The position numbers were made by a program, and so were the translations under genes. A stretch of 64,000 nt of DNA, from the NCBI GenBank assembly GCA_963693365.1, contig CAVNZM010000006.1:9489355-9553354 (forward strand). Reading direction: 5' to 3'. The notes below the pieces were generated by a model, which saw only the letters and a list, made by a program, of their open reading frames with translations, did not search any database and had not been told where the DNA came from. Position 1 is the stretch's first letter, and each line of letters begins with the position of its first letter. Positions 1 to 64,000 of this stretch are shown here, in pieces. This stretch comes from Amoebidium appalachense (taxonomy: Eukaryota > Protista > Ichthyosporea).

Positions 1-156
1 AATCGGCTAAAGTATCCTCTACCGTCTTTTGCCACGGTGTTCAGAGGGCCGTGCTTATAATTATGTCTGGCTCATGTGATCGCACACTTTCACATTGAAT
101 GTTTCGTATATGTATGTGTGCATGTGCTTGCCCGCACATGTGCAATGTCATTCAGC

Positions 157-187
<31 letters not shown>

Positions 188-337
188 CAACAACCCTGGC
201 CCCCAAGATCTTCTCCTTGGTTCCACAGAAGAGCTTTTCTCAGGAATTTTTCGTGTGTGTGTGAGTGTGTGCGTATGTGTTGTGTGTGGTGGTGGTGATG
301 GTGGTTGTGGGGGGAGGAGGAGGGGGGGGGGGGGGGG

Positions 338-485
338 TTTGAATGCGTCAAAAAGTACGAAGTACACAAGAACAAACGGATAACACGATGCAGAATGCAA
401 GCCATACATCATTGAAAGAGTATGCATAATAAGCAGAGCCCATCCTCAGGGGGGGCCCACGTCATCCACAGTACCCGAGTTTCGA
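338..485 (+). repeat. Dispersed ~140-bp repeat family R1, copy 1
   Basis: TTTGAATGCGTCAAAAAGTACG...CCCATCCTCAGGGGGGG...GTACCCGA directly after a G-run; near-identical to the reverse complement of 33673-33814. Confidence 0.85.
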
Positions 486-1049
486 GTTAAAGTTGCAGCA
501 GTAAGCAGAAGCAAGAAAAATATAGATAGGAACTCAGGAGACGGGGCTTCTAGGAAGCTCCCCCGGGGAGGTTGCACTTTCGCTTGGTAGATACAAATGA
601 ACAAGGCATCAGATTCTTCGGATCCGAGATATAATATCTGTGTACGCGGTGTATGGGCCATCTGCTTATACAAGAAGCAGCCAGTACACTGAGATCCTGT
701 GCTAGCGCTATTGATTTAGAATAGGTCTAATATCATTTCACATGAATGTTAAGGCTGTACACTCACGATTTATGGGCGGCGTGGTTCGATCATTCGTGCT
801 TTCATTCGGCATAGTCTTACATAAAATTCAAGCTAGGGGCATTGGAATATCTCATACAAGTGCACGTTAACATATCTGATTCGTAACGGCAACACTTCAA
901 TAACACTATTGTGAGTGAAAGCCAAAAAACAACAACAATCAAAGCACAGCCATGATCGTTAAACTGTATGTCACTGACTTCCCCTTCAACTAATCATCTA
1001 CTTGAAGGGCCTTTTCTCCTACCACTACACTCTGCAGTAGATTCCGTCT

Positions 1050-3168
1050 CTATGGCAGCACTTGCGACCTCCTATCATCAAACAAATAGTCCATCAAACA
1101 CCTTGCCACCAGCACATTGAGTGAGTTGCCGAGCAGCCTGTATGCCACCTTGGTGGATATGCTGGGAGGGAAGTTGAAGGTCTCGGGCAGGCAGTGCAGC
1201 CGTGCTATCTCTCTCTCGGTGAAGTAGCGCACACCAAGGGACATGATCCGGTCACCACTTTGCGTCATTTCCTCGTCACAATCTGACAGAGAGATATGGG
1301 TACGATCAGTGGTGGGTGAAGAAAGAATAGCAGGCACTGATGGAGGTGAAGTGCAAATGCGCGAGCACGATTTGTGTGTAGAGTGGGGGTGGAAGGGAGA
1401 GAGAGAGGGGTGTGGAGGAGGGGGGGGGATGCATGTGTGTGTGTGTGTAAGTGTGTGGGTGTGTGTGTGTCACGTGTGCATGTGTGCGTGTGCCCCCCGT
1501 GTATGTGGATTTATATCATAAAAATAGTAGAGAGTGAAGGACAGGAAAAGGGCAAGGACAGGGAAGGAGGTTGGGCATTAGAGCTCACATGCGGCACGTT
1601 GAGACCCACCTGGCTCGAAGGCTCTGTCGGCATCCTTCCTTGCCTGCACCAAGGCCAGATGGCTGTCAAACACCTCTTTGTACTGTGACGGTGGAGGGGA
1701 AACGACATGCAGGGTTAGATGGCAAGTAAAAAGGGAGGTCAAGAAAGAGGGGGGGGGGAGGGGGGGGGGGGGGGGAGGGGGGAGGGGAGGGGGGGGGGGA
1801 TTGGTGGGCGGGGTTAGGTCGTTGGGTGGTGTGTATGTGCGTGCGTGTGTGCATGGAGTGTGTGCAGGTGTGCGCTCATGCGAGTGTGTGTCCATGTATG
1901 TGTGCGTGCTGGTGGTGTGTGTCTGGGAGGTGTGTGTGTATGGGGAGGGGGGGCGAGGGGGAGTGTTGGTGCTTTCCCAAGAAGCCCCTGCTCATCACAC
2001 TGCCATTGCACCACTACCTTCCCCTCCATACGACATCAATAACGGAACTACTTGCAACACTCGTACAGTCCCACGTCAAACTCTCAAGCCTTCTGCAAGC
2101 GAAGTAATCACAAAACTGCACTTATTTCATACATTGAAGACATACACAGATGGAAGAAAGAGGCACCCACTATCCCCACTTAGTGTGTTGGGACACACAT
2201 GTGCCTGCACAGTGACATGTGCATTGAGGGGCCACTCACCGGCTGGCTAAGGTTGGCCTGCAGCACTGAGCCTGTGCCCTCCACATAGTGCGCATATCTG
2301 CAGGTGGGCCAGGGGCCAATAACATTGCATAATATATCCCTCCCACCCTACCCTCCACCATCCGTTCGACACACACACACACACACCAGCACACACGCAC
2401 GCACACACACAGCAGCATGCGCGCACGCACGCACGCACGCACGTATGCACATACAACCGCACACCACAAAGAACATCATTTGCTTCTACCCACCCACAAT
2501 CCCTCCTCAAATGTCGCTGCAAGTGAACTTGGTGTGTGGGTGGGGGAGTGAGGGGGGAGGGGGGATTTGAATGCGTCATAAAGTACGAGGCACACATGAG
2601 TAACGGATAACACGATGCAGAGTGCAAACCATACATACAGAGTATGCATAATAAGCAAAGCCCTTCCTCGGGGGGGGGGGGGGGGGGGGGGGGGGGGGTA
2701 CTCACGCCTTTGTAAAACAGCACGATCTCCTGTCTGTTGGGAGCACAATATCTGCAGGGGACACATCAGAAATGAACCCCTCACATGTGAATCCCTACAT
2801 GCCCGTGATTGTTATTTGCAGCAAGACATACAATGTCACCATGTGTCCCCTTACATCGAATGCCTATGTGCGCTTAACCTCGCTTAAAGGCCCCCCCTCT
2901 CCCCCCTCCCCCCACCCCCCTCTCCCCCGGAGCACAATTTTGAACTCTTTAATCACTACCTATTGCTCATGAAAACACGCTACATTTCTTATTGGAAAAA
3001 AAAAACACAACGGGGTGTTAGGTCCCTCCCCCTCTTCCCTCCCCACACACACACACACACACACCACCATGTCCATCTCCCTCCCAGCGCCCCCCGCCCT
3101 CCCCTCCCCCTCACACACACACACACACGCACACACAGAGAGAGAGACACACACAGAGACACACGCGC

Positions 3169-3221
<53 letters not shown>

Positions 3222-3937
3222 CACCTACCCATCAGTGCGCCCTTTGACAGCATGATCTTCCTGGGCACATAGTAGGTCTCCGGCACCCCCCCCACCTCCA
3301 CATACTCCCCTATGGCCTTAGGCACACTTATGCCAGGCAGCTGGGTGTCGTCTGCATCATCCTCCCCCACCCCCCCATAATCCTCCACAGACTCAAAGTG
3401 GGGGTCACCGGGTATGTGCCGCAGCACCGTGCCTGTCGGTGGGTGCCGGAATGCAAGGGGACTCTTTTTGGCCTGTGCGCGTAAAGGTTGGATCATGAGT
3501 CCTGGCATGGCATGGTCGTAACCACGTGTCTACAAATGATGATTTGTGATGGTGAGGGAAAAGAAAGTGCGAAGGGGGGGGGGGGGGGGGGGGGAGGGGG
3601 AGGGGGGGGGGGGGGGGGGGGAGGGGCTGATGGGAGGGAAAAGCAGAAGGGGTGAGGGAGGGGAGGGGAATGGGTGGGGAACGGAAGTAGAGGGAGGGGA
3701 ACGGACGGGATTGGGAGAGGAAAGGGAAGGGGGGAACGGGGGAGGACGGGGAAGGGGCTTGCGAGTGGGCAGAAAAGGGGGAGGAGGAAAAGGGAATGAG
3801 ATGAGAAAGGGCACCCGGGGAGGAGGGGGGGGGGGGGGAAGGAATGGGAGGAAGGGGGGGGGGGGGGGGAGAGGGAAAGGAATGGGAGGGAGGGGGGGGG
3901 GGGGGGGGGATAGTGGGGGTTCTTTACTGCCCACATG

Positions 3938-3978
<41 letters not shown>

Positions 3979-4034
3979 CGCGCTCACACACGCACAGGCG
4001 CTTGTGTGAGTTTTTGTGTGTGTGTGGGGGGGGT

Positions 4035-4069
<35 letters not shown>

Positions 4070-7000
4070 GGGGGGGGAGGGGGAGGGAGGGAGGGGCGTG
4101 TGCGTGCGTCCTTGCGTGTGCGTGTGCATGCGTGTGTGTGTATGTGTGTGCGTGTGTGTCTGCGCACACACACGCTCCTGTGCATGTGTGTGACCATGCA
4201 CAGGTTGATGGGCGAATGGGTATGTGGTTGTGTGTGTGTGAAGGGGGGTTGTGTAGATGGCGAGACGTGAGTGAGCGATTGAGTGTGTGTGTGTGCGCGC
4301 GCGGGCGTGTCCGTGTGAGCATATACTTGATTTGGGCCCAAGGGCCCGGGAGGGGGGGGGGGGGGGGGGGGGGGAGTGTTGCTCACCACCAGGAAGTAGC
4401 GCAAACGAGAATTAGGCACACCAAACTGGCGGGGGGTCAGAAGAAACTCCTGCCACGTGTAGCCACAGCTGCCCAGCACACCCAGCAGGTACTGGTGTGT
4501 GTCTGACACCTGTGTAGTGTATACAGTGAGCGGTGGCGTCATCCACACTATAGGCTACATCCCTGAACCTGCAAATGCACATAGATGGATCATGGGTGCT
4601 TGTAGCTACCGTACCAGTTTCCTTCTACCAGTAATATTAAGCGTGCATAAGCAAAACAGGACAAAGAAGAATTTCCTTTGGTTGTTTTTTGCATACAAAC
4701 ACACCATAGCTCTCCTGACACATATCAACATAGTAGGGGTTGGCCCACCTCGAATCCTTTAACGTTCTCAATGAGGATATACGATGGGGGGTGCTGCATC
4801 TTGGGCAGCATATCCATCAGATACTTAAAGCTCTTGGATCGGGTGTCTTCCGACCCCATCTGCTTGCCTGTGCGTGTGTGGGTGCGTATGTGGATGTGTG
4901 TGCGTGGGGGGAGGGGAAGGGGGGGGGGGGGGGGGGAGGGGAGGGGGGAGTGAGTGAGTGTGGGTGTGTGGGTGTGTGGGTGCGTGCGTGCTTGAGTGGG
5001 AGGGTGTGTGTGCGTGTGTGTGTGGGGGGGAGGGGGGGGGGCGGGGGGGATGGGTGTGGGTGTGCGGCATGAACCCGTGAGTGTGTGTGTGTGTGTAGTG
5101 GTAGTGAAATGGGGGGGGGGGGGGGAGGAGGAGAGGGGGGGGGGGGGGGGAGGGGGGAGGGTATTTGCCCATATACATGTGTGTGCATGTGTGTGTGCGT
5201 GGGCGCGCGTGCACATATGCTGAAGTACAGGGAAACATATGATGAAGTAATACACAGGCTGCATGCGGATGTGTGTGCTTGTTCGTGTGTATGATGTCCC
5301 CCCCCCCCCCCCCCCTCCCCAAACCATTCCCCCCCCCCCCCCCCCCCCCCCCCCCCAACCACCACCACCACCCACCCACCCACACCACCCGCCCTTGCCC
5401 TCCACAAACACATACAGGCATGCACACACATCACACACGCGCTGCTCCCCCTACCATTTCCCCCCCCACCCCCACCACCCCCATCCCTCCCCTCCCCCTC
5501 CTCCCCCCCCCCTGTGCAGCCATACGCAGACCACTCCACCTTCCGCATCCTGCTGTGCTCACCATCATCGCCCATCCACCCTCTGCTCGGACCAACCCCT
5601 TCTCTATTTCCCATCCTCTCTCCATACCCCCACTCCCTCTCCGAAACAATCACCATAGACACTGCCTGCCTCTGTCCTACCCACGTGCATAACCTCCCAC
5701 GTTCACAGCAGGAACACGGCATGACCGACCTTGCCGTGTGTACGGCTGGCACGGTGGAGACATGAAGAATGCATCGGCCTTCATCCTGTCGTACTGCGCT
5801 ATGGGTATGGCCTCGATGTTGCGCTGCAGGCACACCACACGTTACACACCCGCCAATACAAACTGCACCGTATGACCACATGATCATGCCCATTAACACT
5901 CCTTTTCTCCCCGCTCGGCAATACCTAGAACCCTCTCTGTCCCCTTAACTCTCATGATAATTGTCAACTGATATATACAGGATCTTGATAAGACCCCCCT
6001 TCCCTCACCCCCCCCCCCCCCCCCCCCCCGAAAATATCAAAGCATACTTTAATCCTCCCCCCCCCCCCCCCGTAACCACTACACACACAAACGCATGTCT
6101 TATGGCAATCTACCGACATGGCCCCCATTCTTCCCCCTTTCACTATTAAAGGAACCCCCACCGTTCGGAGCGCTACGCCTCCACCGATCTGTCTCCCTCC
6201 CTCCCGTTCACCACCATTAAGCCCCCTCCACCATCACGGATGTATGAGACCACATTAAGAACATGTACGAGATATTGGGTGAGCGTTCACACAAGCACAA
6301 GGAACAGAAAGTTCCTCCTCCCATCCGCCTCCCCCCTGCACAAAAACTACAGACTTCATACCTGATAAAGCTTTGTGTCCTTGAAATTGTGTCGATAAAC
6401 ATCATTTGCCTGCAGAAAACCCAACCAGACCACAGTCATCGGTATGTTTTCCACTTTTCAATGTAGCGGTACTCACACCTGCTTTAGAACATGTGCACAG
6501 GTAGGTGTGGAGTGTGGGGAGAGGGCGGGCGCCCTGGGGTGGTGGTGGTGGTGGGGGGGGGGGGAGGGGGGAAAGGGGGAGGGGGAGGGGGGGGAGGGGG
6601 GGGGATCGAGGTTGGTGGTACAGATATTCTTTTGTTCCGTTGGCCTGGAAGGGGGAGGGGGGGGGGGGGGGGGGGGGAAGGGGGGAAGGGGGGGAAGGGC
6701 AGCACTGAGGTGAGGGGGCCCCAAGTACCAGTATGAGCTTCTATGCCAGACTACCGTCACTGTTTGCATACTTGTTGGGTACAACCTCATACCCGGGGGA
6801 AAGTAATGAATGACCATCCTTTACATCGCTATGCACATTAAACGAAAAACCGGCAAGACGATGGGTCCTACGTTTTGCTATTGGAACCTAGTTCCAAGTG
6901 ATGTGCAAAGACGTCAACAACCAAGCAAGGGCACAGGCCAAGAGAGAGGAATGGACAGGGAGGGTGGTACGCTCTGCGGAGAGAAAGGGCACAGAGGCAG

Positions 7001-7576
7001 GGGGAGGGGGGGGGGGGACTGGAGAGGGGAGGAAAGGGCGGTAGGGCCGGGGGGGGAGGGGGGGGGGGAGGGGAGGGGGGGGGAGGGGGGAGGGGCGGTT
7101 GGCAGAAAGGACGGAGTGAGGGGGGCGGGGAGAAAGCTCACCGAGGTGTTAATTTCAAATGCCCCGACAACACTCCCGGCAGCAGAGCACTGGGAAAAAG
7201 CATGATGCTGTGTAGTGGGAGAGCCTCGTCAGCCAAAGTGAAGGAGAAAAAAAAATTAATAGACGCCCAAGCCTGCGTGCCAATCAATTTGAATAGCTTC
7301 CCGTGGCCGCTTAACGAAAAAACAGTGGTTGAAACCCTTGAGTAATGGAGAGAACCTCCAGGAAAAGGAAAGAAAACGCTACACAGCATGGAGTAGTATG
7401 AAGGGGAACTTGAAAAATAGTAAGATGGACACGGAGGAGGAGAACGCGCGGGGAGGAGCGGGGGGGGGGAAGGGGGGAGAGGGAGAGAGGAGGGGAGGGG
7501 GGAGGGGGGGGGGGGGGGGAGGGGAGGGGCGAGACTGGGGGGGGGGGGGGGAGGGGGGGACGGGGGAGGGGGGGGA

Positions 7577-7644
<68 letters not shown>

Positions 7645-7890
7645 GCGGGAACGGCTTTGGAAGAACTGGTGATGGACATTGATGGGGAGACAGCCAGAAA
7701 ACAAAGGGAGGGAAGGCGGGAAGGATTAAGACACTAAAGGAGTGCCGAATGAACATGGGTGGGGTTGTAGGTGAGGGGAGAAGCTTAGAAGGCTGAAGTG
7801 TGCGCACCCCATGGTGCTGCTTTTGGTGATACTTACAAAGGCACCAATGCCGCTGTAGAACTCCAACGCCCTTAACTGCCTTTCTGCCAT
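1050..7890 (-). CDS. DNMT2: tRNA (cytosine-38-C5) methyltransferase DNMT2/TRDMT1, 11 exons, ~385 aa
   Basis: Exons 7890-7837, 7207-7142, 6409-6362, 5823-5730, 4867-4749, 4509-4387, 3472-3229, 2751-2706, 2297-2240, 1682-1610, 1282-1050. All introns are GT-AG and phase-consistent. Motifs: [59 protein letters not shown]2-diagnostic [35 protein letters not shown]. Confidence 0.95.
2566..2670 (+). repeat. R1 copy 2 (in DNMT2 intron 8)
   Basis: TTTGAATGCGTCATAAAGTACG...ACGGATAACACGATGCAGAGTGCAAACCATAC...GAGTATGCATAATAAGCA...CCTCG followed by a G-run. Confidence 0.8.
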
Positions 7891-8812
7891 TTTTCATCAC
7901 CCTGGGGTTGAAACAAAAAAGAGGAAGACTCGGACCGTTCACGGCGCTCAGCTCTTGGCAAAGCACATGTGTTCTGGTAGGCGCTCCCTGGCTACGTACG
8001 ACTTCGTTCGACTCTAGTCTGGTCAGCTGGTGGTGCACGCCGAACCAATCGATTCTTCCAACATGACGTCACTGGCAGTTGAGCTTCCGGAGAAGTGGCA
8101 CACCACCGTGCAGACCGGCCGTGATACTCACGGCTCTCTCCAGGTACATGTTTAGAGAGCCGTGCACACCACGCCTGCACGTCCATATGAATGCTACCGC
8201 TCTGCACTCAATACGACCTAAACTAGAAGTGTTCGTACATGATATTATTATGCATTGTTGTCGTACCTGTTGTTTGGATACGATATATGACATCGACTCG
8301 AATGTAAATTAGGGGGATCTATGCTTAGGTCTTGGTATACAATCACAGAGAACACCACATTTGCCTATGAAAATCATGAGGTAAATAGAGTGTACGGTGA
8401 TTCCTATAAAAAATGCTATAACTTTTCTTCATCTATTTAACTTGCTTTGATTATCAATCATTGTGCCTCCACAGCTATCGTGCTGTCAGGATTTACAAGA
8501 GTTTCATTTTGTTCTTTTTCATTAAAGCCCCCAGGCTAAACCATTTTCGTTTGCCAATCGATTTATTCGACCAATCACTATATGGAATGCTGCATTCCTG
8601 GAACAGTTATTCAAAAGTGATTGGCTAACGCTTCGGGACCAACTTTGACTCCAGGGTATAAAACCAGATTCTTGACTTAGCCTTGCTCAGACATGCACAT
8701 GCACAATTGCATATGTACCTACAAGAAATCCAGTTCACACTCACTGACGCTGTGACTTGCGTTTTATTTTGCTTATCCATTAAAACAGCGCAAGCATACT
8801 TCGTTTTCGACA

Positions 8813-9962
8813 ATGACGCTGCCCGTTTTTTGGAATATTCTCGCCCTTTCCCTGGCCCTCGCACCAGCCTCGCTGGCCTGCAACCACTTCAGCACGATGG
8901 CTGGAGACGGAACGGTCGTCACAGGCCGAGACATGCAGTTTGCTGCCCCCGAGTCAGGGTTTCCTTTCCGGTTTCGCACACATCCAAAGGGGGTAACGTT
9001 TCATTCACCTACTGACAACGGATGCATTGGAGCTAAGTGGACTATAAAGTACGGCTACTTGACTGCAGACGGAGGTTATATCGATGTGGGTGGGGAGGGC
9101 TTAAATACAGAGGGGCTCCAATGTTCGGCACTCTACTTCCCGAACTACATACGCCTCTTTCATGAACTACACCAAAGAAAAAAAGAATGTTGCCGTTGGC
9201 CAACTGTATTTGTGCGATTGGATTCTCGGCAATCACGCCCGCGTGTCGGACGTAAACGAGACTCTGCCGGACATGATTGTTGTTGGGCTGAAGGTCCCAA
9301 GTCTCGGCATGGTTCCTTTGCACTACGTCGTCACAGACAAAACGGGCGAGAGCATAGTGATTGAGTACACCAAGGGCGGGAAATTGAACATCTGGAAGAA
9401 CTCCGTTGGCGTGTTGACAAACTCTCCCCCATACGACTGGCATATGACCAACAACCTCGGTACATACGCGCCCACCATGTTCCCTCTCAATCCCGAGCCA
9501 GTCAATTATGGGGGTTATAACTTTGGTCCAAGTGGGAATTGGGGTTCCATGGTCGGCCTGCCTGGTAACATGCAAGGGTCGGCCCGGTTTGTCCACCATG
9601 CGGTGTTGCTTCATTTTACACAGGACAAGAAGCTCATTCCCACGGCCGACAAAGCCGTCAACCTCATTGCACACATGTTGAACGTCGGCGACATTGTCAA
9701 CGGAACTCTGGTTGTCACTCCATCCAGGAACAAGGAGGGGGAGCTTGTGTTTAAGTATGAGGGTGACTCATCCCTATTCCAAATTATCTATGATTTGAAC
9801 CAGCAGCATGTGTACATGCGCAGTTACAACAACCAGGTGTGGCAGTTCATCGACATGAATGCACTGGACTTTAAGGAGGGGGCACATGAGGTGGTGTACC
9901 CAATCTACAACGACCTACAGGCACCCAATGTGACTTCGAGGTTTAAGCCGCTTAAGCTGTGA
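8813..9962 (+). pseudogene. Secreted choloylglycine hydrolase / penicillin V acylase family (Ntn hydrolase), frameshifted; ~381 aa if repaired
   Basis: Signal peptide MTLPVFWNILALSLALAPASLA is followed by the N-terminal nucleophile Cys (CNHF). Other motifs: GRDMQF, EGLNTEGL, LHYVVTDKTGESIVIEY, VLTNSPPYDWH, GLPGNMQGSARF. ORFs 8813-9364 and 9162-9962 join in frame (LYFPNYASF) if 4 bp are removed at 9146-9151. No introns. Confidence 0.85.
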
Positions 9963-10500
9963 GATTTATATTATGAAATGTATATATATTACTGGTGATC
10001 TGCTGCCATATGCATGATGATAATAGTCTTCAAATAGGCCCTGTGTGTATATGCAGCTTTGTGCTAGTGACATACGACCGTAGTACCCTGTCTACCAATA
10101 AAGGTGTACATGTTCTTTGATCCTGCCGGTGTGTAACTACATTAAGTTCTGAGGTCTGAACAAGGTATTTCCCTGCACCCATTCTCATGAGTAGATATTT
10201 TTTTCAAAAAAATGTTTCAAGCTCAAACGGTGATCTGGTGCTGATGCATACGGCAGTAAACAGCCCAATGAATATATTAGCCTCAGTTGCAATAAACGGC
10301 CACCACTGCGTCTTATAATGTCTGGCATCATCATCACACCAGGCTTCACATGGGCTCTATGGCGTACCCACACAAACCGACACCAATTGCAACTGCCAAA
10401 GTTCAGCATCAACTTAACATGCAAACACTGTAACATCAGAGGCCTTACGTAATCAAGATGAATAAAACCTCTATCCAAACATTTCGTGTGACCATGTCCC

Positions 10501-10531
<31 letters not shown>

Positions 10532-10945
10532 ACAAAAAAAAAAAAAAAAAAAAAAAAAAAAGCCCAAAAAAGGGCCTAATATACGAAAAGAACTTCCATA
10601 GATTTCATACAGCAATTGGGGTCGTTTTCCTTCTGTAACCTGCAACCTATAGTGATAGAGTGGGGCCACATGATGGCGTTGAATCCGCCACGTTCAGAGC
10701 AAAAGATATCGATGGTGACCAGATATAATTGAGTTTATAAGAACGTAGTGAGAGCGCGTATGGGAAGCTCGAAAAACATCATAACGGCGTGCAACAATCA
10801 CATACAACACATATGCACCCACGGCAGGCATGACAAACACGCAATCGACTTCAACCCCACCGTGCTACCGTAAGACTTTTGAATTCTTGAATTCGAAACG
10901 GGGAGGAGGATAACAACAGTAGATGCATTTGGGGCAGGGGGAGAG

Positions 10946-10993
<48 letters not shown>

Positions 10994-11169
10994 GATCCAC
11001 CACCCCTTCGCTGGCTGGAGGTGGGGCAGGGTTCTTTTGATTTTGAAACGGGGATGGGGGCAGTAGTAAATGGTGGGGGGGGGGGGGGGGGGGGGGGGGG
11101 GAGGACCCACCACCCTGACACTCCGGTCCCAAAAATGACTTAGGGTATCTGACAGTCTGTTAGCTGTTA

Positions 11170-12201
11170 CCTTAGTTGAACACATAGCTAGCGCCCTAAC
11201 TAGCGTAGTGTCGGTGCTGTGGTAGACGGTAATTTCCCTACAGGGCCTGCAACTTGGTCCTCAGGGAACAAACGTGATAAATTATAATTAAAAAAAAAAA
11301 AACTGATAGTCTGTATATATTGGACATGGGGTTGATACCCTGGGCAAAGTGTGTACATATATTTAGGACTGTTATAGGTGTGTTAGTTTAGCTAAGAGCA
11401 TCGTAGCACCCTAGCTAGAGTACTGTCGGTGCTGGGTGGAAGATGGTGTTGTTTTGTACGGGTCTAAGGGAGCAGAGTGCACAGAGGTGTCATGTAAAAC
11501 ACGACTAACACATTGATGAGAGGGCAATCGGAGTTGTTCACGAGACATTGAAAGATTCAAACAACAACTGATTCTTTATTGTGCTCTCGGTTCCTTTTGT
11601 ACTTGCGACTTATCATCTTATCACAACTAAAGAGGGAGAACCAATCGGTTCTATCAGAAGATAGAAAAACACATTCCGACAGAGCATACGCATTCCAACT
11701 TCCGACTTAACTAAAGTTTAGAAACTCTTACTTAAATAAATTAAGTAATTATACATCTAGTCACTATTAACTCACATATATATTTATATTCGTCTCTATA
11801 AAGAAACTCATTTAAATACATATATTTCCTAATAGTCGACACTCTCAAAGTGAAGACACATTGCAACTTGAAACCGAATTCCATATATATCTATTGTCCA
11901 ATCACAACACACATATATTAATAGACAGGAATGCACAACAGGATCTACAGATGTACTCGCTTGCGACTATTGGCGAGCCATCCTTTTGAGAACAAAACTA
12001 AGCCATTTTGAAATAAAGGAAAGACAACGAGTGTAGCTAGCCAATCACGCTACCTCTCAGATAAACAGAGGAGAGCAAACAGAAATAAAATACAATAAGT
12101 TCTTATCAGGCAAGAGAGCCAGGTGTGCACAGATCTACAGATATCTGTGCTCACAGAAACAAGGGAGAGAGAGATACGGGGGGGGGGGGGGGGGGGGGGG
12201 G

Positions 12202-12257
<56 letters not shown>

Positions 12258-12460
12258 AAAGAGAAAAGGGAAAGAGAACCAAGAAGGAAAGCAGACACGA
12301 ATACAAACAAAGCTAAGACACATACATACTTCAAGGCTCTTGCTGTCATACATGGTGACGTATTCCAACAGATGGTAGTTCCCCCTGAGGGCCCCTAGGG
12401 GTACCTCCGGGAACCAATTTAAAACGGGATAAAATAAAAAATGTATATATTGGACATCAA
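11170..12460 (+). repeat. Repeat family R2: two tandem ~200-bp units, the second interrupted by a solo LTR
   Basis: TAGC(G/A)CCCTA..TAG.GTA.TGTCGGTGCTG..TGG.AGA(C/T)GGTA.TT.CCC...AGGGCC...GGGAAC...TGTATATATTGGACAT at ~11170-11330 and again at 11338-11446 + 12371-12460. Confidence 0.7.
11447..12370 (-). mobile_element. Solo LTR, Ty1/copia-like, with 5-bp TSD
   Basis: Termini TGTTG...CAACA; GATGG duplicated at 11442-11446 and 12371-12375; homologous along its whole length to 14915-16014 in inverted orientation. Confidence 0.9.
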
Positions 12461-12583
12461 TTTGTAAACGCTATAGTCTTGGCATCTTCTCGATCTCCAC
12501 TGATCATCACAATATCTAATATTAATCGCGGCTCTGTGACCTGATTACACTAGCTAGGCACTCACCCCCCCCCCCCCCCCCCC

Positions 12584-12632
<49 letters not shown>

Positions 12633-12823
12633 ACACACCTACACACACGCACACAAGCGCGCGCAGCCGAGATGCGCGCGCACGCACACATGCATTGTGT
12701 CGAGCGCTGTAAACTTTGATCCATCTCGGGGACACAAATTTTGGCGTGGCGAAGTACATAGCGGATACATGTACAGAGCGGATCTGTATGTAAGTGAGCA
12801 CACGAACGGCGCGAGTTTACATC

Positions 12824-12838
12824 AACCACCCCCCCCAA
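12824..12838 (-). promoter_or_regulatory. Polypurine tract of the TRIM
   Basis: Minus strand reads ...TTGGGGGGGGTGGTTGA|TGTAAAC immediately before the 3' LTR. Confidence 0.7.
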
Positions 12839-13007
12839 GGGGCGAAGCAGTCTCGGCCTCGAGACCCGATTGGTCCACCCTATCAATCAGAGTCCGTGCT
12901 GCTTGTGGGCCGGTACGCGATGAACGGGGGGCGCCTGTAAATTTATAAAGTATTTGAAACTGGGAAGGAAAGCAGAGACACGGTGGTGCAGTGTAAAAAC
13001 ACCACAC

Positions 13008-13903
13008 TGTCAGACACACAACAACAAAAACACGGAACGATCGGAGCAGTGTACACAACAGACATCAATGTTTAGACACGACTGAACTAAATTTATTTCG
13101 ATCTCGCATATATACTCGAAATTCCCTTAAGTCAAACCTATCTGTGATTTCCGACCAGTCGGAAATCAGGTCTGTCTCTAAAAGAAACCAATCACTAAGA
13201 ACTAATTGCTTTCAGAGAGATCCGGTACGCGGATATGTACATGATAGGGCACAGACACTAGCAAAGATCAACTCGTGTCATTATCGAGGAAGTGAGGGAA
13301 GTTCTAACCTATGACACACTGCAAAGACTCAGACATACCACACTTAACCTTGATGATTGGATAAAGCACGGCAACACATGAAAACTAAAGTAAATTAATG
13401 AAGTCTGATCACACAGGTCAACCCAAGTGTAGCCTAAGTGTGTTACCGTCCAATCAACACTTATTAAGTAACACAAATCTACCTAACATATGTTAGTAGA
13501 AAAGAAATAATGATTATACACATGAAAACAAGGAGTCTTGAAAGAAAAGAAAATAAAGAAGGAGAAAGAGAAAGGAGAAGAGAGCACAGATCAACAAACG
13601 AGATAGCAATAGTATAACTATAACTCTGAGATATTTATGTACCGTGACACGAACATGTACACGTCTCTCTGTAAACAGTTGGACTGGTTAGAATAAGGCA
13701 GAGTACAACTGAATCAAAATAAAGACAGAGAACGGGTAGAAAGGCACACGCGGCCAGGTTGCTTTTACTATGGGCCGACTCAGTCTGTCTCCGACAGACT
13801 TCACTGATGTGATCCCCGTACTGGGACGGCTGTTTTATATAGCCCCCAGGTTTCGGATCAAGGCCCAGGATTGGTTCATCCGCGGCCAGCGCGGGTGGCA
13901 ACA
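13008..13903 (-). mobile_element. Possible second LTR nested inside the TRIM internal region
   Basis: Minus strand TGTTGCC...CTGACA, TATA-like GGCTATATAAAA near 13835, AATAAA near 13095, short patches resembling the 11447-12370 LTR. No TSD found, so boundaries are uncertain. Confidence 0.45.
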
Positions 13904-14300
13904 TGCCATTCGTGATTCTGGTGCGGTCCGAGCCAGTCAGACCTTCGTCCTATTTATGCAAACATCTTATTGGTTCACTTCGTTTACTAAGTGGTATGCA
14001 GCGGTAGAACCATATATGGTTCACCTCTTAGGTAAGATTGATTCCTATTGGTGCGGACATAATTTATGTGATATTCGTGACAAAGCACGAATCGTGTGCT
14101 AGTACATCACATTCTTTAGTAAACATGTACAGTTCATGTGTGCAGTTGTTTACACTTTCCCTGCCAAGTGGGTGGATCCGTGTACACACATATTAATATT
14201 CCGCGATATTGCAACACACGATTAAAGCCGATACAACACGATTACAAGTATACGAGCATATCGGAGATCGATGCTACACGGATCCACCCACTTCAGTCTA

Positions 14301-14317
14301 CCCGCGGTTGGGCGCCA
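14301..14317 (-). promoter_or_regulatory. Primer-binding site, tRNA-Lys type
   Basis: TGGCGCCCAACCGCGGG one base after the 5' LTR; matches the known tRNA-Lys PBS start TGGCGCCCAAC. Confidence 0.85.
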
Positions 14318-14352
14318 ATGTAAACTTTGATCCGTCTCGGGGACACAACATT

Positions 14353-14435
14353 TGGCGTGGCGGATTCAGGATTCGAACCTCAATCCTCGCGGCTGCGAGC
14401 TGCCAGTGGGAGCTCTAACCGCTAAGCCAAAAGGT
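14353..14435 (-). ncRNA. tRNA-derived Pol III cassette (A box + B box) inside the TRIM 5' LTR; not a functional tRNA
   Basis: Minus strand has A box/D-arm TGGCTTAGCGGTTAGAGC (stem GCTT/GAGC), hairpin CTCGC-AGCC-GCGAG, and B box GGTTCGAATCC in an extended stem GATTGAGG/CCTGAATC, ending CGCCA. No anticodon or acceptor stem pairing. Confidence 0.75.
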
Positions 14436-14914
14436 ACGCGCGCTGATGGCTGATCCATCATGCGACTTTTGTTCCATTCGAGTGATCAAGTACATAGCGG
14501 ATACAGAGCGGATCTGTATGTAAGCGAGCACGCGAACGGCGCGAGTTTACAGCGCACATACACACACACACACACATGTACCCGACAAACACACACTTGC
14601 ACTAAACAGATAGTGAGCAGAAAAACAAAAGCGTGACTCGTGTGTACTACGTGCCACGCAGGCACGCACACATGCATCACGCACGTAAGCACACGTGCAC
14701 ACACAGACACATGTGTGCGTGCGCTCTCTCTCGGGCACGCTCTTAACTACCTGATGATATGCTAATCTCTGTGGTGGCTTCCAAAATGATGTGTGTGCAG
14801 CACACACACGCCGTGGGACACATTCTGAATACGATTCTTTTTTTCTCTTACCGATTCCCCTTACCTCCTCCCCCTACCCCTCCCCCCTTCTTCCCCACCA
14901 CCACTATCACCGCC

Positions 14915-16014
<1,100 letters not shown>

Positions 16015-16137
16015 GTTTAGAAGTCCATTTTTGCACGCTCTCGCAACACATTTTCTCGCTGCAATCGAAAATATTCAAATTTGAATACCGATCTGATCTC
16101 TCTCCCGCACATCGTCTGACTGATTGATCACCATCAT

Positions 16138-16487
16138 GTCGGAGAAGCCCGCGTACCTCAACCTCACCCCCTGGAAAGGGGAGGACACCATGGACAAGAA
16201 GTTCGGCAAACGTCTCACCTATTATGAGTGGGAACCCGTCATCTTCCGGTACCTGCGTACCACCATCGCGGCCAGGTTAGTGCCCGTCATCCTTGAAGGC
16301 CCCCGAGTGGGTCGATCCTTCCGATGAGAACGAGTTGCACGGCTATGACATTGAGGAGGTCTACACCGAGGCTTCCAACTTCCTTAAACAGATGTTTACT
16401 CAACTCGTCTCCAATGATGAGCTGTATAACTCTGGTCAAATTCACGATATGATGTGTCACGCACATGTTGTGATGGCTCTGCCCTAG
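16138..16487 (+). pseudogene. Frameshifted copia-type gag N-terminal remnant
   Basis: MSEKPAYLNLTPWKG...TYYEWEPVIFRYLRT...LVPVILEGP continues as EWVDPSDENEL...ASNFLKQMFTQLVS after a one-base shift in the C-run at ~16300. It lies just downstream of the LTR and has a copia gag-like Y..W.....YL pattern. Confidence 0.6.
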
Positions 16488-16592
16488 TAATCAGAATTTG
16501 AGGTGCTGATCAAAATTTTAAAGGAAGGTCAAAAGTAGCTTTTGGCGGTGGTGGTGAAGGTGGTGGGGAGAGAAGGGGGCTTCCTTTTGTGT

Positions 16593-16681
<89 letters not shown>

Positions 16682-17024
16682 TCCGAGGGAGAAGTCCACA
16701 GCTGGGAGGGAGCCGTCGGACCCCGAGGGGCGGGGGGAAGGGGGGGGGGGGGGGGGGGGGGGGACCCACCACCTTACCCCCCAGGGGACCCACCACCCCG
16801 GTGGTAACCTTGTGGGAGGGAGGCGTCAAGTAGGTAAGCTCCAGGGGGAGGGGGGGGGGGGGGGGGGAGGGCGGGGGAAGGGGGGGGGGGGGGGGACCGC
16901 CAGGAGGGACTTCGATATTTACCTAACCCCCCTCCTTTCCCCTCCCTCCCCCCCCCCTCTCCCCCCAAAAAAAATTTAAATAAAAAAAACCTGAAGGCAA
17001 AGGCACACAGGCATACATACAGCC

Positions 17025-17091
<67 letters not shown>

Positions 17092-17261
17092 TACACACAC
17101 ACATACACACACGCACACACACGCACACATGCACGCACACACGCACACATACACACCACACACACACATACACGCACGGACACAGACAAACACACACACA
17201 CATACATACATTCACAATCACACGTAACATACACACACATGAAAAATCACACAACAACGAA

Positions 17262-17325
<64 letters not shown>

Positions 17326-17524
17326 GCGCGCGCGCGCGCGCGTAAAATATCATTATCAAAACACACGTGCATGCACACACATACACAGTCATGGGCGCGC
17401 GCACACACACACACCGTGGCGCACCCACACACAACCACATGTGCACACAATTGCAGTGCCACACACAAACACACACACACACACATTGCACCGTAAACAC
17501 ACACACACACACACATTGCACCGT

Positions 17525-17577
<53 letters not shown>

Positions 17578-18015
17578 CACACCACCCTGTGAACACACAG
17601 CTGTCATGATTTTAATATCCCCTATGCTGTTGTTTTTTGGGAGGGAAGGCTCGGGGGGCAAAGCCCCCGCGCGGGGGGAGGGGGGGGGGGAGGGGGGGGA
17701 GGGGGGGGGAGTGGGGGGGGGAGAATAGGGAGGGGGGGTTTATATGGGGGGGGCGGGGGAGGGGGATGGTGGAGGCAGAAGGAAGGGGCTTCTACATGGT
17801 AGGAGGGCCCGGGGGAAGGAAAGGGGCATAGCTAAATTGGTGATTATGGTGGTGGTGGTGGTGTTGTTTTGTTTTTTTTTGTTTTTTTTTTTGGGGGGGG
17901 GGGGGGATGTGGGAATGGAGGAGGGGGGGGAGGGGGGGGGGGGAGGGAAGCGGGCTAGGGGACCCGGCATCATAGCTACGATGCCGGATTGCGGCGGTGG
18001 TGGTCAGTGTGAGTG

Positions 18016-18058
<43 letters not shown>

Positions 18059-18081
18059 ATGTGCGTTGTCTGTGTGTGTGT

Positions 18082-18131
<50 letters not shown>

Positions 18132-18698
18132 GAACGGGACATAATTGGAGCAACGGCCAGTCGGCCAGTAAGAACATCCCAACCATATGCATGGCGTTCT
18201 TAATGGTGGGGCATCTTATTGACGGGCAACATCTGTATGGTATATACACCGTCAGGGTTTTCTTAGGTCCCCGAAAGATAATAGTTAACTACGAAATCCA
18301 AGTGGGGATATCCTAAAGTAGAGAACTGTGCAAATGATACATATTTACCGACAGGCCTTTCCTTACTGTAATGCCCCGAAAGATAAAACAAACCAAAGTT
18401 AAGCAGTTACGGAAGAGGCCGGGATTTACAAAGCCACAGTATGCCGAGAAATGCAAAATGGCCATGTTTAGTAAGGCGTGTAGTACATTGTGGCCAAGTT
18501 AAACTTACAGTAGCCTATAATAGTCCTACTAACATTAGCGGTAGGAAGGCTTTCGCTCTATCTTCGAAAGATATAAATTAACTATCCACTCAACTGTACT
18601 TTAAACAGACATCTGACACGATGCGACGAGATAATAGGAAAACAAGTACTTAGTCTGGGAAATACAATGACATTCTCCGAGCACAATCATTATAGAAA

Positions 18699-19717
18699 TC
18701 AAGCCACGGGGATTCTCAAAAATGCATCACAGCTAGATGTGCTCCAGCCATTGGGCGGTGCGTACCGATCGACATACTGAGAGAAGTACTGGTCAAAGTA
18801 AGCACACCAGTACGCATTACCATCCGCCGTTTTAACACGTGCTACGCCTAGCAATGGAAATTTGTCGTTATATATCACCTCCTTTGCCTGAATACCACCG
18901 TTGGCCATTGGGTTAAACATAGTCAGTGTTTTGTTGAAGGGAATATCCATCCACGCCTTCACAACATCTTCGGCGGGGGTAATGCCACCAGCAGTATCTG
19001 CGTACTCAAACACGCGGTAATCAAAGTCACCGGGCTGTTCAAATTGTTGGTGGGAATAGAAGCGAACGCCGGTTGCCTTGCGTTCGGCCATTTTCCTTGC
19101 ACACACTTCCGCAATAGGCATCAGCCGCCTGTAAGAAGCAAGACAAAAAAACCGTGGGTAACTTGATTTTACAACCCTTAGCTAGGCTGCATACCTCGTA
19201 AAGGAAATCCGTGTTCCTTTTTTTCTCTGGGTCCCATGATCCGTTATTTGTGTCGTCATTCCTCATTTTTTCTCACAAAAAAAGTAGCTAGCTAGCTACT
19301 CGATGTTTTTACGCACCCAAGCCTTTAGAATATCCCTCCCCCTCCATCATTGAATATTGAACTTACTCACGGTACAAACTCAAAAACGAACCCATTAAAT
19401 ACTGGCACCGTTCTGCACACAAATCACAAAGACAGGGGGAGAGAGCCCTCGGGGGTGAGATGGAGGGAGCAGGAAAAAGTGTCGTGTATCTTGTGTGGAT
19501 GCGTGTGTTAATAGTGAAAGTTTACGGAGGGTGTTAGGTGGAAAGGCAACACCACACTAACGGGGGGGGGGGGAGGGAGGGGAAGATATATCGTATAGAG
19601 AGATATAGAGAGACTCGGAGAGGGAGAGGGACAGGGGAAGAGAGAGAGAGAAGGGTGGGTGAGGGGAAGGGGAGGGCAAGAGACACGGGCGTGTGCAGGG
19701 GAGCGGGTGGGAAGACA

Positions 19718-19809
<92 letters not shown>

Positions 19810-19933
19810 GAGAGAGGGATGAAGCGGGAGGGAGAGGAAGAGGGAGAGAGGGGAGAGGGAGATAGAGAGAGAGATAGAGCTCGAGAGAGACACAGAGACA
19901 GAGACAGAGACAGAAAGAGAGAGAGAGAGAGAG

Positions 19934-19965
<32 letters not shown>

Positions 19966-21127
19966 CGCGCACGTGCGCCATGTGACCACGGCAGTGGTGT
20001 AGTTAGTCAAGAAGGAGAACTGAGGGCTTCAGGGGTACTCAAATGCCCTTATTGCCTAACAGGAATCTAGCAACTTACATGGTCCCCGAGTACAGAGAAC
20101 ACAGGCATTTCGCGCGGCAGGGTGAACAGGTTACTTACCACCCGAAGTATGTATGGTCGCCAGCAGTGCCACTGGTATATCTTGTTCTGATCTGCTTCGC
20201 GTTGCACAGTACTTGCATGGTGGCAGCCTCGTTCGTGATGTTGCCAATTGCCAGAAACTTGGGCCGACAGACCCATCTATTCTTGATGGGCAGAAAGTAG
20301 TTGGGCTTGACACCCCCAGACTTCTTGACGCTACACCACTTTTGCACCATTGCCAGGTACTCGCCGCCTTTGAAGGTGGCATGTGCCTGGATGAGCCTGT
20401 CCACGGTAATACCGTACATGCTGGCCACGTCCTCACAGTAATCGGTCTTGTTGGCCGCGTCTTTGGACAGCTCGTGTACGTGTCCGCCAGTCTTGACATT
20501 GCAGTCCTCCTCGGCCCATTTTTGTTCTTGCTCCCAGTTGGGCGGAATACACAACCAACTCAGAAAGTAGGTGGGCGGCTGCTGGCTGGTGTCCTCGCAA
20601 AATTGTTTGACTTGGGCCTTCTGCCAGGGGTTCACATTGATGATATCGTAGATAGGCACACGTGCCAGGCTTGCGAAAAATTGACAGTTGTATTGTGCCG
20701 TGTAAGGTCTATCTGGGGCCATAGGAAGATCCAACAGTTTGCCATTGAAATTACCCTCACACAGTGATACGGCCAGCCCACGCCATTCCGCGGTGGTCGG
20801 GCGCTCCTTCTTCGGAATGCATATCCACTGCACATAGTAAGTGGGTGGGTTAGGCTCCTTGCGCTGGCAAAACTGAGCGATAAAAGTATTGTTTGGGTTT
20901 ACTCTGAGAATGCTATCGACGGCCACCCCATAGTTGTTTGCGATCATCTCGCAGTTCTCGAGCGCCAAGTATTGGTTGCTCGCAGAGACGTTGAGGGTGT
21001 GCAGCGTCCCCTCGTTGTTTGTTCTCTGCATACAAAGCCCCTGGTTCCAGGCCTTCCAGTCTTGTGCAAAGGCTCCACAGGAAAGCAGGGCCAGGGCCCC
21101 AAAATGCATCAGCCATGCATTCATCAT
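18699..21127 (-). CDS. Secreted protein with three Cys-type LysM domains and a C-terminal CAP/SCP domain, 2 exons, ~472 aa
   Basis: Exon 1 21127-20139 (TG|GTAAGT) and exon 2 19128-18699 (TTCTTACAG|G) join as ...TYFGWRLMPIAEVCARKMA. Signal peptide present. Repeats NCEMIANNYGVAVDSILRVNP..WICIP, NCQFFASLARVPIYDIINVNP..WLCIP, YCEDVASMYGITVDRLIQAH..WVCRP. CAP-like FYSH, AEDVVKAWMD, LGVARVKTADGNAYWCAYF. Confidence 0.85.
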
Positions 21128-23101
21128 GTTCAGTGTGAATTAGCTACTTCAGCTACAGCCTACATACGGTAGACAATAATAAACCGCCTGTGATATTGAA
21201 TATCCAAGATGGCATTCACTGCACAAAAAGGCAGTCCGATGGTGTGCTATTATTGTATGTATTTGAGCCTGGAATCCGAGACCAACTAGTTGCCGTGGCT
21301 AGTAAGCATTCTTATGCACTTTTAGTATCGAACTTGACGAGTCACCTAAAACATAAAACGCGTGAATGCTGAAGTGTCCAGCTCGGGTCAAGGGCCAGGC
21401 CCAGAGTGTAGGAGGGTTCCTTTCTGGAAGGCATTCGAAGAAGTGCATACCAGCGATAATACTGATAAAAAGATTTTATCCGGGGACTCCAATCTCAAGG
21501 CCTTGGAGTAGGGTTGCGGAAGAAACGGGCTCAAGGGAGAGACAATCACGAATGTTTGGTACCACGATGCGTAAAGTCAGAGAAGCCCTGTTTTGAACAG
21601 ACACACATCTGAGGAGCTGAACGTCTGTAACTCTGTTTCTTTGTGACTGATGCAAGTTACCCGTCACGTGAGGACTCGCGCCAATTTTTAAACGCTAGAT
21701 CTAGAAGGAATTCAGAACATCCCATTGCATGCCGGCCGGGGTCGGCGAGTAACAAACCAGCGGGGTGATGACTGAGCAGGTGGGTAGACACGTAGGTATC
21801 AGCCCCAGACTGATAACATCAGCTTATACAATGTTCTATCCCAGGAATGCTGTACGCCAGTACATACATATTACCTATATATATTCATGACCGGATGAAG
21901 CAGTGACCTTATCGAGTCTGATTCCCCAGATCTTCGCGTTTTGCGTTCTTAAAACCCTCCAATCATGGCAGCTATGTACATGCATGCCAGTGTGTAAACA
22001 AACGCGACGCATCTACTGATTCACTTGTACACTGTGCCTACAACTGTGGATCTGGTAAGTAGCCCAGTGGGCCTGGGCACCGTGACCGGCTCGAAATTCC
22101 TATTTTTCTTTTTTTTGTATTTATTTTTTATAAAAGCATGCAAGTGTGCACATAAAATTGCATCTACAATCATTATGATAAATGTACTACTACAGTACTG
22201 TAGAATTTGTTGATCTATTACAGGAAACAATATATCAGTCCATTCACTGACGTAGAGACATGCAGCCCACCTGACGGTACGTACGTACTAATACAAGTGT
22301 TCACATGTTGAACACCGTGTACATGTACGCCGTGAACCTCCCCCGCGCTCTCAGTGGTACCCACTAATTTAGCTAGCCTACGGTCCGCCCGCCAAGAAAC
22401 ACTGATTGTTTTTTAGTCAGACTCTACTACTGAGCGTTCCGGCCCGCGTGCACAGGAACCATGGGTACGTACCCTCTCTGGCAGGGCGACTGGTCTCTTG
22501 AAGTATGCATTTTTATTATTGTTGTCATATGCTTTCTCCCCAGCCCCCCCCCCCCCCCCCCCCCCCCCAAACAACAAATCCCTCTCCCCCCTCTCTGCCC
22601 ACTCGCCTCCCCTCCTTCCAACACACACGTATCTGCATGTCACGCCCCTTCCCACTGTACACGCCCGGTACTCCCCCCCCCCTTCCCCTCCCCCCCCCCC
22701 CCCCCCTCCCCCCAGCCCTCCCCCCTCCCCCCCCCCCCCCCCCCCCCCCCCCTCCCCGCCCTCCCCCCTCCGTTTAATAGATACACCCCCCACTGCAGCT
22801 GGCCATGCGCAGTTGGTATATATATCCATGTCCTATCCCATTCCCTACACTCCAAATCTCCCGCCTAGCTAGGTTCCATATCCCTGCTCCGTGAAACCAC
22901 GGTACCCCCCCCACCCCCTCCCTACCTGCAGGTGCCACTTATGCCATAGCATAATTCGTAGTAGAACAGGGAGACTGAGAGGGAGAGGAGGAGGGGTGGG
23001 TGGGTGGGTGGATAGTGGTGGTGGTGGGGGGGGGGGGGGGGAGAAGGGAGAGGGAAAGAGAGAGAGAGAGAAAGAGAGAGAGGCACACACACACACACAG
23101 A

Positions 23102-23132
<31 letters not shown>

Positions 23133-23170
23133 CCTGAGGGAGAGAGGGAGAGGGACGGGGAGAGAGAGAG

Positions 23171-23203
<33 letters not shown>

Positions 23204-23206
23204 GGA

Positions 23207-23248
<42 letters not shown>

Positions 23249-23396
23249 GGGGGGGAGGGGAGAGGGAGAGAGGGAGGGAGGAATAGAGCAAGAGAGAGAG
23301 GGGGGGCGGGGAGAGGGGGGGGAGGGGGGGGGGGGGGGGGGAGAGAGAGAGAGAGAGAGAGAAAGAGAAAGAGAGAGAGAGACAGAGAGAGAGCCC

Positions 23397-23536
<140 letters not shown>

Positions 23537-23820
23537 GAGAGAGCTTCGAAGAGAGAGAGGAGGGGGAGAGGAGAGAGCCTGAGGGAGAAAGGGAGAAAGA
23601 GAGAGAGTGAGAGAGTGAGAGAGTGAGAGAGTGAGACTCTGAGAGACGGAGAGAGGGGAAGACGGAGAATCTCCGCTGTCTCAAGATGATAGCTATGGCT
23701 CTTTAAGTTGAGGTTTAACCGCTATGATACACCTCACAACCTTATAGCCTCTCTCACTCTTATTTTGTTTGGGCTCAGTGGTAATTCAAGTACGCTTCAG
23801 CCTCGGTTCCTGCCGCATTT

Positions 23821-23968
<148 letters not shown>

Positions 23969-24039
23969 AGGGGGAGGGGGGGGGACCCACCTGTCCAGCG
24001 GGCTGGCCATGGTGACGGGATCCGCCCCCCTCCCCCCCC

Positions 24040-24081
<42 letters not shown>

Positions 24082-24270
24082 CTCCCCCCACCACCAGTTA
24101 CTGTACCACCAACTTCTTATATTCGTTTCGATTAGAGCTTCGGTTTTTAATCAGGCACACATTAGCATGCGCGCCGTATGTGTGCGTGTGTGTCTCAGCT
24201 GTGTCGTGAAACCAGTGTGTGTGGGTGGGTGTGGGTGTTGGACGACAGTATTGAGTGTGTGTTGGCACAC

Positions 24271-24315
<45 letters not shown>

Positions 24316-25499
24316 TACGTGTCACGTCGTGCCTGCCTACAATGTCATAATATTAATTATACTAGGAGACACCCTCAAATACATGCACACCTGTTTGCAC
24401 GCACGCGCATCAACAATTGCCTTGATTGCGCTGATCCTCGCAAGATGATATACATCCACACTACACGATGTTTACACACACACTGCACAACGGTTGGCAG
24501 TGCTGAAGAGGTGAGTGGGACAGGGTGTGTGTGGGTGGTCGGGGGAGGGGGGTTGCGTGTTTATGTGCATGTCACCACCGTGCGTGTATGTGTGCATGCC
24601 GCTACGGTGCGTGCGACGCCGTACGTGCGTGCTCTGGTACATACCTGCGTGCGCGAGTCACAGCATCCTTTTCCCTCAGGCCATCTGTTTAGCTTGTGGC
24701 CCACGGTGACACTCGTGTGGGGACCTCTTGTTCGTGTGTGAGTGCCGGTATCTGCATATGAGTGCGCGCTGGTCTATTGCCACGGTGTGTGTGCAGGTCG
24801 TGTGTATATGTGTGTGTGCTTGTGTGTGTGATATGTATGTGTGCATGCGTGTGTGCGCGCATGCGCGCATGCTTCCGTGAGTGCGTAAGTGTGTGTGTGC
24901 ATACGTGCGTACTTGTGTGTATACGTGCATGCATGCCTGCATGTGTGACACTGTGTCTTGCTGAAGCCAATGTGGCGTAGAAATACCACCATAGCCCTTG
25001 ATTTCTTTTAGTGACTGACTTCCAGATTATTGAATGTGTGTTCACTGGCGGTGGAAAAAGGGTTGCAATGAGTTGACTCTCGTGAAGGCAAGCCCTCAGG
25101 GCAGGCCGGGGCAGGGGGGGGGGGGGGGGAGGGAGGGAGGGAGGGAGGGGAGGAGGGGGGGGATTGAATTGGGCACAATATCAAGTTACGATAAGGCGAG
25201 CAACAAGCTATTGGTCTTAGAGTGGAAGTTGTGGAAGTTCTTAGGGAGAGTACGGGGGGAGAGGCGGCGACGGGGAGGGGGGGGGGAGAGAGCACTGATG
25301 GTCGTCCGGGCAGGCGGGGGGCGGGGGGATGGGGGGGGGGGGGGGGAGGCTGGGTGCTGGGGGGGGGGGGGGGGTGGACTGGGGGGAGGGAGGGGGGGGG
25401 GGGGGTTGCCTTTTGTAAGCATGCCCGGAACAACCTGGCTTTTTCAATAGACTATTCTTTACTAGTATGATTTTGCTGAGTTTTTGCTAATTTGTAACT

Positions 25500-25672
25500 A
25501 GATTTTTTTATTTTATCACGTTTTGTTCCCGGACAGTCTTTGCAGGCCCTCTAGGGAAACTACCGTCTACCACACAGCACCGACAGTACAATAGTTAGGG
25601 TGCTATATATTAGTTCAGCTAAGCTAAACCATCCTTCACAACCTAACTATAAGTACACACTTTTCCTAGGGT
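25500..25672 (-). repeat. Repeat family R2, inverted copy
   Basis: Reverse complement reads CCCTAGGAAAAGTGTGTAC...TAGCACCCTAACTATTGTACTGTCGGTGCTGTGTGGTAGACGGTAGTTTCCCTAGAGGGCCTGCAA...GGGAACAAAACGTGATAAAA, matching 11190-11280 and 11338-11446. Confidence 0.75.
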
Positions 25673-26676
25673 TGCTGCCCCAGCCACGCCGGCAGGAGGC
25701 ACCAGTCCTCCCTTCAGCACTCAAAAACTAGTAACGTTAACCGCGGGCTCTCATTGGTCGATCTACAGTAGTGGAATGTCCTAAGTGTTGTGTGTTATGT
25801 TTACGGTGGGTAGGGGTGGATGATGGGGTGTGGTGGTGGTGGGGGGGGGGGGGGAGGGGGGGGGTTGCTACCTAAGATTATGTGTTGTTGTACATACATG
25901 TTGGCAATGCTCTTATGAACTAAAAGGCGTGTTTTGCAGCAGCATGGTCCTGTGTGTGTTCCAGCAGTCAGGGCAGGCTGGCCGGATGTGTGTGGGAGGT
26001 GTTTTTGTGTGTGTTTTGGTTTTGGGGGGGTGCCGTGCTTTTCTTTCTACGGGTGGTGGTTTGGTGGTGCTTATTTTTGCATGTTGGGGTGGGTGGGGGG
26101 GAGTGTGATGTTTCGTGGGTGCCAAAATTTGAAAGGAAAAAAGACTGTAATTCTGCTGTTATTTTTCCTAAGATGACCCTGGTGGTGGTCTCGGTGGCCA
26201 TGGTGCCGGTGGCTGCTAGTAGTGGGCCCACCGATCGTGGGCAGAACCCTGTTCCACCCTCTTGATGTCCTCGGGGTCTGTTGGGTCTCCGATACCTCCT
26301 ATCCAGTTTATCCATACACATTGGTCTACCATCGTGGCTGCCGTGTGTTGGTGCTGTGCCGTGGGGGTTTTTGGGTCCCGGAAATTAGTAACTAGATGGT
26401 GTTTATCATATCGGAATACATGATGTGAACTACTGCATGGCGAAGAGGCCTAGGGTGCCAAATCTGAGTCTTGATATCCACTGTTATCCGCACATACTAA
26501 CAGAAGTATCATACATAGTCATTCCTATTGGTGTGTAGGCCCTCGAGCTCCCCTGCCCCCCCCCCCCCCCCCCCCCCCCCTCCCCTCACCGCCCCACCTG
26601 CTGGGATACCCGGATATGTCCCCCCCCCCCCCCCCCCCCCCCCGCCCCCTCTCCTTAAAAAAAACCCCCTCTCCTT

Positions 26677-26709
<33 letters not shown>

Positions 26710-28618
26710 GCAAGAGCAGAACTACATTAGCATGGCTAACCGTGATGCACATTCAATCTATCCAAATAATTTGTAATCTTTCTTGAAGAAGGGATTTTAA
26801 AAATTTATCCAAATCAATATTGGGGAATAAGACTGGCAGGGCTAAGAATCCCTGCGTTACGCAAGGGAATATAGGACTACAATTGCAACATAGACACAAC
26901 GAGATATATTGTTGATTAATATATTTTCAGTGGATATTAATATTCACCGAGATAAACCAATTACGAAAAATAAAAAATATACGTATATGGCGTTGGACTT
27001 CATGAAATTTAACAGTAAATCACCGAATTGGTAGCCATGTATACGCAGGAGGAATGTGCATAGAAAATATCATAATGTTTAGTATTCAGCAAATAGTCTA
27101 CTATAGTAGTGTTATTGACATTGCGTGTCAATGTCAGCAACATAACGGAAACTGTCAGTGTTACAATCCAGTTATGATAACTGAGTCAACTGTATCATAC
27201 TCGTATATGACATTGGTCTATAGCTAGGCGTTCTGAGCCTCTCTGTCGAATCTGGTGTCATAGGAGTTACAGCTACGATTATAAATCACATAGTTTATCC
27301 GCCAGTGTAAGGTCGTCCAAGCAAGATCGTGCATGGACAAGCCTTATACAAATAATGGTATTGGGCAATACTGATCATGAGTCGTAGGTTTCCTAATATG
27401 GAAAGGAATATTCAGGCTGTTCGCCAGTATGGGTCAAAGAGAGCCATATGTATAGTGAGGGCCTAAGGGAATATAAAAACTCGTGAAAATATAGGATGCT
27501 GCGGGATAGCATTGGCTTTCTTTTCCTCAGGGCATAAAGTGGGCCAGACCTCGTTGTAAAATGCGAGATACTCGTCCACTATCTGCAGATTTAAACAGAA
27601 TTGAGATATATCCAGAAGAACGGAAAGGAATGGGTGTGGGTGTATCACAGTATCATGTGTCAATGTGCTTATAATATGGTGGAATAGAGAGTCGACAGGT
27701 GGTCGAAAAAGTTGGAGAAGAGGATGCGGAGTAGGTAAGCAAGAAAGGTGTACATATGCATGTGAAGATACCGAAGAGATGACGTACTCAAACATCCGCG
27801 GATCGATAGTGCTGCTGTACTAGTATGCAACTGCAAGTTGAATTGCAACAACTGCAGTACATACACGCAGTTGAACCCAGAAACATAAATAGCTACTAGG
27901 CTATTATGATGCAGCTATATTCAGTCATAGGTATCACTCTGCACTGAAAAGTAGAACACTTTATAACTAGCATCTATGTACCCAGGGGCCAGGGCTGCAG
28001 GGCACGTGAGCTACAGAGAAAGAAAACTTCGAAGCGGTGCGTGGCGAACCAATCAGCAGCATAATTTAGTGCATTATTCATTGTAGAAAGGCTTACGCCA
28101 GTTATCGCGCGATACTGAGCTTAGGCATAATGAGGCACGTGTGCTACCGGCACGACTTGAGCATGTAGCCTTTTAGTTCTTTCCGGACTAGAATGAATAT
28201 CTTTTAAAATCTTCGATTCAAAATGGGAACCTTTTTTTACATTAAGACTGTGTGAAACAGTGTATACTCTACCTTTACATGCTCCCGGTAAGGCTTGTGG
28301 CACCTTGGTCAGCTGCCACAGCAATATGTAGCCTAAACTATAATATCATGCATGCTAAAGACTGCTTTGGCTTTCACGGATGCGCTTTTGACCAATAAGC
28401 GTTGCGCCGCTTTACCAGCACATCTGATTGGCTAAAGAGCGGCAGCTGCCAGCCAGTCTGCCAGAACGACAAACACAAAAAAAAAATCCGCTTCTTGCAC
28501 ACTTTTCACTGCCAGGTCACCCCGTCGCAGGGTGTTTTCTTTCCAACAGATAACTCGTGTGTTACCTATAGTTCTGTTTATTTCTACGGGTGTGCAAATT
28601 ATTATTTGCACATAGAAA

Positions 28619-31600
28619 ATGGAGGCGGCAAATGGGGAGAGCCCGGCACTGGCTGGGCAACCCCCAGATTCACTGGGGAGCAAGAGGAAACCCGCCCTCT
28701 CGTTAGGTTTAATGAGCAGTTTTAAAAAGAAGAAGGATGGGAAACCAAAAGAGAAGTCTGGTGACGACAATGTAAATGTGTCTGAGGACGATGGTGACAC
28801 CCTAGTTGACGGTGCATTCCACCTGACTCATAACTTAAGCTCTACAAGCCTGGCATCACTTGGTTCAGAGCAGGTGAACATTCATTCCCCATTCCAAACC
28901 ACCCCTACATCCTTATGTTAAAAAAGGCGGGACGGGAGTATCGCGGGTGGTTTTGTGTGCTTGGTTCTTATATCTCATTCAGATAGCTGCAGGGTCATGG
29001 TTGGTGGCTTAACATCTTGAAAGCAAGCTTGTGCACCAAAAAACACACAGAGTCAGGACGATGTGGCAGGTTGCTTAAGTGAGCGGAAGCAACTTGAGGA
29101 ATATGGCATCTTTCACGCTGACACTAATAATTCTTCTAATCCCCATTAGGCCGAGTCTGTTTCACAGCCCGAGAGCCCCAGCACTCCGCAGTCCCCAATA
29201 GTCTCTCGGCCCCCGTCACGGTTGAGAGCAGGCACAAACCAAGGAGACGACTCTGCAGATGAGGCAGAGCCCAAGGAGAAGACAAAGAGCCTTTCGCGGC
29301 ACAGTGCAAGCATTGTAAGTGCCAACAGCCGTACCCCACTTTGGCCTCCCAGTTCAGCTTTTCAGAGACATTATTGGTTCAAGGTGTGCAACTTCTCTCC
29401 TTTTCCCTTATCCCATCCCTAATGACTTGGGAGCTTGGATTCTCTACTAGCTTGGGTGTAGAACTTAAATCGTTTCGTTGTGGTGGTCACGTCGGAGTCT
29501 TAATCCATGTCACTAACACAACCTCTTTGCTCGACCAGAAACGAGTTATGGCACCTCTGCGGAGGAGTGAGTCGGTGGGCTCACAAGAAGCCCCAGCCCA
29601 AAGCGAGATTAACAAGAGTATTTTGGAGTTGTTTGCCAAGAAAGAGAAGGAGCTCCGCAATAAAGCCTCTGCGCTAGAGGCTACGGAAAGCACACTTCAA
29701 TCAAGAGAAATGGAATGTAAAGAGAAGGAGAGATTGATACAGGAGAAGGAAGAGCAGCTTCGGCAGCAGCATGAAATCATAGAGGACAAGGAGAGACTCC
29801 TTAAATACAACCAAGAGAAGCTCGATGAATTTGCCGGTATGTTCTAGATAATTATCCCCATTAGTGCATGCAAATTGATCTGCAACATATGTTATGCATG
29901 CAACCTCACGCACGGCAAGGCATCACGTTCAAAGTCTTTAATCTTCCGTAGACCTGAAGAAATACGTCTGGATGTTTGGGATCCCTGCAGAAAAACCACA
30001 CGTGTATATGCGGAATCTCTGGGTCACCTTGCACGTGCTCGCACACATAGTTTGACTTTGCCGTGCAGGGATCCGGCCTAGCCAAATTTATAGGATATGC
30101 ACATTCACTTGACGACATGCACCCATATCATAAGCTATCCGTTCGCAGGGGTTCACTTGATACACTTGGCGCACAACCACACCTGTCCTGTAGTTCTCCC
30201 CTCTCCCCCCTCCCCCTCTCCCCCCCCCCCTCCCCCCGCCCCCTTCCCCCCTCCCCCCCTCCCCCAAACCAACCAACCCTCCCCCTCTCTCCCTACACTT
30301 TTTCTTCGCCCCTACTCCCGACACGTGCCCTGTTTTGCTGGTGTTTTAAGGTTGCGCCCCCCCTCCCCCCTCCCCCCCTTCCCCCTCTCTCTCTCCCCCC
30401 TCCCCCCCCCCCCCTCCCCCCCCCAGCAACACACACACACACACACACACACAACAATGAGAAAGAAGAATATGAGAAAGAGAGAGGAAGGAGGCCCGGG
30501 GGGGGGGGGGGGAGGGGGGGGGAGCCTGGGACAGAACAAAACCTCCTTTTTCAACCCTTCCTCTCGACTCCATCCACTCCAAAAAAAAAAAATCCCTCCA
30601 CCTCCATCATCACCGGTACTGCCACCACCACCATACGACCTCCACCCAATCGATATTTCGCTTCTAATTTCTCTCTACTTTGCAACAGCAACCATAACCC
30701 TCCCTGGAAATGTGCCCAAAATCCCCTTTGCTTCCCCAATTTTCCGAACTCCGAATTACAACTTGGGTAACATACTTTCTTGCAGCTGAACAGAAAGCGC
30801 TGGAGAAGCGAAATCACAAAATGCAGAAGGAGCTTGCACAGCGCCTGCAGCAGCTGGACCTCCTGTCGAGGGAGAAGACCACCCTGGAGGTGCAACTGCA
30901 CGAGACTATAAACATCAAGGAGCAGGTACGGATGTTTGCTTTGTGGGTGTTTGGTATTGATTTCTACTTGTGCACGTGTGCATGTCTGTTTTTGTTTGGG
31001 TATGCGCGCAAGTGTGTGTGGATGTGATACCAGAGAGACGAGAGGAGAGAAGGACTTGGGGGGATACAGCGTGGAGGGGAATCCAAATATGTCCCTAATG
31101 TGATGGAACGAGTAAGCTCGGTTGGAGGCGCCGGGGGGGGGGGGGGGGGGGGGGGAGGGGGAGGGGGGAGGGAGGGGAGGGGGGGGGGAGGGGGGGGGGG
31201 GGAGATGCCTGCAAATACATGGTCATGCCGATACACATTATAGGGTCTTCCTGCCTTCTACGTAACTGCAGTATATACCTGCTCTTATTCACTAGCCTCC
31301 CTGTAATCTATATTACACGACAAGAACGCTTTCTTAGATGCCCCTAAATGGTCAATATGAGTCCTTCCTTCCCACCTGCCCCTTTCCCCCCCCTTCCCCC
31401 CCTCTACTCCTCCCTTTAACTCCCCCCCCCCCCTCGGGGGGCGCACAATGTGCACTTGCACTTCCCTGGCATAGAGAATTCGGCCTGTTCCATTAGGTGG
31501 ATGTATCCCTAAGACCTACCTCTCGTGCTAATACTTAGTGCTCTCCCTCTTCCTCCATCCCCCTGTGCCTCGTCCACCTCGCCACCAGATTTTACTGCCA

Positions 31601-33410
31601 TTAAGACCCCCCCCCCCCCCCCCCCCCTCCCCCCCCCTCCCCCCCCCCCCCCCAAACAAACACACACACACACCCCAGTACCACCACCACCCCCCGCCCC
31701 CCCCCCCCCCCCTCCCCTGTGTTACGCAACATATCCACACCATCTTGCATTCAGGTGCTGTCAGAGGCGCAGCAGAAAGCCAGCCAGCTGGAGGAGACAC
31801 AGAATTTCCTCGAGGAGACTGCCGAGGCCAACGCCATCAAAGAGAAGACCCTCTACCTGCTGGAACAGGCACTCAAGATCTCACGCGCACAGTGCAACGA
31901 CATGGAAGCCGCACTGAAAAAGGTGCCCACAACGATGCAAGCCTGCATGTGTGTGCATTTCTGGTGGTGCCTTCCTATGCCTTGTTGTTGCTGGGGGCTT
32001 TGCTGTGGGGGGGAGGGGGGAGGGGGGGGAGGGGGCGCGCACCGAAGGCTATCATGTGCAGTCAAAACTATGTAGCATCTACGGGATCCTGGCAAGCTTA
32101 AGCACATGCATGTGTGTGTTTGTTTGTGTGTGTGTGCGCGCGTGTGTGTGCATGCGTGCGTGCGTGTGTGCTTGCGAGCGTGCGTGCGTGCATGCGTGTG
32201 TGCGTGCGTGTGTGCCTGTGTTGTGTGTACGAGTGCGTGTGTATGTGCGCGTGCGTGTGTGCGCGTGTGCCTGATGTTTACCTGATGTGGGCCTGTAATT
32301 GGAGAGATTGTGGTTCGGAATAGTGGCTGACACCCAGCCACACGCACACACCAGGCCCAGCTTGAAAATAGCCACCTCCACGTCCAGCTATCCACAGCCG
32401 AGGCTGATTTCCACCGCCGGGCAGAGCAGCTGCAGCGGGAGGTCCAGCGGCTCAACGATTCCCTTCACCAATCAGAGCGCGCCATAGTCAAAAATGAATC
32501 GAAACTACGTGCCGGCGAGGAAGAGAAGCAATTGCTATGCCACCGCTTAGAGGCGGCAACCCGGGAGATGGAAGAAGCACGGGTATCCGCCGGCAAACTT
32601 GAATCGAAGTTGCGGCAGGCCAACCAAGAGTCCGCCGACACCCACACCCGCCTAGCACTTCTGCAGCAACAACTCTGCGACAAGGATGGAGAAATCTCCT
32701 CCCTTTCAACAGCAAAAATTAAACTCCACACGGAGTACCACGAGGCACAGCAGCGGGCAGCAGAGGCCCAGGCTGCATTGCAGGCGCAGTTGCGGCAGCA
32801 AGAGCAGGAGCTATTCTTGAAAACGGAGGCGGTTACACGCCTTGAAAACGACATGAACGACACGAGCCAGACAGTCAAACGCCTCGAGCAGGATATCCAG
32901 TTGCTCAGGTCGGAGAAAGCTGAGGCTCTAGTGCGGGAAAAGGAGGCACACAAGTTAGTCAGGAATACGGAGTTGCTTCTCCAACAAGAGCGAAAAACGG
33001 GGGCGGAGCTGGCAGGTAAACTCGAACAAGCCAACAACGAGTTGGAGGAAACAATCAGTGAGAGGGATCGGGCGGAGGAAAAGGCGGCCAGGCTAGAGCG
33101 TAACGTTATCCGTAGTCTGCAGTCGTTACTTGCTGAGGCCTCGGCTCTGGAGGTCAAGCACAAGGCGCTCTTGGATAGCCAGCAGGCACGAATCCAGCAG
33201 ATGCAGGTGGGCGTTGTGTTCGTAGATTGGTAAAAGGTGGCTGTTGGGGGGAGGATTTTGCATCTTTGCTCTATTGCAATCATGGTGGGAGTAGGGGCTT
33301 TATTAGGAGTATGTATGGCATGAATCTCCAACCCAGGGAGAGAGAGGGCAGGGTTGGGGGGAGGAGGGAAGGAGAGAGGCGTTAGTAGGGGGGAGAGAGA
33401 AGAGGGGAGC

Positions 33411-33444
<34 letters not shown>

Positions 33445-35002
33445 ACTGACATCACCATTTTGCCTCTTCACAGCATGAGCTTGACCAGCTTCGGTTACAG
33501 CTTGCATCTGCCACGTTGGCTCATGAGCAAACGGAGGCCAGTTTAACAGCCCAACTGGCCTCTGCACAAAGTGAAGTGACCACATTCACCCAACAGGTAA
33601 GAGATGTGTCCAGATATCTAAGTAAAAACTGTGTTTTTGTCCTGCGTCCTCCCGGTTAACGAGGTGAATAGGTCGAAAGTCGGGTACTGTGGATGACGTG
33701 GCCCCCCCTGAGGATGGGCTCTGCTTATTATGCATACTCTTTATGTATGGCTTGCATTCTGCATCGTGGTATCCGTTTGTTCTTGTGTAATTCGTACTTT
33801 TTGACGCATTCAAACCCCCCCCCCCCCCCCTTTTGGGGTTTCCCTAGGCTCGGGGCCGGGGCCCTCTAAATGGTGCCCTTGCTCACTTGATGCATGCTGG
33901 ATACTCTTTTGTAGCACCCTACGCAATGCACCATTTCCTTCGTTGCATGTCCTCGTACTTCTTACTTCCTGCCGCATCCCCGCATCCCCCCCCCCTCCCC
34001 CACCCTCCCTCTTTCCCCGCCTTCCTCCCCCCACCCAACCAGCCGCCCACACACATATACACCCACCCATCTACCCATCCCCCTACTCCCTGTCCGTTGT
34101 TCCTACTTCCCTACGTCCATCCGTCTCTCCCTTCCACCCTTGCCCACTCCATCCTCGCCAACCCACCTGCCAACCCCCCCTCGCTCCCCTTCACCTGCCT
34201 ACTCTCCCCTTCGTTTCTTAATCCTTTTCAGTGTGCAACACATCTCTTTCGGTTCTTTCCTTGGCTCCACTCCCACCTCCTCTTCACCCTTCTGCGACAT
34301 CGTTCCACAGTCCTCTTGCCCCTGCTCGATTGGATTTTCTCGCCGTTTGTCTCCCCCAAACCCCTTCAACCACTCCATGTCCTTCATAGTCTCTTTTGTT
34401 GCCATTTTTTCTCCCTCCGTGTTGCCCTTTTCTCTTCTTTTTCTCCTGTGCCTCCTTACCCCCTGCCCCATCTCCCCCTTCCAACACACACACACACACA
34501 CATGCACATCCTCAACGATCCATTCTATGTATATGATTTTTTTAACTGTGTGTGCCTTTTGATGCGCAGTGCTCTTCATTGCCATACCTGCATTTGGTTA
34601 TGCGCACTGCATGTGTAATCCGTTCCTCACCCCATCCTCTTCTTGCAATACACCCTGTTACGAACCTCTTCCCCCCCCCCCCCGTCCCCCTCCCTCCCTC
34701 CCCCTGCCCTTTTCAGTAATCCCTAATCCCTTCCAAAACCCCAGCTCTCAGGAACAAGCCTCCATTTCCATCCCATGCCTGCTCTCTCAGAGTCCCCCCA
34801 CCCCCCACCAACCCCACCCACCCACCACCACCACCCACACTGCCTCCGCCAGCACGCTCCTTCCCCATGTCTCCTCTCATGTTACAACCTCAAACCCTCA
34901 CCCAATGAAACCTCGCACGTTGCACGTCCCCATTTCCACTTCTGTGCCCCCCTGCAAACAGTTTTCTCTCCTTCTCTCTCCCTCGCTCGCTCTCTCACAC
35001 TT

Positions 35003-35034
<32 letters not shown>

Positions 35035-35693
35035 TTCTTTTCTTCCCACCCCCCCCCCCCCCCCCCCCCCTCCCTCCCTCGCTCTCTCCACCCCCCCCCC
35101 CCCTTTTCTCCCCCCCCCCCCCCCCCCCCCCTTCTCACCTCTTTCTCTCTCTTCCCCCCCCCCCCCCTTCCCCCCTCCCCCTCTCCTTCCATCAATCCCA
35201 CTCCCTGTGTGTATGTGTGTTTCTGTGTGTACCTGTGTCTCTTTCTACCCCCTTCCCTTCCAGCCTTTGCCCCTCCGTGCATTTCGGGTTTCTTGCCAGC
35301 TTCTTATGTGTTCTTTTGCTTACTGTCATATACCAGTGTAGGACAAGCAAACGGCCCTGGGTGAGGCGGGGAGGGGGGGGGGGGGGGGAGGGGGGGGGGA
35401 AGGGGGGGGGAAGGGGGGAATGCTTGGGTGACAAGGCAGGGTGGCTAGGGAACAGTTGAAGAAGCTTCGGTAGGCAAAGGGTAAGATGGAGAATGGAGAA
35501 AAGATTTTTGGGGACCGGAGAGGGGGGAGGGGGGAGGGTTTTGGGGGGAGGGGGGGAGGGGGGGCTTAGTGCTGCAACGAGGGCTACAGAGCAGGTGGAG
35601 TGGCTGGAAGAAAGTATGTGTGTGGGACGGGTCGGTTGTTTGCAACGGAAGGGTGGGGGAGGCATGGGGGGAAGGGGGAAATAGGGCTGGGCT

Positions 35694-35733
<40 letters not shown>

Positions 35734-38700
35734 CTGGCTGGCTAGGACGTGTGGATTGGAAAGGGGGTTATGGGGAGAAAAGAGTCCGGGAATCACCCGG
35801 ACTTCAAAAGTGAGGAGCAGAGAATATACTATAGGAGAGGGGGGCTCTATGGGGGGGGGGAGGGTTGGGGGGGGGTGCAGAAATGCAGGTACAGGTTTCA
35901 TCAGTGTGAACCTGGCCATGGCTTGCTACTGAACCATGTTGTTGTTTTCCCCAGGTTGAAACCTTGAAATCCGAACTGAGTGTCAAGTCAGCCGATCTAG
36001 ACGAGACCAAATGCGAATGTGCACGCCTTGTAGCATCGTGTGCCGCCAGCGACATTCGAATGGCCGAGCTCCAATCAGCACTAGCGGCTGAACGCGAGTC
36101 AGCCAATCAACAGCAGTCAAGAGCATCTCAGCAAGAGGCTGCACTCAAGTCCCAGCTGGAGAGTCTTCAGGGTGAGTTGACGGCAGCCCATAGCTTGGCC
36201 GAGCAGCTGCAGGCCACCCTCGGCCAGGTGGAGGCACAGCGAAACCAACTCACTCAAGAAACAGCCACCATGAGGCAACATCTGGACACGTATGCAGAAA
36301 CGGAGCACAGACTGAGAGCCGAGCTGGATTGCCAAAACGGGGAGGTGCTTCGACTTACCCAGCATGCGGCATCATTATTATCGTCAATAGAGCAGCTACA
36401 GGCACGCAGCACGGCACAGGGGGAGGAAATTGCCACCCTCACCAGGGCATTGTCTGCAGCAGAGAGCAAGTCAGGACAGCTGCAGGCCGCACTCCAAGCA
36501 GAGCAGGCAGAGTGCCGCAACATTGCGGAGTCCCTCACTGCAGCACGTGCAGACGCATCCATCCTTGCCGACCAGCTGCGGCAACTACAGGAGGAGCATG
36601 AGCAGATATGCAGCACCCTTACCAGCACCACAGCCGAGCTCCATGCCAGCAAGCAGCAGCACACAGGGCTGCTGGAGACCTCCCGGGCTGACCTTGCCCG
36701 GGCACAGCAAGAGCACGAGTCTGTGTCTGCCCTGCTTGCCGACCAGCGTGCTTGCACACAACGGGAGACCACCCAAGCAGATGCCATAGCCGCCGAGCTA
36801 GCAACCACCCGGGAGCTTCTTGTCCAGGCTCAGCAGCATGCCGCCGACACCGAAGCCAAACTAGCTGAGACACAGGCAGACTTCCAGAAGGCCAGTGCAT
36901 CCCTAGAAGCCCGATCAGCCGAAGTTGCCCAATTGCGTGAGCAGCTACAGAGCAGCACGTCCGCAGCCCAGACAGCTGCTGCGGCTGCCCAGGAGCAGTT
37001 GAGTTTGGCCCAGCAGCAGGCAGCATCCAGCGAGAACCGTGCAACGACACTTTCTGCAGAAGTTAAGCAGCTGCAACTGCAGCTTGAGGAGGCAACACAG
37101 GCAGCGGCAGCGGCATCCACAGCCGCAGGGCTTCAGCTCCAGCAACAAGGGCTCCGACTGGCCGAGGCCCAGCAAATGCTACAAACAGCAGAGGCGTCTG
37201 CAGCCACCATGCAGCAGGAGCTGACCCAGGCACGGCAAGCAGCAGCAACAGAGGCCGAGCGGGCAGAAGACCAGGCTGGCATTGCTGCCGATCTACGGCA
37301 CAACCTGGATGCCCTTACCGAGGAATCTGCTGCGGCGGCAGCGGCGGCGCAGCAACAACTGAACGAGGCCAAGCAGGCTGCTGCCCAACACGCCACGGAG
37401 CAGGCTGATCAGTTGGCCCAGCTGCAGCAGCAACTTGCTGCAGCAACCAAGTCGGCAGACACAGCAGCCACAACCGCTCAGCACGAGCTGGATTGTGCCC
37501 TCCAGGCGGCAGCTACATCACAGCACCATGCCAACGAGTGCTTGGCCCAGGCCAACCAGCTACAGCAAAGGCTGCAGGCTGCGAAGGGGGCGGCTGACCT
37601 GGCACAGCAGGAGCTGGTGGCGGCAAGAGCATCAGCGGCAGACACTGGCAAGGAGCTGCATCTGGCCCGAGAAGCCCATGCAGCAGAGATCAAGCGGGCA
37701 GAGGACCTGGCCAGCCTGGCTGCAAACCTGCAGCTGCAGCTGGATGCCCTCAAGGAGGCGGCTGGTGCAACAGCGGCCATGGCGCAGCAACAACTGGACC
37801 ACGCCAAGCAGGCTGCTGCCCAACACGCCAAGGAGCAGGCTGACCAGCTGGCCCAGCTACAGCAACAGCTTCGGGAGGTCCAGCAACAGTTGCAGTTGAC
37901 CGTGGCCGCAGCAGCCACCACCCAGCATGAGCTGACCCAGGCCCAGCAAGCAGCAGTGTCAGAGGCCAAGCGGGCAGACGATCTGGTCAGCCTTGCTGCC
38001 GATCTACGGGAGAAGCTGGATGCCCTCACCGAGGCATCTTCTGTGGCGGCATCAGCGGCGCAGCAACAACTGGACCAGGCCAAGCAGGCTGCTGCCCAAC
38101 ACGCCCAGGAGCAGGCTGACCAGCTGGCCCAGCTGCAGCAGCAACTGGGTGCGGTAGAAGCCACTGCCACAACAGTGCAGCAGGAACTGGCCATAGCAAA
38201 GGCAGCAGCTGTGGAGATGCAGCAGCAGCTGAGCCAAGAGCGGCAATCTGCCGCAGCGGTGCGATTGCAGTCAGAGGCCCAGGCCACTGTGTTGACAGAA
38301 CTGCAGCAACAGCTCCAGCTGGCCAGGGAAAAGGCTGGCACAGCGGCAGCAACTGCCTGGCAAGAGCTTGCCCAGGCCCAGCAAGCGGCAGGGACAGCAG
38401 CTGAGCGTGCTAGCACCTTGGCCAGCCAGGTGGCTGAGCTGCAGGCTAGTATTTCCACCCACCAACAAGAATCGGCGAGTGCACAGGGAGAGCTGGCAGC
38501 CACCAGGCAGGCATTGGCAGCGGCGGAAGATCAAGCCTCTGGGTCCGGCGCCCAGGTGGCAGGCTTGCAGCAGCAACTGCAGGCAGCCCAGGCATCACTG
38601 AAGGGGCTGGAGGCAACTGCAGCCACCCAGCTGCTTGCCAAGCAAAGGTCGCAGCAGCAGATTGAGCAATTGGAGGGCCAACTTCAGCAGGCGGCAGCAC

Positions 38701-41700
38701 GGGCAGGCACCGTAGCCAACAGGGCTGACGAGGCCGACCAGCGGTGCACGGCACTCACCAGCCAGCTGGCTGAGATGTCATCTGCCCTGCAGGCAGCCAC
38801 AGCACTTGCCGACCAGCACAAGCTCCAGCTAGAACAGCAAGAATCAGCCATTGCCACCCTGGTGGCAGCTTGCGACGCTGCAAATAGCCAGGCCCAATCC
38901 TGGGAGGCCAGGGCCATTAAGGCAGAGGACGACATCGAGCAGCTCCAAGCCACAACCAATGAGGAGACGGCACGTGCAACGGACCTTCAGGGGCAGGTGG
39001 CTTCCCTGGTACAGCAATTGGCAGCAGCCCGGGCAGAGGGCCAGCGAGCAGCAGAGCAGAGCGAGGCACGTGTGGGTCTGATCAGGGCGTTGCAGACCCG
39101 GGTGGCCGACATGGAGGAGATGTTGGCCCACGCTGGCCAAGACGCAGACCAGGCCAACACCCGGGCAGAGTCTCTGACCCAGGAGGCTGCCCAGCTGCGG
39201 GACCAGGTGGAGCAGCTGCAGCAGGCCAGCACCACAGAGGCACAGCGTGCAGGCGAGGCCACCACGCAGCTGCATGCTGCACGTGAGCAGTGCCAGAGCT
39301 TGGAGGCACAAGCAACCCAGTTGGGCCACGAGCTGGCAGCCACCCAGAGCAACATGGACAGTGTTCGGCATCAGCTTACCCTGCTACAGGCCGACCATGA
39401 GGCTGTGGCCCAGGCCAGAGATGGGCTGACCCAGCAGCTGGCCGACACCAGCAGGCACCTGCACCGGGCTGAGACTGCACTTGTATCCCTGCAACGTGAC
39501 CACGAGGCCCTTGAACAGCAGCTTGGCCGGGAGCATGCCACTGCCAGCAGCCTGTCAGAGCAGTTGGCCGAGGCCAGAGCTGCTCTGGCCAAGGCTGCCA
39601 CCGTCGGGGCCGATCTTCGGCAGCAGCTGGACCACAGCAGCACCGTGCACCAGGTGCAGCTAGCAGAGGCCCACAGCCAGGCCCATGCTGCAACCCTGCA
39701 GGTGGCTGCATTGGAACAGCAGCTGGCACATGCTATGGCAGACACAGCTGTGGCCCGCCAGGAGCACCTGCAAGCCAAGGAGTTGGCCGGCCAGCTGCAG
39801 GGCACCTTCGATGATACCATGGCCCGGCTGGCTGCCACATCCAAGGAGCTGGACACCACAAAGGCAGAGGCAGCTGCAACAACCGACCGTCTTCTGGCTG
39901 CCCTTTCTGACCTGGAAACCACGCGCCAGACAGTGAGCGCTGGCGCAGCTGCTGCAGAGCGCCTGCAGGCGGAGGTTGACAGCACCCGTCACATGGCCAA
40001 TACTCTAGCCGCTGAACTTGAGAAAGCCAAGGCAGACAGCACCACCCAGCAGGCCACCGCACAGCAACAACTGCAAGACGCAGCAGCCGCATCAGCTGCT
40101 GCCCTCCAGCAGCTGTCCGAGGCAGAGGCCAGGATCTGCGAGCTCACCTCTAAGGCCGATGACATGCAAGGGCTCGTCAACAGCAAGACCCATGAGGCGG
40201 AGGTGCTGGCCCAGCAGCTTAGCCAGGCCCAGGGTGCAGCCGCATCCACGGCACTTGTGCTGGAGGAGGCCAGGGCAGCCAGCCAGCTCGAGACTACACA
40301 ACTGCAGCAACAGCTTCAAGCAGCCACAGACAGGGCGGCGCAGGCCGCTGAAGAGTGTGCCCGGTTGGCTGAGCAACTGGCCACTGCCCAATCCGGTGTG
40401 GCCAAGTCGGAGGCGCTACTAGTGACTCAGCAGCAGCAGGCAGAGGCAGACTGTCAGGCGCTGCGGGCCACAGTGGCCACCCTGCAGGCAGACCTCGACC
40501 AGAGCCGGGAAGAGGCCACACGGGCAGTAGATCATGTACGTGCATTGCAGCAGGCAGCGGCAGCGGCAGAAGGTGAAGTCCAAACACTGCGCATGCGGAT
40601 CACCACTATGGAGGTGGATGCGGCAGCCACAGCATCTGCCCATGAGCAGGCTCTACGTGCGGCTAGGGACGAGACCAGCGCCCTTCATGCGCAACTGCAA
40701 GATTACGCTGCCGAGGTTGAGCAGCTCCGGGGCCAATTGGCTGGGGCACAGACCCAAGAGGAATCTTCCGCAGCCAGGGTGCAGCAGCTCGAGCAGCAAT
40801 TGGCAGACACCACCAGCCAGGCTACAAAGCTGGCCGAGCGGGTTGCAGGGCTGACCAGCCAGCTGGAGGCATCAGCAACCACCATCCAAGCCCTCACCAC
40901 CCAGTGTGCTGACCTGGAGCACCAGCTGCTTGAAGCAAACAGGCTGGCTGCCAGCACCCAATCTCAGCTGGATGAAACCCAGGCACGGGCCAGCAGGGTC
41001 GAAAAGGAACTTGGGGAGATGCGGCTGAAGCTGGAGCAGCAGGTTGGTTGGACGTGGCCCTGGCTGTCGTCTATTCCTGTGCATGTGTCTACTTGGGAAA
41101 CAGAGTGGATTTACGAAAATGCAGCCCCGAGTTCTATTAAGTCGGGATAGATTTATGGATATGTGTACTTTTAGCATAGAGAAAAAGGGTTCGAATGCTT
41201 TGGGTTTTAGTAAATGTACATCAGTGTACTTTGTAGGTAGTTACCGTTTTCTACTATAGCATAAGGGCATTGTGTGCATGTCGTTCCATATATATGTGAT
41301 CGTATATACTATAAAGTTTTCTCCCCTGTGACCACATGTTGTAAAATGTTCCTTTCCTGGCGCAATAAACTGAAATTGAGACATTTTGGTCACCTGGGTG
41401 GGTGCACTTGTCCCCTGTGCACACAAACTCTTTCGCAAACACCCTGACTAGTTTAAGTGCCTGGGGGGTTGGTTATCAGAGGTGCTCTCTAAATCGAGTG
41501 CGAGATTGGTGTTCGTTTATCCACGGATGTGTGGCAATTAGCCTAGGGGGGAAGCATAAAGGGGCAAAGGAAACGAAGGAGGGGGGGCTCGGGGGATTAA
41601 AACCACCGATAACATGTGGCAACTTGTGTTAGATGTCTTTATGCAGGCAGCATGACTAACTAGTACTTGATCACTCTCAGGTCAAAATGGTCGATGAGCT

Positions 41701-43639
41701 GGGCAGCCAGCAACAGCAAGCACCCAGTGTGGTTGAGGACCAACTCCGTGCTGCACAAGAAGAGGTGGCTGCCCTGAGAGACCAGCTAGAAAAGAGGGTA
41801 TGCCCACCATGCTATATTCTATGCCCCCCCCCCCCCCCCCCCCCCTCCCCCTCCCCCCCTCTCCCCACCCAGGCACACGCACAGACAGACACACAAACAC
41901 CTGCAGTCACCCACTTATTCCACCCTACCCACCCACCACCCATTCAACCCCACCCAACCGACACAAACCTTCTCCTCCTCCCCCCCCCACCTTCAGGCCT
42001 CCCTCCCGGCTTACCCCTCCCCTACCCTCCCCGCCTATCTGCCCACCCTTATGCTCAATCTCTCCTCTGCCTTCCACGCGTTTCCCACCGCTTGTCCCGC
42101 TTCTCTCCACCTCTCGCTCCCCCATCCCCCCTCCCCCCCCCCCCCCCCCCCCCCCCCCCCGTCCCCCACCCCACCCCAAACTCACACACATACACACCTG
42201 GGGCCGGTATTGTGTTCTGACCGTCACGTGATACGTGCATCACCGAATATTGCCTCCTATCTGAGCGCTGGCCCCCCTCCCTCCCTCCCCTCCCCCTGCC
42301 TCCCCCCCCCCCCGCCCCGCCCATTCCCACCCCTACCCTTCGGCCTTTGGGTCTGGCCTTGTCTTCTGGCATTTCACTATTGGGTTTTCAGCCAATGCAC
42401 AACCACTAGTTGCCATTTTGTGCCTGCTGACCGCCCACATCATGCAGTGATCTATACCTGCTATTGTGTCCCACCATCCATGTGCTCGTCCCTGTGCATG
42501 TGCATGCAGCTATTACCCTGCATGCTCATACTGCACCCCCCATGCTGGCCTACGAGGCAAGCACACACACCGTAGGAGGGGGGGGGGGGTTGAAAAGGGT
42601 AGTTACATGGGATGGACAGGTGCTTGTGTGAAATATCAATGAATGTACTTGCGTTTCAGAGGGCAGGGGGGGGGGGGGGGGGGGGGGGGGGGCTTGTTGT
42701 GTTTCATGCCCTTACGTGTTCATACCCCCCCAGCAGGCAGTGACTGCACCAGTGGGTGATGGGGAGCTACGGCAGGGCAGCAGCCAGGGGCTAGCACTGC
42801 TGCTGCCAGATGGGGCAAGGGCACCGACCCACAGGCCAAGCACGACCAGTGTCCGCATGGGGGAGGAGCACGAGGCAGACAGCCTTGCGCGTGACCCAGA
42901 CATGCTCCACCGTGCAGAGCAGGTGTGTAATGCATTCTACTGTCTATCTGGCATGTGGGCTACACAAAACGACATTCTTGACGGGGATAATGTTCATCCG
43001 TAGCTGGACACGTTCTCTGGGCTGACCGTAGCAGCATGCTCCGCATCTTTCTATGCAAAATGCAACACAAACCGCACACCTATAGGCCAGGTCGGCTGAA
43101 CAGATGGTTCAATCCCAAAGGGAGACCTTGCTAACAGTCACGTGCACGTGCAGGTGATGCGCATGCAGAGTGGCCTGGACACTGCATCCGGCATCAGCGT
43201 ATCTGTCGACAACTCTAGTGGCGATAACACGGCATACATTCTCTCCTTCGAAGGTATGCACTCACTCCCCCCATTCCCTGCCTGTGTGGTGTTGGTGCTC
43301 AGTACGGGGATTGGGGGTGGAATGCTAAGTCTGTGACCTCCACAGTGGATGGCAAGCAACGGCAAATCGTCACTCGATACTCCGAAATGCTCGAATTCTA
43401 TCACAAGATCAGAGACTGCCCAGAAATCAGGTATGTGTTTCCCTTTTCTTTTTCTGAAAAATTAATTCCTTATTCGGTTCGGGCACTTTGTGGAACATAC
43501 CATTTTGTCTTGCCCTTGCACCCAACTATGATAAACATTGCGCTTATCTTCCTTGTTGTGCACCCTCGAGCATATGCCCCTTTACTTATTCATCCTATTG
43601 CACTGAATTCTGACATGGATCTTCGCGCTGTGTGCTACT

Positions 43640-43670
<31 letters not shown>

Positions 43671-44057
43671 CCGGCCCCAGCCCACCCCCCCGTCCAACCA
43701 CATCACACACAAGTAACCATCAATGCCATTTCTGCTAATAATCACCGAACATAATGTCCATGTGTGCGAGTATCAGTGTCATATAAGACTTCCGGAAACA
43801 TATCCCCTCCCCCCGCCCCCCCCCCCCCCCTCCCCTCCTGCTCCCTCTCCGCGTCTCTCGGGGGTATCCAAGGCGTGTTCAAGCACTTTCATGGCATCCT
43901 TTCAGGCTTGCTTGCTCAGGCAGAGCCTATTCCAGGCTCCTTCATTCTTGCTACATTGTGTCCAATAACCCTTCCCCCCCCCCCCCCCCCCCCCCTCCCC
44001 CCCCCCCCCCCCCCCCCCTCGGCCCTTCAACCTCTCCTGCACTTTACATCCACGGTA

Positions 44058-44105
<48 letters not shown>

Positions 44106-44456
44106 ACACACCACCACCACCTGGATAGCGTCCCCCCCATCATCCGCACCCCGCGCATGCACCAGCAACGACTGCGCAGATTGAACAGAGGGTGGGCCAC
44201 AGGGGGGCCGGAAAACACGGGGCTGTGCGGCGTACGGACACAAACCTGACTCTGTGCATGTCGCCTCAGGTTGCGGGACCACGACTGGGGGCCCTTTCCA
44301 GCAAAGGCCTTTGGCTACCGCCGGTTCTACCACGTTGTGATTGAGGAGCGCCGCCTGAAGTTTGCCCGCTTCCTTCAGGACCTGCTGGCCCAGCAAGCAG
44401 CTCACACCGTGCCTACCGTATGCAGATTCCTGCACCTGGACAGGCACCATGCCTAG
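28619..44456 (+). CDS. Very long coiled-coil protein with C-terminal PX (phosphoinositide-binding) domain, 13 exons, ~2,588 aa
   Basis: Exons 28619-28873, 29150-29314, 29539-29836, 30786-30925, 31755-31922, 32355-33206, 33474-33596, 35955-41042, 41681-41797, 42734-42922, 43154-43253, 43346-43430, 44270-44456, all GT-AG and phase-consistent. A/Q/E/L heptad-rich. PX motifs [40 protein letters not shown]. Confidence 0.88.
33673..33814 (-). repeat. R1 copy 3 (in intron 7 of the PX gene)
   Basis: Reverse complement of 338-485 with few differences; followed by a C-run. Confidence 0.85.
37212..38147 (+). repeat. Three ~225-bp internal coding repeats in the giant exon
   Basis: EL..A..A...E..RA.D....AA.L...LDAL.E....[29 protein letters not shown] at ~37212-37436, ~37650-37870 and ~37923-38147. 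Confidence 0.85.
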
Positions 44457-45891
44457 ACTATCCACCCACATGATGTACTAGTTAATTAGTATGTATATAT
44501 GATGTTGCAACGGGTGGTTGTATGATTTTTCAGTATTCGGGTGTATGTTAAGCGCTCGTTTGTGTATGCACGATGAATCGATTTTCCGAAGAACAATCTT
44601 TTTTTGAATGTGACTGTGATGACTGATTGGGTAGCCCCCGTGGCTTTGAAATGACTCGATGATTATTTTCGTAGGCCATCATTTGCAGATTTGTATGTCA
44701 TGCCTAATTATCGTTAGAAATAACACCTCGTAATAGACATATATGTAACGGGATACCTACAGATTAGTATTTTCGTACTCAATTGCACCACCTCTTAACG
44801 ATTAGTACCTGTAGGTTCCTTCGTTTTTACCCCTTTTCTTTTTAATTCCCGTAATGTGAGAAGCGACGCAAATAACGTCGGCACACAGCGAAGCCTGGAT
44901 CCTAGTGCAGTTTTCATATTTTTCGAACTGGGAGTGTTTCGTTCAGTAAACGTATGGAAGTAATGCAAAGATCATTTTATTTCGGTGATTTATGTGTTGA
45001 CCATGAAAATTGCAGACACACGGGCTCCCTCCGAAAGTTTATCCACCACACCGGCATCGAACACCCACATGGCCTCGCAACCTCCATTTCTTTTGCCATG
45101 CCAAACCCCTAACTCCACTCCCTTGCTCCCCTCTTGTCCTCCCTCCCACCTGCGCATGAAGTATACAATACAAACATGTACCCGCACACACACACACAGT
45201 GACACGCACACACAGTACACCCTCACACACACCGTGCATCTCTTATATCCACACCCACACCCACAAACCTTGCCCCAGCTGCCCGTTCCCCCTTAACTTC
45301 GCCCCTGCGCATGTCCCCTCTGGCCCCCCTCCCCCAATGATGTAGTTTCCCCGTCAACAAGTTTGTAAACATTCCACATGTCCCTCCTGCCCCCAGTTAT
45401 TATACCCGTCTCTCCCTACACAAAACCGTTCAGACCGTCCCCCCCCCCCCCCCCCCCCCCCCCCTCCCCCTAAACGGGGGGAAAACGGGGGGAAGGGGGG
45501 GGGGGGGGGGGGGGGGGGCACGCTTCAAGGGGAAGGGGGGGGGGGGGGAGAGGGGGTCTCGCTCGCTCCCCGTCCTCACCACACCCCCGATCTGCCCCCC
45601 CTGCTGATGTATCTTATGCACACGGCCTGGTCCTTCCCATCAGTTTCAAGGACTGTAAAGTGTACGCCTCAGAGGTAGCATGCCTATGTGTACATCATCG
45701 TGTGTGCACACATGAGATATACGACCCCACTAACCTCACGGTGCCATATATATATGATTGTTAACCGAGATGGGTTTTATTAATTGTTTGTCTTTTTCCC
45801 TTTTCAGAGGAAGGTTGTTGGGGAAGAATGCGGGGTGGGGGGAGGGGGGGGGGGAAGGGAATGCGGGGTGTGTGTGTGTATGTGGGTGTTT

Positions 45892-45922
<31 letters not shown>

Positions 45923-45995
45923 GAGGGGGGGGGAGGGGGGGGGGGGGGGGGGGGAAGGATGTATGGAGCCCATACTCCCCCTCCTCCCCCGCCCT

Positions 45996-46125
45996 CCCTG
46001 AGGATGGGCGCTGCTTATGACGCATACTGTGCGCATTGCTGATATTGCATACTTGAATGTTTGTCTTTGCATGTGTCCTGCACCATGCTTCTCATCGTGT
46101 TTTCGTACCGTGTTCCGCATTCAAA
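45996..46125 (-). repeat. R1 copy 4 (diverged)
   Basis: CCCTGAGGATGGGCGCTGCTTATGACGCATACT...TTCGTAC...CGCATTCAAACCCCC keeps both R1 ends. Confidence 0.7.
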
Positions 46126-47050
46126 CCCCCCTCTCCTCGCAAAAAAAAAAAAAAGAAAAAAAAAAAAAAAAAGGTGTTGGCTGACGACAGTTAAACGGAG
46201 CCCAGCATCAGTGGTTTCCTATTTCCCCACAAAAGGCGGGGAGGGAGTTGTTACACCACACACCCCCTTGTGTGTAAGTCAAGGCACTGGGTCTATGGTA
46301 TACTATTTAGGACGGCCGGTGTAATGTTTGGGCCTTAGTGTCCACACAAAGGAGGAGCATGCACACACAGGGACCCGCAATTCTTCACTAAGTCTTGCAC
46401 ACAGTCACTCACATTATAGACACAAGTTAGGTACACGGAATCATCCACATTTCCTGGACAACGTGTACACAGAGCCAGCCACATTTCCCATGTTTCATAG
46501 GCCCGAGGTTCTTTAATAACCTGGGCCGCAAAAACTGTTACAGTAGGCCACCTGCCAACTTTCATTCTCTTGCCATGTATTTACAGCTAAAGTTTTTGAC
46601 AAAGCAAAGGTATTGACCTCTTTGAACACTACCATCACTAAATGTGCTCAAAAGTGATATTTACCATTCCTTCTTTTCATTAACCTGGTTACCAGGTATT
46701 TTCAACATTAGCGCATTCATTCATTTGAGTTACTGCAACGACCAACGACTGCCGACACGGCTTGGGTATGACAACGAGCACTCAACCTCCCCCCACTCTC
46801 CCCCCCTTTCCCCCTCCTCCCCCTAAACACTCACACACCAACATCACCACCACCACCACTACCACCACCACCTCTGCAAAAGAGGGGGGAGAGTGAGGGG
46901 GGGGGGGGGGGGGGGGGGGGGGAGGGGGCACATCACACATAAAACACACGAACACCTAACTCATCACACCTTCGTCCCTAAGAAAGAAAATCAGAGAGAA
47001 TACACTCGGACCTTTCATACCCTTTCCAATTTCAGGACTAATTAGAATCG

Positions 47051-47453
47051 CTACCCAAACAACCTCTCCTGCTCCCACCTATCCACCAAGGCAGCCACCA
47101 TTTCGGGCAACGGCACAACCATCGACAGCTCTCCATTGTCTATGGTGTCTAGGTCCGTGTGGATTTGTTCGTAATCTGTAGGGGGTGAAAGTAGAGGTTA
47201 ATTTAATGACTGACAAAAAGAGGTGTGTGATGGGGTACAAAAAACAGGCTTGGCAGTGCGGGCAAGGCGAGCGGGGGGGCGGGGGAGGGGGGGGGGGGGG
47301 GGGGAGGGAGGGAGGGGGGAAGGCTGAGTGGGGCAAAGGTTGGGGGGGGGGGGAGGAGGGGGGAAGGGGGGAACAGAACTGTTTTGGAGCCGGGTGAAGG
47401 GGGGGGGGGGGGGGGGGGAAGAGAGAGAGAGAGAGAGGGTGTGTGTTTGTGTG

Positions 47454-47497
<44 letters not shown>

Positions 47498-48697
47498 CTC
47501 ATCACAAAATGAAAAAGCGCAGATTGGGGCTTCTTTGGTGTGTGTTTGTGTTTGTGCAACCACAGCAATTGTGTCTGCAGCATTATGTGCTCTAAGCGAG
47601 CATAATACTGCAAACAATCGTGCTGACGGTGTGTGTATACGCCAGTCTAGTGACGGGCTCGGATAGAGAGGGGGGCGGGGGACGGTGGGGGACCGGGAGG
47701 GTACATGTGGAATGTCTTTTCAATTTGGGTAGTGATGGTGTTGGCGAGGGTGGTGGTTGGGGGGACGGAGGGGGGGGGGGGAACGGGGGGAGGGGGGAGG
47801 GTGGAGGGGAGGGAAACGGGGGATGGGGGTGGTTGGGTTGCGGGCCAGGGAGGGGAGGAAGGGGGGGGAAGGAGGGGGAGGGGGAGGAATGAGCAGACGT
47901 AGATAGTAGGAAACGGACGTTATAAATAATGAACAACATACGTGTGCCACACGTGTGTGCCCATGGAAGTGCATGCCCAGAAAGCACAACCACTCTGCCA
48001 TGATTTTGCCGTTAACCTCTGTCCTGTGATTCCGCTGCACCCTCCACCCCCCCCCCCCCCCCCCCCTCCCCTCCCCCCCTGTCCCCCCTCCCCCGTTTAC
48101 CCCTTCTCATGCAGCCCTCCCCGTCCTCCTCTTTGGTATATCTGCCTCTATCCTTGGAACATCATTCCCTCCACCAATCTGGCTTTGCTCGTCCCCTTGC
48201 CTTTACACACGCTGTGGCATACCCTCCCCCCCCCCCCCCCACCCCCCCCCCCCTCCCCCCTTCCCCCCATCACCAGACACACATGCAACACTATCCTCCT
48301 TTCCCCATCCACGCTTGATCACTTCACTAGTTCACTCTTCCGTCTCTCCCACATTCCAACCCCCCACTCGATCTCAATTCCGCCCCCACATTCCCTGTTT
48401 CCCTGCGCTAAAATGTTTCCGCTCCACCATCCCACCCATACTCTAACCTTCTCCTCTACTCTTCCCATATCCACCAATCCCAAACCCTCCTGCCACCGGT
48501 ATGCTCGCGTTTTGCACTGACACACACACACGCATTTGGGTTGAACTATGAGAAAAGGGCTACCCACTTGCATGTTTCATAGGCTCAGCCACCACTTTGG
48601 GCTGTTCAGGTGCCCATTCCTTTCTGTCCTCGTGCCACCGTTTGGCGTTTTCGTTAACGAAACCCTCAGGCTGGGCAGCTTCAGCAGGTTGTGCCAT
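47051..48697 (-). CDS. Small DUF4050 (Gag1-like) family protein
   Basis: Exon 48697-~48594 MAQPAEAAQPEGFVNENAKRWHEDRKEW; probable exon from 48034 (RNHRTEVN...); last exon 47175-47051 YEQIHTDL...VVPLPEMVAALVDRWEQERLFG*. Matches the family patterns FVN....W...R..W and P(I/V)PL.EMV..LV..W..E. The phase of the middle junction is unresolved. Confidence 0.7.
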
Positions 48698-49557
48698 GTT
48701 TGTCTTGTTGTCTAAAAATCCTATACCGCAATGTTGACAGGACTACATGTCAGGAAAATATGATGCGGGAGGATTTCAAAATATGATGCGGGAGGATTTC
48801 AAAAAAAGAGATTGTCACAGTGGGAGTGAGAAAGCCTTAGCCAGAGTTCGGTCGCGTGTGCGCTGTCGGCCTAAGGCCGACGATTACGTAATCAACGTTG
48901 CATGACTGAGCCAGGCCCGTGCCAAGGCCTCTCTGTCTTGAGTAGGAGGCCTTGGCCGCACAGGGGCCCGTGCGCACATTTTCGTGTGTACACACGTGCA
49001 CGCGTGCGCACATGCACACTTGTCACTGTACGTGTGTTGCGCAAGCGCGCATTGTGTTTTGCGTGTCTGTGTGTGTGCAGCGTGGGTCGGTCCGGGTAGG
49101 CTGATACCAGAGGGGCAAGGTTGTTGTTGTGTGTGTGCGTGTGTGGGGGGGGGGGGGGGGAATAATATACTTCAGGTGACCGAGTTAACCGCCCACACAG
49201 TGAGGAAAACATACTTGGCATTGTACACAAGGCTAGTTTATTGTAGGTCACCTTGAAGTTCATGAAACAAATATGTACTGGGAGTATTTCTCCACAGAGG
49301 CGTAGCATTTTACAACAGAAACTATCTACACGGTGACATGCACATCCAACAGCGCTACCCTACATGCATTACTGGTCATTCGGTGAAAATCAATCCACTT
49401 AGGCTATTCACCAAAGTGTGCTACTCAACAACTATGGTATCGAACACGTTCAGAAATTATGAGGCATACTTCCAATGATTACGTGACCTCGGAAGGAAAG
49501 GTGTGGTGCACATGCGTGTTTGTAAGGTGCTGGCCCTGTGTGTGTGATTGAGGGTTC

Positions 49558-49668
<111 letters not shown>

Positions 49669-49802
49669 CGTGAGCGTGTGTGTGTGTGTGTGTGTGTGTG
49701 TGCCCATGCATGTGTGCCCAGGCATTCCATACGTTACTAACAACAATACTAAGTCATAATATTGCCACATTTCCACATACAACACAGCCTCGAAGGTGAC
49801 CA

Positions 49803-50821
49803 ATTAATAGACCCCAGGGCCAATTATCGTGGTATTTTTGCAATTTTCATACGGCTCAAATTGTGGACGTACACTCACGGAGAGGGGGAAAAAATATCCA
49901 TCAGCACCCACAGGCTAGACATTCGTGACAGGGAGGCACAGTATGGGGTGCTTGTGTGCTTGTGTGTGTGCCATAGGAGGGGCAGCAAAGAACGAGGGGG
50001 ATAGAACATGAGAGAGAAAATACTTGAGCATGAGGAAACTGGCCTTGGGTTGTGGAACAGCAGCAGAAACAATGCGTTCATGGCTAGCCTCACGGCTATG
50101 CACAGTGATGGGCTATACCTTCTGCAGTTTGGTGTCCAGATCATCATGGCTGGGCTGCACGGGAAGAAAAGGGAGGGCAAGTGAGTGCGTGTGAGCGCGC
50201 TGGTATGCGGTGTATGTGGTTTGCTTGTGTGTGTGTGCGAGCGTATCCATGAGACGGGGGGACGGTTAGCCGGGGGGAACGGGGGAATGGTTTCCCTTGA
50301 AGTCATGTGGACAAACATTGCAGTGAGGAAGAAGGCGGAGAAGGGGGATGGGAGGGGATGTGTTTTACAATACCGTACAGAGTACGAAGTATGGCATTAT
50401 AGAACGGGCAACACAATGCAGATTGCAGAGCACGCAAAGGGTATGCATTGTGAGCAAAAAATGCGTGTGAGGTGGTGGTGGTGGTGGTGGTGGCGGTGGT
50501 GGCGAGGAGGGGGACGGAGGGGGGGGGGGGGAGGGGGGGGGGGGGGGGGGGGGGGGGCAAGGGGAGCCCAAACTATTTGTCGTTTTCACAGAATGCATGC
50601 ATATGGTTTTATGGGTGTCCGTTTGTGCGGAGTGTGCTATCATACGTGTGGGCATACAAGGGTGAAATGACGGGAAGAGCATCTGAACATTAATGGAATA
50701 CCACCAAGGAACAACAAGTGAATAAAGAGGGCTAATCGTTAATCGGAGTTTTCCACGGTTTTATGGTAAATTTCTATGAATGTGCCTGTGAAGGTGATTT
50801 GGTCTGGGTGGGTGAGTGGAA

Positions 50822-50873
<52 letters not shown>

Positions 50874-51100
50874 GGGGGGAGGGGGGAGAGGGGGAAGGGG
50901 GGGGGGGGGGGGGGGGGTTTACCGGAGACACTGAGACCCTAATTTCCGGAGTGGGGTTATGTGGTTCTGGGGCTACAGAGTTGCCAGGACGGAACACGGC
51001 TGAGCTGATAGAGGGGGAGGGTGGCTGGAAACGGGGGCCCTGATCGATGGACTTGGCTAGATCCTCATCTCCACCCTGAGGGACTTCCGTAAGTGATTGC
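49803..51100 (-). CDS. Probable disordered C-terminal tail exons of the OSCA gene (joins unresolved)
   Basis: AG/GT-bounded coding-like blocks at ~51100-50923 (QSLTEVPQGGDEDL...IRVSVSP), ~50153-50118 (PSHDDLDTKLQK) and from ~49913 (PVGADGYFFPLS...). I could not fix the phase link to exon 52155-52037. Confidence 0.4.
50368..50472 (+). repeat. R1 diverged copy
   Basis: AGTACGAAGTA...AACGGGCAACACAATGCAGATTGCAGAGCAC...AGGGTATGCATTGTGAGCA aligns by eye to the R1 core. Confidence 0.55.
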
Positions 51101-51864
51101 CTGGGTATGTGTGCTGCTTATGCACGCAAATGGTTGTACAAAAAGTGTTTGGAGAATGTGGTGGGCTGAAACACAGACAAGCACCTTGCTTTGCCGGCCG
51201 CAGAGCATGTAGAATGAAGGACTAAGTAGTTGTCGAAAGGGGAATGTAAAAAGAGCTGGGAAAGACAAGCAATCAAATGGTGTGACGATGGCACCTCCAG
51301 TCATTATTTCATATACAGAGTGGTACACTGAACTTGTTTTCGATAACTTAGAGGCAAATACGATAGACCTCAACCAATCAATGGGCACGCTTGCATGTTC
51401 GTCAATCGACCAAGCAAGAAGAGAGTGCATGTACATATCGTTGCTGTGAAATAAGTTAAATGGACCATATGGTAGCCGAGGTGTGTTTGTGTGAGCGTGT
51501 GTGCGTGTGTGTGTGTGGGCGTGTGTGTGTTCATGCGCACACGCGCATGCGTGTGCTTGTCCGAGTGTGTATGTGTGTGGGCGGGGGGGAGGAGGGGGGA
51601 GGTGGGGAGGGTGCGTTTGTGACCGTGTTTGTGAAGTGTGCAGCATCCGTTTGTGTGCATGCACACGTGTATGCCTGTGTGCATGCGCAGAGAGGAGTGT
51701 GCGACACCGTGTGTCTGTGTCTGCATGTGCACATGTGTGTCTGTGTGCATGTGCAGAGAGGTGTGCGGCACCGTGTGTCTCCCCCCCCCCCCCCCCCCCC
51801 TTTCTTTATCCCTTTTCTTTTTCTGGTTCTATTTCATTATTCTTTTATTTTCTTTCTCGTCTTA

Positions 51865-51914
<50 letters not shown>

Positions 51915-51958
51915 TCTCCCCCCCTCCCCCCCTCCCCTCCCCCCCCCCCCCCCTTTTT

Positions 51959-51990
<32 letters not shown>

Positions 51991-52036
51991 GGGGGGGGGG
52001 GGGGGAGGAGGTTATGTGGATAATGCGTGCACGTAC

Positions 52037-63883
<11,847 letters not shown>

Positions 63884-64000
63884 CTGGAGCAGTGGGGGGG
63901 TTCAATTCAATAGACGACACACAAGGAAAAGACTGCATGCCGAGGGGATTTTTACATGTATGATGCAATATATGTAAGGTAGTTGAAAGCAGGGGGGTAA

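What the first reader, a model, noticed from the sequence alone, without database searches (positions are those of the whole stretch)
12704..14555. TRIM retroelement with a tRNA-derived Pol III promoter in only one of its two LTRs
Seen: a complete miniature LTR element (TGTAAAC...GTTTACA ends, GCGC TSD, tRNA-Lys PBS, PPT, no ORF). The 5' LTR has an extra 125 bp (14363-14487) containing an A box/D-arm, a B box/T-arm and extra hairpins, pointing towards the PBS. The 3' LTR lacks exactly this block. Established: Cassandra TRIMs carry 5S sequence, and Helenus TRIMs of animals, fungi and plants carry tRNA-like sequence in their LTRs; as I recall, animal Helenus make 4-bp TSDs. Inference: a Pol III-driven retroelement in a lineage where I know of no report. 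LTRs are identical at insertion, so the asymmetry records either gain of the cassette (the proposed SINE-into-LTR origin) or its loss. This is the best candidate for a novel system in the window.
Basis: partly seen in the sequence, partly recalled or inferred. Interest (0 to 1): 0.8.

Follow-up and report, generated by a model that had tools for sequence, protein, structure and literature searches.

The report
Damaged Helenus-type tRNA-promoter mini-retrotransposon
A small gene-less jumping element carries a tRNA look-alike, likely an RNA polymerase III promoter, in its end repeat; other copies in public assemblies keep it, so this copy likely lost it from one end, making it a further example of the known Helenus kind and not a new system.

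Summary
The LTR pair (12708-12821, 14319-14551, minus strand), GCGC flanks, tRNA-Lys PBS, PPT and the 125-bp A/B-box block in the 5' LTR only are real.

The asymmetry is most likely a private deletion from the 3' LTR. In 4 of 4 public DNA assemblies laid on it, the block-less junction has only this locus's own depth, while the LTR on either side is 11-42 times deeper. Other copies continue into the block. The block has no TSD or tail, and its edge cuts the tRNA-like 3' end, so it is not a SINE caught inserting.

The element is not a complete 1.85-kb TRIM. About 1.36 kb of the interior (12936-14291) is a truncated, very high-copy LTR-like repeat holding a solo LTR. The native element is estimated at 0.6-0.75 kb.

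Architecture, PBS and 4-bp TSD match the animal (Gypsy-type) Helenus TRIMs of Kojima 2024. The host is probably a non-animal opisthokont, unidentified. This scan already noted Helenus-like elements in at least 9 other genomes.

One testable idea: the only T4 run in the native parts lies at the A-box start and could set a Cassandra-like short R region.

Verdict: new member of a known kind; this copy is likely dead.

The parts
12704..12707 (.). Left copy of the 4-bp target-site duplication GCGC
   Evidence: chance match about 3% given the GC/CA-rich flanks
12708..12821 (-). 3' LTR (114 bp) lacking the 125-bp block between 12751 and 12752, with a 6-nt duplication near 12770
   Evidence: alignment; the junction is at this locus's own depth in 4 of 4 runs
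12822..12836 (-). Polypurine tract (eight G, then TGGTTGA) abutting the 3' LTR
   Evidence: 3 listed contigs from other copies bridge the LTR-PPT border (records 19, 28, 29)
12822..12935 (-). Native 3' internal segment of the TRIM; 12829-12915 is shared with a few other copies
   Evidence: depth 3-7 times the locus's own; records 4-6, 14, 15, 19, 20, 30, 31
12936..14279 (-). Nested, very high-copy LTR-like repeat ('LTR-B'). One TGTAAA terminus at 12936; truncated at 14279. Strand is inferred from weak likeness to the 3' end of the flanking LTR family
   Evidence: depth about 600-2,200 times single-copy at 12978-12988; loose ends before 12948 show the shared terminus with mixed flanks; score 61 against a maximum of 54 in 200 shuffles
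13670..14154 (-). Solo LTR ('LTR-C', 485 bp, TGTAAACA...TGTTTACA) inside LTR-B. Imperfect 5-bp TSD CTCTC/CTTTC; three CCAAT boxes and a TATA box on the minus strand; elsewhere followed by a TGGCGACC PBS-like site
   Evidence: empty-site joint 13669-14167 in 4 of 4 runs; loose ends before 13670 in X3 and X14
14280..14291 (.). 12-nt fold-back filler (inverted copy of about 14168-14179) at the broken right end of the nested repeat
   Evidence: other copies continue differently behind 14279 (loose ends, 15 contigs in X1)
14292..14318 (-). Native 5' internal segment with the tRNA-Lys(CTT)-type PBS TGGCGCCCAAC (14317-14307)
   Evidence: the same 27 nt seen next to another LTR copy (X6 loose end before 12708); PBS type per Kojima Fig. 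S2
14319..14551 (-). 5' LTR (233 bp), the family-typical full-length form
14363..14487 (-). 125-bp block missing from the 3' LTR: about 55 bp of upstream LTR, a T4 run (14432-14429), A box/D-arm (from 14429), degenerate middle, B box/T-arm (14379-14369) and the first bases of the 3' acceptor-like strand
14552..14555 (.). Right copy of the TSD GCGC

Best explanation
This is one damaged and likely dead copy of a modest family of Helenus-type TRIMs whose 233-bp LTR normally carries a degenerate tRNA-like A/B-box block, likely a Pol III promoter, and whose 3' LTR here likely lost that block after insertion. An intact member (estimated 0.6-0.75 kb) would be transcribed from just upstream of the A box of the 5' LTR, through U5, PBS, a short interior, PPT and U3. 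It would stop at the T4 run at the start of the A box in the 3' LTR, leaving a short R region as described for Cassandra (inferred). A Gypsy-like helper would supply RT and integrase, priming on tRNA-Lys and making 4-bp TSDs (inferred from Kojima 2024; no helper found). After insertion this copy likely received a high-copy LTR with its own nested solo LTR, with breakage at one end. It also lost 125 bp from the 3' LTR, including the predicted R region and terminator. The nested DNA has nine T4+ runs on the sense strand, so the copy would not be expected to replicate.
For: Shown: at the block-less junction (bin 12758-12768) depth is 28.6/22.7/6.4/15.5 in X1/X2/X3/X6. That equals the depth of each run's own locus contig, against 69-731 (U5) and 167-1,082 (U3) beside it. 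Loose ends behind 12751 read as the block's first 30 bases in X2, X3 and X6; before 12772 they read as its end in X1. Depth runs across the block in the 5' LTR without a dip in X1 (575/604/797/594) and X6 (294/349/301/485). No 14362-14488 joint is among the 15 of 16 joints shown. Other 3' LTRs with this PPT exist (3 listed contigs), so they cannot share the block-less junction. The block has no TSD, tail or microhomology, and its edge falls inside the tRNA-like 3' strand. The interior is hundreds to thousands of times deeper than single copy, while its left junction (12923-12944) is near single-copy depth. It meets Kojima's motifs TRGCY, YGG and GGTTC, has the same PBS string as 61 places in his supplement, has an LTR length within his range, and has a 4-bp TSD as in animal families. 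The only T4+ run in the non-nested parts is 14429-14432.
Against: No single listed contig spans block plus PPT, so 3' LTRs with the block are inferred from depth, not seen. Contig depth is not a copy number, and the tables were cut (24 of 63 loose ends and 32 of 230 pieces shown; 24 of 322 loose ends). Two of the three listed loose-end consensuses before 12772 are mixed (agreement 0.70 and 0.68), so some relatives differ upstream. X3 shows uneven depth over the 5' LTR (62/87/433/210). The four DNA runs are at most 3 samples of 2 studies, and one may be the window's source. The tRNA match is below Rfam's threshold. A Pol III transcript would have to read through the same T4 in the 5' LTR. No helper element was found. 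The nested repeat has no TSD.
Confidence: 0.8

Rival explanations
1. The two LTRs belong to two neighbouring copies of the same family, joined by a deletion through the nested repeat. The 1.85-kb unit would then be a chimera, not one insertion; the block loss is still private to the left LTR.
For: The nested repeat is broken at 14279 with fold-back filler and no TSD. The LTR-LTR difference (5 of 108) is no smaller than differences to other copies (3-4 letters in 44-51 bp). GCGC is common in the left flank (7 times in 104 bp).
Against: GCGC sits exactly at both termini (about 3% by chance). The two native internal pieces add up to 141 bp, close to the roughly 150-260 bp inferred from other copies' contigs.
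Confidence: 0.12
2. Gain: a tRNA-derived SINE or tRNA fragment inserted into the 5' LTR of a block-less TRIM, the origin step proposed for Helenus and Cassandra, caught before it was copied to both LTRs.
For: The asymmetry itself; Kojima 2024 proposes such an origin.
Against: Block-carrying LTRs are many and the block-less junction is single-copy in 4 of 4 runs. There is no TSD or tail. The block starts 55 bp upstream of the tRNA-like part and ends inside its 3' strand. One relative that shares the block also shares U3 (record 23), which suggests an LTR subfamily and not a free SINE.
Confidence: 0.04
3. The tRNA-like block is a passenger. The family is transcribed by Pol II or by read-through, and the A/B boxes no longer act as a promoter.
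For: Acceptor and anticodon arms are broken and the Rfam score is below threshold. T4 at tRNA positions 5-8 could abort Pol III. Kojima states that Helenus promoters are not experimentally validated. One relative appears to skip 14340-14377, which includes most of the B box (X1 joint 14339-14378, letters between not known).
Against: D-stem, A box and B box are intact while the rest has decayed. The LTR has no CCAAT or TATA match to the patterns scanned, unlike nested LTR-C. The B-box side is 97-100% uniform among the listed loose ends.
Confidence: 0.2
4. Family-wide asymmetry: the element has a replication route that regenerates a block-less 3' LTR each cycle.
For: No listed contig shows a 3' LTR with the block directly.
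Against: The PPT-side internal segment has 3-7 times single-copy depth, but the block-less junction has 1 times. Standard reverse transcription makes both LTRs identical (established knowledge).
Confidence: 0.03

Closest known systems
Helenus (TRIMp3), Kojima 2024, Biology 13:119, PMC10886601 (main text parts 1-5 of 6; supplement parts 1, 5, 10, 11 of 11 and a term search)
   Same: Non-coding LTR-PBS-PPT-LTR layout. Degenerate tRNA-like A/B boxes in the LTR, sense towards the PBS. LTR of 233 bp lies within his 104-323 bp. TGGCGCCCAAC Lys PBS and 4-bp TSD as in coelacanth, bivalve and wasp families. More LTR than internal copies.
   Different: The host is probably outside his list (rust and agaric fungi, six animal phyla, Selaginella). 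This copy lacks the block in the 3' LTR and holds 1.36 kb of nested repeat. No sequence comparison with his consensus set was computed.
Cassandra TRIMs (Kalendar 2020, PMC7215508, passages only; Kalendar 2008 not held, known through Kojima's description)
   Same: Small-RNA-derived Pol III promoter in the LTRs of a TRIM. Transcript said to start in one LTR and stop in the other with an 18-nt terminal repeat, as is inferred here from the T4 position.
   Different: 5S-derived type 1 promoter, tRNA-iMet PBS, plants, transcription shown. Here tRNA-derived, Lys PBS, transcription untested.
tRNA-derived SINEs (SINE2)
   Same: A and B boxes in a degenerate tRNA head.
   Different: No tail, no TSD around the block, embedded in an LTR with PBS and PPT.

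Membership tests
Helenus (TRIMp3) | Two LTRs with PBS and PPT between them | tested here: met
Helenus (TRIMp3) | tRNA-like sequence in the LTR with TRGCY, YGG and GGTTC motifs | tested here: met
   motifs; weak Rfam score (15.2 bits)
Helenus (TRIMp3) | tRNA-like block present in both LTRs of family members | tested here: inconclusive
   Absent from this copy's 3' LTR. Depth and loose ends show it is the norm and the loss is single-copy, but no listed contig spans block and PPT
Helenus (TRIMp3) | Short, non-coding element (311-1,263 bp reported) | tested here: inconclusive
   This copy is 1,844 bp because of nested DNA. Native size is estimated at 0.6-0.75 kb from contig lengths. No Pfam match in the 2 ORFs scanned
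Helenus (TRIMp3) | 4-5 bp TSD | tested here: met
   GCGC at both ends, one insertion only, about 3% by chance
Helenus (TRIMp3) | Multi-copy family | tested here: met
   LTR depth 11-42 times the locus's own in 4 of 4 runs; a rough guide only
Helenus (TRIMp3) | Pol III transcription from the block | not testable with these tools
   Only contigs were available; also unvalidated for the published families
Helenus (TRIMp3) | Autonomous Gypsy or Copia partner with matching PBS | not testable with these tools
   No genome held; exact-pattern scans of public contigs were empty
Cassandra / Ajax | 5S rRNA-derived boxes in the LTR | tested here: not met
   No 5S match in Rfam scans
SINE2 insertion | TSD and 3' tail bounding the tRNA head | tested here: not met
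   junctions
Retrozyme (ribozyme-bearing LTR element) | Self-cleaving ribozyme in the LTR | tested here: not met
   Rfam at E up to 10 on 14290-14551 lists only tRNA; a degenerate ribozyme is not excluded

The most novel reading that the evidence does not exclude
A Gypsy-type (Lys PBS, 4-bp TSD) Helenus family in a unicellular relative of animals, whose single T4 run at the start of the A box is the Pol III terminator. It would set an R region of only 10-20 nt and place the whole A/B promoter in U5. T3-T4 runs at the same place are visible by eye in several animal Helenus consensuses, so this could be the general, undescribed transcription rule of the group.
Probability: 0.25. Interest if true: 0.5.

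Novelty: new member of a known kind. Interest (0 to 1): 0.27.

Why it matters
Helenus was described in 2024 from bioinformatics only. A family with animal-type hallmarks in what appears to be a non-animal opisthokont would widen its range and bear on whether such elements arose once or many times. The T4 position gives a concrete prediction of transcript ends that RACE can test.

Tried and rejected
No whole genome is held for this window, so copies could not be collected directly.

No second copy of the LTR or of the A+B box pattern lies elsewhere in the window.

Expression: no RNA holder is listed on record. One run guessed to be RNA (X14) has a contig over 14292-14537 at depth 8 and much higher depth over part of LTR-C. 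Contigs show no strand, start or level, so this is not used as evidence.

Exact-pattern scans found nothing in metagenome contigs or viral contigs.

Host identification: two homolog searches were blank. The CBAH protein gave 35 hits at 43% identity or less, the named ones bacterial. A CSC1 exon gave hits at 62% or less. Of 19 of these looked up, 7 carried an organism name: 6 fungi and 1 choanoflagellate, no animal or land plant. The LysM protein's nearest Atlas clusters were fungal but scored under 0.9. An ichthyosporean host is my guess and no call shows it. Searches under that guess listed no paper whose title or abstract start concerns TRIMs in that group (listings, plus passages of one preprint).

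The gag-like reading of 16136-16487 got no Pfam or Atlas support.

Ribozyme in the LTR, a lead from earlier notes: no Rfam match.

Functional tRNA gene: rejected (the acceptor stem does not pair).

The miRNA hits come from microsatellites and are far below gathering scores.

Full report
1. Observation. The stretch holds two direct repeats beginning TGTAAAC and ending GTTTACA, at 12708-12821 and 14319-14551. The element reads on the minus strand. The right repeat is followed by one T and TGGCGCCCAAC (14317-14307), the tRNA-Lys(CTT)-type PBS listed for many animal Helenus families. The left repeat is preceded by eight G and TGGTTGA. GCGC flanks both ends; from the local flanks a 4-mer match has about 3% chance. 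The LTRs differ by 5 substitutions in 108 aligned bases, a 6-nt duplication in the left one, and the 125-bp block 14363-14487.

The block carries an intact D-arm/A box (from 14429) and T-loop/B box (14379-14369), with broken acceptor and anticodon arms. ARAGORN finds nothing. Rfam gives tRNA only at 15.2 bits, E 1.6, on the narrow stretch and not at all on 2.7 kb. The A+B pattern appears once in 64 kb and in 6 of 200,000 simulated LTRs. The 141-nt region folds at z = -2.15, and a window shifted towards the PBS at z = -1.41: weak.

2. Gain or loss. No genome was available, so I used public assemblies. Twenty-one runs were listed and I laid 5 of them. On the whole element (X1, X3, X6, X14) depth over the four bins of the 5' LTR was 575/604/797/594 in X1 and 294/349/301/485 in X6, with no dip at the block. 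X3 was uneven (62/87/433/210). No joint skipping the block was among the 15 of 16 joints shown.

On the 3' LTR alone (X1, X2, X3, X6, at most 3 samples of 2 studies, one possibly the window's source) the bin across the block-less side of the junction had 28.6, 22.7, 6.4 and 15.5. These are exactly the depths of each run's contig of this locus. U5 reached 633, 731, 69 and 275, and U3 reached 1,082, 943, 167 and 497. Loose ends behind 12751 read as the first 30 bases of the block in X2, X3 and X6. Before 12772 they read as its last bases in X1, while the X2 and X6 consensuses there are mixed (0.70, 0.68). Three listed contigs of other copies bridge LTR and PPT but stop short of the block.

The block is therefore the family norm. 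Other 3' LTRs exist and do not share the block-less junction, and the loss appears private to this LTR. The same block-less locus is present in runs labelled organisms A, B and C, so it predates their split. The junctions also argue against an insertion: no TSD, no tail, no microhomology, a start 55 bp upstream of the tRNA-like part, and an end inside its 3' strand. Limits: contig depth is not a copy number, the tables were cut (24 of 63 loose ends and 32 of 230 pieces shown), and no contig shows block and PPT together.

3. The interior is mostly foreign. From about 12967 to 14279 depth is up to 4e5 in X1 against 29 for single copy. This repeat begins with its own TGTAAA terminus at 12936, which other copies share with mixed flanks. 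It breaks off at 14279, where other copies continue differently, and is joined to the TRIM's own PBS segment (14292-14318, also seen beside another LTR copy in X6) by a 12-nt inverted copy of 14168-14179.

Inside it lies a 485-bp solo LTR (13670-14154). It has an imperfect 5-bp TSD, CCAAT and TATA boxes on the minus strand, an empty-site joint in 4 of 4 runs, and a different PBS-like site beside other copies. The TRIM's own 3' internal segment (12829-12915) is shared by a few copies, whose listed contigs run on for 81-187 unlike bases. I infer a native interior of about 150-260 bp and a native element of 0.6-0.75 kb.

4. How it likely works. Shown: layout, boxes, PBS, PPT, TSD, multi-copy LTR with the block. 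Inferred: TFIIIC binds the A/B boxes of the 5' LTR and Pol III starts shortly upstream of them. The RNA covers U5, PBS, interior, PPT and U3. The only run of four or more T on the sense strand of the non-nested parts is 14432-14429, at tRNA positions 5-8. Stopping there in the 3' LTR would leave a 10-20 nt R region, like the 18-nt repeat Kojima describes for Cassandra. The difficulty is that the same T4 must be read through in the 5' LTR. A Gypsy-like helper is inferred from the Lys PBS and 4-bp TSD; none was found. In this copy the deletion removes the predicted R region and terminator of the 3' LTR, and the nested DNA adds nine T4+ runs, so it is likely dead.

5. Comparison. Kojima 2024 (PMC10886601; main text parts 1-5 of 6, supplement parts 1, 5, 10, 11 of 11 and a term search) defines Helenus as TRIMs with tRNA-like LTRs, 311-1,263 bp, with 4-bp TSDs and often a Lys PBS in animals. 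The family here fits on every feature I could test at family level; both-LTR presence and native length are inferred. His table lists rust and agaric fungi, animals and Selaginella. Unread supplement parts could hold a closer consensus, and no alignment to his set was run. Searches for later Helenus papers listed three others; I read passages of one (PMC12859917), which only cites the 2024 paper, and saw the other two as listings. For Cassandra I read passages of PMC7215508.

The host is unresolved. Named relatives of a window CSC1 exon are fungi and a choanoflagellate at low identity, which fits a non-animal opisthokont; an ichthyosporean is my untested guess. Earlier notes of this scan report Helenus-like elements in at least 9 genomes, including a diatom and an early-diverging fungus (unchecked), so a wider range is no longer surprising. 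No look-alike of this LTR was noted before.

6. Verdict. A real element, a new family of a known kind, in a probably unreported lineage. The one-LTR asymmetry is best read as ordinary deletion. Interest 0.27. The boldest open reading, a terminator at the A-box start as a general rule for Gypsy-type Helenus, has probability about 0.25.

Noticed in passing
window 11447-12369 (-) and 14915-16014 (+): Two copies of a roughly 0.9-1.1 kb TGTTG...CAACA LTR (about 85% identical, containing microsatellites) flank the TRIM in inverted orientation. The left one is a solo LTR with a perfect 5-bp TSD (CCATC). The right one is followed by GTTTAGAAGTCC and a broken ORF.
   Followed up: partly
window 16015-16487 (+): After the right LTR, a site that may pair with the anticodon arm of tRNA-Arg(TCT) (recalled, untested; half-tRNA priming as in Copia) and two short ORF pieces that look gag-like by eye. 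No Pfam or Atlas support.
   Followed up: partly
window 12936-14279: A repeat family at roughly a thousand times single-copy depth appears to have amplified with a solo LTR of another family (13670-14154) inside it; empty-site versions are rare. Possibly promoter capture. Three LTR types here share TGTAAA...TTTACA-type ends.
   Followed up: partly
window 14369-14547, records 8, 23, 24: Related LTRs share U3 and the tRNA-like block but differ right after the B box, suggesting several Helenus-like subfamilies in this genome.
   Followed up: no
window 8800-9962 (+): Apparently intronless, frameshifted choloylglycine-hydrolase-family gene whose named relatives are bacterial; possible horizontal transfer.
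   Followed up: partly
window 11167-11447 and 25506-25672: Another repeat, into which the left solo LTR seems to have inserted.
   Followed up: no
window 18699-19181 (-), 20135-21139 (-), about 3500-8000 (-), 54500-63900 (-), 35910-41150 (+): CAP-domain and LysM-domain genes, DNMT2-like exons (by eye), a CSC1/OSCA channel gene with microsatellite-rich introns, and a very long coiled-coil-like ORF.
   Followed up: no
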